Source of the DNA: Candidatus Poribacteria bacterium
GTDB lineage: Bacteria; Poribacteria; WGA-4E; PCPOR2b
Direction: 5' to 3'
NCBI GenBank assembly: GCA_965215015.1
Contig: OZ244042.1
Span: 4,160,001 to 4,224,000, forward strand
Length of the DNA: 64,000 nt
Shown: positions 1-64,000 of the stretch, piece after piece
Numbering within the stretch: the stretch's first letter is position 1
How the letters are laid out: each line of letters opens with the position of its first letter
Position numbers and translations under genes: made by a program
The notes under the pieces: model-generated
Seen by the model: only the letters and a program-made list of their open reading frames with translations
The model's database searches: none
Told to the model about the DNA's origin: nothing

Positions 1-9563: not shown

Positions 9564-11270
9564 ATGACCATAATTGATTGGCTGCTCATCCTAGTAATTA
9601 ACGGTGGAATCGTCCTATATGGAATCATTGCGTTCAGGGGACAGGGGAAGAGCTTTGACTGGTATTTGGCAGCTAAGTCCATACCTTGGTGGATCGTCGG
9701 GCTATCTGCCTTTTCGACAGCGGTGGACAGCGGTGATTACGTGGCTATTGTCGGGGGCTCCTATACACTTGGACTATCACAGTTGTCCCAGTGGTGGTTG
9801 GGGATTGCCGTGGGGTGGTTCGTTCTCAGCTTCTTCGTTATTGTGCCGATGTACCGGTCTGGGGTATTCACCAACGCGGAGTGGCTTGAATTCCGTTTCG
9901 GTCCTGCAGCCAGATTTCTATCCGTCCTAATCAACATTCAGTCCCGGACCAATGTATTGGGTAACATCTTTTTCTCTACCTTTCTTGTCCTGAATATTGT
10001 AGCGGATATTGAGAAGGTATGGAGTTGGTTGATTGTGGTTGCTGTCGCCTTCACCGCAATCCTGTACATCGTCAGAGGGGGCCTGAAGGCTAGCGTTGTT
10101 ACCGACGCGCTGCAGAGCGTTAACATGATCGTCGCAGCCTTTGTTCTTTGGGGGGTAGTGTGGGTAAATGCCGGCGGCTGGAGGGGCTTGAATCAAAAGC
10201 TCGCCGAAATAGATGCTAACCTACCTGAAACCCTGCTGCATGTGGGTGGATATTCGCCGCCTGGGGTGTCCCCCCTTCTAGTTGTCTTTGGACTTATTGT
10301 CGTACTGACGATGTATGTGTTGATTAATCAATACGAGACCATCCGTTTTTTGGGGGCACGTTCCGAATGGGATTTCAAAATGGCTGCGCTGGTCTCTAGC
10401 GTCGCAACGGCGGTCTGTTTGTGGTTTAACGTGAGCTTAGGCCCTTTGGCGCGGGCGGACTTCCCAACACTAGAGATGAGCGATCAAGCCTATCCCCTGA
10501 TGCTCAAAAACTATCTTCCTACAGGCTTAATAGGCTTGGTGCTAGCTGGACTAGTGGCCGGCGGCTATTCGACCTTTGACTCTATCGGCATTGGTATCTC
10601 CAGCCTTTTTGTCCGAGACATCTATGCCCGCTTCATTGTGAAGAATGGCTCCGATGCTCACTATACACGAGTGGGGAGAATAACAGTTCCTTTTATCATT
10701 ATGCTCGGATTTTTGTACGTGCCTTTTCTTCGGGGTGGGATGGTACTATTTTATCTCCGTTTGGCTGGAGCGATTCAGGTGCCGCTGATGACAGTCATCC
10801 TCATGGGTGTTTTCACACGGGTACATCGTGGGACAGGTATCATCGGACTCGCAGTAGGATTAACCTACGGCATCTCAGCCATTCTGGCGGACGCAAGGGG
10901 TTGGGATCTGCCGGTTTGGTATACTAACACATGGTGGGCTTATCTATGGAATTTGGTACTACCAGCGGGCAGTATGATCATCACTTCAGAAGTTATTGAC
11001 TGGTTGCGCGGGCCCGTCAAGGAGGAGGAAATAAAAGGGTTGGTCTATACCCGGCATGAAGCAACACCCAATCTCCGAGAGTTGATGGCGAACCGCTTGA
11101 GGGTGCTTGAAGGTACATGGTTGCAGAAAACCTTACGAGAAGCACCGATTCGACCAAAATATCCTTTTGAAGTGCCAAAAACAGGTCTGCGCTGGTTCCA
11201 ACGTCCGGGGTTGTGGGCAATTATTTACCTTGCTATTGCTTGCTATCTGCTCTTTGTCCTGCTCTGGTGA
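9564..11270 (+). CDS. Sodium:solute symporter family transporter
   Basis: Many TM helices; EWLEFRFG, GGLKASVVTDALQ, STFDS, DIYARF. Confidence 0.88.
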   Translation: MTIIDWLLILVINGGIVLYGIIAFRGQGKSFDWYLAAKSIPWWIVGLSAFSTAVDSGDYVAIVGGSYTLGLSQLSQWWLGIAVGWFVLSFFVIVPMYRSGVFTNAEWLEFRFGPAARFLSVLINIQSRTNVLGNIFFSTFLVLNIVADIEKVWSWLIVVAVAFTAILYIVRGGLKASVVTDALQSVNMIVAAFVLWGVVWVNAGGWRGLNQKLAEIDANLPETLLHVGGYSPPGVSPLLVVFGLIVVLTMYVLINQYETIRFLGARSEWDFKMAALVSSVATAVCLWFNVSLGPLARADFPTLEMSDQAYPLMLKNYLPTGLIGLVLAGLVAGGYSTFDSIGIGISSLFVRDIYARFIVKNGSDAHYTRVGRITVPFIIMLGFLYVPFLRGGMVLFYLRLAGAIQVPLMTVILMGVFTRVHRGTGIIGLAVGLTYGISAILADARGWDLPVWYTNTWWAYLWNLVLPAGSMIITSEVIDWLRGPVKEEEIKGLVYTRHEATPNLRELMANRLRVLEGTWLQKTLREAPIRPKYPFEVPKTGLRWFQRPGLWAIIYLAIACYLLFVLLW

Positions 11271-11281
11271 AGGGATACGAA

Positions 11282-11479
11282 ATGGAAAATTCAAAAGACA
11301 CTAAGCAAGCCAAGCAATTCGAGAGATTGTATACAGCACTGCTCGTGCTGCTCGTGGCGATCCTGCTGATGGTCTCTATCATTTACACATCGCATTTATG
11401 GTGGGTGAAGGTTGTGATTGCTGTGATACTCATCGTTGTCGGGGCATGCTTCGGCCACAGATACCTACGCGAGCGATAG
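11282..11479 (+). CDS. Small two-TM membrane protein, possibly a symporter accessory subunit
   Basis: MENSKDTK... followed by two hydrophobic helices; starts 11 bp after the symporter stop. Confidence 0.6.
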   Translation: MENSKDTKQAKQFERLYTALLVLLVAILLMVSIIYTSHLWWVKVVIAVILIVVGACFGHRYLRER

Positions 11480-11500
11480 TCTCCCTTTTCCCGTGATTGC

Positions 11501-12628
11501 CTACCGGAACCAGTCATAATTGAGTCCCAGTGAACGATCCGCCAACGGCAACTCTACCCGAACACCACCCCGCGCCGAAGATTGTTTGAGTGCGATTTCA
11601 ACCTCAATTGCCACTGCAACCCTTCTACCTGAGTTTTTGGGTTCATCCAACCTACCTTCTATGCAATCTATCACATCCGCTAATCCGTAAATTGCACCGT
11701 AGGGACCGACGAACTGCGGATGGGGCCAGGGCATCTCCACTCGACTGACACCGTCAGGTGTTTCAACGTCCTGCCATAGCTTGAATCCGGTCGCCATTAT
11801 GGGAATAACTATTTCACCCGTGGTGCCAGTTACGCGTAGATGCGGTGCACCTGGACGAAAGTAGACAGCTAATTCACTTTCCGTAACCATCATCCCTTGA
11901 CCAGCAAATTCGTCGCTGCCCCCAGGTCCTTTGAATTCATCAGTGTCAGTGCCACGTCGCTCTTTGTCACCGATACCGATAACCCATGCGGGGGAGCTAT
12001 CTAAAAAGTATGACCAACTCTGATGTTGTGCGCCTGGGCGTGGTGCTTCAATGGAAACAACATCACCAATTGCACCGCTTGTAGCCAACTCCTTTGCCTT
12101 TGCAAACGACGGGTGAGTTGTCGAAATGGCACCACAGTTAAGCGGCACACCGGCGTCGGCGCATACCTTGACCATTCGGTCAGCTTCCTCAAGCGTGTGT
12201 GCCATCGGCTTTGCTGTCACAATCCCTTTTGCCCCATTCTCCACCGCCATACATGTCAAGTCTGCCCGTCCCTTGACGTTCGTGGCAACAGCGACGATAT
12301 CTAGCTTTTCGGTACGGAGCATTTCAGTTGCATCGGCATATAGTGTCTTGATGCCGTAACGTTCCTCGAACGCTTTTAGCCGTTTCTGATCGCGGTCAGC
12401 TGCAGCAACCAAATCTACCTCCGGCCGATCCCAGAACGCTTCGGAGTAGCTCGTGGGCAACCCCTCCCTGCCGGGGTGATCATGATGATAGATTTTGCGA
12501 TGAATCTCCAATTCAGGGGTCGGGCGGTCAACATCATCAATGTTGAAAAAATCGCCAATCCGCTCCGCCATATCATAGAGCATTCCCATCCAACCAAGCC
12601 CAATTACTCCTGCACGATACTTTGCCAT
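11501..12628 (-). CDS. Gfo/Idh/MocA family oxidoreductase
   Basis: GVIGLGWMG Rossmann motif; AKPMA variant of EKP; GGAGG RBS. Confidence 0.85.
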   Translation of the reverse strand: MAKYRAGVIGLGWMGMLYDMAERIGDFFNIDDVDRPTPELEIHRKIYHHDHPGREGLPTSYSEAFWDRPEVDLVAAADRDQKRLKAFEERYGIKTLYADATEMLRTEKLDIVAVATNVKGRADLTCMAVENGAKGIVTAKPMAHTLEEADRMVKVCADAGVPLNCGAISTTHPSFAKAKELATSGAIGDVVSIEAPRPGAQHQSWSYFLDSSPAWVIGIGDKERRGTDTDEFKGPGGSDEFAGQGMMVTESELAVYFRPGAPHLRVTGTTGEIVIPIMATGFKLWQDVETPDGVSRVEMPWPHPQFVGPYGAIYGLADVIDCIEGRLDEPKNSGRRVAVAIEVEIALKQSSARGGVRVELPLADRSLGLNYDWFR

Positions 12629-12671
12629 ATATCAACCCTCCTTACAGCATACAGTCCTAACTTTTCCCGTT

Positions 12672-13058
12672 TTACGTTTCACGTTCTATTTCCTGCATCA
12701 TGCCAGCAAATATCATGATATCTTGTTGGAAAGCTTCCGTAAAATCTTCTGATCGCTTTGTTTCAGCAAATCGATGGAATACCGTTTCTAATGCTTGGAG
12801 GAATCCCTCTGACTTACCTTCATCTTCAGCCTGTTGTTTCATTTGTTGAAGAAGCGTCATCTTAGCCGCTGTTTCCCGTTCTGTCTGTACTTCCTTTATT
12901 GATTTGTCAAATGTAACCCGAAGTGTTTCAACAATGTGGTATGCCATAGAACGGTTATATTTCTGTGAATCCCGTTTTGCCCCCTCATAAACATCAAGAG
13001 GTAACAATAGGCTAATTTGCTTCTTTAGTGAATCTTTGGGTTGGCGATATTCTTTCAT
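12672..13058 (-). CDS. Ribbon-helix-helix (Arc/CopG-like) DNA-binding protein
   Basis: QISLLLPLDVYEGAKRDSQKYNRSMAYHIVETLR fits the beta-alpha-alpha RHH pattern; ATG 13058 has a GGAG RBS; downstream of and co-oriented with the recombinase. Confidence 0.6.
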   Translation of the reverse strand: MKEYRQPKDSLKKQISLLLPLDVYEGAKRDSQKYNRSMAYHIVETLRVTFDKSIKEVQTERETAAKMTLLQQMKQQAEDEGKSEGFLQALETVFHRFAETKRSEDFTEAFQQDIMIFAGMMQEIERET

Positions 13059-13195
13059 TAAAATCTCCGAAATTATGGTATCAGACACTATGCTAACACT
13101 AACATCAAAATTATTGTATATAGCATATCATTAAAATTCGGAAATGTATAGTAAAATTATTCGCCATAAAATGCCATGCTTAACTATGTGAAATA

Positions 13196-14104
13196 TTACT
13201 CCCATGATATACTTTCCATAGTGCTGCGTAAATCTTGTTCGGTAGGCATAGTATAAATCGCAGTTGTATTCACATTAGAATGTCCTAAAATTTTAGACAC
13301 TCTATCAATAGGCTGCCCAGCATCAATTAAATTCTTGGCACAGGTATGTCTAAATACGTGTGGGGAAATATGCTTTATCTTCGCTATATAGGCATATTTC
13401 TGAATAATGTAACGAACACCACGGTCTGTCAACGGCATCCGTTTCTGCCCGTAAAACAGGAAGCGTTCTTTCTCAGGATTTGGACCGGCTACTAATATCC
13501 TTTGCCCATTGCTTTCAAACGATTTTAGATAATTCCTCAAAACGCCTATGACAGTTGAGTTTAATGGGACATTACGTCGCTTCGTACCTTTGCCCTCACG
13601 AACAGTAAGCATATTACTATTTATCGATAAACTAATATCGGAAATTCTTAAATTACAAAGTTCACTAACACGCATGCCGGTATGCAGCAGCATTGTAATA
13701 ATTGCTAAATCCCTCAAATTTCCGGACCTACGCACCGCTCGTAACAATCCCAGCTGCTCTTTACGTTCCAACGCCCGCGGGGCAAGTGGTTCTTCAGCAA
13801 CGTTCCGTATGCCTTCAGCAGGATTATCCAGAATTAGGTCATTTTGCTCTGCCCACTGGCAGAAACTGGAAATACTAATTAAACTGCGATTAATCGTCGA
13901 GGGCTTCTTGCCCCGGTCGAGCATTGCATTGCGATAGTCAATTATTTCCATCGGCGTGATACTTTCAAGTTCAAGTGCTTCCCCAGTTGCGTGTTGGAAC
14001 CACCGTGAAAATGAGCGAAGATCCGCTATATACGCTTTAATGGTCTGCTCAGATTTATCCTGATCATAAAGATAATCACTATAATCTTGCAATAAATCGT
14101 TCAT
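13196..14104 (-). CDS. Tyrosine recombinase, TnpI/Xer-like
   Basis: SAM-like N-terminal domain; intact catalytic set HTGMRVSE, GKG, HVFRH, LGHSN, TTAIY. Confidence 0.93.
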   Translation of the reverse strand: MNDLLQDYSDYLYDQDKSEQTIKAYIADLRSFSRWFQHATGEALELESITPMEIIDYRNAMLDRGKKPSTINRSLISISSFCQWAEQNDLILDNPAEGIRNVAEEPLAPRALERKEQLGLLRAVRRSGNLRDLAIITMLLHTGMRVSELCNLRISDISLSINSNMLTVREGKGTKRRNVPLNSTVIGVLRNYLKSFESNGQRILVAGPNPEKERFLFYGQKRMPLTDRGVRYIIQKYAYIAKIKHISPHVFRHTCAKNLIDAGQPIDRVSKILGHSNVNTTAIYTMPTEQDLRSTMESISWE

Positions 14105-14117
14105 TTTTTACCTCTTC

Positions 14118-14245
14118 TTATCGGACATTTTTTTTAAGAGATCAGTTATTATGCGGGTTAAAACGCTGAAATTTAGACAATCGTTTCACTTATCGGATAT
14201 TTTTCGGGGAAATAATGTCCGATAATGATAGTTATCGGACATTTT
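14118..14245. promoter_or_regulatory. Recombination site 1: core inverted repeat plus two accessory direct repeats
   Basis: AATGTCCGATAA (14214-14225), spacer TGATAG, TTATCGGACATT (14232-14243); direct repeats TTATCGGACATTTT (14118-14131) and TTATCGGATATTTT (14190-14203). Confidence 0.85.
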
Positions 14246-14255
14246 GGGTTTTTAA

Positions 14256-14296
14256 AGGGGAGATGCAGGGCTAAATGGCGCATCCCCTATTTTTTT
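14256..14296 (+). terminator. Possible intrinsic terminator just inside site 1
   Basis: AGGGGAGATGC...GCATCCCCT stem followed by ATTTTTTT. Confidence 0.4.
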
Positions 14297-14305
14297 GAAA
14301 AGTGA

Positions 14306-14335
14306 TCGACAGGGCGTTTTAATCCGTGATAGAAT
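14306..14335 (+). promoter_or_regulatory. Promoter for the cargo genes
   Basis: TCGACA-18 bp-TAGAAT with extended TG; GGAGG RBS before ATG 14381. Confidence 0.45.
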
Positions 14336-14380
14336 GAAAATGTATCGATACTATGTCACTATAGCCTATAGGAGGGCATA

Positions 14381-15040
14381 ATGCAAAGGTTAATGCCGAA
14401 GATAGCTGTTGTTTCAATGGCTGTCATTTTGATTGTTGTGGTTGGAGTGATTATCCATCTCAGGAACGCGCCTGTGGAGCATGTAAAGGTCTATGAGGTA
14501 CAATACGAGATCGAGGCGCCTGAGCCAATTGTGGTTAGATCTGCTTCGCGTGTGCCGGCATCGTCGGCGGATGTGTCAGAAACGGCCGAGGCGTGGAGTG
14601 AACCGGAAGAGGCAACACATTACGATGACACGCCGGTAACATCTGAATTTATGGAGGTGCGCGGTGCTGAGGAGGTCGCTGGGGCTGAGGAGGACGTTTG
14701 GGATGAGTTACCGGCTGCGGCAATGAACCCGCCGACCCCGCCGACACGCGGTCTAGTTACTCTAATAGATTCGTTCCCAGACGATGGCACCTACGAAGAA
14801 TTTGAATTGCGCCTAACGGATTATGCGTTCACATACTATCCGTTGACAATGCTTGAACCTGAAGAGGTTCGCCTTCTTGATCCACGAGCGAAGGCGGCAT
14901 ACGATCGACAGAAAGCCGCATTCCATAAAGAGTTCGTAGATATGTTCAAAGAGGACTTCGCATCTATGTCTTCCGATGTGCTGTCTATGATTACCCCAGA
15001 TATGGCAACCTTATTTGAAAAGGAAGGGATATTACCATGA
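14381..15040 (+). CDS. Hypothetical acidic protein with N-terminal membrane anchor (cargo gene 1)
   Basis: Strong RBS; N-terminal hydrophobic helix, Pro/Glu-rich linker, helical C-terminus. Confidence 0.75.
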   Translation: MQRLMPKIAVVSMAVILIVVVGVIIHLRNAPVEHVKVYEVQYEIEAPEPIVVRSASRVPASSADVSETAEAWSEPEEATHYDDTPVTSEFMEVRGAEEVAGAEEDVWDELPAAAMNPPTPPTRGLVTLIDSFPDDGTYEEFELRLTDYAFTYYPLTMLEPEEVRLLDPRAKAAYDRQKAAFHKEFVDMFKEDFASMSSDVLSMITPDMATLFEKEGILP

Positions 15041-15198
15041 AGATCGCAGTTGGTGTTGTACTTCTACTCGCGATTGCATGTTACTTCCTATTACCTGTCT
15101 TGGTTCCTCCGGTTGTAGCTCACGGCAGTTGTCAAAGCCTGCAGGCTGAATGGGCCCGCAAAGAGGCAGACTCGGATCCCCCTTTTTTTGTCCGATAA
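15037..15198 (+). CDS. 53-aa signal-peptide ORF, possibly truncated at recombination site 2 (cargo gene 2)
   Basis: ATGA overlap with the upstream stop; MKIAVGVVLLLAIACYFLLPVLVPPVVAHGSC...; its TAA is the last 3 nt of the site-2 left arm. Confidence 0.55.
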   Translation: MKIAVGVVLLLAIACYFLLPVLVPPVVAHGSCQSLQAEWARKEADSDPPFFVR

Positions 15199-15218
15199 CG
15201 TAAATTATCGGACATTTT
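15189..15218. promoter_or_regulatory. Recombination site 2 (core only)
   Basis: TGTCCGATAA-CGTAAA-TTATCGGACA(TTTT): same arms as site 1, different 6-bp spacer. Confidence 0.85.
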
Positions 15219-15277
15219 ACAAGAGAAGGTCTGTGTAGTAGGCAGAATTAGAATGAGTAATTTCAACATAGACTATA

Positions 15278-15306
15278 ATTTTACCGAAAACTCAATTCGA
15301 CGTCAA
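15278..15306 (-). promoter_or_regulatory. Sigma70 promoter pointing left into site 2
   Basis: Minus strand TTGACG-17 bp-TAAAAT. Confidence 0.55.
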
Positions 15307-15366
15307 CACTTTTATCTTCATTCATTTGCCGCCTTGTTCATTTATGCTGGACAATCATAAATAGTT

Positions 15367-15475
15367 GAGGAGTGCTCATAATTATTGTCTGAATCAGGAG
15401 ACTCAGGATTAACGGATTCACAAGATACCCAGTAACGCAGCACAGGCTTACAATACCTACTTATGAGCACCCCTC
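15367..15475. mobile_element. MITE family A, 109 bp, with 8-bp target duplication
   Basis: TIRs GAGGAGTGCTCATAA / TTATGAGCACCCCTC (14/15 match); AAATAGTT on both flanks. Confidence 0.8.
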
Positions 15476-15489
15476 AAATAGTTAGTGTA

Positions 15490-15709
15490 TATGACTTAGC
15501 ATACGATGATGGAAATGGACTCGTAGCCGCAGGTTTCCTAACCTGTGGGCCCGCCGTCCGTTGAAGGGAGACATAGCAGTAGGCATACTCCTTATGCCGT
15601 AACCCCTCGTCGCTACAGAGCCCCAATGGATCGGGATTTCCGCTGCGCTGCAACTTGCCCTCGATTCATCGGGGGTGCCTAACCTGTGATCACTGCTGCG
15701 TAATTTCTA
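15490..15709. repeat. REP cluster, possibly within a degenerate family-B MITE
   Basis: GTAGCCGCAGGTT-TCCT-AACCTGTGG; GTAGGCATA...TATGCC; CCCTCGATTCATCGGGGG; ends TGCGTAATTTCTA. Confidence 0.5.
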
Positions 15710-15748
15710 TAACAGATGCAATTCCCCTATTCATTTATGTGTTTGGAC

Positions 15749-15777
15749 TTGACATCAAATTCGATGAATGCTATCAT
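15749..15777 (+). promoter_or_regulatory. Sigma70 promoter for ruvX
   Basis: TTGACA-17 bp-TATCAT with extended TG. Confidence 0.65.
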
Positions 15778-15895
15778 CCGAACTATTAGCCGTCCTCGAT
15801 GGTATAGCAATCAGAGCCTCCCTGCTGACAAACATGTGTCAGTGATAATGGTAGTCACATCAACCCTTAAACTTACAAGCAATGTTTCACCAATT

Positions 15896-16345
15896 ATGCC
15901 GATTATTCTAGGATTAGACATTGGCGATGCACGGACTGGTGTAGCGATTAGTGATGAATTGGGCATTGCCGCTCACCCACTCTGCACGATTCAACGTAAA
16001 AGCAGAAAAGCATTACTGACAGAGTTACAGGAGTTGGCTACCGCTCACAAAGTCGAACGGATTGTCGTAGGGTTGCCCCTTCAACTCAATGGTGAGACAG
16101 GAGCTCAAGCACAGAAAATTAAAAAATTTGCAGAAAAGCTAGCGCAGCACGTTAATCTGCCAATCGTCTTCTGGGACGAAAGTTTCACCACCTTTGAAGC
16201 AACACAAATTTTGAGGGGCACTAAAAAACGGCGTAAAAAGCGAAAGCAAATCGTCGATCAGGTCGCTGCTGTACTGATTCTTGATGCGTATCTGGAGGAA
16301 TTACGCAACTCACGCAGGACAGATGATTCGGACAAAGGGACATAA
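15896..16345 (+). CDS. ruvX: YqgF/RuvX pre-16S rRNA nuclease (Holliday junction resolvase-like)
   Basis: ILGLDIGDARTGVAISD, VVGLP, WDESFTT, VDQVAAVLIL; start moved downstream of the promoter. Confidence 0.93.
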   Translation: MPIILGLDIGDARTGVAISDELGIAAHPLCTIQRKSRKALLTELQELATAHKVERIVVGLPLQLNGETGAQAQKIKKFAEKLAQHVNLPIVFWDESFTTFEATQILRGTKKRRKKRKQIVDQVAAVLILDAYLEELRNSRRTDDSDKGT

Positions 16346-16510
16346 AAAATGGGTATGGAAGATATTGAGATCGACAGTTTAGCTACATGTACTTCCACAA
16401 TCGTAAGCTTGATAGGAACCCCTTCATAACTGATTGACGAATGCAATTTTTTTCTTGCGTCAAAGCGTTTTTTAGCATATCATATGTTATTTGAGGCTAA
16501 TCGGAGGCCC

Positions 16511-16679
16511 TTGTTTGAACGCGGTTATAATAAACTGATCGGTCTCTTGGTGCCTCTGATTGTTGTGGGGTTGGGCAGTGGAATATATCATCCTTCCTAG
16601 GTTGGATCAGATAGCAACGTCAGATCCATCAGAAGTAGTTAACAAAAACGCCCGTAAAGCGATTGCCCGCCTGAGATAA
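16511..16679 (+). pseudogene. Remnant of a membrane-anchored HEAT-repeat-like protein (internal deletion)
   Basis: GGAGG RBS and TTG start give MFERGYNKLIGLLVPLIVVGLGSG; an overlapping frame gives ILPRLDQIATSDPSEVVNKNARKAIARLR*. Confidence 0.45.
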
Positions 16680-17216
16680 GCTGTCATGATTCCATATAAT
16701 AACGGTAAGAGGGCTTGTCTTAACAATGTTGTTGCTAGGAGGCATCGGCAGATTACTGAACCATTGACGTAAAAGTGCATAAACAACGCTAGCGTCAAAT
16801 CTACTATCTCCTTATTCCTAGATATGAAAATTATCACAGGACATAACGCCTGATACCCAATGAATCGGGGGTTTCCGTAGTCAAGAAGTTGACATCCATC
16901 AATCCCAAGCCGGATAAAATCTCAAGGGCGTGAATCCTGTTTCTTTTGAAACGCCCAAACCAATGATGTCGTAGACACTGTTTTTTCAACCGTTGCTGTC
17001 TCCGCTTTATTCCGAATTAGCCTTCCAGATGGAAAAACCCTCGCCTCCAGTCATCCGTATAATAGCACTTGACATCCCTGATTAATAGACACAAAACTCA
17101 TTTTCGCAAGGTCCCTTTAGCTCAACTCTCACATTCCCAGTTGGGGAGATTTCCAGTATCATGGGTTACTGGTTTCCATTTTTGCAATCGTTGAATTTTT
17201 TTAAGAACAAGCTTCA

Positions 17217-18263
17217 ATGAAATTACCAGATATTCGGAAAAATGCACGATGGTATGTTTCCATCCCCCTCTTTAGCATATCAATTCTCAGCACTCTTTTA
17301 ATCTTTATTATAACACTCTATATGGTACGCTATTTATCCCCGGTGGATGCAAATGCAAAACCCATACAATTGAAAATTGTCCGTGGTATGAGCTCGCTGG
17401 CAGTAGCAAATCAACTTGCCCATAAGCATCTAATTCGCAGCTCGTGGGTTTTCCTATTTGCCACCTATCTCAGTGGCGCGAGCCACAGGCTGCAGGTTGG
17501 AACTTACCATCTCAGTGGGGCAATGAGTATACCACAAATTATTGATTATCTCAAAACCGGAAAAGTAATCACACATCAATTGGTAGTTCCTGAAGGCTTA
17601 ACGGTTGCACAGATTGGCAAACTTTGGGAAAAAGGGGGCTTTGGAACAGTAGCCGCTTTCAACGAAGCCGTGGGCAACTCAGAGTGGCGGAGTTACTACA
17701 AGATTGAAGGAAAGACGTTAGAAGGCTACCTATTCCCAAACACATACCAATTTCCTGATGGATCACCTGCGGCGGTGATCATCCAAACCATGCTTGATGA
17801 ATTCGAGCAACGGTGGACAACTGAGATGAGCGAAGAAGCCACGGCACTTGGATTTTCCAAACATGAAATAATTACCCTTGCCTCTATTATTGAAGCCGAA
17901 GCAAGGGTCGCTGAGGAACGCCCTTTAATTTCATCTGTTTTTCACAACCGTCTGCGTCGCGGTTGGAAGCTTCAAGCCGATCCAACAGCACTCTATGGAT
18001 TAGGGAATCCCGATCGGCCACCGAGAGCAGCAGACCTCAGAACCGATTCACCTTATAATACTTATCTTTACAAGGGGTTACCGCCGGGACCAATTTGTAA
18101 TCCGGGTATAGCTTCAATTTTTGCAGCATTACGTCCGGTCTCAGCTGAGTACATGTATTTTGTCGCGATTGGCAACGGCAAGCATCATTTTTCAAGAACA
18201 TTAAAAGAACACCGAAACATGATTAAAAAAATAAAACAGAAGCGCAATTCGATTACTGATTGA
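17217..18263 (+). CDS. mltG: Endolytic transglycosylase MltG
   Basis: N-terminal TM; LEGYLFPNTY, LASIIEAE, NRL, LQADPT, SPYNTY, GLPPGPI. Confidence 0.95.
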   Translation: MKLPDIRKNARWYVSIPLFSISILSTLLIFIITLYMVRYLSPVDANAKPIQLKIVRGMSSLAVANQLAHKHLIRSSWVFLFATYLSGASHRLQVGTYHLSGAMSIPQIIDYLKTGKVITHQLVVPEGLTVAQIGKLWEKGGFGTVAAFNEAVGNSEWRSYYKIEGKTLEGYLFPNTYQFPDGSPAAVIIQTMLDEFEQRWTTEMSEEATALGFSKHEIITLASIIEAEARVAEERPLISSVFHNRLRRGWKLQADPTALYGLGNPDRPPRAADLRTDSPYNTYLYKGLPPGPICNPGIASIFAALRPVSAEYMYFVAIGNGKHHFSRTLKEHRNMIKKIKQKRNSITD

Positions 18264-18383
18264 AAAAGATATGAAGTTGGAAGTAATGCGCTAACAAGTC
18301 CAGATTAAACCGCACTCAAGAGCACATAAACCTTTCAATCAGAAAATCGGTAATCTCCAACCAAACGAAAGGGCACATACTCT

Positions 18384-19646
18384 TTGGCTTCACAACAGAC
18401 CATTCAAAAAGAGGTAACTATCTCAGGAACCGGTTTAATGCTTGGCGAGCCGGTCACCCTCACATTCAAGCCGGCACCAGCAGACCATGGCATCGTGTTT
18501 CACCGGATAGATTTGCCCGATGAACCGGTAGTCCAAGTTTGTTCCGATAACTATCAAGCAGTTATTCCTCGTTGTACAAGCCTCCGTGCTGGGGAAGCGA
18601 CAGTCAATAGCGTTGAACATCTGTTGTCGGCATTCGCTGGTATGGGCGTCGATAACATGCGAGTCGATATTGATGCGCCGGAGTGCCCAGCATTAGATGG
18701 CAGCGCACTACCGTATGTGCAAATCCTACAGCAGGCAGAAATAATTCAACAAGATATACCACGCGCCCCCATTGAGTTGAAAGATCCCTTTGCCGTTTAT
18801 GACGAAGACAAACAGCTCATCCTACTCCCCTCGAACTCCTTTCAAGTATCCTTTGTTTATGATCATCCCAAGCTTCCTGCCCAAATTGAGACCTTTACTA
18901 TAGATCCAGAAATTTACGCCAATGAGATTGCTCCTGCACGCAGTTTTTGCTTTGCTGACGAGATAGAGTTACTCAGAGGGCAGGGCATCGGCAAGGGAGC
19001 GAGTTACGATAACGTCCTTGTCATTGAGGCTGATGGTACCACTAGTAGCGACTTAAGGTTCGCAAATGAATTTGTCCGACATAAGATGTTAGATTTGATT
19101 GGTGACCTTTACTTAATCGGAAAAATTCCCCAAACCCAAGTCGTAGCACTGAAGTCGGGACATGCGCTTCATGCACAACTTATCCTATCAATGGCAGAAA
19201 AAGGGTTGACACAACAGCAAGATCCTGTTGAAATCATGGATATTTTGGAAGTATTGCCGCATCGCTATCCGATGTGTATGCTGGATCGGATTATCGAAGC
19301 GGAGTATGGTAAACGGGCGGTCGGTATTAAGAATATCAGCTTTAACGAGCCTTTTTTTCAGGGGCACTTTCCAGAACAACCCGTTATGCCCGGCGTTCTA
19401 CAAATGGAAGCGTTGGCGCAACTAGGGGCATGGTTGCTGTTAAAGGAGCTAGGTGCTGAAGGGCAAGTCGGATATTTTGTGTCAATTAAGGAAGCCAAGT
19501 TTAGACGCCCAGTTATACCGGGTGATCAACTCCGGTTAGAAGTCGAAGTTCTGCGGAGACGCCGGACTTGGGCGTGGCTTGGCGGTAAAGCATATGTCGG
19601 CGATCAACTTGCGGCGGAAGGAGAGTTGTCTATCGCTCTGGGGTAG
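18384..19646 (+). CDS. lpxC: Bifunctional LpxC-FabZ
   Basis: LpxC motifs VEHLLSA, DGSA, HKMLDLIGD, SGH, then FabZ motifs LPHRYP, FFQGHFP, PVMPGVLQMEALAQ. Confidence 0.95.
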   Translation: MASQQTIQKEVTISGTGLMLGEPVTLTFKPAPADHGIVFHRIDLPDEPVVQVCSDNYQAVIPRCTSLRAGEATVNSVEHLLSAFAGMGVDNMRVDIDAPECPALDGSALPYVQILQQAEIIQQDIPRAPIELKDPFAVYDEDKQLILLPSNSFQVSFVYDHPKLPAQIETFTIDPEIYANEIAPARSFCFADEIELLRGQGIGKGASYDNVLVIEADGTTSSDLRFANEFVRHKMLDLIGDLYLIGKIPQTQVVALKSGHALHAQLILSMAEKGLTQQQDPVEIMDILEVLPHRYPMCMLDRIIEAEYGKRAVGIKNISFNEPFFQGHFPEQPVMPGVLQMEALAQLGAWLLLKELGAEGQVGYFVSIKEAKFRRPVIPGDQLRLEVEVLRRRRTWAWLGGKAYVGDQLAAEGELSIALG

Positions 19647-19669
19647 GGATCGACGATAAGGGTTATGAA

Positions 19670-19975
19670 TTGAAATTCAGTGAATTAGTAAGATTATTGG
19701 AAAAGAATGGATTGAAGCTCGTGGAGCAAAAGGGGTCAATAAGATATAATGGGAAAACTGGTTTGCCTCGGTTGATTTGAGTGGACTATCATGGCGCATT
19801 TAAAAGAGCAGGTGTTCGGCATTCCATCGAGGATTGCTTGTATAAGGCAAAATGGGGCATGAAAGAACATGGGACTTTATTGAAAGAGCAGGGATTGCCT
19901 GTTCTGCCTAAAAATAAAAACCCTCAGATTATTATTCAAAACCGGAAAAAACGATTGCCGCCTGATGTGAATTGA
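19670..19975 (+). pseudogene. Decayed hicA-hicB toxin-antitoxin pair, fused
   Basis: MKFSELVRLLEKNGLKLVEQKGSIRY...LI*VDYHG (HicA-like, TGA at 19778), running in frame into HSIEDCLYKAKWGMKEH...LKEQGLPV (HicB-like). Confidence 0.7.
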
Positions 19976-20066
19976 TAGATGAGGGAATAAACCGATTGTC
20001 TCTCACACTGGCATAGACTTTTTGTGTAGTTTATGGAGCCGGCCATTAAAAATAGGGAGAGCAGCC

Positions 20067-20858
20067 GTGACAAAAATTCATGAAACTGCCATCATCCATC
20101 CGAAAGCCGAACTAGACGAGAATGTTGAAGTCGGTCCCTTCTCAATTATTAGCGAGGATGTGCAGATTGGCCGTGGAACTGTGGTTGGTCCGCATGTACA
20201 AATCGACCGGTGGACGACCATCGGTGAAGACTGTCAAATTTTTTTCGGCTCTACACTTGGCAATCCGTCAAAGGACCTCAAGTATGGCGGTTGGCGAAGC
20301 TATACCCGAATCGGCAATCGAAATGTCCTACGCGAGTACGTCTCGATTTCCAGAGCCACGAGCGAGGACGGTGCAACAATCGTTGGTGATAATAATCTCC
20401 TCATGAACTGGGTCAATATCGCCCACGATACAGTTGTTGGAAGTCGGATTATTATGGCGAACTTTGCGACAATCGCCGGGCATGTCCTCATCGAAGATGA
20501 TGCACGGATTGGTGCCCATGCCGCAATTCACCAGTTCGTTCGGGTTGGAAAAATGGCAATGGTTGGCGCATGCTCAAAATTTGTGCAAGATGTACCACCA
20601 TTTACTATGTCCGATGGACACCCCGCCCGTGTGCGTAGTTTAAATATTGTCGGGCTTGGCACCTCACAAGTTCACCCCATGGCGTCACTCTCCCCTGAAA
20701 CCATTGGACACCTCAAGAGTGCCTATCGCACTCTATTTCGCAGCAAAGTCAACCTCACACAGGCGATTGCACACGTAAGAGACGAGGGTGAACCGGACGC
20801 GGAAGTGGAATATCTCCTGAATTTTATTGAGAGTTCTCAACGGGGAATCGGCGTTTAG
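20067..20858 (+). CDS. lpxA: Acyl-ACP:UDP-N-acetylglucosamine O-acyltransferase
   Basis: Hexapeptide repeats; DLKY, REYVSI, IAHD, HQF, QDVPPF; GTG start after GGAG. Confidence 0.95.
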   Translation: MTKIHETAIIHPKAELDENVEVGPFSIISEDVQIGRGTVVGPHVQIDRWTTIGEDCQIFFGSTLGNPSKDLKYGGWRSYTRIGNRNVLREYVSISRATSEDGATIVGDNNLLMNWVNIAHDTVVGSRIIMANFATIAGHVLIEDDARIGAHAAIHQFVRVGKMAMVGACSKFVQDVPPFTMSDGHPARVRSLNIVGLGTSQVHPMASLSPETIGHLKSAYRTLFRSKVNLTQAIAHVRDEGEPDAEVEYLLNFIESSQRGIGV

Positions 20859-20885
20859 CCAAAAACGGATTGCAAGGGGACAGCA

Positions 20886-21689
20886 TTGGAAAAACTTGGG
20901 CTCATTGCTGGGGCGGGTGATTTGCCTCTACTGCTTGCACAAGCAGCGTTGGAGCAAGGTAAGATACCGATTGCTATTCAGATTACTCAACCTACCTCCA
21001 AACAGCTTGAAAGTGTTGCTGCAGAGGCGTATTCGTTTGGAATTGGGCAGGTTCGGAAAATAACAAAAACGTTGCTTGATTCGGGTGTGCGAGAACTTGT
21101 AATTATCGGTAAAATTGAAACCAGTATCCTCTTCCGTCCGTTTTTAGTAGATTCCACAGCTGTCAAGATTCTAGCGAGGAGTCGTAACAAAGGCACTCAC
21201 GCGATTGTTGCTTCGGTGATTGAGCACTTTGAATCAAAAGGAATTATTGTGATCGAGCAGCACCGTTTTCTGAAAGGATTGATGCCGAGGGCAGGCGTGT
21301 TGACAAAAAGGCATCCGACCCAATCCCAGTGGTCGGATGTGAGGTACGGGATGCAGCTCGCGCGTCGGGTAGCGGATTTAGGGATTGGACAGACTGTCGT
21401 TGTGAAAAATATGATGGCAGTCGCGATTGAAGCGGTTGAAGGGACAGATGAAGCGATAAATCGGGGCGGGGCACTCGCCGGTAAAGGCATCGTCGTTGCC
21501 AAAGCCGCGGCGACAGATCACGATTTTCGTATCGATGTGCCAACGGTCGGGGATCAGACGCTAAAAGCCCTACATGCAGTTGGTGGCAGCGTGCTTGCCG
21601 TTGAGGCGGAGCGGACGTTTGTCATGAATCAACGCGCGCTTTGCGAAGAGGCAGATCGCTGGAAAATTCCAATTGTCGCTGTGGCTTAA
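20886..21689 (+). CDS. lpxI: UDP-2,3-diacylglucosamine pyrophosphatase LpxI (DUF1009)
   Basis: LGLIAGAGDLP, IGQTVVV, AIEAVEGTD, DFRIDVPTVG; follows lpxA. Confidence 0.9.
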   Translation: MEKLGLIAGAGDLPLLLAQAALEQGKIPIAIQITQPTSKQLESVAAEAYSFGIGQVRKITKTLLDSGVRELVIIGKIETSILFRPFLVDSTAVKILARSRNKGTHAIVASVIEHFESKGIIVIEQHRFLKGLMPRAGVLTKRHPTQSQWSDVRYGMQLARRVADLGIGQTVVVKNMMAVAIEAVEGTDEAINRGGALAGKGIVVAKAAATDHDFRIDVPTVGDQTLKALHAVGGSVLAVEAERTFVMNQRALCEEADRWKIPIVAVA

Positions 21690-21805
21690 CCAATGAGGAA
21701 TTGGTTTTTGCCAGAAATCATACCAGTTTCACCAGATGGAACCATATAGGACATTCATCTGTGGTGGACATACCGTTAGCCGCGGGCTTTTTGGTGCTGT
21801 ATTCA

Positions 21806-22936
21806 TCACAATTCCATGACAACCGTATTGGTCAGGTAGGGGGAATCAAAACGGGTGAGTTCACCGGCACTCAAACCGGGTACAGGGAATAAGCGGGCAG
21901 AAAGGGGTTTGTCCCATCGAATCGAAAGGGAAGCCACATCGGTAAGGATGGCGCAGATTTGATTAATGGACGTATCACCGGGAATCGGGATGGTATCTAG
22001 CCCGGTGCCGCAGACAGCGGAGTAGAGCAGCAAGCTGTCTAGGTTAAAACATCCTGCACGGCTACGGTCTCCCAAAACCTTATCCTCAAGGACCGGGAAC
22101 ATCAACCCCGAATATCCGCATCGCGGCAAATTCAGTGAACCAAGGGCCCGTGTGATTGTCTCTGCGACAGTAAGAGTTCCCCCTTCACCGAATCTACCGG
22201 GCAGTTGGGTCTCAATTGCGCCGGCGATGCTTTCAGCTCCCATCGGAGCCGGTGAGACGTCCAACCCTACAAATCGAATCCCGGCTCCCTTCGCAATGTC
22301 TTCGGCGAGGGCAACAATCTTTCTTCCTTCGTGCTCCATTAGGTCTTTCAGCCGCTCCGACGCAATCTGTAGATTTGATGCGTCAACGAATACGTCATGA
22401 ACAAGATCTGCAGCCTGCCAACCGACCCCGACGTTGAATCCTTCGTCCTGCCAATACGCAGCGGGGAAAAAGGGGGTATTGGGTGGGCAATTCATTATTG
22501 CTGCAAAACGTAGATTGCCAAGACCGTCGTCGGTGTTGTGGGCAATCTGTTTCATGGCTGACGCTGTCTTTTCGGCTGCCTCCCACCCGATTTGTTGGTC
22601 AGGGGTTGTCAACGTGGCTGATGCAAAGAGGGTTCGGCTTTGAGAGATTGCGTCTGGGACGATGGCAAGATAAGCAGGCGTTTGCGGAAGGTGTGGAGCG
22701 ATCGTTCCTAAGCTGAAAAATTCGCCCCCCAACTCAACGACACGGTGATCCAATTCAAGAACTTGACCGAGGCTGGCAATTTCGCCCCACGCTTGGCTGC
22801 TCACCCGTGTGGTCTGGACCTGGTATCCCTTCGCTTCAAAACGCGCCTGGCAGCGACGATTAAAGTCTATTGCGAATTGCAACTGTTCACGGGAAAAGGC
22901 GTCGGGTATTCCTACGGTTACGGTTCGGATTTTCAT
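21806..22936 (-). CDS. DUF711 (PFL-like, UPF0210) family protein
   Basis: MKIRTVT, PFFP, DVSPAP, GYSGLMFPVLED, SAVCGTGLDTIPIPG. Confidence 0.85.
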   Translation of the reverse strand: MKIRTVTVGIPDAFSREQLQFAIDFNRRCQARFEAKGYQVQTTRVSSQAWGEIASLGQVLELDHRVVELGGEFFSLGTIAPHLPQTPAYLAIVPDAISQSRTLFASATLTTPDQQIGWEAAEKTASAMKQIAHNTDDGLGNLRFAAIMNCPPNTPFFPAAYWQDEGFNVGVGWQAADLVHDVFVDASNLQIASERLKDLMEHEGRKIVALAEDIAKGAGIRFVGLDVSPAPMGAESIAGAIETQLPGRFGEGGTLTVAETITRALGSLNLPRCGYSGLMFPVLEDKVLGDRSRAGCFNLDSLLLYSAVCGTGLDTIPIPGDTSINQICAILTDVASLSIRWDKPLSARLFPVPGLSAGELTRFDSPYLTNTVVMEL

Positions 22937-23896
22937 GACTCACCATAAATCCCGATTTTCCGATAGCGTTCGCATCGTTGTTCGACCAAGAGTGCTGAAT
23001 CAATCTCCATCAGTTCCTTGAGATGCTTCCGGATTGCAGTTTTAACACGTCTAGTTGCTAGCGGAATATCACGGTGAGCTCCACCGAGGGGTTCGCGGAT
23101 AACTTCATCAATAACGTCAAATCTCAAAAGATCTTCGGCTGTTGGCTTGTAACCTTCGGTCGCTTCCGGTGCGCGTTCTCCCTGATCTTTCCAGACAATA
23201 CTACTGCATACTTCGGGCGCAGCAACACAGTAAATAGCGTACTCCATCATCAGGACGCGATCTCCAATAGCAATAGCTAAGGCCCCCCCCGCTTCCACCC
23301 TCACCAATTATTACAACGATAATTGGGACACGCAAAGTGGACATCTGTGCTAGGTTCTCCGCAATCGCGATCGATTGGCCTCGCTCCTCCGATTCTGCAT
23401 CGTAATGGGCTCCACGCGTATCAACAAAGCAGATCAAGGGACGCTTAAACTTTTCGGCTAACAACATCAACCGTCGTGCCTTGCGGTATCCCTCGGGGCG
23501 GGTATACCCAAAATTCATCTCTTGGCGTTCCTTGATGTTCGTCCCTTTCTGCTGGGCGAGGTAAACGACTGGCTGCCTATCAAACCAAGCCAATCCACCA
23601 ATCAAAGCCCGGTCATCGGCATACAATTTGTCACCGTGCAATTCAATTGCATCCTCAAGCATTGCCTCAATGTAGACGGGTGCCTGTGGACGTTCTGCGT
23701 GTCGTGACAGCCACACTTTATCCCACCGTGTTACCTTCCGAAAGGCTTGCCTTGTAAGGTCTTTTGTGTTCTCATCGAGGGCTTTAATCGCCTTTGTGAG
23801 ATCCATTTCAGGATTCACTTCAGCAAACGCCTTCAACTGAGCAGCATAGTGATTGAGTTCAAGCAGCGGTTGTTCAAAATCTAAGAGGCTTCGCAT
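22933..23896 (-). CDS. accA: Acetyl-CoA carboxylase carboxyltransferase alpha subunit, frameshifted at a G8 run
   Basis: LDFEQP, LHGD, PEGYRKA, GQSIAIA and IIGEGGSGG in one frame; GALAI, PEVCSSI and EPLGGAH in another; junction at C8, 23283-23290. Confidence 0.93.
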
Positions 23897-24428
23897 AATT
23901 TAGGTTTCTCTATCGATAGGTTGTTCCTATTGATTTTAATTTAGGATAAAATTTTCCGTTTTCTTGTTGACTCATGCCAAAAGAAAGTGTAAAGTAATCC
24001 ACATATAAAAAAAAGAAAGACTAAAGACGGACAACCACAAGGTTCCGATTCTGTGGTTTTGGTTTCATAAAATCTTACAGAACCGTGAATCCACGATGTT
24101 ATAAGTGTTTTCACTCTTGGAACGGAGATTCAGGGAATCCGACACCATCGGGAGTTGCCCCTACAACCTGCCCAAAACCCCAGTTGCACGATTTTTTATA
24201 GAAGCGTTCAGGTTTTCACATATCACGCATCACTCTCTGTCTCAACAGTTGCAAACTAGCACCAAAGGTGATAGGCATTGGTTAACCGAATGTCAATCGT
24301 GCCTATGATAGGTTAAAATCACTATCAGTTGCCCACAAAACGCCAACGGCACTATAATAACAAGAAATGTGTGCGACGGTGACCATGCACCTGCCTTTCC
24401 CGTATTTTATTAATTCCTTCCCTTTTTT

Positions 24429-25508
24429 TTATCGTTTTGTCTCCGATTCATTCTCCGGGCCTTCCTCCCGTTCAAACAGTGCTTTAACAAAATCACGCCC
24501 GACGAAATCGCGGAGATCGTCTAGTTTTTCACCAATCCCAATCAATCTAACCGGGGCACCAATCTCCTTTTTTACGGCGATGACAATCCCACCTTTCGCT
24601 GTACCATCTAGCTTCGTCACAGCGACACCGGTGATAGGAATTGCTTCGTTGAAAACCCTCGCCTGCATAATCGCATTCTGCCCTGCTGTTCCATCAAGGA
24701 CAAGCAGCACCTCATGCGGTGCCTCCGGAATCGCACGCCCCATCACCCGCCCAATCTTTGCTAACTCATCCATCAATGGCTTTTTTGTGTGAAGTCTCCC
24801 AGCGGTGTCAATGATGAGTAGGTCCGCCTGACGAGACTGCGCCGCCGCAATGGCATCGAAAACGACCGATGCTGGATCTGCTCCTTCGCTGCCTCGGATT
24901 AGCTCTACACCAGCGCGGTTACACCAGATAGCCAATTGGTCCACTGCCGCTGCTCGGAAGGTATCTCCTGCAGCAACAAACACACGCTTTCCCTCAAATC
25001 TGAAACGGTGTGCTAGTTTACCGATGGTCGTCGTTTTACCAGCACCATTGATGCCGAGCACCAAAATTGTATGTAGTTGACCTCCATCAACGTTGATATG
25101 GGCGTCTTCTCCAAGCACATTCAACATCTCTTGCTTGAGAATCTCTCCCAATTCGGACGCATCTTTTAGTCCTTTCTCCCTGACAACCTCGCGCACATTG
25201 TCCATCAATTCCAATGTAGTGTTGACACCCACATCGGCTTGGATTAAGATTTCCTCAATTTCCTCCATCAATTCTTCATCAACTGTTCTGCCAACGTACA
25301 ATAATCCAGAAATCTGTCCTATAATACTATTTCGGGTCTTTGCCAACCCCTGTTTGAGGCGACTAAACCAGCCGCGTTGTTCCTCCGGTGCAGCTTCAGA
25401 CTCTAATAGTTCAGTTGCAGGTTCCTCAACGTTAGTCTGTTGTTCTTCCAACAAAGCATCTGTTTTCCGATTGAATAAATTTCTGAGCATTGATTTCCTC
25501 ATTACCAA
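24429..25508 (-). CDS. ftsY: SRP receptor FtsY
   Basis: GINGAGKTTTIGK, DTFRAAA, DTAGR, TKLDGTAKGG. Confidence 0.97.
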   Translation of the reverse strand: MVMRKSMLRNLFNRKTDALLEEQQTNVEEPATELLESEAAPEEQRGWFSRLKQGLAKTRNSIIGQISGLLYVGRTVDEELMEEIEEILIQADVGVNTTLELMDNVREVVREKGLKDASELGEILKQEMLNVLGEDAHINVDGGQLHTILVLGINGAGKTTTIGKLAHRFRFEGKRVFVAAGDTFRAAAVDQLAIWCNRAGVELIRGSEGADPASVVFDAIAAAQSRQADLLIIDTAGRLHTKKPLMDELAKIGRVMGRAIPEAPHEVLLVLDGTAGQNAIMQARVFNEAIPITGVAVTKLDGTAKGGIVIAVKKEIGAPVRLIGIGEKLDDLRDFVGRDFVKALFEREEGPENESETKR

Positions 25509-25595
25509 TACATTCTGAAGTGTTGCAAACAGGAATCTTACTTTTTATGCTGCTAATATATTATACATCAACACTGTCAAGAACGAAACAAAAAT

Positions 25596-25624
25596 TTGAC
25601 ATCCCCGCACGCAAGTCATATAAT
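25596..25624 (+). promoter_or_regulatory. Consensus sigma70 promoter upstream of rhaB
   Basis: TTGACA-17 bp-TATAAT. Confidence 0.75.
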
Positions 25625-25667
25625 ACCGATTTTGAACTGAACCCATAATTGAACCACGAGGGATAAA

Positions 25668-27152
25668 ATGGGAACAACACAGGATTTTTTGGCGTTCGAT
25701 CTCGGAGCAGAAAGCGGGCGTGGTGTCTTGGGATATTTCGATGGAGAACAACTCACACTGGAAGAAATCCATCGATTCCCAAATGGTGGCGTCCGTGTAT
25801 TGGATAGCCTACATTGGGATGTTTTGCGCCTCTGGAACGAGATGAAGACCGCCTTCTCAATTTGTGGGCAGAAAAGTATAGACCTCAGCGGTATCGGGAT
25901 TGATACATGGGGCGTAGATTTCGCATTACTCGGTAAAGGTGATGTACTGCTCGGATTCCCGTATCACTATCGCGATTCGCGCACCAATGGTATGTTGGAA
26001 GAAGCTTTCTGCCGTTTGCCTCGGACAACCCTCTTTGAGCGAAGTGGTTGTCAGTTTCTTCAGATTAACACGCTCTATCAGTTATTGTCAATGGTTATCC
26101 ACAGATCTCCGCTGCTTGACGTTGCAGAGACGTTTCTGATGATTCCGGATCTTTTCAACTTCTGGTTGACGGGGCAGAAGGTCTGTGAATTTACTGACGC
26201 GACGACGACACAGTTCTATGATCTACGAAGAAAGGGTTGGTCAAAAGAGATTTGCGATGCACTCGGTTTGCCATCTGAAATCCTGCCAGCGATTGTGGAA
26301 CCGGGGGCACAGCTTGGTACGTTGCTGCCTTCTGTTGCATCGGAAACGGAATTGCCTGAAATCCCGGTGATTGCCCCGGCTTGCCACGACACCGGCTCAG
26401 CTGTCGCCGCAGTACCGGCGCACGGCGAAGATTGGGCGTATATTAGCTCCGGCACATGGTCACTAGTAGGAATTGAGGTTCCTGAACCCATCATCACCCG
26501 TCAGGCCCTTGAACTCAATTTTACGAATGAAGGTGGGGTGGAGAACACATTCCGCTTCCTTAAAAATATCATGGGCCTCTGGCTCGTGCAGGAGTGTCGA
26601 CGGACATGGGCGCAAGCAGGCAATGAGATGTCCTATGCTCAGATGATCCGACTCGCTGAAAAGGCAAAGCCCTTCACCGGTCTGATTGATCCGGATGACG
26701 ATGCGTTTTTGCCCCCCGGCGATATGCCATCACGCATCGTTGATTACTGCAAACGCACGGAACAAAACCCACCATCAAACACAGGAGAGATTCTCCGGTG
26801 CGCGTTGGAAAGTCTCGCCCTCAAATATCGGTGGGCTCTAGAAAAATTGGAGGCCGTCCGCGGACGGTCAATTGATGTTATCCATATTGTCGGTGGAGGA
26901 GCGCAGAATCAAACACTTTGTCAGTTTACTGCAGATGCGACCGGAACACTGGTCATCGCGGGCCCTGTTGAGGCAACAGCACTTGGAAACATCGCAGTCC
27001 AAGCAATCGCATGTAGATTAATCGGATCCATTGCTGAGGCGCGGGAAGTTATCCGCCAATCTTTCAATGGTATTACATATGAACCGCAGCGATCCGCGAG
27101 ATGGGATGAAGCCTACGCACAATTTCTGAAGATAACAGGGCTGCCCTCTTAA
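25668..27152 (+). CDS. rhaB: Rhamnulokinase-like FGGY carbohydrate kinase
   Basis: DLGAESGR, IDTWGVDF, YRDSRT, HDTGSAV, SSGTWSL, TNEGG, LKNIMGLW. Confidence 0.88.
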   Translation: MGTTQDFLAFDLGAESGRGVLGYFDGEQLTLEEIHRFPNGGVRVLDSLHWDVLRLWNEMKTAFSICGQKSIDLSGIGIDTWGVDFALLGKGDVLLGFPYHYRDSRTNGMLEEAFCRLPRTTLFERSGCQFLQINTLYQLLSMVIHRSPLLDVAETFLMIPDLFNFWLTGQKVCEFTDATTTQFYDLRRKGWSKEICDALGLPSEILPAIVEPGAQLGTLLPSVASETELPEIPVIAPACHDTGSAVAAVPAHGEDWAYISSGTWSLVGIEVPEPIITRQALELNFTNEGGVENTFRFLKNIMGLWLVQECRRTWAQAGNEMSYAQMIRLAEKAKPFTGLIDPDDDAFLPPGDMPSRIVDYCKRTEQNPPSNTGEILRCALESLALKYRWALEKLEAVRGRSIDVIHIVGGGAQNQTLCQFTADATGTLVIAGPVEATALGNIAVQAIACRLIGSIAEAREVIRQSFNGITYEPQRSARWDEAYAQFLKITGLPS

Positions 27153-27194
27153 TTGTATTTTCACAATCTGATTAAGCAAAAGGAGAGACACTTC

Positions 27195-28010
27195 ATGCTG
27201 ACTGAAGAAGAAAAATGGTGGTTTGACCTGCACGGCTATCTGGTACTCAAGGGTGCCGTCCCGCAGGCAGACGTAAAACGAATGGTCGAATTGTGCGATA
27301 CTTGGCATGCCCTTGATGATAGTGAATTGCCCCCACCGTTAAAGAGCTATCATGATGTGAACACCAAACCGACTACACCGCGCTCAATCAATAACGTTCC
27401 GTATGCGGACGAAGTTTTTCAGCGGCTGGTTCTCAATCGGGAGATTATGCGAGTGGTGCTTGCACTGACAGGGAACTCCCCTCAGTTGCTTTCGGTTGCA
27501 CTCACACGAAACACCAAGGAATCCGACGACCTCCAGTTTCACGGTGGTTTCTCCGGCGGGCTCCGCAATCCGGCGAACGATTACCAAGCCGCCCATGGAG
27601 AGGTCTTTGCAACTTTTCTTAACGCTGGTGTTTCACTGGTGGATGTGCCAGCCGGTACGGGGTTTGTGTGCATTCCCGGCAGCCATAAATCTAATTTTCC
27701 CAAGCCCGATTATATAAATATCTACAACGACCCGCCGACCGTTGCAAATGTCAGTGTGAACGCGGGGGATGTAGTTCTGTTTACAGAGGCACTCTGTCAT
27801 GGCGCACGGTGCTGGACGCTCGACACCCCGCGTCGCACTGTCTTCGTCCGTTACGGGACGTCCTATGCCTCTTGGTCGCCCGGATATGGCCCTATTGAGG
27901 AACATCGAGACAAATTGTCAGAAGATGTTTATGAACTACTCCAAATGGCAGGCTTCCAACATCGAAAACGGGTCGTGACCCGATTGCTTGCAGAGATAGG
28001 CGACCAATAG
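27195..28010 (+). CDS. PhyH-family Fe(II)/2OG oxygenase (HxG variant)
   Basis: FDLHGYLV, FHGG, IPGSHK, AGDVVLF, distal HG, RR. Confidence 0.85.
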   Translation: MLTEEEKWWFDLHGYLVLKGAVPQADVKRMVELCDTWHALDDSELPPPLKSYHDVNTKPTTPRSINNVPYADEVFQRLVLNREIMRVVLALTGNSPQLLSVALTRNTKESDDLQFHGGFSGGLRNPANDYQAAHGEVFATFLNAGVSLVDVPAGTGFVCIPGSHKSNFPKPDYINIYNDPPTVANVSVNAGDVVLFTEALCHGARCWTLDTPRRTVFVRYGTSYASWSPGYGPIEEHRDKLSEDVYELLQMAGFQHRKRVVTRLLAEIGDQ

Positions 28011-28045
28011 TTGGTTGCTCTAATCGTTGGAGGCGGGTTGAATCA

Positions 28046-28729
28046 ATGTCCCCTCAAATGCTACTCCAGCAGATTAAAAATCGTTATCCCGTTGCAGAAA
28101 AGACTATCCCACTGATAACCCACCAAATCCGCATGGCGATAATCGATGATCCGGATCGGTTGCTTGATGCCTTGAGTAAGGAAGATCAGTGTGGGACGCT
28201 TCACCTTCCCTATTGGACTTACTTATGGCCCTCTGCAATCGGTCTGGCACGATATCTTGACCTAAGTCATGGATTTGCGGGGAAAAGGATTTTAGAGATT
28301 GGTTGTGGGTTAGGGCTTGCTGGGATTGTAGCATGTCAAAAGGGCGGCCTCGTTCTGTTCACAGACTATGAACCGGACACACTCGCTTTTGCTCGATATA
28401 ATGCTTTACAAAACAGGTGTGCGGATCGAGCCTCCTTTGTGCAAATGGACTGGAACACCCCCTGCTTGAAAGGCAAATTTTCACGCATCCTCGCCTCAGA
28501 TGTCATCTACGAAGACACACATTGGAATCCAATTCTGGCACTGCTTCAAACGCATCTTACCCCTGATGGGGAGGCCATCTTTTCCGAGCCTAATCGAACC
28601 AGTGCCTCTGGCTTCCTTAACCGAATCAGTCGTTATGGGTTTACATACACGAAACAGACCGATGACGTTGTTGGGTTGGACGGGGTAGTTTTCAAAATCT
28701 CCATCTATTGTGTCAGGCGAAACAGATAA
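28046..28729 (+). CDS. Methyltransf_16 (protein-lysine methyltransferase-like) SAM-dependent methyltransferase
   Basis: PYWTYLWPS, LEIGCGLGL, TDY, DWN, ASDVIY. Confidence 0.82.
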   Translation: MSPQMLLQQIKNRYPVAEKTIPLITHQIRMAIIDDPDRLLDALSKEDQCGTLHLPYWTYLWPSAIGLARYLDLSHGFAGKRILEIGCGLGLAGIVACQKGGLVLFTDYEPDTLAFARYNALQNRCADRASFVQMDWNTPCLKGKFSRILASDVIYEDTHWNPILALLQTHLTPDGEAIFSEPNRTSASGFLNRISRYGFTYTKQTDDVVGLDGVVFKISIYCVRRNR

Positions 28730-28794
28730 GGGTGCCCCCCCTACACGAAAAGGTTCAGAGGTTCATTCGTGAACCAATACACTGCTATCTATAC

Positions 28795-29043
28795 TCACTC
28801 AACCACTTCGTAACGCACATCAATATTAATCCTGTCCTCTAGTGCTTCCGTGAGCACTGTGAGCAATTCCTCATCACAGCCATTTTCTGCCAGAAAACTC
28901 AGGGCGTCTGGATCGATGTAATAATCCAGATCTTCGATACCTCCCTCCTCGAAGTTATCGATGAGAAACTGCACCTGATCTTCGGTAATAATCCCAATCT
29001 CGTCGCCGTGCTCGATATCCATCAGTCGATACATTTGGTCCAT
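28795..29043 (-). CDS. Small very acidic hypothetical protein (82 aa)
   Basis: ATG 29043 after GGAG RBS; GIITEDQVQFLIDNFEE...DYYID. Confidence 0.7.
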   Translation of the reverse strand: MDQMYRLMDIEHGDEIGIITEDQVQFLIDNFEEGGIEDLDYYIDPDALSFLAENGCDEELLTVLTEALEDRINIDVRYEVVE

Positions 29044-29059
29044 GATAATCTCCGAAGGC

Positions 29060-30586
29060 TTATTGGGGATAGGCGGCAAGATGTGCGCCCGGAGTCCCAT
29101 GCTGATAATCCCCATCACAGGCATTGAGCAGCCATTTACTCAGTCTATCAACGATTTCCGGATGCGCTGCAGCAATGTCATTCTCCTCCCGGTAATCCTG
29201 ATTCAGATTATATAGCTGAAAACGGCCCTCGCTGTTGATATAGCGCAATTTCCAATTGTCCGCTGTCACCAAAGCAGGACCTAGTCCAGAGGCATATACA
29301 ATGAACGGATGGGACTGTTGCTCCTCATCCCTCCCAAGTAATGTCGGTAAGAACGAAATTCCATCTTTGCCTTGAGGCAACTCCGCGCCAATGAGTTCGG
29401 CAAGCGTCGGCATGAAATCATAGTTTGTGAGGATATGGCTCGACAGACTACCGGGGTCAATCTTACCAGGCAAGCGGACAAGGTAAGGAATTCGAGTTCC
29501 CCCCTCCCAACTCGACCACTTCAAGCCAGCCATGCTGTCATTACCATTGAACACATCACCGCCCGTTTCAGAGTAAAACTTCGTTCTGATGTTATCAAAC
29601 GTCTCACCGTTCAGATTCTCTGTCCTTCCAGCAGTCCGCCCTTCTTGGATTGCATACACCTCATGCCCGTTATCCGAACAAAGCACAATCATCGTTCGAT
29701 CATCAATTCCCAACCGTTCGATCTCGTCCAAGACAATTCCAACGGTTTCATCGAGTTTGAGAATCATCGAAGCATATTCCTTTTCATATTCTGTCAGGTT
29801 TGGATTCTGCTTTACAGCTGGATGAATCTCAGGGATGGCGATGGGACCATGCGGCAATTGGGAGGGGTGATATAGAAAAAAAGGTTGATCCTTGTGCTTG
29901 CGAAGGAAGGCGATAATTTTTTCGTTGAAAACATCTTGAGAATACACCGCCTTGCCCTTCCGATTCGAGCGAATCGCTGCATTTTCAGGTGACTCTCCAT
30001 CCAGATGCACCCCACAGTCAGCCCGCGTATTGCCACGGATGTAAGCTAGCTCCCCATTCTCAAAGAGAAAGGGCGGATAAAAACCGTGACAACGCGCATG
30101 ATCATACCATCCATAATGATAGTCCCAACCATGGCGACGGATTCGGTCTCCTGTCGTATCGAATCCCCACTCTAGCTTGCCAATCTGTCCCGTCACGTAG
30201 CCTGCCTCTTGGGCAATCTGAGCGAGAAATACCTCATCGGGTCTTGCTTGGAGACCGGTTGTGTGGATCAGCTCCGTAATTTGCGCCAGTGCCATCTCAC
30301 CTGTGCTGAGTCTGTGATAGATGTTGCCTTGAGTATATGTCCAAGTACCCCGGTGGCAATCGTGGAGTCCTGTCATCATGCTCGCACGGGACGGCGCACA
30401 GAACGCACAACCGTAGGCTTGCCTAAATCGCATACCCTCACTAGCAAGACGGTCAATATTCGGCGTCTCAAAGTGCTGCTGTCCATAGCAACTGAGCATC
30501 CCGCGTCCGAGGTCATCGCCGTAGATGAAAATGACATTTGGCTTGTCCGTCATATCCGGCGTCTCCTTTCTGAAAGTAGTAGACAT
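29060..30586 (-). CDS. Arylsulfatase (formylglycine-dependent, S1 family)
   Basis: KPNVIFIYGDDLG, CAPSRASMMTG, GK, PH, SDNG, WEGGTRIP. Confidence 0.92.
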   Translation of the reverse strand: MSTTFRKETPDMTDKPNVIFIYGDDLGRGMLSCYGQQHFETPNIDRLASEGMRFRQAYGCAFCAPSRASMMTGLHDCHRGTWTYTQGNIYHRLSTGEMALAQITELIHTTGLQARPDEVFLAQIAQEAGYVTGQIGKLEWGFDTTGDRIRRHGWDYHYGWYDHARCHGFYPPFLFENGELAYIRGNTRADCGVHLDGESPENAAIRSNRKGKAVYSQDVFNEKIIAFLRKHKDQPFFLYHPSQLPHGPIAIPEIHPAVKQNPNLTEYEKEYASMILKLDETVGIVLDEIERLGIDDRTMIVLCSDNGHEVYAIQEGRTAGRTENLNGETFDNIRTKFYSETGGDVFNGNDSMAGLKWSSWEGGTRIPYLVRLPGKIDPGSLSSHILTNYDFMPTLAELIGAELPQGKDGISFLPTLLGRDEEQQSHPFIVYASGLGPALVTADNWKLRYINSEGRFQLYNLNQDYREENDIAAAHPEIVDRLSKWLLNACDGDYQHGTPGAHLAAYPQ

Positions 30587-30599
30587 ATTGCTTTGAATC

Positions 30600-30664
30600 T
30601 CCCGACCAATCGGGATTCCTCCGATTTATCGGAGTCCCTCGGAACGGAACCGATCTTATCGGGG
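30600..30664. repeat. Three short CCGA-N-TCGG palindromes in tandem
   Basis: TCCCGACCAATCGGGA, CCGATTTATCGG and CCGATCTTATCGG; related units near 15660 and 60062. Confidence 0.55.
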
Positions 30665-30786
30665 CTCCGTATGCTGTCACCCTTGTGCAAATTAGGGCAG
30701 CATACCTACTACAATATAAATCGCTTACCCTGTGAAGGCTAAATGAACCAATGAACTAGTTGTTTTTACGCTTCACGCTTCGCTAT

Positions 30787-31596
30787 TTATGTCCAACGAG
30801 TCACCATCTCGGTGCGTGGGTCTTCACCGCTACCAATCTCCTCATGACGAAACAGTTGTTTGGCGCGATCTGAAAGTGAATCGTAGATGTCCTTTTGAAT
30901 CCCAATTTGCGGGTACATTGTCTTGAACCATGACCGTGCATACATCAGGGCGATGTTCGGACGTGGCTCGTCAGAGACGTTAGGTGTACCGCGATGCCAC
31001 ATTCGCGCATCTCGAATGAGCAGAGATCCCGCCGGCATGAGGACCGGCTCTGAGTGCATGATTTTTGATATACTTTCGATATCAATTCCACTCGGCATCA
31101 GATGGGTGCCGCCGGGCCAAATCTCCATCGCCCCGTTCTCCTTACGAAACTCAACCAATGGAATGTCCAAAACAATACAGTAAACCGGTGATGGAGCGTC
31201 TATCTCTGGAAACAGTTGATGAATGTCGGAGTGTGTAGGTTGATAGTCCGATCCCGGAAGCGGCGTATTATTTCCTAGATAATGACAGATACAGTTTTCC
31301 CCTAGTAATGAATCAATCACTGAAAGAACAATTGGATGGCTTATGACATCTGGATGATTAAACGGTGCTCGAAATGGCAAGTGCATCTGCCACCGTTTGG
31401 CTCCACGGTTGGGTGGGTTTTTAGCCATATTTTCATTCAAAAGTTCCATATAGTGTGCGCGAAGTTCATCAACCAGATTTGGAGAAAGAACCGACTCGAA
31501 AACAACGTAGCCGTTCATTTTGATCTGCTGGATCGCAGCATCAAGTATCTCCGCATTCAGGATTTTCGTTTCACGTTCTTCAGTGCTTAGTTTCAT
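30787..31596 (-). CDS. PhyH-family dioxygenase (canonical HxD)
   Basis: NGYVVF, HSD, WPGGTH, WHRGTPN. Confidence 0.88.
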   Translation of the reverse strand: MKLSTEERETKILNAEILDAAIQQIKMNGYVVFESVLSPNLVDELRAHYMELLNENMAKNPPNRGAKRWQMHLPFRAPFNHPDVISHPIVLSVIDSLLGENCICHYLGNNTPLPGSDYQPTHSDIHQLFPEIDAPSPVYCIVLDIPLVEFRKENGAMEIWPGGTHLMPSGIDIESISKIMHSEPVLMPAGSLLIRDARMWHRGTPNVSDEPRPNIALMYARSWFKTMYPQIGIQKDIYDSLSDRAKQLFRHEEIGSGEDPRTEMVTRWT

Positions 31597-31652
31597 TGAG
31601 TCTCCTCTACAAACTATAGTTGCTGAAAAATGACGAGTTGCTTAACCTCAAT

Positions 31653-32579
31653 TCAGAGGCTAAAATCGGAGGGGCGCATTCCGCTTTTGAAAGTACCGAA
31701 ACCGAAGAAGGTCGGGTTATACTCGTCCACATAATCAACTTCGGTCTTGTCAGGAATCTGGTCTTCCAGTCCCATGCACCAGTAACAGGCGTTCACCAAC
31801 AGACGCCGCAAGCCCGCGTTTTCTATGTCTACTGAGGCTCCCATGGTGGTGCAGAATACGCGCGATGCTGTTCCTTGCTTAATCCACGCCAGCGGCATGG
31901 TAGGCGTGTCAGGCTTGGGCGGATCAGATGGTTCCATCCCGACAAGCACCTGACCGTGGACAAGCACTTGCGAATCACCCGTCAAGGTTGTGGTGCCATA
32001 AACATCGGTTGGCCCCCAGATGTTTTCGACCCCTTTCAGAATCGCATGGCCTTCCATTTCTCCATCAATGATGCCGCGTGTACTTTCTTTGCCGTGGTGG
32101 CCATGATGGTTAATCCACGTTTCGCCCAAAACTTGACGTCCGTACCCGCCATCAAACTCCTCACTGTTGAAACTGTATTTGGCATAGGGGCTTTGTAGAT
32201 TCCTAGTATAACTGAAAGCGTGCGTTGCTGTCCGCAAGCCCATAACCGGCTTACCCGAATTGGTATAATCAACAATATATTTCATCTGTTCATCGGGCAA
32301 TTCACGGAAGCGGGTGAAAAGCACCATCATGTCCGCAGTTGTGAGATTGTGGAGTCCGGGGATATTGGTTTGTTCCTCTGGATTGATTTCCCCTGTTTCT
32401 GTATCAATTGCAAAAAGCACCGTGCATTTGAACCCGTGATGGACGGACAGAATTTTCGCAAGCAGTGGGAGGGCTTCTTCGGAGCGATATTCCTCGTCGC
32501 CACTGATGAGCACGATATGTCTTCCTATGCCCGGTCCTTCATTGCCTTCATATACAATCCAATGTTCAGAATTTTCCAT
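31653..32579 (-). CDS. ThuA-like (class I glutamine amidotransferase-like) domain protein
   Basis: GDEEYRSEE, GLRTATHAF, HHG, P-LAW, FCTTMG. Confidence 0.8.
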   Translation of the reverse strand: MENSEHWIVYEGNEGPGIGRHIVLISGDEEYRSEEALPLLAKILSVHHGFKCTVLFAIDTETGEINPEEQTNIPGLHNLTTADMMVLFTRFRELPDEQMKYIVDYTNSGKPVMGLRTATHAFSYTRNLQSPYAKYSFNSEEFDGGYGRQVLGETWINHHGHHGKESTRGIIDGEMEGHAILKGVENIWGPTDVYGTTTLTGDSQVLVHGQVLVGMEPSDPPKPDTPTMPLAWIKQGTASRVFCTTMGASVDIENAGLRRLLVNACYWCMGLEDQIPDKTEVDYVDEYNPTFFGFGTFKSGMRPSDFSL

Positions 32580-32590
32580 GTCATTCTCCT

Positions 32591-33424
32591 CTATGGTGTT
32601 CGGTAGAGCTTTGACCCTTTGTCCTCCCTGCGGTAATGAGGTGCAGAGATAACTGCCTTTTGGGATTCGGTCAGTTCATCGTAAAACGGTGGCGGCGTGT
32701 AGTTACCCATCAATGATTCCCCCATAACCCCGGAGTTATAGCGGATAATCACTGAACGGCGCTGATGCTTGGCGGCCCACGGCAGCCCACCGTGCATCAG
32801 ACACTCGACAAACAGGATGGCATCGCCGGCCTTCGCGGGAATCGAGATGATTCGATCCTGGTATGTGTGATAGAGCCGAATGTCGTCCGGGCATGGAAAG
32901 TTCGCCTTGTGACTGCCGGGCAAACAAGCGAAACCACCATCTTCTGGACCCACATCGGTCAACTGAACTGCCATGTTTGTCATCCCACAATACATGCGGC
33001 CATTACGATAAAGGAACCCGCGCGAACGGTCAAACGGTTCGCTGCCTTCGTGGAACCAGAAACCTTCTGCCCCCTCATCCATCGTGATGATGCCGAGCCC
33101 CTCCAGTCGGGGCCCAGGTCCCAACAACTCCTCCAGATACGGCATGAGTCTGGGATGGGCAATCATCTGACGGAACACATCGCAGTGTGGTTTTTCCCAC
33201 GTCAACATGCCCCCCAGATCGCCACGGCCCATCGTGCCTCGCAGCGTTGTGGATCCGTTGGCGAGATCATTTGGACGGATCTGGATGTCATCTGCGTGAT
33301 GATCTACTGCCGCATTCGCCGCTGCCACCTCTTCGTGTGATAGAGCACCCTCTATCACCAAATAACCGTGCACATCGAATAGATACTTTTCTGCGTCTGT
33401 CATTGTCTTTTTCTCTCTTTCCAT
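32591..33424 (-). CDS. PhyH-family Fe(II)/2OG oxygenase (HxG variant)
   Basis: FDVHGYLV, FHEG, LPGSHK, AGDAILF, LMHG, RR. Confidence 0.85.
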   Translation of the reverse strand: MEREKKTMTDAEKYLFDVHGYLVIEGALSHEEVAAANAAVDHHADDIQIRPNDLANGSTTLRGTMGRGDLGGMLTWEKPHCDVFRQMIAHPRLMPYLEELLGPGPRLEGLGIITMDEGAEGFWFHEGSEPFDRSRGFLYRNGRMYCGMTNMAVQLTDVGPEDGGFACLPGSHKANFPCPDDIRLYHTYQDRIISIPAKAGDAILFVECLMHGGLPWAAKHQRRSVIIRYNSGVMGESLMGNYTPPPFYDELTESQKAVISAPHYRREDKGSKLYRTP

Positions 33425-33508
33425 GTTTTTATTTTAATGCAATCAAATTTTAGAAACTTGCTTTGCCCACCTTTTCGATGCTACTTGGTGGCCGCAGGGA
33501 TTAAGCTG

Positions 33509-34750
33509 CTACGGTCTAATCACCGTGCCATCAGCACGCCGGGCATCGCCCCACAGTTTAGGCCCGCCCACATCTTTGGCGGGGAAACGGGCAGCTAGTT
33601 CTTCGTTTATGTCCACTCCTATCCCGGGTTTGCCGTTGGGCCACATGTAGCCATTGTGTAGTTCAGGTGTTCCGGGGAATACCTCCTTCAAGGTCTCATG
33701 GGTATTCAAGTATACCGAAGCCTCCTGAATCCCGAAATTCCATACATTCATATCTAGCATCAGGTTGGCTGCGTGTCCAACCGGAGAGACATCGGCGGAA
33801 CCGTGCCATGCGGTGCGGACGTTGAATGCTTCGCACAACGCTGCCAACTTCCGCGCCGGTGTTAACCCTCCTATCGTCGAAACGTGGACACGGATGAAAT
33901 CGATCAGCCGGTCCTTAATCATCGGGACAATCTCTTGAGGGTTGCTATACAACTCTCCCATAGCGAGTGGGACGCTGGTTTGTTGGCGTACGAGGCGAAA
34001 ATAGTCGTTGTCTTCCGGCGCAAAAAGGTCTTCTAAGAAAAACGGTCTAAACTGCTCCAGCTCCTTTGCCAAAGCGAGTCCTTGAATAGGTAGCATACGT
34101 TCGTGCAGATCATACAGAATCTCTGGGGTTGGTCCAAAAATTGTACGGAAGTGTTCAAAAGCAGCCCTAACATCCTGAGCGTACGGTACTGGCTCAAAGA
34201 TGCTTACCCTGCTATCAGTAACTTTGTTAGTGATGACAACTGGTTCCTGATGAGGCTTATCCTGCGATGTTGAGGGATGCATCGAACCAAGCTTGAAGTG
34301 GCGAAACCCCCGTTCTTGGAGTTCGTGGATGTGTTCTTCGTACTCCACAAGGTCGCGTCCGGTGGGAATGATATACACCGCCGCAGCCTCTCTAGATTTA
34401 CCCCCGAACAATTCGTACACCGGCATTCCTGCCACCTTGCCCTTGATGTCCCATAGTGCTTGATCAACACCGCTTATGGCGTTGTTGAGAACGGGTCCAT
34501 AACGCCAATAGGCGGACACATTGCATGATTGCCATATATCCTCAATATCCGCAGGATCTTTGCCAACGAGAAAAGGGGTAAGATAATCGTTGACAGCTGC
34601 TGCCACGGCAGTAGGTCTTGAGAAAAATGAAGCACACCCCAAACCGTGCAGTTCAGGCTCGTTGGTCTCCACTTTCACAACGATGAGAGTACGTGCGCCC
34701 GGTGGCTGCGTGATAATCGCTCGAACATTGCGAATCTTCAGGTTGCTCAT
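33509..34750 (-). CDS. Enolase-superfamily sugar-acid dehydratase (RspA/ManD-like)
   Basis: GLGCA, YWRYGPV, DQALWDIKGK, DLHER, FFLED, MGEL, AWHG, NFGIQE. Confidence 0.88.
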   Translation of the reverse strand: MSNLKIRNVRAIITQPPGARTLIVVKVETNEPELHGLGCASFFSRPTAVAAAVNDYLTPFLVGKDPADIEDIWQSCNVSAYWRYGPVLNNAISGVDQALWDIKGKVAGMPVYELFGGKSREAAAVYIIPTGRDLVEYEEHIHELQERGFRHFKLGSMHPSTSQDKPHQEPVVITNKVTDSRVSIFEPVPYAQDVRAAFEHFRTIFGPTPEILYDLHERMLPIQGLALAKELEQFRPFFLEDLFAPEDNDYFRLVRQQTSVPLAMGELYSNPQEIVPMIKDRLIDFIRVHVSTIGGLTPARKLAALCEAFNVRTAWHGSADVSPVGHAANLMLDMNVWNFGIQEASVYLNTHETLKEVFPGTPELHNGYMWPNGKPGIGVDINEELAARFPAKDVGGPKLWGDARRADGTVIRP

Positions 34751-34797
34751 TCTGTACACCTTCTTCTATTAAAAAATGCGTTTAATCCTAACTAAGT

Positions 34798-34921
34798 GAG
34801 GGGGGCCTGGGCCCATCGTAGGGGCTTGGTTTCCAAGCTAGACAGGTTGGCAGCCCTACCCCCTACGCATGGAGAGGAGTTGAGAAGTATACGCATCAAA
34901 ATCTATTTACGAGCACCCCTC
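34798..34921. mobile_element. MITE family A copy, 124 bp, with 8-bp target duplication
   Basis: AACTAAGT|GAGGGG...TTACGAGCACCCCTC|AACTAAGT; left TIR eroded; REP-like GTAGGGGC...GCCCTAC inside. Confidence 0.7.
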
Positions 34922-34986
34922 AACTAAGTGGGTAACAACGATTGTTGTTCCGTACTACTCTTTTAATCCGAAGTAGACTTCACCCC

Positions 34987-35880
34987 CTATACACAACCGG
35001 GGAACTCACTGCCACGAATAAGGGGCCAACCGTTGACCGGTTCTGGCCCCACGAGACAGCCCAACTGCTTAATATGTTCAGTCTCCTCCGGTGTACCGAT
35101 ATAACGCGTCTCTGCCGAAACGTAGTGGATAGACCAACCGCGCCTGCGGTAAGGTGTTGTATTGGGACCGCTGCAATGCAATGCCAAGCTGTGATGGAAG
35201 GTAGCATCCCCTGCCTCAAGCGGCACTGACACCTCTTGTGCAAGGACATCTTCCGTCAACATGTAAGGTAGGTGATCCCAGTTGACCAGTCCAAAGTTGT
35301 GGCTGCCCGGAATAAAACGGACACAGCCGTTTTCCACGGTTGCATCGTCCAGCAAAAGCTGACAGGTGACCTGGAAATTGCTCGCAAAAAAGCTCCAGAA
35401 CACAGAATCCTGATGGTAGCGGTTGGCGCGCGCGTAAGGAGGCTTGGCGAACACCTGATCGTAGTAGAGCTTGATGTTTGGTCCCATCAGGTCAGCGATG
35501 ATAGCAACAATCTTCGGTGCCTGGACAAAGGCATCAAAAACAGAGTCATAACGAGAAGGCACGTTCACCTTGTTTATCGCATCGAGTGGATCTTTGATCG
35601 GTGCCTTACGCTGCACTTCGTAATTCTCTTCGCCTTTCGGAAAAACCTGAGTCCCGCGTCGATTGTGCTGCCCTCCATGGGGTATGGATGGTTCCAACGT
35701 CCCCACCTGTTGCGGATTGTGGCGAGAAATATGCCGCTCCGGAAAGTCAGGTGTGCCTCCCAATACAAGGTTGACATAGTGTTCCCGTAAGGCCTCCAGC
35801 TCATCGGGAGAAATTAGGTTCTTGACAAAGATATAACCATCTCGGAAGAACAAGTTTCTTTGTGCTTCGCTGAGTCCCAT
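34987..35880 (-). CDS. PhyH-family dioxygenase (canonical HxD)
   Basis: DGYIFV, FAKPP, HQD, NGCVRFIPGSH, LHCSGPN. Confidence 0.9.
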   Translation of the reverse strand: MGLSEAQRNLFFRDGYIFVKNLISPDELEALREHYVNLVLGGTPDFPERHISRHNPQQVGTLEPSIPHGGQHNRRGTQVFPKGEENYEVQRKAPIKDPLDAINKVNVPSRYDSVFDAFVQAPKIVAIIADLMGPNIKLYYDQVFAKPPYARANRYHQDSVFWSFFASNFQVTCQLLLDDATVENGCVRFIPGSHNFGLVNWDHLPYMLTEDVLAQEVSVPLEAGDATFHHSLALHCSGPNTTPYRRRGWSIHYVSAETRYIGTPEETEHIKQLGCLVGPEPVNGWPLIRGSEFPGCV

Positions 35881-35972
35881 ATTTATTCCTTCCCTTAAAA
35901 GTTAGTGGAGCGTGCAGCTACATTCCTGTTAATTTCAACGCTATCCCAATTCCATATAAATCTCTCCGAAAC

Positions 35973-36740
35973 TCAACCGACCTCACATAGCTGAACGGCT
36001 GCGCGTAGTCCCTCAATCGGATCGCCTTTCGGTATAAACTCATGACCTACATAGAGTGTATACCCCGTTTCTGCAATGGCTCGCATGATGGGAGGGTAGT
36101 TGATTTCCTGTTCTGCGTCCAAGTCGTGGCGACCGGGATTGCCTGCCGTGTGAAAGTGTCCGATATACTCGATATTATCTTGGATCGTGCGGATAATATC
36201 GCCTTCCATAATCTGCATGTGGTAGATGTCGTAAAGCAGTTTCGCTCTCGGCGAGTTGACACGCTTGCACACCTCTACACCCCACGCCGTGCTATCACAC
36301 TGATAATCGGGGTGATTGACCTTGCTGTTGAGCAATTCCAGGCAGAGATTAATCCCCTTCTCTTCGGCAGCTTTTGTAACGCGACTGAGCCCCTCTGCGA
36401 TAATATCGATGCCTTCTTCATCGGATAAACCTTCATAACGGTTGCCTGAGAAGGTGATGAGACCGGGAATATCATTTGCGGCGGCAAGTTCAATGTTTGC
36501 AAGGAGCTCATCTTCTATCCGATCGTGGTTCTCACGCTTGTTGAGTCCATCGGTCAGCGAGCTATGCCCAACAAAGGTGGCGATATCGAGGTCCAACTCC
36601 TTCACAAGAGGCCAATATTGCGGATCTACCAATTCGACCGCTGCTAAACCGACCTCAGCTGCGCCTCTGATAAATCCTTCAGGCGTCAAATCGCCTTGAA
36701 TGAAACTCCATCCTGTTGCGGATTGCTTAATTCGTGCCAT
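35973..36740 (-). CDS. Hydroxypyruvate isomerase family TIM barrel
   Basis: FSGNR, LELLNSKVNHPDY, LYDIYHMQIMEGD, HTAGNPGRH, GHEF. Confidence 0.88.
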   Translation of the reverse strand: MARIKQSATGWSFIQGDLTPEGFIRGAAEVGLAAVELVDPQYWPLVKELDLDIATFVGHSSLTDGLNKRENHDRIEDELLANIELAAANDIPGLITFSGNRYEGLSDEEGIDIIAEGLSRVTKAAEEKGINLCLELLNSKVNHPDYQCDSTAWGVEVCKRVNSPRAKLLYDIYHMQIMEGDIIRTIQDNIEYIGHFHTAGNPGRHDLDAEQEINYPPIMRAIAETGYTLYVGHEFIPKGDPIEGLRAAVQLCEVG

Positions 36741-36792
36741 ATTACTCTCCTTTATTCCCACTTCTTATTAAAAATGTGTCAAGCCCAAGGTT

Positions 36793-37644
36793 TCAAGATT
36801 GTTTGAGATAGGGTTGGACGATTTCTCGCTCAATAGCCAACCCCGCCCACTCATCGTCGCCGGGGCCATCATAGATAAGCGTATGCGGCCCAGAGAAACC
36901 GGCGTCCTGCGTCAGATCTAAGCACCGGATATAATCATCTTTGTCCATTTCACCGGGTGCCGGAAAATGAGCTTTGGTGTGGCAAGATTCCGCCCGTGGT
37001 GCGATTGCCTCGAAATCTGCGTACTTGGTTTCGCCTTCCCAGTTGCCAAAATCGAGGCAGAGCCCAACCTCTCCGTCTAAACGATTCAGCAACGTCAATA
37101 CGTTTTCTGGGGTTGAGAGGACGGAAAACCAATTCTCTGTCATCAAGCGGACGCCATTTGCTTCGGCGCGCTCTGCCAATTTTTGTAGTCCATTTCGGCT
37201 CATTTCCAACGCCTCTGCGGAGGGGGCCGCTTTTCCAGCAATCGCGCGAGCACAAGTGGCACCTAGCATCCCCGCAATCTCAATCCACTCACCTATCCAG
37301 ACGAGATCCCGATCTGCATGTTCGGGATGTGTAATATCGCCGTGATCGATTAATACGGAGAACAATTCAACATTTGCCGCCTCCAATGCACCGCGGAGTT
37401 CACTCAGATACCCCTTGTCCAGGCTCAGTATATGGAAGTGGCAGAGCTCTAGAGTGTTGATGCCGAATTCAGCGACGCGGGCGGGGACTTCTAGCAGCGA
37501 GAGCTCACCCCTGTCCTGCCTCGCAACAGGAATTTGCTTTCCATTTTCAGGCCCATAAAAATCGGGACGCCCGAGTTGACGATGTAGGCTCCAGGTCGAG
37601 ACGGACAGCCGAGGGCCTTGATTGGTCACGTTAGCATTTGCCAT
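36793..37644 (-). CDS. Sugar phosphate isomerase/epimerase
   Basis: STWSLH, ELCHFH, TENW, DFGNW, HTK. Confidence 0.82.
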   Translation of the reverse strand: MANANVTNQGPRLSVSTWSLHRQLGRPDFYGPENGKQIPVARQDRGELSLLEVPARVAEFGINTLELCHFHILSLDKGYLSELRGALEAANVELFSVLIDHGDITHPEHADRDLVWIGEWIEIAGMLGATCARAIAGKAAPSAEALEMSRNGLQKLAERAEANGVRLMTENWFSVLSTPENVLTLLNRLDGEVGLCLDFGNWEGETKYADFEAIAPRAESCHTKAHFPAPGEMDKDDYIRCLDLTQDAGFSGPHTLIYDGPGDDEWAGLAIEREIVQPYLKQS

Positions 37645-37734
37645 GGTTATTTCATTTCTCCTAGGGGAATTAGGGTCTATTGACGTTTAATCGTAGCTAG
37701 ATAATCGTGGAGGGGTCACAGCGGCTTGGACCGC

Positions 37735-37970
37735 CGTAGAGGTTGGGTTTCCCAACCCTTTGCTCACACATTAAAGCCGATTTCGGACCGCTGTCGGTCA
37801 ATTTTCCAAAATCGAAAATAGTGAGAACATCGCGCTATAGAATACCAGACACGATGGGACGATAACCTTGGCTCAATCCGACCGGATTATTGCGCGATAG
37901 GCAGGGTATTTTGTCGAGATATGAATCTTGACCTACACGCCCTATAGGTCGAGCATCTTGCTCAACCTCA
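37735..37970. repeat. REP-like palindrome cluster
   Basis: GTAGAGGTTGGG-TTT-CCCAACC; GTCGAGAT...ATCTTGACCTAC; TAGGTCGAGCA...TGCTCAACCT. Confidence 0.55.
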
Positions 37971-38003
37971 TGCCAATCCGTATCAGCAAAATGTCAACAC
38001 GCC

Positions 38004-38693
38004 CTAGTCAAGCGGTTTTTCAGGTTTGTAAAACAATGTGACATTCTTTCGCGGATATTCTACTTTCCAGCCGTACTGGGTTGCAATCCACGCCATCGTT
38101 TCTTGTTTGTAAAAGCAGACATGTGTGGGCTCACGATGATACCACCAGTTGGCAAAGTCCGTATCTGAATCTAGCATTTCTGTCATGATTCCTAACCACC
38201 CACCGTATCGGAGAAGTTGATCAAACTGATAAAATTCCTTCGCAGGGTGATGGAAATGCTCAACAGTTTCGGTGCAGGTGATAAAATCGTACCTACGCTC
38301 AAACGGGGTGGTATCCGGTGCGAAGTAGGGGTCGTAGATATCCATGAGAAACCCCGCCTCTTCAAGCATCACCGAAAGCGTAGGTCCCGGACCCGATCCG
38401 AAATCGAGTCCCTTTGCCTCCGTCCGTAGTTTGGGCATCAGGTGATCGGTTAGTCTACTCAAAAACTTTCGGTAGCGGCAATCTTCAGGGCTGTTTTCAT
38501 GCAACAGATACCGGGCAAGTTCATCCTCTGGAGACAGATAAAATTCTGATGCCAGGAACGTCAGGTGGCATACGTCGCAACGCCAATAGGTTTGGGTGTC
38601 AACGATAGTAAGTCGCCGAATCGGTTTAGAAAAGCAAAGGGGACAGGCTCCCACATCTACGGAATCAAGTTCGCAAACTGCGTTTTTATCCAC
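38004..38693 (-). CDS. Class I SAM-dependent methyltransferase with N-terminal Zn-ribbon
   Basis: CPLC...CDVC, GLDFGSGPGP, YDPYF, TETVEHF, PTHVCFY. Confidence 0.85.
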   Translation of the reverse strand: MDKNAVCELDSVDVGACPLCFSKPIRRLTIVDTQTYWRCDVCHLTFLASEFYLSPEDELARYLLHENSPEDCRYRKFLSRLTDHLMPKLRTEAKGLDFGSGPGPTLSVMLEEAGFLMDIYDPYFAPDTTPFERRYDFITCTETVEHFHHPAKEFYQFDQLLRYGGWLGIMTEMLDSDTDFANWWYHREPTHVCFYKQETMAWIATQYGWKVEYPRKNVTLFYKPEKPLD

Positions 38694-39412
38694 GCAATCA
38701 CCTTCTCGACCATTACCGGCGTAAATTCGTCACTGAAAACGTGGTTCGCACCTTCGAGCGTGATGAGTTGTGCCCCCTCGCCGGCTCTGGTCAAAATATC
38801 GTGAGAATCCTCGATCGGCACGACGTCATCTTCGTCGCCGTGGACCAAGAGCCAACGGACGGTGATTTGTGGAGCACGATCCACTACCGTATCAATCTGC
38901 GTCAAGTCATCCATGTAAGCTTGCGAGAGTGGACAATCCGGTTCGTCCCACATGAAGCCGGCGTTGGGGGTAACATCGCCAAATTCACGTTGTGCGAAGG
39001 CTTGGGTGTGTACCATCCCGGCGAGAGAAACTAACAACTTGATTCGATTGTCCTCGCTAGCACTCAGCACCCCGACTGCTCCGCCCATGCTGTGCCCCAC
39101 ATAGCAAATCGTGTATCCTTCCAAAACATCCAACACAGCCCTAAGATCCTCAACCTCTTTGGAGATGGTTGAGTCGATAAATTTACCTTCCGATTCGCCA
39201 TTCCCAGAGAAGGAGAATCGCAACGTAGGAAATCCCGCTGCAGCCAATTCCTCTGCTAATGCCACAATAAAAGGGCGATCTTTGTTTCCGGTTACGCCGT
39301 GTCCGAGAACAACGATGTTTTTGCAACCCCTCTCGCCTTCGTGAAGGGTGTAGTCAAGGCGTTCACCATAGCCGTTTCTAATTTCGCCAAACATAGTTAG
39401 GTATTTCTCCAC
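38657..39412 (-). CDS. Alpha/beta hydrolase
   Basis: HG, GNGESEG, GHSMGG, HGDEDDVVP, ANH. Confidence 0.88.
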   Translation of the reverse strand: MEKYLTMFGEIRNGYGERLDYTLHEGERGCKNIVVLGHGVTGNKDRPFIVALAEELAAAGFPTLRFSFSGNGESEGKFIDSTISKEVEDLRAVLDVLEGYTICYVGHSMGGAVGVLSASEDNRIKLLVSLAGMVHTQAFAQREFGDVTPNAGFMWDEPDCPLSQAYMDDLTQIDTVVDRAPQITVRWLLVHGDEDDVVPIEDSHDILTRAGEGAQLITLEGANHVFSDEFTPVMVEKVIAWIKTQFANLIP

Positions 39413-39415
39413 AGG

Positions 39416-41104
39416 TCATGAAAGATAAAGCTGCAGGTCTAATTCATCTAGCTTCGCCAGATTCTTTTTCTGCTCGGTGCGACGCTTGGCCTCTACCGAA
39501 TCAGTTTCTAGGGTGCGTTGGCTGATAGTGAGCCGCAAAGGCATCCCCAACAAATCCGCTTCCTTGAATTTGACGCCCGGACTCTCTTGACGGTCATCAT
39601 AGAGGACTTCATAACCCTGTGCACGAAGATCTGCATAGAGTGCCTCAGCCCGTTGACGCACCTCATCCCCTTTGCCGATGTGCATCAGATGGACCTGATA
39701 CGGTGCGACGGCGGGGGGCCAAATAATACCGTCCTTGTCGTGGTTCGCTTCGACAATGCTGGCAAGTAGGCGTCCAATCCCAATGCCGTAACAGCCCATA
39801 AAGAGCAGCTGCGGTCGCCCCTTTTGACTAAGATAAGTCGCGTTCATCGCTTCACTGTACTTTGTTCCCAGTTTAAAGATGTTGCCGACTTCAATTCCGC
39901 GTTTTTCGGTCAATGTTCCCCCACAATGAATACAGGTCATTCCATCTTGCGCCATCGAAATATCGGTGACGACATCCGCCTTAAAATCACGTGGGAAATT
40001 CATGTTTTTCAGATGGTGTCCCGGCTTATTGGCACCGGCGACTAGATTGGTGGTGGATGCGACTGAATCATCGACGACCACTTTGATGCCTTTCACGTCA
40101 ATTGGTGAGGCATAGCCAGCGACCAGACCGTATTGTTGCAGCTCCTTATCAGTTGAGAACCGGAGATCGGTCGCTCCTACAGCCTTCTTGAGTTTTGTTT
40201 CGCTCACTTCAATATCACCGCGAATCGCCGCGAAAATAAGATTTTCGTCCGTTGAATAGAATACCGCCTTGAGCGTTTGTGCTCTTTCGACGCCGAGGTA
40301 ATTTGCAACATCTTCGATTGTCGTTTGGTTGGGTGTCGCAATCTCTTCTATTGATTGAGGCACCCCATTATCCACCTGTGATTTTTGCATCACCGCAACT
40401 TCAGCGTTTGCCCGATAATCACAACTGTTGCAAAAGATAATTTTATCCTCGCCGGAATCCGCAATCAGCATGAACTCATGAGCCTCTGTCCCTCCGATTA
40501 TTCCGGGATCGGATTCTACCGCAATGACCTCAATTCCTGAACGATGAAAAATGTTGAGATATGTCTGATGGACTTGTGCATAGTATCTATCCAGATCTGC
40601 TTCATCGGCGTGGAAGCTATAGGCGTCTTTCATAGCAAATTCACGGACACGAATTAAGCCTGCGCGTGGCCGCGGTTCATCCCGAAATTTCAGCTTAATC
40701 TGATAGAGCATCATTGGTAGCTGCCGATAGGAATTGGTTTGATTCCTGACGAGGTCGGTGACTGCCTCTTCGTGCGTCATCGCGAGCACCAGTTTTCGCC
40801 CAAATCGATCGTCAAATCCAGCCAACTCCTTACCGACAAGCATCTCCCAGCGACCCGTTTCTTGCCATAACCCCGCAGGCTGGACAAGTGGCATATCGAT
40901 TTCCTGTCCCCCGATGAGGTCCATTTCTTCGCGGATGATGTTTTCAATCTTGCGTAAGGCACGTTGAGCGAGCGGCAGATAGCTATACATCCCCACTACG
41001 AGTCGACGAATCATGCCAGCCTGTAACAGCAGTTGATGACTGGAGATTTCCGCCTCTGATGGAATTTCTCTAAGGGTGCGACCGAATAGTTGAGATCTTC
41101 TCAT
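39416..41104 (-). CDS. proS: Proline--tRNA ligase (with editing insertion domain)
   Basis: THEE, FRDEPRPR, MKDAYSF, GANK, IEVGNIFKLG, MGCYGIG. Confidence 0.97.
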   Translation of the reverse strand: MRRSQLFGRTLREIPSEAEISSHQLLLQAGMIRRLVVGMYSYLPLAQRALRKIENIIREEMDLIGGQEIDMPLVQPAGLWQETGRWEMLVGKELAGFDDRFGRKLVLAMTHEEAVTDLVRNQTNSYRQLPMMLYQIKLKFRDEPRPRAGLIRVREFAMKDAYSFHADEADLDRYYAQVHQTYLNIFHRSGIEVIAVESDPGIIGGTEAHEFMLIADSGEDKIIFCNSCDYRANAEVAVMQKSQVDNGVPQSIEEIATPNQTTIEDVANYLGVERAQTLKAVFYSTDENLIFAAIRGDIEVSETKLKKAVGATDLRFSTDKELQQYGLVAGYASPIDVKGIKVVVDDSVASTTNLVAGANKPGHHLKNMNFPRDFKADVVTDISMAQDGMTCIHCGGTLTEKRGIEVGNIFKLGTKYSEAMNATYLSQKGRPQLLFMGCYGIGIGRLLASIVEANHDKDGIIWPPAVAPYQVHLMHIGKGDEVRQRAEALYADLRAQGYEVLYDDRQESPGVKFKEADLLGMPLRLTISQRTLETDSVEAKRRTEQKKNLAKLDELDLQLYLS

Positions 41105-41170
41105 CGTTGTAATACTTTTTCAGTGTGCAATGAATTGGCGTTCAGCGTCTAAATTCCCCAACCTGCCAAC

Positions 41171-42232
41171 TCAATCGGCGATCGACGCTGTAACCATGTC
41201 ACCGATTTGCGTTGTAGTATATCCCATCCGTCCGGCAGCGAGGTCTTTGATTTTTCCACTGGCAAGCAGGTCACTCACCGCTCCGTCAACCAAAGCTGCG
41301 CCTTCCGTTTCACCAAGATGGTCAAGCATCATGCCGGCGGCACTGATCGCTGCGATCGGGTTAATCTGGTTTTTCCCTGTGTATCGCGGAGCAGAACCGT
41401 GAATGGGTTCAAACATAGCGACGCTCTCAGGATTGAGATTGCCTGACGCAGCAATCCCCATTCCGCCTTGAATCATTGCACCAAGGTCTGTGATAATGTC
41501 GCCGAACATGTTGCAGGTCACAATGACATCAAACCATTCCGGATTTTTAACCATCCACATAGTTGTCGCATCGACGAAAGCGTAGTCCGTTTTGATGTCG
41601 GTATATTCAGCACTCACCTCATCGAAAACGCGGCGCCAGAGGTCATGTGCATACGTCAGCACATTTGCCTTATCGCACAAGGTCAGCTGCTTCACTTTAT
41701 TCCGCTTTCGAGTCAGTTCAAAGGCGTAACGGATACAGCGCTCCACCCCTTTGCGCGTATTAATCATCTCCTGAATGGCGACTTCATCAGGGGTTCCGTG
41801 CTTCAAGAATCCACCGATTCCGGCGTATAAGCCTTCCGTGTTCTCCCGAACAATGATAAAGTCAATCTCTTCAGGGCCTTTGTCTTTAATGGGTGTCCAG
41901 ACGCCGGGGTAGAGCTTGACGGGCCGAAGGTTGATATAAAGGTCTAATTCAAAGCGGGTTCGCAATAAAATCCCTTTTTCCAAGATACCCGGTGTCACAT
42001 CGGGATGGCCGATGGCACCCAAAAAGATGGCGTCCGTCCGCCGAAATTCGTCGAGCGCACTGTTTGGCAAGATTTCTCCAGTTTCGAGGTAACGCTCGCC
42101 GCCGAAGTCGTATTCAACGGTTTCGTATTTGAAGCCTGTTTTGTCCGCAGCGGCCCCGAAGACCTTCATTGCTTCATTTGTCACCTCGGGGCCAATCCCA
42201 TCGCCGGGGATGAGGGCAATTGTATACATCAA
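41171..42232 (-). CDS. leuB: 3-isopropylmalate dehydrogenase
   Basis: [43 protein letters not shown]. Confidence 0.92.
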
Positions 42233-42293
42233 ATTCCTCCAGAAAATGTGGTTGAACTAAAAGTTGCTTTGAATCTTTCGACTGAGAATTTCG

Positions 42294-42653
42294 CTAGTAG
42301 TTTCCCCAGAACTGAATTTTGTTACTCTCAGGATCTGAAATATCGAAACACGCTAATCCGTCTTCTACATTTTTTAACGGTCCCAATCGCAACCCTTTCG
42401 CCTTGAGGGCATCGTGAACCACTTTTACGCTTTCGACGTGAAAGACTACCTTTTGCCTCCCGCCGTTTGGTTTACTTGCACTGTGCAAGCAGAGTTTACA
42501 CTGCCCGGTGTTAAAGCGGAAAAATCGGTGCGCCGGAGCTGGCTGATCTTCGTCAGGGTGCAATCCAACAACATCCCTGTAAAATGCAGTAACAATCCGC
42601 ATATCCTTAACAAAGAGTATGATACTTCCTATATCCATGCAATCACTCCCCAT
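42294..42653 (-). CDS. VOC/glyoxalase family protein
   Basis: LFVKDM...FYRDVVGL, FHVESV, DPESNKIQ. Confidence 0.8.
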   Translation of the reverse strand: MGSDCMDIGSIILFVKDMRIVTAFYRDVVGLHPDEDQPAPAHRFFRFNTGQCKLCLHSASKPNGGRQKVVFHVESVKVVHDALKAKGLRLGPLKNVEDGLACFDISDPESNKIQFWGNY

Positions 42654-42873
42654 GGTGTGCCGCTAGTTGGGACCTTAGTAACACAGGGAACAACAATCGT
42701 TTGAAAGGGTTCAACCGCTTAAAAACACATCTACATTTTAACACGCTTTTGTGCAGACTGACAATCTTTTTCTATATGTGCACCTTCTATGAGCTTATTG
42801 ACGTTTGGACGAACTGTGCTCTAATACACACTTATCAGAACAAAAAGCATTATCGCAGCAATGGAGACCGAAT

Positions 42874-43227
42874 ATGCAATCCGAGCCTGAGGTAATCGAG
42901 CAATTGATGCGACGCATTGCCAAAATTGTTCAACCCCTACGAATCATTTTTTGGGTTCAGCGACTCAGGGCGAGATGGAACCCCACAGCGATATTGATGG
43001 GTTTGTGGTAATACCCGAAGGCGTCTGCCGACGACGGACTGCACAGCTCCTATACCGGCAAATTAGAGGGTTAGGAGTGCCTTTCGATATTTTAATGGCA
43101 ACACCCAATGACTTAGAGCTGCACGAGGACAATATTGGTTTGATGTATCACACTGTGCTGCGGGAAAGGAGAGAAGTGTATACCGTTTGAAGAGCATGTA
43201 TCGGGAAACCCTGCAGATTGGCTCCGT
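42874..43227 (+). pseudogene. Frameshifted minimal nucleotidyltransferase followed by an N-terminal HEPN remnant
   Basis: MQSEPEVIEQL...PLRIIF then LGSATQGE...SDID in another frame (shift in T6, 42947-42952); overlapping ATA-started PFEEHVSGNPADWLR that then degenerates. Confidence 0.7.
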
Positions 43228-43304
43228 GCCCAATCACCCCAGATTTTGCTTGTGAGCAGGAACGCTCATTCAATCATGAGAGATTGCAAAAGGGGGAGAC
43301 AGCA

Positions 43305-44453
43305 TCACTCGTAGACAACCGTATTGACATGATGGGCATTAATATAGTCCCAATCCAATTCCACACCGAGCCCCGGTCCTTGCGGCACCGGCACATGTCC
43401 ATTGGCGTCAATATTCTCCAGTTCATCCGTAAATTCGGGCGGATGGATAGGCGGTTTTGTATTGCTTATTAGCGGGTGCAACAGACCCAGTTCGTAGTAA
43501 TTGGTGTTGCGGATAGCCGCGATGCAGTGGCGATGGGCTATACCTCCGCCGTGGAACTCCACATCCAAGCCGAAACCTTCAGCAGCGTGTGCTACCTTCA
43601 TTGCGCCGGTGATACCACCATCCTCGTAAGTGCCGGTTCTCACAAAATCTGTACCCCCGTTAACGATGAAGTCGACGTGCTGTTCCAGTCCAAAGATATG
43701 TTCTGTTTGCAATAGCGGTGTTTTAATTAGTTCTCGCAGTTTCCGATGACCGAAAATCGAGACCCCGCCATCTTTGTACGCGTCCTCTAGCCAGAAGAAA
43801 TTCTCAGCGTCGCATGCCCTACCCACTTTGAGCGCGTCCGCCCAGGTTTCTAACTCACAGGCAGGATCGACCATCAAGTCCATCCGATCTCCCACACGCT
43901 GTCCGACCGCGTGGATATTCGCCACCTCCCGTTCAATGGGGGCGTTCCCCCAGCCGTGAATCTTAAAGGCAGAATACCCTAACTCGGCACATTGCTCGGC
44001 AAAATCAGCAAATGCCTCAGGTGTGCTCAGTCCACCGCTTTCATCGCCGTGGTAGGTACTAGCATACGCCGGGATAGTTTTTCTCCAACCGCCGAGCAGT
44101 TGGCAAATCGGGGCATCATATACCTTGCCCGCAAAATCCCACAACGCCACATCGAGCCCACTGATAGCGGTGCGATCGGTATGGCGCAACCCCCGCTTGA
44201 GATCGTTGTATATCTTTTCACGTTCAAAGGGACTCTTTCCCAGTACATAGTGGGCGATATTTGCGGATATCTGCCGGCCGGTGGATTCACCGACAACCCC
44301 GATATCGGTATGAATCCGCAGGATTGACGACTGCATCTTATGGACATTGCCCTCGTCGTAGACGAGGTTAAAGCCGTTATAATCGGTGCCCATATCCTGA
44401 ATCTCGTATTCAAAAATTACTGTTTCGATTTTGGTAATCTTCGCATTTGCCAT
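43305..44453 (-). CDS. Mandelate racemase/muconate lactonizing enzyme family protein
   Basis: DVALWD, AYAS, FKIH, MVD, WLED, TEH, EFHG. Confidence 0.88.
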   Translation of the reverse strand: MANAKITKIETVIFEYEIQDMGTDYNGFNLVYDEGNVHKMQSSILRIHTDIGVVGESTGRQISANIAHYVLGKSPFEREKIYNDLKRGLRHTDRTAISGLDVALWDFAGKVYDAPICQLLGGWRKTIPAYASTYHGDESGGLSTPEAFADFAEQCAELGYSAFKIHGWGNAPIEREVANIHAVGQRVGDRMDLMVDPACELETWADALKVGRACDAENFFWLEDAYKDGGVSIFGHRKLRELIKTPLLQTEHIFGLEQHVDFIVNGGTDFVRTGTYEDGGITGAMKVAHAAEGFGLDVEFHGGGIAHRHCIAAIRNTNYYELGLLHPLISNTKPPIHPPEFTDELENIDANGHVPVPQGPGLGVELDWDYINAHHVNTVVYE

Positions 44454-44469
44454 TAATCTTTCTCCTTCA

Positions 44470-47430
44470 TTAGCTCCAGCTCAGTCCCTCACAATAGGCT
44501 TGATAGAGCTGACGTTTGAGATCCGCATTGACCTCCGGTTTCGATAATTTTGTATAGAGCCCCAGCTTACTATTGACGAAATCCAATAAAATTTCATCGA
44601 TCACCTGATCAAACTTATACCGTTTATTGGTATCCGTATTATCTCCCTCGATTACCTGCCGCAGTTCTTCGTTCCCGTGTACTTTTTGGTGAATGGTCTC
44701 AATGTCAACCCTATCCTCTGTTGTAAAATCTGTCTGATGGGCCTCGTTCAAGGCTTGAACGATATTGGAGAGGAAATCCTGCTCCGGCTCTCTGATTGTA
44801 ACGACATCGCTGCCAATCCCTTCGACCTCGCTATCTTTCTCCTCAAGGGAGAGTTGTAGACTGTCATGGGTTCTCTGCACACGGAACGAATCCAAGTCCA
44901 CAGATGCCAAGACATCGTGTAGGTCAGGGTGATCCCGTTTCGGCAGCTTTTTGTTCAGAGTGCGCCCGAAGATGTACAGCTTTTCCAACGCTACGTCCGT
45001 GAAGGTAATCAACTGTGAGATGTATCCGTAGAGGCGGATATAACGCTGCAAGGTAGAGCGGAATTCTTCCCGCTCATTCATTTCAAGTGCTGACCACTTC
45101 TCGACGACGCCATCGAGGATGCTCTGTAGAAGTTGATCCGGCCGACTCGAGTCATAAAAGATGCGGCAAAATTGGTCGATGGTATCCTCATCGTAGAGGT
45201 CAAAACCATCCAATTCACGCTGTAGGTCATACAACCGATTCGGGTCGGTCTCCTCTGCGAGCGTTGTGGTCTGATAGTATTGCTGAAACGCCGCCTGTAC
45301 CTGGTCCGGTTCATTCACAAAATCGAGCACCAGCGTATCCGTCTTACCGGGAGCGACACGGTTCAGGCGGCTCAAACTCTGGACACATTGAAGCCCGTCT
45401 AACCGTTTATCGACGTACATCGTCTGTAGCAGCGGCTCATCGAAACCAGTTTGAAACTTATTCGACACAATCAAAATCCGATGCTCAGGACTCTTGAAAC
45501 TGTCCGCAATCGAAACGCTCGGCGGCAACCCATTCATTCCGTCTTCCGTGTAGTCCCGCCCGTTATCGGTGTCGTGCACCGTACCGCTGAACGCCACCAG
45601 ACAACCGTAAAGGAGACCCATCTCCCGCATCCGCCTATCGAATTCCAATTTATATCTGACGCAGTGCAACCGCGACGGTGTGATCAGCATCGCCCGTCCT
45701 TTCCCTGCGATCGTCTTTGCGGTCCTTTGGGCGAAGTGCTCTAGGATAATCTGGGTCTTGGTCTCGATGCTTTGTGGCTGTAGATCAACGTAGTTGGTCA
45801 GCATCCGCAGCGTCCGCGCCTTTTCATACGCTTTATCCTCCGGCACACTCTTGACCAATTGAAAGTATCTCTTAAAGGTGGTGTAGTTCTGCAGCACGTC
45901 CAGTGTAAAGCCTTCGCTGATACTCTGATGCATTGAATAGACGTGGAACGGGACAAAATTGCCGTATTCGTCTTTCCGTCCGAACAGTTCCAACGTCTTG
46001 TTCTTTGGCGTGCCGCTGAAACCGAAGTAGGAGATATGATCCTGTGCCCTGCGCTGCTCCATCTCCTCAATAATCCGCTCGTCCATATCCGAGACTTCGT
46101 CGGCGTCCTCTTCTGCTACCCCTTCCTCAATCCCTTTCGAGAGCGAGGCTCTGAGGTTCCTTGCGGACTCACCGCTCTGCGAGGAGTGTGCTTCGTCAAC
46201 AATCACGGCGAAGGTCTTGCTTTTGAGTTTGCCAATCTCCTCGGCAATCACGCTGAATTTCTGAATCGTCGAGATGATGATGTCTTTGCCGGATTCAAGG
46301 TATCCCCGGAGCTGTGCCGAAGCTGCATCAACGGGATGCACCACGCCTGCGACCTGTTCCGCCTGCTTAATCGTCTCCTGCAGTTGCTTGTCAAGCACGC
46401 GCCGATCGGTCACGACGATGACAGAGTCAAAGATTCGATCGGTATCGGTCGGCGAACGGTACAGATGCGTGAGCAGGTGCGCCAACCACGTGATGGAGTT
46501 CGACTTGCCGCTCCCTGTGGCGTGTTGGATTAGATAGTTGTGCCCAACCCCCTCCGCAACGATAGCCTCTTTCAAACAACGAATCAGGTCGAGCTGATGG
46601 TATCGTGGGAAAATGAGCCCACGATGCTTCACATCTTTCACCCCGCCGATTTCACGGTCGTAAACCTTTTCCGTAACCTCCTGCTCATGGATAAAGTTGT
46701 CCATGAGCTCCATCAGATTATCGGGTTGTAGGATGTCCTCCCACAGGTAGGCGACCTTGTGACCGTTTGGATTCACCGGGTTTTCGATACCTTTGTTAAA
46801 TGGAAAGAATCGTGTCCCGTCCCCCTGTAATCGCGTCGTCATCGAGACCTTTTCGACGCCCACCGCAAAGTGAACCAGACACCGCCTGAATTGGAACAAC
46901 GGCTCTCTCGGATCTCGGTCAATCCGGTACTGTTTCTCCGCATCTGTCACCACCTGCCCGGTGAGGCTGTTTTTCAGTTCCATCGTCACTAACGGCAGCC
47001 CGTTGAGGAACAACGCCATATCAACCGATTTTTCGTTCCGCTGTGAATACTTCAGCTGCCGAATCAGAGAGAATCGGTTCTGATCGTAGAGGGCCTGATG
47101 GGTGGGATTCATGCCACTTGACGGACGAAAGTAGGTCAGGTCAAAGTAACACCCTCTATCTTTAACACCTTTCCGCAGTACATCCAACACCCCTCGCCGC
47201 TCTATCTCTTTATTCACACGGTTGAGCAGGCTAACCTGTGTCTTCCCCTTGTACTGGCGTTCCAGTTTCTGATACTCCTTCGGTTGTGTATCTCGAATAA
47301 ATTGCAGCGTTTCATTGGGTATCAAACAAAGGTCTTTATTATAGAGGGCAGGCTGTCGAGAGCGGTAGCCGGACCGATTCAGGTGTGCTTCGATGTGATC
47401 CTCAAAATCTGCTTCTTTATACGTCGGCAT
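44470..47430 (-). CDS. hsdR: Type I restriction endonuclease subunit R
   Basis: D...NGLPLVTMELKN, HATGSGKS, VTDRRVLD, DEAHSSQ, FSGTPK, KFQTGFDEP, QSLSRLNR. Confidence 0.95.
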   Translation of the reverse strand: MPTYKEADFEDHIEAHLNRSGYRSRQPALYNKDLCLIPNETLQFIRDTQPKEYQKLERQYKGKTQVSLLNRVNKEIERRGVLDVLRKGVKDRGCYFDLTYFRPSSGMNPTHQALYDQNRFSLIRQLKYSQRNEKSVDMALFLNGLPLVTMELKNSLTGQVVTDAEKQYRIDRDPREPLFQFRRCLVHFAVGVEKVSMTTRLQGDGTRFFPFNKGIENPVNPNGHKVAYLWEDILQPDNLMELMDNFIHEQEVTEKVYDREIGGVKDVKHRGLIFPRYHQLDLIRCLKEAIVAEGVGHNYLIQHATGSGKSNSITWLAHLLTHLYRSPTDTDRIFDSVIVVTDRRVLDKQLQETIKQAEQVAGVVHPVDAASAQLRGYLESGKDIIISTIQKFSVIAEEIGKLKSKTFAVIVDEAHSSQSGESARNLRASLSKGIEEGVAEEDADEVSDMDERIIEEMEQRRAQDHISYFGFSGTPKNKTLELFGRKDEYGNFVPFHVYSMHQSISEGFTLDVLQNYTTFKRYFQLVKSVPEDKAYEKARTLRMLTNYVDLQPQSIETKTQIILEHFAQRTAKTIAGKGRAMLITPSRLHCVRYKLEFDRRMREMGLLYGCLVAFSGTVHDTDNGRDYTEDGMNGLPPSVSIADSFKSPEHRILIVSNKFQTGFDEPLLQTMYVDKRLDGLQCVQSLSRLNRVAPGKTDTLVLDFVNEPDQVQAAFQQYYQTTTLAEETDPNRLYDLQRELDGFDLYDEDTIDQFCRIFYDSSRPDQLLQSILDGVVEKWSALEMNEREEFRSTLQRYIRLYGYISQLITFTDVALEKLYIFGRTLNKKLPKRDHPDLHDVLASVDLDSFRVQRTHDSLQLSLEEKDSEVEGIGSDVVTIREPEQDFLSNIVQALNEAHQTDFTTEDRVDIETIHQKVHGNEELRQVIEGDNTDTNKRYKFDQVIDEILLDFVNSKLGLYTKLSKPEVNADLKRQLYQAYCEGLSWS

Positions 47431-47433
47431 GGT

Positions 47434-48711
47434 CTACACCTCGTTTCGGACATCTATCTTGCCGGTCACCACTTCGGAGATGAGGGATTGGCGGTACTCT
47501 TTGAGGAGTTCAATTTTTCGCTGCTCTGCGGCTATCAGTTTATCAATCTGTCCTGTCTTGCGGTCAAGGAAGTTGGCGATTTGGATTTGTTCGGAAAATG
47601 AGGCTAGAGGGATTTGTGCATTCAGAATGTCATCAACGTCTGTTCGTGGCATTTTCACTCCCTTGGATATAGAATTACAGTATTCAATGAAACGGCAGGA
47701 TAGCATCAGATAGAAGAGATGTTTACCTGAGTCTTGTAAAGAGGGTCTTATTACTATCATTTCACCGAGGGAGTAACCGTTATATTCTGTAAAAACCACC
47801 TTGCTGAGGTAAACGCGCAGTTTGTTGAATAACAGATCGCCAGCTTGGAATTTCACACCAGTGGAATCATAGGAACTGTAAAGATCAAGGACTTTGCCTG
47901 TTTCCGATTCAACATTTTCAGGTGAAATTTTTATAGCATCTATCTCAGGTGTCGATTTCTGGCTTACAAAGGTTGCGATATGTCTTATTTTCGTTATTTC
48001 CCAATGCTTTGGTATCTTCCCAATCCACTCCACCCCCGACGGTTTCATCTCCACATTCGGGTCAAGCCCCTGGGTTACCACCTGATTTATCACGACAGTT
48101 CGTTGTTCTTGCAGCAGTTCTACCAGTCGTTCTTTGATGCGGATGAGCTCGTCAATCTGTCCTGTCTTGCGGTCGAGGAAGTTAACAATTTGGATTTTTT
48201 CTCGGTGCAAAGGAATAGGGAGTTGAAAATTTGAGTACTTTTCACCATTAACATTCTGGATTGTCGAAATGATTACCTGCTGCTCAAGCCAATTCCTATA
48301 AAAGTGTGATAGTGTCACGTAATAGATGAATTTTGATGTACAGTAATCACCAAAATTAAACCTAACGAGATAGCCGGCACTAGTGTGTTTGTCTCCTTTG
48401 AGGTGTAGGTAAGATTTTCCTACTGTCCCACTACGAGACAAAAGCAAGTCATAACTATTAAGGACCTGTTCTTGAGGAACACAATCTTCAGACAAATAAA
48501 CTCCCTTCTGTCGGAGACCTCCACTTTCATCAATATCAGTAACTCTGATTAACCGGATCCCTTCTGTAGTATACCTATCCGCCTCAATATTCAGACCATA
48601 AGTCACCGGGATATTGGAAACATATTTCAATCTTGTGAGCGTCCAGTGTTTTGGTATCTCCCCAATCCACTCGACACCGCTCTCTTTATATTCAGGATAA
48701 CGCCTCATCAT
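47434..48711 (-). CDS. hsdS: Type I restriction-modification specificity subunit S
   Basis: Two TRDs with repeated SGVEWIG(E/K)IPKHW and FLDRKTGQID blocks; SLISEVVTGK. Confidence 0.95.
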   Translation of the reverse strand: MMRRYPEYKESGVEWIGEIPKHWTLTRLKYVSNIPVTYGLNIEADRYTTEGIRLIRVTDIDESGGLRQKGVYLSEDCVPQEQVLNSYDLLLSRSGTVGKSYLHLKGDKHTSAGYLVRFNFGDYCTSKFIYYVTLSHFYRNWLEQQVIISTIQNVNGEKYSNFQLPIPLHREKIQIVNFLDRKTGQIDELIRIKERLVELLQEQRTVVINQVVTQGLDPNVEMKPSGVEWIGKIPKHWEITKIRHIATFVSQKSTPEIDAIKISPENVESETGKVLDLYSSYDSTGVKFQAGDLLFNKLRVYLSKVVFTEYNGYSLGEMIVIRPSLQDSGKHLFYLMLSCRFIEYCNSISKGVKMPRTDVDDILNAQIPLASFSEQIQIANFLDRKTGQIDKLIAAEQRKIELLKEYRQSLISEVVTGKIDVRNEV

Positions 48712-48717
48712 TCTAAG

Positions 48718-48759
48718 CCTCGCTCAGCAAACTTTCACTGTCTTGTTCAAGCACTAGCA
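48718..48759 (-). pseudogene. Relic duplicate of the hsdM 3' end
   Basis: Reads LVLEQDSESLLSE versus the hsdM tail LTLERKSEGLLNE; 27/42 ungapped nt identity to 52899-52940 by my manual count. Confidence 0.55.
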
Positions 48760-48838
48760 ACTAACCAATAAGCTCCTTCAGTGAGCACAGCGGTGTGTAC
48801 TAAACTTAAACAGTAATTTTGATTAAAAGCGTATCTGT

Positions 48839-51800
48839 CTAGAACTCTCTTTCCTCGTCAATCTTTGCATGTTCAATATACTCTTCCAATCCCCCCACAA
48901 ATTCATCAATCCATCGCTTGACATTCTCGTCATCTTCGCTTGCTTTGATACAAAGCAGCTTCTCTTTTTTTTCATCGAAGTGCAAGCTGGTAGGTCCATG
49001 CCATCCCTCTACTGGATAAATTTCCATTAGACTGCTTCGGACATCGTTTTGTGTGCCGTAGCGAACAAGAATTTCTTGCATCAAAGAAGTTTCCCACTCC
49101 TCTACTGAAAGGGTTTTAGGAACAAAAGTTGTAAGATGCCAAGCACGATTTTCTATATCCTCATCAACCCATTCCCAAATTTTTTCACGTGGAATAAGTG
49201 TTAGTGCTCCTTTTCTTTTTTCTCTTACCGAGGAACTTCCCTCTCTAAGCCACCGTTCTAGATTGTCCCTTCTTGAAAAATCCGTTTGGTTCTCTAAGAG
49301 TGGACTGACTTGCCTCCACACCTCCGCGGGATACCGCTCCGTAATTTTATCCAGCACCGAGCATGTTTGTGAATCAACATTAATAATTGCCCCATCTTGA
49401 CCAAAGTGAGAGAGCATTGGCCCTATAAGTTCTAAACCCTTTTCAGGATAAAGATGTAGGAACGCTTCTCCAATCTCTGTCCAACAGTAATCTATCGTTG
49501 TATCAAATTGATGTAGGTCTAACCCTTCAAACAGAAAGGGCTGCATAAGCACCCGGAACGTCAAGTCGCACGGTAAAGCTGGTTTTGATTTTTGGAAAAC
49601 GTAGTAATAGTGGTAAAGCTTCAATACAATTAACGTAGCAGATTCCTCCGTTACATTCAGTAGAAACTTGATCCACGCAGTGAAGACCTCATTGGACAGA
49701 CTTTCAGTAGCTTTACCGTAGGCGAAAATTCCGAAGTGATTGACACCGATGATGCCACTCGTAGCAAGTTCGAGAACCCGCAAACCCGCTCGATCTGTCA
49801 GGCCAGAACGACACGTGAGTTCTGGAATTACTATATTGAGAGTGCCATCATTAACCAGTGCGTCAAGTTGTTCTTCCCATTGCAACACATCTCTGTCAAA
49901 GATTGCGCGGAAATAGCCTCCTAGAAAATAAACACTCGCATTTTCCCCACCGTTTCGTTGGGCACAGAGAAGTGTCGGTAGAAGAGTGAATCCATCATCT
50001 TTCTTCCCAAGTTCATTTCCAAAATGGTACCCCTTCTGTGCTTCTGTTGTAACGAGCCAATGCAGTTCAGATTGCAAAAGGGAAGGAGTATCAACAGCTT
50101 GCTGGGCAAGTTTTTCAACTTTAGGTTGCACTTGATCTGAGTAATTTCGTTCTTCGTCAAATTGGTCTTCAAACAAACCCATCCCAACATACCGTTGCAT
50201 CAGAGAATGAAAGTCCGAACCAACTAATTCGTCACGCAGTTGTTCCCAACGTTGTCGGGTTTCCACAGATAATTTCTTGCCTTCATAGTAAAAAAATTCA
50301 ACAATTTTTGCAATAATCTGCTTTTCATTAACAAATGCTTCTTCTACGAGCATCCGAATTGTGTCAACGACCAGATTGCTCAGGTCCTCAATTCTCCCAA
50401 TATGGTGTGCATGGCCGATTAAAATGTCTACCCCCTCTTTACGCTCATCTTCGGGCAAACCTGCTAATTGTTCAGATAGGAGTTGCCATACTCGCTTGTA
50501 GGCGTCCCAAAGTTCGCCGTATGTTTTGGGTATCCAAAAATTAGGCTCCGAACGTAACCCTTGGTATTCAGCACCATACGTTCTTGAAAAACTTTCTAAT
50601 TGTAACGCAGCATCACAGGCCTTCACCGCAAGAAGGCGACGTTCCTTTGAACCGGATTCAAACGCCTCTTTTAAAATAGAAAACCGTTTTGCCGGGGAGG
50701 CTTCGGTTGGGCCGGCTCTGCCGGGCCTTGGTGAAAAGAGTCCTGCGAACACACCACTGGCGTTGTTTGAAAAGCCTTCATTCTCCGCTTCACCGAGGGC
50801 AAGAAGTAACCGTGCGGCATCGGCAAACAGATCTTCCCACATGGCAATTTTTTCAAGTGCCCATACTACATTCCTTCGTCCTTCCGTAAATTGTAAAAGG
50901 GCATTTCTATCCCAGCTCCCTATCGTTCTCGTTAGACATCTTAGGGCAGATGTCGGATTCGCTTCAGTCAGTGCTAAAAAAAAACGGCTGCCCAGCCTAG
51001 TTTTCAGATTTGCATCGTTATGAAAGGGTCCGTTAGGACCGAGAAGGTCCTCGACAATTCTTGATGCGGCTTCCGATTCGGCAGCATATTGAAACATCTC
51101 ATAGAACCACTCAAGTAGTTCTGGTTTTAGGCCTTGTTTAAATTCCTCAAGGTCAAACCCTCTACCATAAATATCCCACCACTCTATCCACAACTTGATA
51201 TGGAGGGCTTTTGGTGTAATATACAATGTATACTCACCTTGCAGGATTTTACGGTTTTTCAGCTCCTCGATGATTTCTTGAAATTTATCCCATCTGATCT
51301 CAACCTTTTGAGCAATGGCTTTGGCTTCACGCACAACAAATCGCTCATAACCGAACCGCTTAAAGAGAGCAATGTATCGAAGTACTCGTCTCATCTCTTT
51401 AACTTCTTGGCTATCTGGATTCGCTCTTCCAACAATGTATCGTTCCCAAATATTAACAGTGCCTAAAGGTCTGAGCAGATCTTCTGGATAATTCATCAAA
51501 TTCTCGCCGATGATATGCGCCACCCTTGGTGAACCATCACAAAGGTCAGCCCATCGGTCAGCTTGGGCCGCGGGCATCGGATATTTATGAATGATGATGT
51601 TGCGAATCTGTTCGGCTTCTAGTGGTGGAGTATCATAATAGGCAATGCCTCCGGCCTCCTCCTCGTAGTCATTATAGATGGTAGCCAATTTAATCCTCGG
51701 TCCACGATATCTCAATTTATCCCAGATGTATGATCGACTATCCGGATCGCACTCATCAATTACCAAAACAGCAGAAAATTGGTTGTCATCTCGGAGAAGT

Positions 51801-52627
51801 TGATTCATCAAAACACTGTCCCGAAACTGAGAAGCTGAACAGTAAATAACAAGTGGAGATAAATCTTCAGTTCTTGTTGCTTCCAAAGCAAGTTTCGTTT
51901 TACCAATACCAGGGGCACCCAACACCCGTACATGAACTGTGTCATCGTTTCGCCGCAATTCGTTTTGAATGTTTGCAATCAATTCCCGCTGCGATTGCCC
52001 AGAAACGAATGGAAATCGCATGTTAGCATCTTGCCTCCAGCTATTGTGTGTTTGAAATGCTGCTTCTCCGCGTCCATTTATCTGCAAAGCCAAAGATGGA
52101 AATATCTTAAGGAAACCGCACAAAGTATTTTGGCTCCACACATCAAATTTGGGGTTCGGGTAACCACACTGCTTTAGGTAATTCTTAATGTGAGAAACGG
52201 TGTCTCTATGTTGGGAATCAACTAGGTCAATCGCAGTGCAAACCAGGACATAAGTGCCATCATTATCAAGGCAAGCTTGAATACTTTCACCAAGGTTCTG
52301 TTTATTTGGTGGTATTCTTTCGCCGAAGAGTTCCTTCCGAATTTCTGATTCCTGCCATGGCCTGAAGCTTTGCCCCGATTTAATCTGGTAACTGGTCTGC
52401 CCTGTTTTAATCAGATCACTCGGGACCGAAGTCTCATTTTCAACAACGACTGCATCAACTCCCCCATCTGGGACATCGGTTTGAATCGACACATTAATCT
52501 TGCTGATTTCTATACCGAGTCTCCGCGCCTCAGCCCAAAGTAATTCTCTAAAAAACAAAGCTGCTTCTGGCGGCTTGAGCCTGCCAAGATCTTCGTTATT
52601 GACAGTGAAAATAGTTTGTTCATTCAT
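48839..52627 (-). CDS. Mrr-like nuclease-STAND NTPase with long helical C-terminus (Avs-like defence candidate)
   Basis: PDGGVDA...YQIK; Walker A GAPGIGKT; Walker B LVIDE; GSP motif; about 700 aa of helical-repeat-like C-terminus. Confidence 0.75.
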   Translation of the reverse strand: MNEQTIFTVNNEDLGRLKPPEAALFFRELLWAEARRLGIEISKINVSIQTDVPDGGVDAVVVENETSVPSDLIKTGQTSYQIKSGQSFRPWQESEIRKELFGERIPPNKQNLGESIQACLDNDGTYVLVCTAIDLVDSQHRDTVSHIKNYLKQCGYPNPKFDVWSQNTLCGFLKIFPSLALQINGRGEAAFQTHNSWRQDANMRFPFVSGQSQRELIANIQNELRRNDDTVHVRVLGAPGIGKTKLALEATRTEDLSPLVIYCSASQFRDSVLMNQLLRDDNQFSAVLVIDECDPDSRSYIWDKLRYRGPRIKLATIYNDYEEEAGGIAYYDTPPLEAEQIRNIIIHKYPMPAAQADRWADLCDGSPRVAHIIGENLMNYPEDLLRPLGTVNIWERYIVGRANPDSQEVKEMRRVLRYIALFKRFGYERFVVREAKAIAQKVEIRWDKFQEIIEELKNRKILQGEYTLYITPKALHIKLWIEWWDIYGRGFDLEEFKQGLKPELLEWFYEMFQYAAESEAASRIVEDLLGPNGPFHNDANLKTRLGSRFFLALTEANPTSALRCLTRTIGSWDRNALLQFTEGRRNVVWALEKIAMWEDLFADAARLLLALGEAENEGFSNNASGVFAGLFSPRPGRAGPTEASPAKRFSILKEAFESGSKERRLLAVKACDAALQLESFSRTYGAEYQGLRSEPNFWIPKTYGELWDAYKRVWQLLSEQLAGLPEDERKEGVDILIGHAHHIGRIEDLSNLVVDTIRMLVEEAFVNEKQIIAKIVEFFYYEGKKLSVETRQRWEQLRDELVGSDFHSLMQRYVGMGLFEDQFDEERNYSDQVQPKVEKLAQQAVDTPSLLQSELHWLVTTEAQKGYHFGNELGKKDDGFTLLPTLLCAQRNGGENASVYFLGGYFRAIFDRDVLQWEEQLDALVNDGTLNIVIPELTCRSGLTDRAGLRVLELATSGIIGVNHFGIFAYGKATESLSNEVFTAWIKFLLNVTEESATLIVLKLYHYYYVFQKSKPALPCDLTFRVLMQPFLFEGLDLHQFDTTIDYCWTEIGEAFLHLYPEKGLELIGPMLSHFGQDGAIINVDSQTCSVLDKITERYPAEVWRQVSPLLENQTDFSRRDNLERWLREGSSSVREKRKGALTLIPREKIWEWVDEDIENRAWHLTTFVPKTLSVEEWETSLMQEILVRYGTQNDVRSSLMEIYPVEGWHGPTSLHFDEKKEKLLCIKASEDDENVKRWIDEFVGGLEEYIEHAKIDEEREF

Positions 52628-52657
52628 TGCTTATCTCCAATTGGTTATGGTTAAGCT

Positions 52658-52787
52658 GAGGGGTGTGCATAATTATTGTCTGAATCGCGGAGTCAGCAGA
52701 TGAAGCAGGTTACACGGAACAGATAGGGGCTCAGGTTGTGGGGGTTACAGCACGCGGAGCGTCCCTACTACTTTATGATTACCCCTG
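52658..52787. mobile_element. MITE family A copy (degenerate, no target duplication)
   Basis: GAGGGGTGTGCATAATTATTGTCTGAATC is shared with the 15367 copy; right end TTATGATTACCCCTG. Confidence 0.6.
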
Positions 52788-52884
52788 ACATATATGATAC
52801 CATTTCTGTTGTTAGAAACGCATATTTTGCAAAAAAAGTCGCCTAACTGCATCGCTTGCGTTATACCAGCAAATCAATAACACC

Positions 52885-54612
52885 TCATAGTCCCAAAACC
52901 TCATTCAGTAAGCCTTCGCTTTTCCGCTCAAGTGTTAGTATTTCATCGGCAATTTCTTTGAGCGATCGCAACGGTGTGTACTGATAGAAATACCGATTGA
53001 AGTTAATCTCGTATCCCACCTTATCCTTCTTTCTGTCTAGCCAGCTGTCCGGTAGGTGTGGTTTAACCTCTCGTTGGTAGTAATCATCAATCTCCGTTGT
53101 GAGGGGGACGCGCTCATAGTCTCGCAGGGCGGGATCCGGTTTCGGATTCCCCCGCTTGTCCCGGAGGACAACCCCTGTCTCCGAGTCAATGAGCGGTCTC
53201 TCAACCCTTACTTTCGTGTAGCCGAAAAAGTCGTTTGGATAGATTTTGGAGTGTTCAGTCTCCTCAAAGTTGGCGTACAGCTCCACTATTTGACGGATAT
53301 GGCTATCAGAGATAAAAACCCCCTTGTCTCCAAGATTTTTTTTCATCTTATCGAAGCAGTCAACGGCGTTGATTAATTGTATCTTACCCTGTCGGCCCCC
53401 TGATTTTTGGTTCGTCAAGATCCAGATATAGGTGGAGATACTGGTGTTGAAAAACAGCTTATCGGGCAGTGCGATAATACACTCCAACCAGTCGTTTTCG
53501 ATGATCCAGCGTCGGATTTCGCTTTCACCGCTGCCGGCATCACCCGTAAAGAGCGGCGACCCGTTAAAGACAATTCCGACCCGACTCCCGCGATCCTCCA
53601 TCTTGGAGAGCATGTGCTGCAAGAACAGCAACGCCCCATCGGAGGAGCGAGGTGTACCGGCTGAGAATCTACCATAGGCGGTCTGCGCTTCCGCTTTCAC
53701 CGTCGCTTCATCAGACCTCCAACTGACGCCAAAGGGTGGATTCGTTATCATATAATCGAAGCGTGCTCCCTGAAATTGGTCCTCGGAGAGGCAGGAGCCG
53801 AGTTGAATATTGTCGGGGTCCTCTCCAGTAATAAGCATATCCGACTTGCAGATTGCATAGGTCTGTGCGTTCAGTTCCTGACCCAACAACCGAATATCGG
53901 CCTCCGGATTAATCTGTTCACGAAAGTAGTCCTTCCCAATCGTTAACATGCCGCCTGTCCCGCAACATGGGTCAAAGATACTGCGTATAACCCCCTGCCC
54001 ACGTAGATCTTCACGGTGTTCCGCAAATAGCACCGAGACCAATAACCGCACCACATCCCGCGGCGTGTAGTGTTCCCCGCTGGTTTCGTTGGACATCTCC
54101 GAGAATCGGCGGAGCAGCTCCTCAAACACCTGCCCCATCGTGTGATTGTCTACCTGATTTGGGTGTAAATCGACTTCAGTAAACTTATCGCAGAAGATGA
54201 ACAACCTGTTGTTTTTGTGCAGTCGCTCGATAAACCGATTGAGATTGAAGTTTTCAATGATGTCGCGCACGTCCTTACTGAATCCGTTGAGGTAGTTCTC
54301 AAAGTTGAGGTAGATATTGTTCGGGTCCGCTTTCAACCGAGATAGGTCGTACTGGGAGGTATTGTAGAAACTGGTGTTTGTCTCTTTCATAATAATCGGC
54401 GGTAGTGCGTCTTCAGAGACTTTATATTCGTATAGCTTGTAGGCATTGATGGCTTTCTCTTTTCGTCCGTCCTCTTCTAAAATGCAGTCCAACCGGCGCA
54501 GCACCAGAAACGGGAGGGTAATGTCGCCGTATTCGTGTGGTTTGAACAGTCCCCGCAGCACATCATCCGCCACATTCCAAACCAAATTTGCGAGTTCTTG
54601 ATAGTTTGCCAT
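52885..54612 (-). CDS. hsdM: Type I restriction-modification methyltransferase subunit M
   Basis: GEHYTPRDVV, DPCCGTGGML, GQELN, NPPF; start MANYQ after GGA RBS. Confidence 0.96.
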   Translation of the reverse strand: MANYQELANLVWNVADDVLRGLFKPHEYGDITLPFLVLRRLDCILEEDGRKEKAINAYKLYEYKVSEDALPPIIMKETNTSFYNTSQYDLSRLKADPNNIYLNFENYLNGFSKDVRDIIENFNLNRFIERLHKNNRLFIFCDKFTEVDLHPNQVDNHTMGQVFEELLRRFSEMSNETSGEHYTPRDVVRLLVSVLFAEHREDLRGQGVIRSIFDPCCGTGGMLTIGKDYFREQINPEADIRLLGQELNAQTYAICKSDMLITGEDPDNIQLGSCLSEDQFQGARFDYMITNPPFGVSWRSDEATVKAEAQTAYGRFSAGTPRSSDGALLFLQHMLSKMEDRGSRVGIVFNGSPLFTGDAGSGESEIRRWIIENDWLECIIALPDKLFFNTSISTYIWILTNQKSGGRQGKIQLINAVDCFDKMKKNLGDKGVFISDSHIRQIVELYANFEETEHSKIYPNDFFGYTKVRVERPLIDSETGVVLRDKRGNPKPDPALRDYERVPLTTEIDDYYQREVKPHLPDSWLDRKKDKVGYEINFNRYFYQYTPLRSLKEIADEILTLERKSEGLLNEVLGL

Positions 54613-54681
54613 TCGTCTCCTTTCCTCGAAATTGAATCCATTGTGAAGTCCAGATATGAATCTCAATCCACGGGCTTAAAT

Positions 54682-54751
54682 GTAGTGCAGGTTTCCTGAC
54701 CTGCGATGCAATTGACTTACGAACAGATCACAGGTTGGGAACCTGTGCTAC
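54682..54751. repeat. Inverted REP doublet (REPIN-like)
   Basis: GTAGTGCAGGTTTCCTGACCTGC ... CACAGGTTGGGAACCTGTGCTAC. Confidence 0.65.
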
Positions 54752-54860
54752 TATCTATTGCGCTCCTCTGGGGCGCGAGGGTTGAGTCTATCGCCGTTCT
54801 ATAGGCATATCGCTCCTCATAGAGTGGAAGGCGGATGCCCGTTTTCTGGTTTTCTCGTCT

Positions 54861-55538
54861 TTACCCCTCCGCGGGTGCGACGCAATCAGGAAAGTCGTTA
54901 CTGGGGCGATTGACAAGGCGTGAAACCGGATAAGCCATCATCTCTTCAGGGGGGTAGGGCTTGAGGAGTCCATCCAACTGCTTAGCACTTTGCTCGCTCG
55001 GATCTAACCACAGATTATAGGCATCGGGTTCTAGGATAACCGGCATTCGCCGGTGGATGGTCTCCATGAGTGAGTTAGGCGAGGTAGTAATGATCGTGCA
55101 GGAGAGCAGGGGCTCATCGTCTGGACGGGGATACCACGCCTCCCATAACCCCGCAAAGGCAAACGGTTTCTCAGATTTGAGTCGAACATAAATCGGGGTT
55201 TTGGATTTGCTCCCCGGCTCACTCCGCCATTCATAAAACCCATCGGAAAGGATGAGGCATCGGCGTCGCTTGTAGGGGGTCCGAAAGGAAGGTTTCTCCG
55301 CCAAGGTTTCGGCACGCGCATTAATCATGCGATTGCCGATTTTGGGATCCTTTGCCCAAGACGGAATCAGTCCCCATTGGAAAAATTCTACGTTGTTCTC
55401 ACCCTTGTTCGGTACGACAGCGACCTCCTGAGAGGGAGCGATATTGTAACGGGGACTCAGTTCATCGGGGATTGTGAAGCCGGGAAAAGTTTCTGTCAAA
55501 GTCTCAGGGGCCGTTTTCAATGTAAATCGTCCGCACAT
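54861..55538 (-). CDS. SRAP/YedK (HMCES-like) abasic-site processing protein
   Basis: MCGRF, RYNIAPSQ, WGLIPSW, INARAET, GFYEW, HRRMPVIL. Confidence 0.93.
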   Translation of the reverse strand: MCGRFTLKTAPETLTETFPGFTIPDELSPRYNIAPSQEVAVVPNKGENNVEFFQWGLIPSWAKDPKIGNRMINARAETLAEKPSFRTPYKRRRCLILSDGFYEWRSEPGSKSKTPIYVRLKSEKPFAFAGLWEAWYPRPDDEPLLSCTIITTSPNSLMETIHRRMPVILEPDAYNLWLDPSEQSAKQLDGLLKPYPPEEMMAYPVSRLVNRPSNDFPDCVAPAEG

Positions 55539-55718
55539 GCTAGTCTCCTTAGAAATAACGCAAGTTGCTACCTAGGGGCAATTTCCTGTCTCAACTGAGG
55601 GAAGGGCGTTCAAAAATAATACGTAACGAGTAATACGTAAAATCCTCTTCTTTACGCATCACGTATTATTCAGTGTTAATTATATCATAACGACAGTTAA
55701 TTAACCATTAAAAACATT

Positions 55719-57164
55719 TCACGTTTCACGCTTTACGTTTATAGTGTGCCAAGGTGTTGCACGTTCATAAGCATGGGCGACTTGCAGCAGCGTTTTTTCA
55801 GACCACCACGACCCAGAAATCTGTAACCCGACGGGCAAACCTTCCCCACTATCGGAATCTTTGACCTGTGCAAAGCCACACGGCACAGAGATTGAGGGCA
55901 AACCGATCAGGTTAAACAGACGAGTGTTCTGCGTCAAGCGCGGTCGGATGCGATTGGACTCGCTGCTCCCAGACAAATCATGCGTGCTCCGAAGCGGAGC
56001 AGGGATGGGAACAGTAGGTGATAAAATGCAGTCAACTTCCTCAAACACTCGGGCAAATTCGCGTCTGGCGATCTCCCGTACCCGAACCGCTCTAATATAG
56101 TCCGACGCCGATAAAGACAGGCCATCTTCAAGTAGCTCCCGCACATCAACCCCATAATCCTCTCGATGCGCTGCGAGACGCTGCTGATGAAAATGACCCG
56201 CCTCCGCCATCAAAAGTGTCAGTGTCGCCTCATGCCCCGCCTCCACAGATGGCAGATCGAGTTCGACAATCTCTACCCCCAATCCCTCTAGGACTTTGAT
56301 AGCGTTACCGACAGTTTGCTCAATTTCCGGGTGTAGGTTATCAAAAAAATGCTGTTTCGGAACCCCTGCCCTGCGTCCGCGGATGGGTTGTTCTAATCCC
56401 TCGGTGTAGTCCGGCACAGGTCGATTTTCGCTGTGTACATCACGCGAATCGTAACCAGCAAGGGTATTCATCATCAGTGCGACATCGTGAACATAGCGGC
56501 ACATGGGGCCGACACAATCGAGAGACTGCGCCAGTTCAATCACGCCGTGCGCGCTGATTCGCCCATAGGTCGGTTTCAACCCCACATGTCCACATACCGC
56601 CGCCGGGATACGGATTGACCCGCCGGTATCGCTTCCCAATGCACCGGCACAGCAGCCCACAACAACGGCTGACGCCGACCCTCCACTCGACCCGCCCGGT
56701 ACACGCGAGGTGTCCCAAGGATTGGCGGTCGCTCCAAAGTGTGGATTCTCCGTCGTCACACCGAAAGCGAATTCGTGCAAATTGGTCTTACCGATGATGA
56801 TAGCCCCGGCACTCTTCAGCTTAGATACCAGCGTGGCGTCGAATTGCGGAGATTCCTCTGAAAAGAAGTTTGAGCCACATGTGCTCTGTGTTCCTTCAAC
56901 GCAGATTATATCCTTGAGGGCGATTGGTATTCCGTGCAGCGGCCCGCGATTCTTCCCGCTTCTTATCTCTGCCTCCGCCTGTCTAGCACTTTCGAGGCTC
57001 TCCTCACGAAATACTGTAATGAAGGCATTCAACTGTGGTTCATACCGATCAATTGCCTGAAGTGTCGCCCCAATGAGTTCAACGGGAGAGATTTCGCCCT
57101 TGCGGATTTGTGTTGCAAACCGAGCAATTGATGCGTGAAGGAAATCGTCCATCGTGCCCTCCAT
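55719..57164 (-). CDS. Amidase signature family protein
   Basis: LHGIPIALKD, GKTNLHEF, PGGSSGGS, GSDTGGSIRIPA, GLKPTYG. Confidence 0.92.
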   Translation of the reverse strand: MEGTMDDFLHASIARFATQIRKGEISPVELIGATLQAIDRYEPQLNAFITVFREESLESARQAEAEIRSGKNRGPLHGIPIALKDIICVEGTQSTCGSNFFSEESPQFDATLVSKLKSAGAIIIGKTNLHEFAFGVTTENPHFGATANPWDTSRVPGGSSGGSASAVVVGCCAGALGSDTGGSIRIPAAVCGHVGLKPTYGRISAHGVIELAQSLDCVGPMCRYVHDVALMMNTLAGYDSRDVHSENRPVPDYTEGLEQPIRGRRAGVPKQHFFDNLHPEIEQTVGNAIKVLEGLGVEIVELDLPSVEAGHEATLTLLMAEAGHFHQQRLAAHREDYGVDVRELLEDGLSLSASDYIRAVRVREIARREFARVFEEVDCILSPTVPIPAPLRSTHDLSGSSESNRIRPRLTQNTRLFNLIGLPSISVPCGFAQVKDSDSGEGLPVGLQISGSWWSEKTLLQVAHAYERATPWHTINVKRET

Positions 57165-57538
57165 TAGTCCTTAACCGATTTAACGGCGATGGCAGCAAGT
57201 ATACCGAACCACACCGGAATCGTCAGTCCAATCGTTCACTTGAAGTTATCTCGAATGTCTTTGCTCAAGCGAGCGTAAGTATCAGTGAGCCGCGCATCAG
57301 GCGAACTCATTCGATTTTCTACAGAAACAATACGATTTTCCATTGAGCGCATACGTGCACCAAGTGTACCAAACCGCTTATTAATCTGATATAGCGCGCC
57401 GCGCCAGTCATTCTGTTCCTTGATAACTTCCAACAATATCCCCCCATGCTGTTGAAGCATTGCACGGTATTACTGGAGCGTTATACTGTGCTGTTGGAGA
57501 ATATTTTTGATTTCTGCGATTTCAGGATTGGTATTCAT
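57164..57538 (-). pseudogene. Coiled-coil protein with C-terminal TM anchor and two in-frame stops
   Basis: MNTNPEIAEIKNILQQHSITLQ*YRAMLQQH...DNFK*TIGLTIPVWFGILAAIAVK; stops at 57470-57472 and 57236-57238; final TAA overlaps the amidase ATG. Confidence 0.65.
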
Positions 57539-57617
57539 GTGCACTTCCTTTCGACGGAGCGCATTGTATCAACTGTTCGCCCATAGATCAAGGATAAATG
57601 GACAACCGCCCCGCGAA

Positions 57618-58421
57618 TTACCCTTCGCGTTTGAGGAGCTGATCCGCGTTTGGACGGATTTGCATCAGATCTTTTGGCCTACTGAGTTCGTACATAAACA
57701 CTCCAGAATACTCAATCTCATTCAATGCTCCCACAACCCCCTTCCAATCAACGGTGCCGCGACCCGGCAAGAGATGTTCGTCTTGCTCACCGTGATTGTC
57801 GTGCAGGTGCAAGGTGATGAGATGTTCGCCAATGGTCCGCAGTGCTTCCACCGGATCACCCACGATATTGCGATGTCCCGTGTCAATAACAACCCCCACA
57901 TTCGGGGCACCTACATCCGTCATAAGCTCGACAAGGCGTGTCGGCTCGCGGGTATAACCACGCGGTGTGTTTTCCAACGCAAAGGAGACCTCTCTGGGGG
58001 CTGCGTATTCCGCAACGGTGTTCAGGTTGTCCAGAAATGCGGATCGCTTTTCTGCGTGGAGGGGTTCATCAGGCTCCGGAATCTGGATATGATGTGTCAC
58101 GAGGATACCCCCACCTAAAACCGCCATGACATCCACCGCCTGACGATAGGCAATCAGCGTTTTATCCCGTTGTGCGGCGTTGAGCGTTGCGAGGTCATAA
58201 GCGTCGAATATTTCCAGATGGATGTGAAGCGAGTTAAGATGTAACGATAGATCTCTCATCGCTAGATGCAGTGCTGTAAATGCCTCAAGATCAGTGTATG
58301 AAAATTCGGGGTGATAATCTGTTAGCTCTAGAGATTCAATGCCTGCCTGCTGAAATTCACGGAAGAGTGTCCAGTTCAGGGGGCGGTCCCGATGCAGTAT
58401 TGTCGAAGCACCAATTTTCAT
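57618..58421 (-). CDS. Sugar phosphate isomerase/epimerase
   Basis: ALEN, DTGH, HLHDNHG, DEHLLPGRG, MYE. Confidence 0.85.
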   Translation of the reverse strand: MKIGASTILHRDRPLNWTLFREFQQAGIESLELTDYHPEFSYTDLEAFTALHLAMRDLSLHLNSLHIHLEIFDAYDLATLNAAQRDKTLIAYRQAVDVMAVLGGGILVTHHIQIPEPDEPLHAEKRSAFLDNLNTVAEYAAPREVSFALENTPRGYTREPTRLVELMTDVGAPNVGVVIDTGHRNIVGDPVEALRTIGEHLITLHLHDNHGEQDEHLLPGRGTVDWKGVVGALNEIEYSGVFMYELSRPKDLMQIRPNADQLLKREG

Positions 58422-58583
58422 GGCGGTTCTCCTTTCCTTGTTTAGTTATTTGGCTATGGGCTCTCAGCGTTAATGGGACAGTTATTTCTGGATTATTAAA
58501 TCAATTTCTGGTAAACTTTTCGCAATCACTGAACCATCCGAAGTTTCAAAGGCTTTAGAAATTTAGTGTATATTGGAGGAAAG

Positions 58584-59474
58584 ATGCCTAAAATCATACT
58601 TGATACGGACATTGGTGATGATATTGATGATGCACTCGCTTTGGCTTTTGCAATCATGAGCGGCAAAATTGAGGTGCTCGGTGTGACAACGGTCTTCAAA
58701 AATGCGGCGCAGCGTGCAGAATTGGCGTGCTGCTTGTTGGAAGCGTTAGGTCAAACAGATATCCCTGTCTATGCAGGGATTGGCAAAACCCTCCTTCAAT
58801 CCATTCCGGATTGGGAAAAGGTTGTAGCAGACCACCGTCCGCGCCAGATGGAGGTACTGACAAAACAACAGCCATCAATTCAACCGAAACAGGGGCAGGC
58901 TGTGGATTTTATTATCGACACAGTGATGACAAGCGATGGAGACATTACGCTTGTGCCCATCGGTCCCTTTACGAACATTGCGGCGGCGTTCATCTTGGAG
59001 CCGCGTTTAGCGCAGAAAACACAAATCTGCATGATGGGCGGTGCAACGGACCGGGGGCGTCCGGAGTGGAATGCGCTCTGTGACCCTGAAGCGACGCGGG
59101 TCCTCTTTGGTACAGGGGTGCCAATTACAATGGTTGGGCTCGATGTTACAACAAAGTGCATCATGAGCTACAATCAGGTCAAAGCGATAGGGGCAGTAGA
59201 CCGTCCGATTAACCAAATCTGCTTTGAGCTCATCCATCTATGGGGAGGCGATAACCCCGAACCGTGTCCAACCCTCCACGACCCGTTGGCGTTGGCAACC
59301 CTCATTGATTGCACCTTTTGTGAGACACGCGAGATGCGGATTGAGGTTGAAACGCGGGCAGATTACTTGCGCGGGGCAACCGTGCCGGTGGCGGGTGAAC
59401 CGAACACTTCCGTCTGCGTCTCCGTCGATTCTAGTCGGTTCATGGATTACTTTGTTAAAACGTTGACTGTCTGA
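58584..59474 (+). CDS. Nucleoside hydrolase (IU-NH family)
   Basis: DTDIGDDIDD, GPFTN, MGG, EWN...DPEA, GLDVT, HDP. Confidence 0.92.
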   Translation: MPKIILDTDIGDDIDDALALAFAIMSGKIEVLGVTTVFKNAAQRAELACCLLEALGQTDIPVYAGIGKTLLQSIPDWEKVVADHRPRQMEVLTKQQPSIQPKQGQAVDFIIDTVMTSDGDITLVPIGPFTNIAAAFILEPRLAQKTQICMMGGATDRGRPEWNALCDPEATRVLFGTGVPITMVGLDVTTKCIMSYNQVKAIGAVDRPINQICFELIHLWGGDNPEPCPTLHDPLALATLIDCTFCETREMRIEVETRADYLRGATVPVAGEPNTSVCVSVDSSRFMDYFVKTLTV

Positions 59475-59507
59475 AAAACTGATTAACGAATCAACCGCTT
59501 CAAATTT

Positions 59508-59885
59508 TCACCGGCGTTGATTCCGTTCCTGATAAAGCAGCTCCATCAGCTTGGGCAGGTCAGGGTTATCCGGTTCCAAGCGCATAACTTCTTCACCTGC
59601 GGCAATCGCTGCGTCCAACATTCCCACGTTGTAATACGCCCAACCGAGTGCCGCGTGGATAATTGCAACGTCTGGATTTAAGCGCAACGCCTGCTGATAT
59701 TGTTCAATCGCTTCGTGATACCTCTTTTCTTGAAGATAGATGTTTCCCTGTTCAAAGTACGAGTTATCGTGCCTTGTAATCGGTGGCTCTCTTGTTGACT
59801 CGGATTGATACGTTGTTCCACAACCTATGAAAAATAAAACTGATAGCCATATTGCGCGCTTAAACCACAGTTCCATTATAACCAC
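59508..59885 (-). CDS. TPR-repeat lipoprotein
   Basis: Lipobox FIGC; two TPR motifs; upstream minus-strand promoter TTGACA-17 bp-TATCTT (59901-59929). Confidence 0.8.
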   Translation of the reverse strand: MVIMELWFKRAIWLSVLFFIGCGTTYQSESTREPPITRHDNSYFEQGNIYLQEKRYHEAIEQYQQALRLNPDVAIIHAALGWAYYNVGMLDAAIAAGEEVMRLEPDNPDLPKLMELLYQERNQRR

Positions 59886-59968
59886 CTCTCTCCACTAAAT
59901 AAGATAGCATTGTGGCTGATTTCTGTCAATCCGAAATCCAAATTTCCGTTACATTCCGTTACATAATG

Positions 59969-60156
59969 TAGGAGTTATGCAGCTGAACGTTCAACCCCTC
60001 TGTTTCGAGAGTCTTTGGCTTGTCGTTCGGCGATTGATTGCCGAGGGACACCGTTGCCAACGCCCGATGAATCGGGCAACTACAGCAAGAACTCTATCGA
60101 GAAGTCCCTCGGGCACACCGATGGGTGTGCCCTACTAATGAAGTGCGTAAGTCCTA
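59969..60156. mobile_element. MITE family B, 188 bp, containing REP hairpins
   Basis: TIRs TAGGAGTTATGCA / TGCGTAAGTCCTA (11/13 match); flanks ATAATG/ATAATA; internal GCCCGATGAATCGGGCAACTAC and GGGCACACC...GGTGTGCCCTAC. Confidence 0.6.
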
Positions 60157-60307
60157 ATAATAAAAAGACCGAGGTAGGAAAACCTACCTTTGATTTCCTT
60201 GAATGATACCTTGTATTTTTCACAGACTTATGATATTATAAACCTGTACTCATATCGTAATTATTGTTAATGAATAATCTACCAACCTTTTATGAGGAGG
60301 AGGCGTA

Positions 60308-60937
60308 ATGGAAAAGATTAATACACTGGTGTTTGCTGGCGGTGCTGTTCACGATTGGAAAGGGTGCAGCAAAGCAATAATTGACGCACTATTGCAGCGG
60401 GATGAATTTGAGATTACCACAGCGGAAGAAGACCTCGATGCCTTGGTTGCCCCGAATCTTAATCCGTATGACCTAATTGTCTTCTATTACACGATTGGGG
60501 AAATCACAGACGCACAAAAGAATGGCTTGCTAAATCATATCGCTTCCGGCAAAGGTTATGTCGGGGTGCACTCCGCAGCTGATTCGTTTCGGGAGTGTCC
60601 CGAATACAGATCAATGGTCGGCGGCTATTTTGTCACACACCCACACTATCGAGATTATCAAGTAAGCATCGTGGATACTGAGCACCCAATCACCGAGGGG
60701 CTCGATGAGACAATGGTCACGGATGAGCAGTATATCCTTGATTACGATCCGCGCAACCATGTGCTCGCATCTGCGTTATGGCAGGGCGATGCGATGCCCG
60801 TCGCATGGACAAAAAATTGGGGAAATGGTCGTGTATTCTATCTAGCACTCGGCCACGATGCCAACGCCTGCCAACATGAGATATTTGGGACCCTTCTGCA
60901 ACGGGGTGCACTCTGGGCAGGAATATCGGGTGAATAA
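60308..60937 (+). CDS. ThuA domain protein
   Basis: HDW, GYVGVHSAAD, GGYFVTHP, DEQY, GRVFYLALGH; promoter TTGTAT-17 bp-TATTAT at 60211-60239. Confidence 0.85.
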   Translation: MEKINTLVFAGGAVHDWKGCSKAIIDALLQRDEFEITTAEEDLDALVAPNLNPYDLIVFYYTIGEITDAQKNGLLNHIASGKGYVGVHSAADSFRECPEYRSMVGGYFVTHPHYRDYQVSIVDTEHPITEGLDETMVTDEQYILDYDPRNHVLASALWQGDAMPVAWTKNWGNGRVFYLALGHDANACQHEIFGTLLQRGALWAGISGE

Positions 60938-61018
60938 TCAACATAGCCCTTAAATGCCGAAATTAACGGGTTGGAGGGGGAAGTCGCCTCATAGACTCAA
61001 TCTATCGTACCTATTCTG

Positions 61019-61660
61019 ATGAAAAAACGGCTCACGGACATCCAAATAGATGAGGAAACGCCTTCACGCCGAATCCTTTCCCTTAACGGGGTGTACTTTG
61101 GCAGCGTTGATGCAGGCTGCATCCCCAAATTCGGCTTGCGAGTTGGACTAGAAATCGAGGCAGAGGTGCTTCAAAAGCTAATTGAAGCAGACGAAGGAAT
61201 GCGATCGAGGAACTACGCACTTGAGCTACTGTCCAACCAGAGTTATAGCAAGAGTCAGATGATTGATAAGCTTGGACAGAAAGGCTTTGGTCCGCAGGCA
61301 ATTGACGCAACATTGGAAGACTTGGAGCAGCTCGGTCATATCAAAGATGAAAAATTTGCTCAGACGTGGGTGAATCGCCGTCAACGTTCAAAGCCAAAAG
61401 GCAAAAAGATGCTGGAGCAGGAGTTAGCTAATCAGAGCATCGACAGAACCACTGTAGACCGTGTACTTGAAAGGATTGACGATGCAGAGGAAGCAAGTAC
61501 AGCCCTACAATTGGCACAGAAACAGGCAAAGCGTTATATCTCTCTCCCACCGCAGGTTGCGAAGCGCCGGCTGCACGGGTTTCTACTCAGACGCGGGTTT
61601 GACTATGAAACGATTCAAAGTGTAATCGGGCAAGTATTGATCAAAGGAAATGGACGATGA
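61019..61660 (+). CDS. recX: Regulatory protein RecX
   Basis: DEKFAQTWV, G-KMLEQEL, FLLRRGF; directly upstream of alaS. Confidence 0.88.
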   Translation: MKKRLTDIQIDEETPSRRILSLNGVYFGSVDAGCIPKFGLRVGLEIEAEVLQKLIEADEGMRSRNYALELLSNQSYSKSQMIDKLGQKGFGPQAIDATLEDLEQLGHIKDEKFAQTWVNRRQRSKPKGKKMLEQELANQSIDRTTVDRVLERIDDAEEASTALQLAQKQAKRYISLPPQVAKRRLHGFLLRRGFDYETIQSVIGQVLIKGNGR

Positions 61661-64000
61661 AATCAGATGAAATTAGATCGAATTTTCTAGAATACTTCCG
61701 AAAACAGGGACATACAATTGTTCCGAGTGCTCCGTTAATCCCTGCCGACGACCCAACCTTGTTATTCACAAACGCTGGGATGAATCAGTTTAAGGACGTG
61801 TTTCTGGGAACAGGGCGACGCGAATACAAACGGGCTGCGGATACTCAAAAGGTGCTGCGTGTCAGTGGAAAACATAACGATTTGGAAGAGGTCGGCTACT
61901 CCCCGGGACACCACACCTTTTTTGAAATGTTGGGCAATTGGTCATTCGGAGACTACTATAAACGCGAAGCAATTGGCTACGCTTGGGAGTTAATTACAGA
62001 AATTTGGAAAGTCCCCAAGGAACTCCTCTGGGCAACGGTTCACGACACCGACGACGAGTCTGAAAAGCTGTGGCTTGAGGAGACCGATATACCCCTTGAC
62101 CGCATCCGCCGATTTGACAAAGATAATTTCTGGGAGATGGGAGATACAGGGCCCTGTGGTCCCTGTTCTGAGCTCTTTGTAGATCTCGGTCCTGAGATGG
62201 ATCCGGCGTCAGTTGACGATCCCTATACGGGTCCCAATGTCAGCGAACGATTTCGAGAGATTTGGAATTTGGTGTTTATTCAATACAATCGAGATGCTGA
62301 GGGTAAACTCCATCCGCTACCGGAGAAACATGTCGATACCGGCATGGGCTTTGAGCGGATAGTTGCCATCCTGCAAGGCGTCGATTCTAACTATAAGACA
62401 GACGTGTTTGTTCCGATTCTTGAAGAAATCTCTAACGTCACCAATCGGGACTATTTTGACGATGACCGTGGTGTGCCCCACCGTGTTATCGCAGATCACA
62501 TTCGGTGCCTCACATTTGCCATAGGCGATGGCGTGATGCCTTCCAACGAAGGGCGTGGTTATGTAATCCGCCGTATCTTACGTCGTGCTGTTCTATATGG
62601 CAAACGGTTGGGAATGGAACAACCGTTCATCTACAACCTTGTGGATAAGGTGATTGACCAGCTCGGTCCTGTTTTTCCCGATGTGCTGCCTCGTCAGGAC
62701 TTTATCAAGCGGATTATTCAAGGCGAAGAGGGACGGTTCCATCAGACCCTTGATCGCGGATTAGAAATTCTTCGAGGTTCGCTTGATGAACTTGAAACAC
62801 AGAATCAATCTGTTTTGTCAGGCAACCGAGCCTTTGAGCTGTATGACACCTTTGGGTTCCCCTTAGATTTGACACAGATGCTGGCACGTGAACGCAACTT
62901 TACCGTTGATGAAGATGGGTTTACTGCAAGCATGTCGCAGCAGCGAGAGCGCAGTCGTGCGGACTGGAAAGCCGCCGGTGGTGGGGACAAAGGAGAAGCA
63001 ATCTACGCGGACATCCTCAAAGAATATAAGACCACTGCGTTTCTAGGCTATGACCGGGCCCGCGCAGAAGCGGAAGTTATCGCTCTCATCCGAGAAGATG
63101 AGTTGGCATCGGGTGTCCATGAAGGCGAGGAGGTTTCCGTCATCCTGAATCAGACGCCTTTTTACGGGGACTCCGGCGGTCAAATCGGGGACGTTGGCGT
63201 CATCGAGAGTGAAAATGCGAAACTTAAAGTGCTTGATACTGTAAAACCTATTCCAGATTTGTTCGTTCATAAATGTAAGGTGATTGAAGGCGAGATTACT
63301 CCGCAGACACCGGTGGAAGCAAAAATTGATGCTCAACGTCGTCAACACATAGCTGTCAGCCACACGGCAACGCATATTCTCCATCATGCCCTGCGTACTG
63401 TCCTCGGAACGCACGTGGGTCAGGCAGGATCGCTTGTTGAGTCGGGGAGATCGCGCTTCGATTTTACGCACTACGAGGCTGTCAGTCCACAACACCTGCA
63501 AGAGATAGAGGGTGATATCAACGACAAGGTGCGTCTGAATAATGATGTCGAAACCGAATATCTGCCGCTGCAGGCAGCAAAAGACCGGGGTGCCCTTGCC
63601 TTCTTCGGTGAAAAGTACGGTGAGATTGTGCGCTTTGTGCAAATTGGGGACTACAGCCAGGAGCTGTGCGGCGGGACCCATGTCCATGCAGCTGGTGAAA
63701 TCGGGCTTGTGAAGATTATCAGTGAGAGCAGCATCGCTGCAGGCGTGCGCCGTGTTGAGGCATTGACCGGAGCTGCCGCTTATCAACACATCCGCTCCGA
63801 AGATGAGACGCTTGCTGCTATAGCGAATATGCTCAAGGTTCCAAAGCAATTAACCCCTGAACGGGTTGAAGCCCTTCTTCAAACCAATCGCGAGTTTGAA
63901 CGACAGATTAACGCGCTTCAATCACAGATGGCGCAATCGCAGGTTACTGATTTAGTCAATAACGCTGCGACCATTGACGGTTTTCGTGTGATTGCCGCTG
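61657..64000 (+). CDS. alaS: Alanine--tRNA ligase (runs off the window end; absent from the ORF track)
   Basis: MKSDEIRSNFLEYF, TNAGMNQFK, HHTFFEMLGNWSFGDY, GPCGPCSE, DTGMGFER, HTATH, ELCGGTH. Confidence 0.97.
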   Translation, partial: MKSDEIRSNFLEYFRKQGHTIVPSAPLIPADDPTLLFTNAGMNQFKDVFLGTGRREYKRAADTQKVLRVSGKHNDLEEVGYSPGHHTFFEMLGNWSFGDYYKREAIGYAWELITEIWKVPKELLWATVHDTDDESEKLWLEETDIPLDRIRRFDKDNFWEMGDTGPCGPCSELFVDLGPEMDPASVDDPYTGPNVSERFREIWNLVFIQYNRDAEGKLHPLPEKHVDTGMGFERIVAILQGVDSNYKTDVFVPILEEISNVTNRDYFDDDRGVPHRVIADHIRCLTFAIGDGVMPSNEGRGYVIRRILRRAVLYGKRLGMEQPFIYNLVDKVIDQLGPVFPDVLPRQDFIKRIIQGEEGRFHQTLDRGLEILRGSLDELETQNQSVLSGNRAFELYDTFGFPLDLTQMLARERNFTVDEDGFTASMSQQRERSRADWKAAGGGDKGEAIYADILKEYKTTAFLGYDRARAEAEVIALIREDELASGVHEGEEVSVILNQTPFYGDSGGQIGDVGVIESENAKLKVLDTVKPIPDLFVHKCKVIEGEITPQTPVEAKIDAQRRQHIAVSHTATHILHHALRTVLGTHVGQAGSLVESGRSRFDFTHYEAVSPQHLQEIEGDINDKVRLNNDVETEYLPLQAAKDRGALAFFGEKYGEIVRFVQIGDYSQELCGGTHVHAAGEIGLVKIISESSIAAGVRRVEALTGAAAYQHIRSEDETLAAIANMLKVPKQLTPERVEALLQTNREFERQINALQSQMAQSQVTDLVNNAATIDGFRVIAA

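Follow-up and report, generated by a model that had tools for sequence, protein, structure and literature searches.

The locus described here lies in a stretch of 64,000 nucleotides (the window, as analysed in full) of a one-contig, 98%-complete Poribacteria genome (G000). A tyrosine recombinase gene and a small partner gene run in one direction and a short cassette of two open reading frames (ORFs) in the other, with a palindromic core site at each end of the cassette. The features are:

12672–13058, minus strand: partner gene, 128 aa, directly downstream of the recombinase gene, conserved start ATG 13058
13196–14104, minus strand: TnpI-type tyrosine recombinase, intact ORF of 302 aa (PF00589, 1.1e-37) with a SAM-like N-terminal domain
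14118–14129: accessory half-site DR2, an exact arm copy (10-mer 14118–14127), 13 bp from the recombinase start codon
14190–14201: accessory half-site DR1, one mismatch (10-mer 14190–14199), oriented as DR2 and the arm at 14232
14214–14243: core site 1, perfectly complementary arms 14214–14225 and 14232–14243, spacer TGATAG 14226–14231
14244–15188, plus strand: body of the inserted cassette; with one core, a 973-bp unit absent from relatives
14256–14296, plus strand: terminator-like hairpin and T-run at the cassette start (RNAfold −17.1 kcal/mol; unlisted by the pattern scan)
14306–14335, plus strand: promoter-like site TCGACA-18-TAGAAT, with TG before the second hexamer (consensus match only)
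14370–14375: AGGAGG, read from the sequence
14381–15040, plus strand: cargo ORF of 219 aa, N-terminal hydrophobic segment, acidic (42 D/E against 17 K/R)
15037–15198, plus strand: cargo ORF of 53 aa, N-terminal hydrophobic segment, its stop codon being the TAA of the site 2 arm
15189–15214: core site 2, 10-bp arms 15189–15198 and 15205–15214, spacer CGTAAA

The recombinase residues R145, K172, H249, R252, H275 and Y284 are in place. For the partner gene the automated ORF list had a start at GTG 13088, and the conserved ATG was preferred. Site 1 reads as a perfect 12-6-12 palindrome and site 2, 973 bp away start to start, has the same 10-bp arms; the two spacers are identical at two of six positions and differ at four. 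Site 1 also scores as terminator-like in a pattern scan (13 pairs and a T-rich tail). DR1 and DR2, which the preliminary description had missed, both lie between site 1 and the recombinase start codon. Judged by its sequence, the whole of core, DR1 and DR2 has the IR1-IR2 plus DR1-DR2 layout of the TnpI internal resolution site, and site 1 is the putative resident, dif-like crossover site.

The exact 10-mer half-site occurs five times in the window, always inside 14118–15214; with up to one mismatch there are 12 occurrences, against 3.85 ± 2.11 in shuffles. A genome scan for arm-spacer-arm, proposed in the preliminary description, returned exactly two exact sites (arm-N4-8-arm) in 5,943,281 bp, with none for the reversed control; allowing up to three mismatches gave four sites genome-wide (control 0). 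That description had also reported the two core sites, the intact recombinase and, between the sites, a terminator-like stem, a promoter, a ribosome-binding sequence and two coupled membrane/secreted-protein ORFs; the sites, the intact recombinase and sequence features answering to each of the others were found again.

In MAFFT alignments the left junction of the cassette matches relatives only as far as the core, while the right junction matches them from the core out into ∼110 bp of conserved distal flank. Site 2 lacks accessory half-sites and is followed by the flank that in relatives adjoins their single core. Its spacer is unrelated to the resident spacer family of the relatives (GATTAG, GGATAG, TGATAC and similar), into which the spacer of site 1 fits. 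The 973 bp between the cores are, as these alignments indicate, a discrete, precise insertion at the core, seen at the resident site in this species only. Cassette GC (0.49) equals the genome mean. The cargo ORFs overlap by 4 bp and each has one strongly hydrophobic N-terminal segment; profile searches found no recombinase domain in either and no known family for the 219-aa product. Homologues of this product were found in 6 of the phylum's 175 other genomes; the closest is 47% identical and lies elsewhere in its genome. Like an IMEX, the unit has no recombinase of its own, is integrated at a resident site and is flanked by two site copies.

Kinship and inheritance of the recombinase

By sequence, arm motif and site layout the recombinase is classed as TnpI-like, as had been proposed. 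It shares 35% identity over 293 aa (E 1e-57) with the recombinase of a Tn5401-type unit (L103), whose gene has a ParE/antitoxin pair on one side and an annotated Tn3 family transposase on the other. The gene order in L103 and in a second unit, L102, is ParE toxin, antitoxin, site, recombinase, Tn3 family transposase, which is given as the Tn5401/TnBth4 arrangement in PMC7157771. At the Tn5401-type site arms of 11 bp enclose a 6-bp spacer and are accompanied by two direct copies; the arm differs from that of Poribacteria at one base. Among characterised recombinases the nearest to it come from transposons and plasmids, Legionella plasmid homologues being ∼36% identical. Scores against the XerC and XerD models are 196.8 and 194.6 bits (cut-offs 335 and 330), and XerC or XerD would be the wrong name in annotation; with 194 bits, against at most 74 for others, the protein is the best XerD-like match of its genome, and G000 yielded no other strong Xer-like recombinase gene.

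The earlier view of a stand-alone recombinase is borne out: no match to the Tn3 transposase (PF01526) was found in the genome, and the locus falls outside the Tn3 family in its gene order, the recombinase gene being followed by the 128-aa ORF and then a Gfo/Idh/MocA-like gene. The 128-aa gene lies downstream of the recombinase on the same strand in 29/29 loci (57–100% identity), and residues 1–49 of its product are almost invariant among the aligned orthologues. It matched no Pfam or NCBIfam family; its nearest Atlas clusters are Arc/RHH at 0.84–0.86, a lead only, and it may be an Arc/ribbon-helix-helix-type DNA-binding partner. GC is 0.42 for the recombinase gene and 0.40 for its partner, against 0.49 for the genome.

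Recombinase, site and 128-aa gene are present as single copies in 40 of the 159 genomes of the order, each of the 40 carriers having one recombinase copy, and they form a vertically inherited set in three Poribacteria families. Recombinase matches by family number 25/28 (f1), 11/11 (f3), 2/7 (f4) and 1/112 (f2). The full catalytic set is retained in all 25 orthologues aligned. Among relatives with recombinases as little as 54% identical, the DR2-DR1-core layout recurs upstream of the orthologue at 27 of 28 loci. DR2 was found in all 28 and DR1 in 27, at a DR2-to-DR1 distance of 71–73 bp in 24 loci and 159–185 bp in three; in G003, a one-contig genome 98% complete, DR1 and the gene-adjacent core have been lost. 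Of the 29 recombinase loci read, that of G000 alone has another core within 1.5 kb, which makes capture at this locus a rare event. One of two metagenome loci held only a degenerate remnant. Among the findings named in advance as jointly refuting a cassette system were homologues with a single site and a constant seat in a Tn3-family element or plasmid: homologues do carry one gene-adjacent site; no Tn3 transposase was found in G000.

The recombinase is a conserved single-copy core gene near the dnaA antipode, rather than the private cassette machine first proposed. It lies at 0.43–0.50 of the genome from dnaA, by the shorter arc, in 12 of 15 closed genomes: at 0.476–0.498 in 8/9 of the genus and at 0.434–0.447 in 4/6 of other genera (genome lengths were partly rounded). 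The other three closed genomes have it at 0.143, 0.29 and 0.36. The Gfo/Idh/MocA and ruvX neighbours of the genus were not found in the loci of other genera. In G000 dnaA is followed by dnaN; a DnaA paralogue in five of these closed genomes is variable in position (0.16–0.41). In G000 a terminus at 4.17 Mb is indicated by none of total GC skew, gene-strand bias and GC3-residual skew, whose extremes lie at 0.67, 2.92 and 5.41 Mb, so that a terminal position is argued solely from the dnaA antipode. FtsK (PF01580, PF09397) gave no match in G000, and PF01580 was matched in 4 of the 159 genomes (17 of 34–56 first-look candidates scored per genome). With neither recombinase (1/112) nor FtsK (0/112) in family f2, the order as a whole cannot be credited with a dedicated resolution system.

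Core-only sites and gene modules elsewhere

With up to two mismatches the 26-bp site was found in 58 of the 159 genomes, up to 15 times per genome (control matches 0), and it can serve as a marker of variable islands in Poribacteria genomes. A recombinase match is missing from several genomes that do have sites (G020 and G033, for example, with five each). The 25 loci fetched contain 62 cores, with 36 neighbouring pairs 298–4942 bp apart; for 44 of the 62 the nearest ORF end is at most 30 bp away. Arms are conserved and spacers vary freely across sites, and homologous ORFs adjoin cores with different spacers in different arrays. In relatives these arrays lie far from the recombinase gene and consist of core-only sites bounding small gene modules, several with defence-type domains and others with unknown genes. 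Core-bounded modules as in the preliminary description do exist in relatives, but site 1 is not the bare core that it implied, being a full core with two accessory direct repeats.

An island between serS and a rhodanese gene measures 15.7 kb in G014 but is empty in G000. In G032 a distance of 508 kb separates the recombinase from the conserved distal flank, and each of the two breakpoints falls at a core. In G000 an inverted core pair with matching spacers flanks two paralogous genes for FG-GAP secreted proteins, and one of these cores lies between promoter-like sequence and the first FG-GAP gene; the FG-GAP locus of G011 has a spacer pair different from that of G000 and again mutually matching.

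Proposed role and rival explanations

On balance we think the locus is probably, if only just, a self-controlled, dif-like resolution system that also mobilises cassettes: a TnpI-type recombinase with a complete resolution site and without a transposon, which would serve to resolve chromosome dimers. For TnpI, DR1-DR2 are described as dispensable accessory motifs that confer resolution selectivity; on core-only sites its recombination is relaxed (intermolecular, deletion and inversion), and exchange begins at the arm distal to the accessory motifs (PMC2847244). Recombinase bound at DR1 and DR2 would likewise impose resolution selectivity here, and DR2, adjoining the start codon, would also permit autoregulation. 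The 973 bp would have arrived as a small DNA circle, a cassette comprising promoter, terminator, core-only site and two ORFs for membrane or secreted proteins, integrated presumably by the same recombinase through core-by-core recombination. The exchange point would be the boundary of spacer and distal arm; exchange there would restore the resident site beside the gene, complete with its original spacer and accessory arms, and would leave the cassette's spacer in what is now site 2. Core-only sites elsewhere would mark modules moved or inverted by a relaxed core-only activity like that of TnpI.

Since the spacers of sites 1 and 2 differ at four positions, excision between them is expected to be poor, and with two positions shared a canonical two-step exchange is disfavoured. 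The contigs of four runs, which hide rare forms, showed no excised circle, empty site or inversion joint. Of the capture, excision or inversion first suggested, the discrete insertion at a core stands, and no product of the other two was seen in these contigs; the inverted core pair around secreted-protein genes elsewhere in G000 is in line with the suggestion.

A dedicated machine for capturing, excising and inverting cassettes, integron- or pdif-like and with no role in segregation, would account for the platform-like layout, in which the recombinase faces one way from an attI-like site with two direct repeats and a cassette the other way, ending in a second site; attI1 itself is described as having L, R, DR1 and DR2 (PMC8946536). 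The core-punctuated arrays with most cores near ORF ends, the serS-rhodanese island present in one genome and empty in another, and the FG-GAP locus with its inverted, matching spacers, different in G011, fit it too. We nevertheless consider it unlikely, because a cassette adjoins the recombinase in one of 29 loci read (that of G000), the arrays are distant, and a near-constant dnaA-antipodal position with single-copy vertical inheritance is unexpected of a cassette platform; moreover the integron-integrase model scores far below its cut-off, the sites are perfect-armed 26-bp palindromes unlike attC, and the contigs held no recombination product. It is much less probable that the palindromes are operators or bidirectional terminator hairpins, bound by the recombinase as a regulator or by the 128-aa partner, with the cassette placed by ordinary insertion or duplication. 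The terminator-like score of site 1, the many cores at 3′ ends of ORFs, the core upstream of the first FG-GAP gene and the operator-like position of DR2 against the start codon agree with that account. It does not explain why the breakpoints of the G000 insertion and of the 508-kb separation in G032 fall exactly at cores, nor why the arms match those of a recombinase system with a published crossover site; direct half-sites cannot form hairpins, conserved arms with freely varying spacers are as expected of a protein-bound crossover site, and the catalytic residues are all kept.

Most improbable of all, in our judgement, is a decaying relic of a Tn5401-like transposon or plasmid resolution module, without host function and with an unrelated junk cassette. 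The kinship with transposon and plasmid recombinases and the low GC of recombinase and partner would suit a relic, but gene, four half-sites and partner are intact and syntenic over 54–100% protein identity, every carrier has a single copy, no transposase was found in G000 and the position relative to dnaA is conserved.

A wider version of the resolution-system reading is possible but doubtful: that Poribacteria turned a TnpI resolvase and its site into a chromosome-dimer resolver needing no FtsK, the topological filter being supplied by its own accessory arms, and at the same time into a duplex-DNA analogue of the integron, whose relaxed core-only mode would capture small cassettes at the resident site, stock defence islands with modules set between cores and invert loci for surface proteins. 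That would amount to an independent instance of cassette traffic run by a Xer-like resolvase whose attI-like site carries DR1 and DR2.

A type of recombinase that normally serves a Bacillus transposon is now fixed as a single-copy chromosomal gene in Poribacteria. Were the proposed role correct, a transposon-type, self-controlled resolution system would serve the whole chromosome in a lineage without detected FtsK, a case for which we found no paper in the literature and which would bear on the directionality of dimer resolution where the septum has no DNA pump. The traffic of Xer-type modules, known so far mainly from Acinetobacter plasmids, IMEX phages and islands, would then also include chromosomal arrays that carry defence-type cargo in an uncultured phylum.

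Relation to known systems

The nearest system is TnpI with its internal resolution site in the Tn3-family transposons Tn4430 and Tn5401 of Bacillus thuringiensis. The recombinases are homologous, and the sites have one plan, inverted arms around a 6-bp spacer with two direct accessory copies placed between core and gene, as described in PMC2847244 and PMC7157771, with the Tn5401-type arm agreeing at 10 of 11 bases; in both the site overlaps the promoter region of the gene. The Poribacteria locus, however, lacks transposase, terminal repeats and ParE/antitoxin pair, has the conserved 128-aa gene downstream and spaces its half-sites at 42 and 72 bp (52 and 35 bp in L089), and the system is chromosomal, single-copy, vertically inherited and near the dnaA antipode, with extra core-only sites scattered over the chromosome.

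XerL/dif of Legionellales likewise combines a single recombinase with perfect 10–12-bp inverted site arms, and in Coxiella the site immediately adjoins the recombinase gene (PMC9765430). The element LME-1 carries a mimic of the site and integrates at dif, ending up with an unaltered site upstream and a modified one downstream, much as the Poribacteria cassette was inserted (PMC9765430). LME-1 is a large element, whereas the cassette is 973 bp with two small ORFs. PMC9765430 describes no accessory direct repeats, which are present in Poribacteria; Legionella has an FtsK homologue, whereas none was found in G000, and Poribacteria have many further sites per genome.

The pdif modules of Acinetobacter plasmids are described as small accessory-gene modules without a recombinase of their own, with variable 6-bp spacers, shuffled between replicons. 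Modules bounded by Xer-type sites with varying 6-bp spacers are thus common to both. As described, pdif modules have XerC plus XerD sites in alternating orientation and are mostly plasmid-borne; Poribacteria have one recombinase, symmetric arms, chromosomal modules and accessory arms at the resident site. With symmetric arms and no second strong Xer-like gene found in G000, the system is not of the Acinetobacter dif-module type.

With integrons the locus shares a divergent recombinase gene and cassette with the site between them, and cassettes of single ORFs or pairs that end in a palindromic site; the arrays of relatives likewise hold defence-type and unknown genes. The attI1 site is described as two inverted boxes and two direct repeats, a proposed topological filter, and the Poribacteria resident site resembles it in this (PMC8946536). 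The recombinase does not qualify as an integron integrase (91.8 bits with TIGR02249, cut-off 265; 51.9 with NF011946, cut-off 435), and in place of attC-type hairpins the sites are palindromes of 26 bp whose 10-bp arms, perfect or nearly so, enclose a 6-bp spacer. Unlike those of integrons, Poribacteria arrays are not adjacent to the recombinase, and the G000 cassette has its own promoter-like site. If the proposed role is correct, the layout, intermediate between a resolution site and an integron attI, would offer a concrete system for studying how cassette platforms arise from resolvases.

The recombinase locus and its sites

Direct reading of positions 12400-15600 finds both core sites of the preliminary description, 973 bp apart, and shows its tyrosine recombinase gene to be whole. 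A core consists of two inverted arms around a 6-bp spacer; DR1 and DR2 are direct accessory half-sites. The 973-bp unit between the two cores is termed the cassette.

Features of the recombinase locus (window positions)
12672-13058, minus strand: partner gene of 128 aa, downstream of the recombinase
13196-14104, minus strand: recombinase ORF, 302 aa, intact; PF00589 at 1.1e-37; all six catalytic residues kept
14118: DR2 half-site, an exact copy in direct repeat, between the recombinase start codon and site 1
14190: DR1 half-site, one mismatch, in direct repeat, between the recombinase start codon and site 1
14214-14243: site 1 (core), a perfect 12-bp inverted repeat around spacer TGATAG
14381-15040: ORF219 of the cassette
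15037-15198: ORF53 of the cassette
15189-15214: site 2 (core), the inner 10 bp of each site 1 arm around spacer CGTAAA

The content described between the sites is also there: a terminator-like stem (a hairpin with a T-run), a promoter-like site, a Shine-Dalgarno sequence, and two ORFs with a 4-bp overlap and one hydrophobic N-terminal segment apiece. The half-sites at 14118 and 14190 are additions to that description. The window holds exactly five copies of the 10-base half-site, all of them within 14118-15214, and in the 5,943,281-bp single-contig genome (G000) the full arm-spacer-arm pattern is confined to sites 1 and 2, a reversed control pattern having no occurrence. An Rfam scan of 12000-17000 gave no match, and no tRNA genes lie in the window. 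Elsewhere in the window, a single 420-aa ORF (18384-19646) has, judged by eye only, an LpxC-like N-terminal part and a FabZ-like C-terminal part.

Among NCBIfam models the recombinase is nearest to XerC and XerD, at ∼195 bits, far under their cut-offs; the integron-integrase model scores it at 91.8 bits against a cut-off of 265. It is 83% identical to a protein labelled Candidatus Poribacteria, and its long matches among plasmid records include Bacillus cereus-group recombinases at 35–37% identity. In two of the latter loci (L102 and L103) the gene order is ParE toxin, antitoxin, site, recombinase and Tn3 family transposase, the order given for Tn5401 and TnBth4 (PMC7157771). BLASTP aligns the window recombinase with that of L103 at 35% identity (E 1e-57). 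Upstream of the Bacillus recombinase genes are inverted 11-bp arms with a 6-bp spacer, followed by two direct copies ahead of the start codon, and ten of the eleven bases of the Bacillus arm agree with those of the Poribacteria arm. A 12-bp TnpI-binding motif was reportedly defined by Baum in 1995. Nothing comparable to this site was seen in the DNA of an Ammonifex plasmid homologue. The published plan of the TnpI internal resolution site (IRS) is IR1-IR2 plus DR1-DR2 (PMC2847244; PMC7157771). Since arms, layout and protein homology are all shared with Bacillus TnpI-type units, the earlier label ‘TnpI-like’ is right, and more literally than could be known from the window alone; kinship with TnpI is very probable. 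The observation that no transposase is visible extends to the whole G000 genome, where a search for Tn3-family transposases found none.

An orthologue is present, as a single match per genome, in 40 of the 159 genomes of the order (families f1, 25/28; f3, 11/11; f4, 2/7; f2, 1/112). Of 28 relatives' loci read, 27 keep DR2, DR1 and the core ahead of the gene with their arms conserved, down to 54% protein identity; the linker between DR2 and DR1 (60 bp) is conserved too. The exception, G003 (L005, G003:C1:1932758-1936663; L071), has a deletion spanning DR2 to the distal arm, so that DR1 and the core beside the recombinase are lost. That genome is closed and 98% complete, its recombinase is only 0.14 of the genome away from dnaA, and its single exact core sits at the FG-GAP locus discussed below.

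In all 29 loci the recombinase is followed by the partner gene, and residues 1–49 of its product are almost invariant. No Pfam or NCBIfam family matched it. Language-model features place it nearest to Arc/ribbon-helix-helix clusters, with scores that serve as a lead only. Its AlphaFold2 model (pLDDT 76.4) consists of helices throughout and is of low confidence at the N-terminus, and Foldseek found nothing in the PDB at E 0.001 or better; complex prediction for recombinase and partner yielded no verdict, at a score of 0.00.

The cassette as an insertion at the core

In a MAFFT alignment of both G000 junctions with seven relatives, the left junction matches the relatives in order from DR2 as far as the core and no further, and the right junction matches them from the core into ∼110 bp of conserved distal flank. 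Because both junctions break off at the core, the 973 bp, including one core copy, reads as an insertion placed precisely at the crossover site, an interpretation that we hold with strong confidence. The site 1 spacer belongs to the family seen at the relatives' resident site and the site 2 spacer is unrelated, a pattern that would be the expected outcome of a single exchange at the border of spacer and distal arm; for TnpI, the subunits that start the exchange are described as those on the arm farther from DR1-DR2 (PMC2847244). A circular cassette would have the order promoter, ORF219, ORF53, core, terminator, and such a form would explain why the terminator is now at the upstream end of the cassette. 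The GC content of the cassette equals the genome mean. Among 175 other genomes of the phylum only six have homologues of ORF219. None of these adjoins the recombinase, and no core lies within 1.5 kb of the best one (G017, 47% identity).

The preliminary description had proposed looking for products of recombination between sites 1 and 2. We compared contigs assembled from four sequencing runs (X1, X5, X6 and X8) with 12600-16400, and none of them contains a site 1 to site 2 join, an empty site or a circle junction; contigs can conceal rare forms, and excision between two sites with such unlike spacers would probably be poor. In X1 and X6 the cassette runs without a break into its two flanks; X6 is a 99%-like strain from a different study whose site 1 spacer differs by two bases. 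In X8 the cassette contigs are deeper than the flanks, a contig depth that cannot rank the parts. A joint in X5 between 12683 and 15365 was discounted, because its shorter side is just 21 letters long and the joint runs out in a dispersed repeat. Window positions 15362-15730 are a patchwork of short dispersed repeats, without an Rfam match, parts of which recur 50–90 times in the genome and reach 10–19 times the flanking contig depth in the four runs; a long hairpin lies there at ∼15340-15470.

Core sites elsewhere in the order

With up to two mismatches, the 26-bp site is found in 58 of 159 genomes (f1, 27/28; f3, 11/11; f4, 5/7; f2, 14/112), at no more than 15 copies per genome; a control pattern gave none. 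DNA-uptake-type and REP-type repeats were rejected on account of that low copy number. In 25 fetched loci we read 62 cores, with 36 neighbouring pairs 298–4942 bp apart; 44 of the 62 lie within 30 bp of an ORF end and 19 fall inside ORF calls, which are crude. Homologous ORFs reappear in different arrays beside cores with differing spacers.

The interval between serS and a rhodanese gene is a variable island and one hotspot of core sites. It measures ∼360 bp in G000, without a site (G000:C1:735476-735838), and in the related genome G014 it is a 15.7-kb core-punctuated island (L095, G014:C5:1514000-1532000) whose cargo, with cores between, comprises a restriction-modification pair and GmrSD, Schlafen/STAND, T5orf172 and HNH-Sel1 genes. 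Its contents are different again in G004 and G015 (interval loci L094, L095 and L098). A half-site and a core joined by a conserved linker of ∼92 bp form a second composite site, with which many arrays terminate. In several genomes it recurs at array edges or within arrays (L069, L070, L084, L086, L087, L094, L095, L098, L099 and L100); its spacer is often AATTCA and it adjoins no recombinase gene. One of these loci, L084 (G132:C47:8000-27000), is from a genome of family f2, where the recombinase is otherwise lacking, and has seven cores on one 41-kb contig. Its 7.7-kb array lies between direct repeats that correspond to the 3′ end of another, Cre-like integrase gene (PF00589, 59.5 bits). The array could be a mobile island, or the contig could be mis-binned.

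Two further sites in G000, at 247,562 and 251,666, are exact reverse complements (spacers GAACAA and TTGTTC) and bracket a tandem pair of paralogous, secreted FG-GAP-repeat proteins of ∼550 aa (G000:C1:247562-251691). The orthologous locus of G011 (L093) has four FG-GAP paralogues and spacers GAAAAC and GTTTTC, unlike those of G000 yet matching each other. From its sequence we regard the G000 locus as a candidate invertible segment; its orientation is the same in both genomes. Promoter-like sequence lies directly outside one of the G000 cores. In G032, 508 kb separate the conserved distal flank and the recombinase, and the two breakpoints fall at cores, an arrangement that is consistent with inversion between two cores.

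Possible role and relation to known systems

Distances from the recombinase site to dnaA, our origin marker (followed by dnaN in G000), are given as the shorter-arc fraction of the genome. They are 0.476–0.498 in eight of nine closed genomes of the genus, 0.434–0.447 in four of six from other genera, and 0.143, 0.29 and 0.36 in the three remaining closed genomes. In five of these genomes a DnaA paralogue varies in position, from 0.16 to 0.41, so the constant position is specific to the recombinase locus. Besides dnaA itself, all five genomes searched have a shorter DnaA-like gene (∼395 aa; ∼327 bits, slightly below the TIGR00362 cut-off) at variable positions (G000:C1:3560085-3561158, with equivalents in G003, G004, G005 and G007). 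The dnaA antipode is the one indication that the recombinase site may mark the terminus; total GC skew, gene-strand bias and GC3-residual skew give weak signals in G000 and leave 4.17 Mb unmarked.

By the XerD model the recombinase (194 bits, against at most 74 for eleven others) is the only strong Xer-like gene of G000. Neither Pfam model for FtsK has a match there, and FtsK was found in only four of the 159 genomes, part of the candidates being scored. The account that we favour, by a modest degree, is that the host has kept a TnpI/IRS system free of any transposon, most likely to resolve chromosome dimers, in a lineage in which FtsK was not found; for the dimer-resolution role taken by itself, the case stands about even. 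The accessory arms DR1 and DR2 would supply selectivity, as published for TnpI, and core-only sites would permit relaxed reactions (intermolecular, deletion and inversion), which are described for TnpI on such sites (PMC2847244). The cassette in the window would then be a miniature IMEX-like or dif-module-like insertion.

The same recombinase could be a dedicated platform for cassettes or inversion, a reading to which the core-punctuated arrays and the FG-GAP locus lend themselves; we think it unlikely, and among the 29 recombinase loci read only that of G000 has a second core within 1.5 kb. As for the cores being operator or terminator palindromes, many do sit at the 3′ ends of ORFs; set beside the junctions that break off exactly at a core, this explanation seems very improbable. 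Still less credence goes to a relic of a mobile element: the Bacillus relatives do sit beside a transposase, and the Poribacteria gene is intact and recurs across families with its accessory sites.

Full-text literature searches on Poribacteria recombinases or integrons, on Xer cassettes and on TnpI with chromosome dimers returned no description of such a system, and the locus fails one defining test for each of the four nearest families. The class 1 integron site attI1, which has DR1 and DR2, is close, but the Poribacteria locus is without IntI or attC, and an integron in the strict sense was rejected when both tests failed. Acinetobacter dif modules are likewise close, but XerC/XerD hetero-sites are absent here. 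In the XerL/dif system of Legionellales, perfect inverted arms are described and the element LME-1 integrates through a site mimic (PMC9765430); for the present locus, by contrast, searches found no FtsK, and the sites are many per chromosome. Also among the closest systems is the TnpI/IRS of Tn4430 and Tn5401, from which the present one differs in having no transposon.
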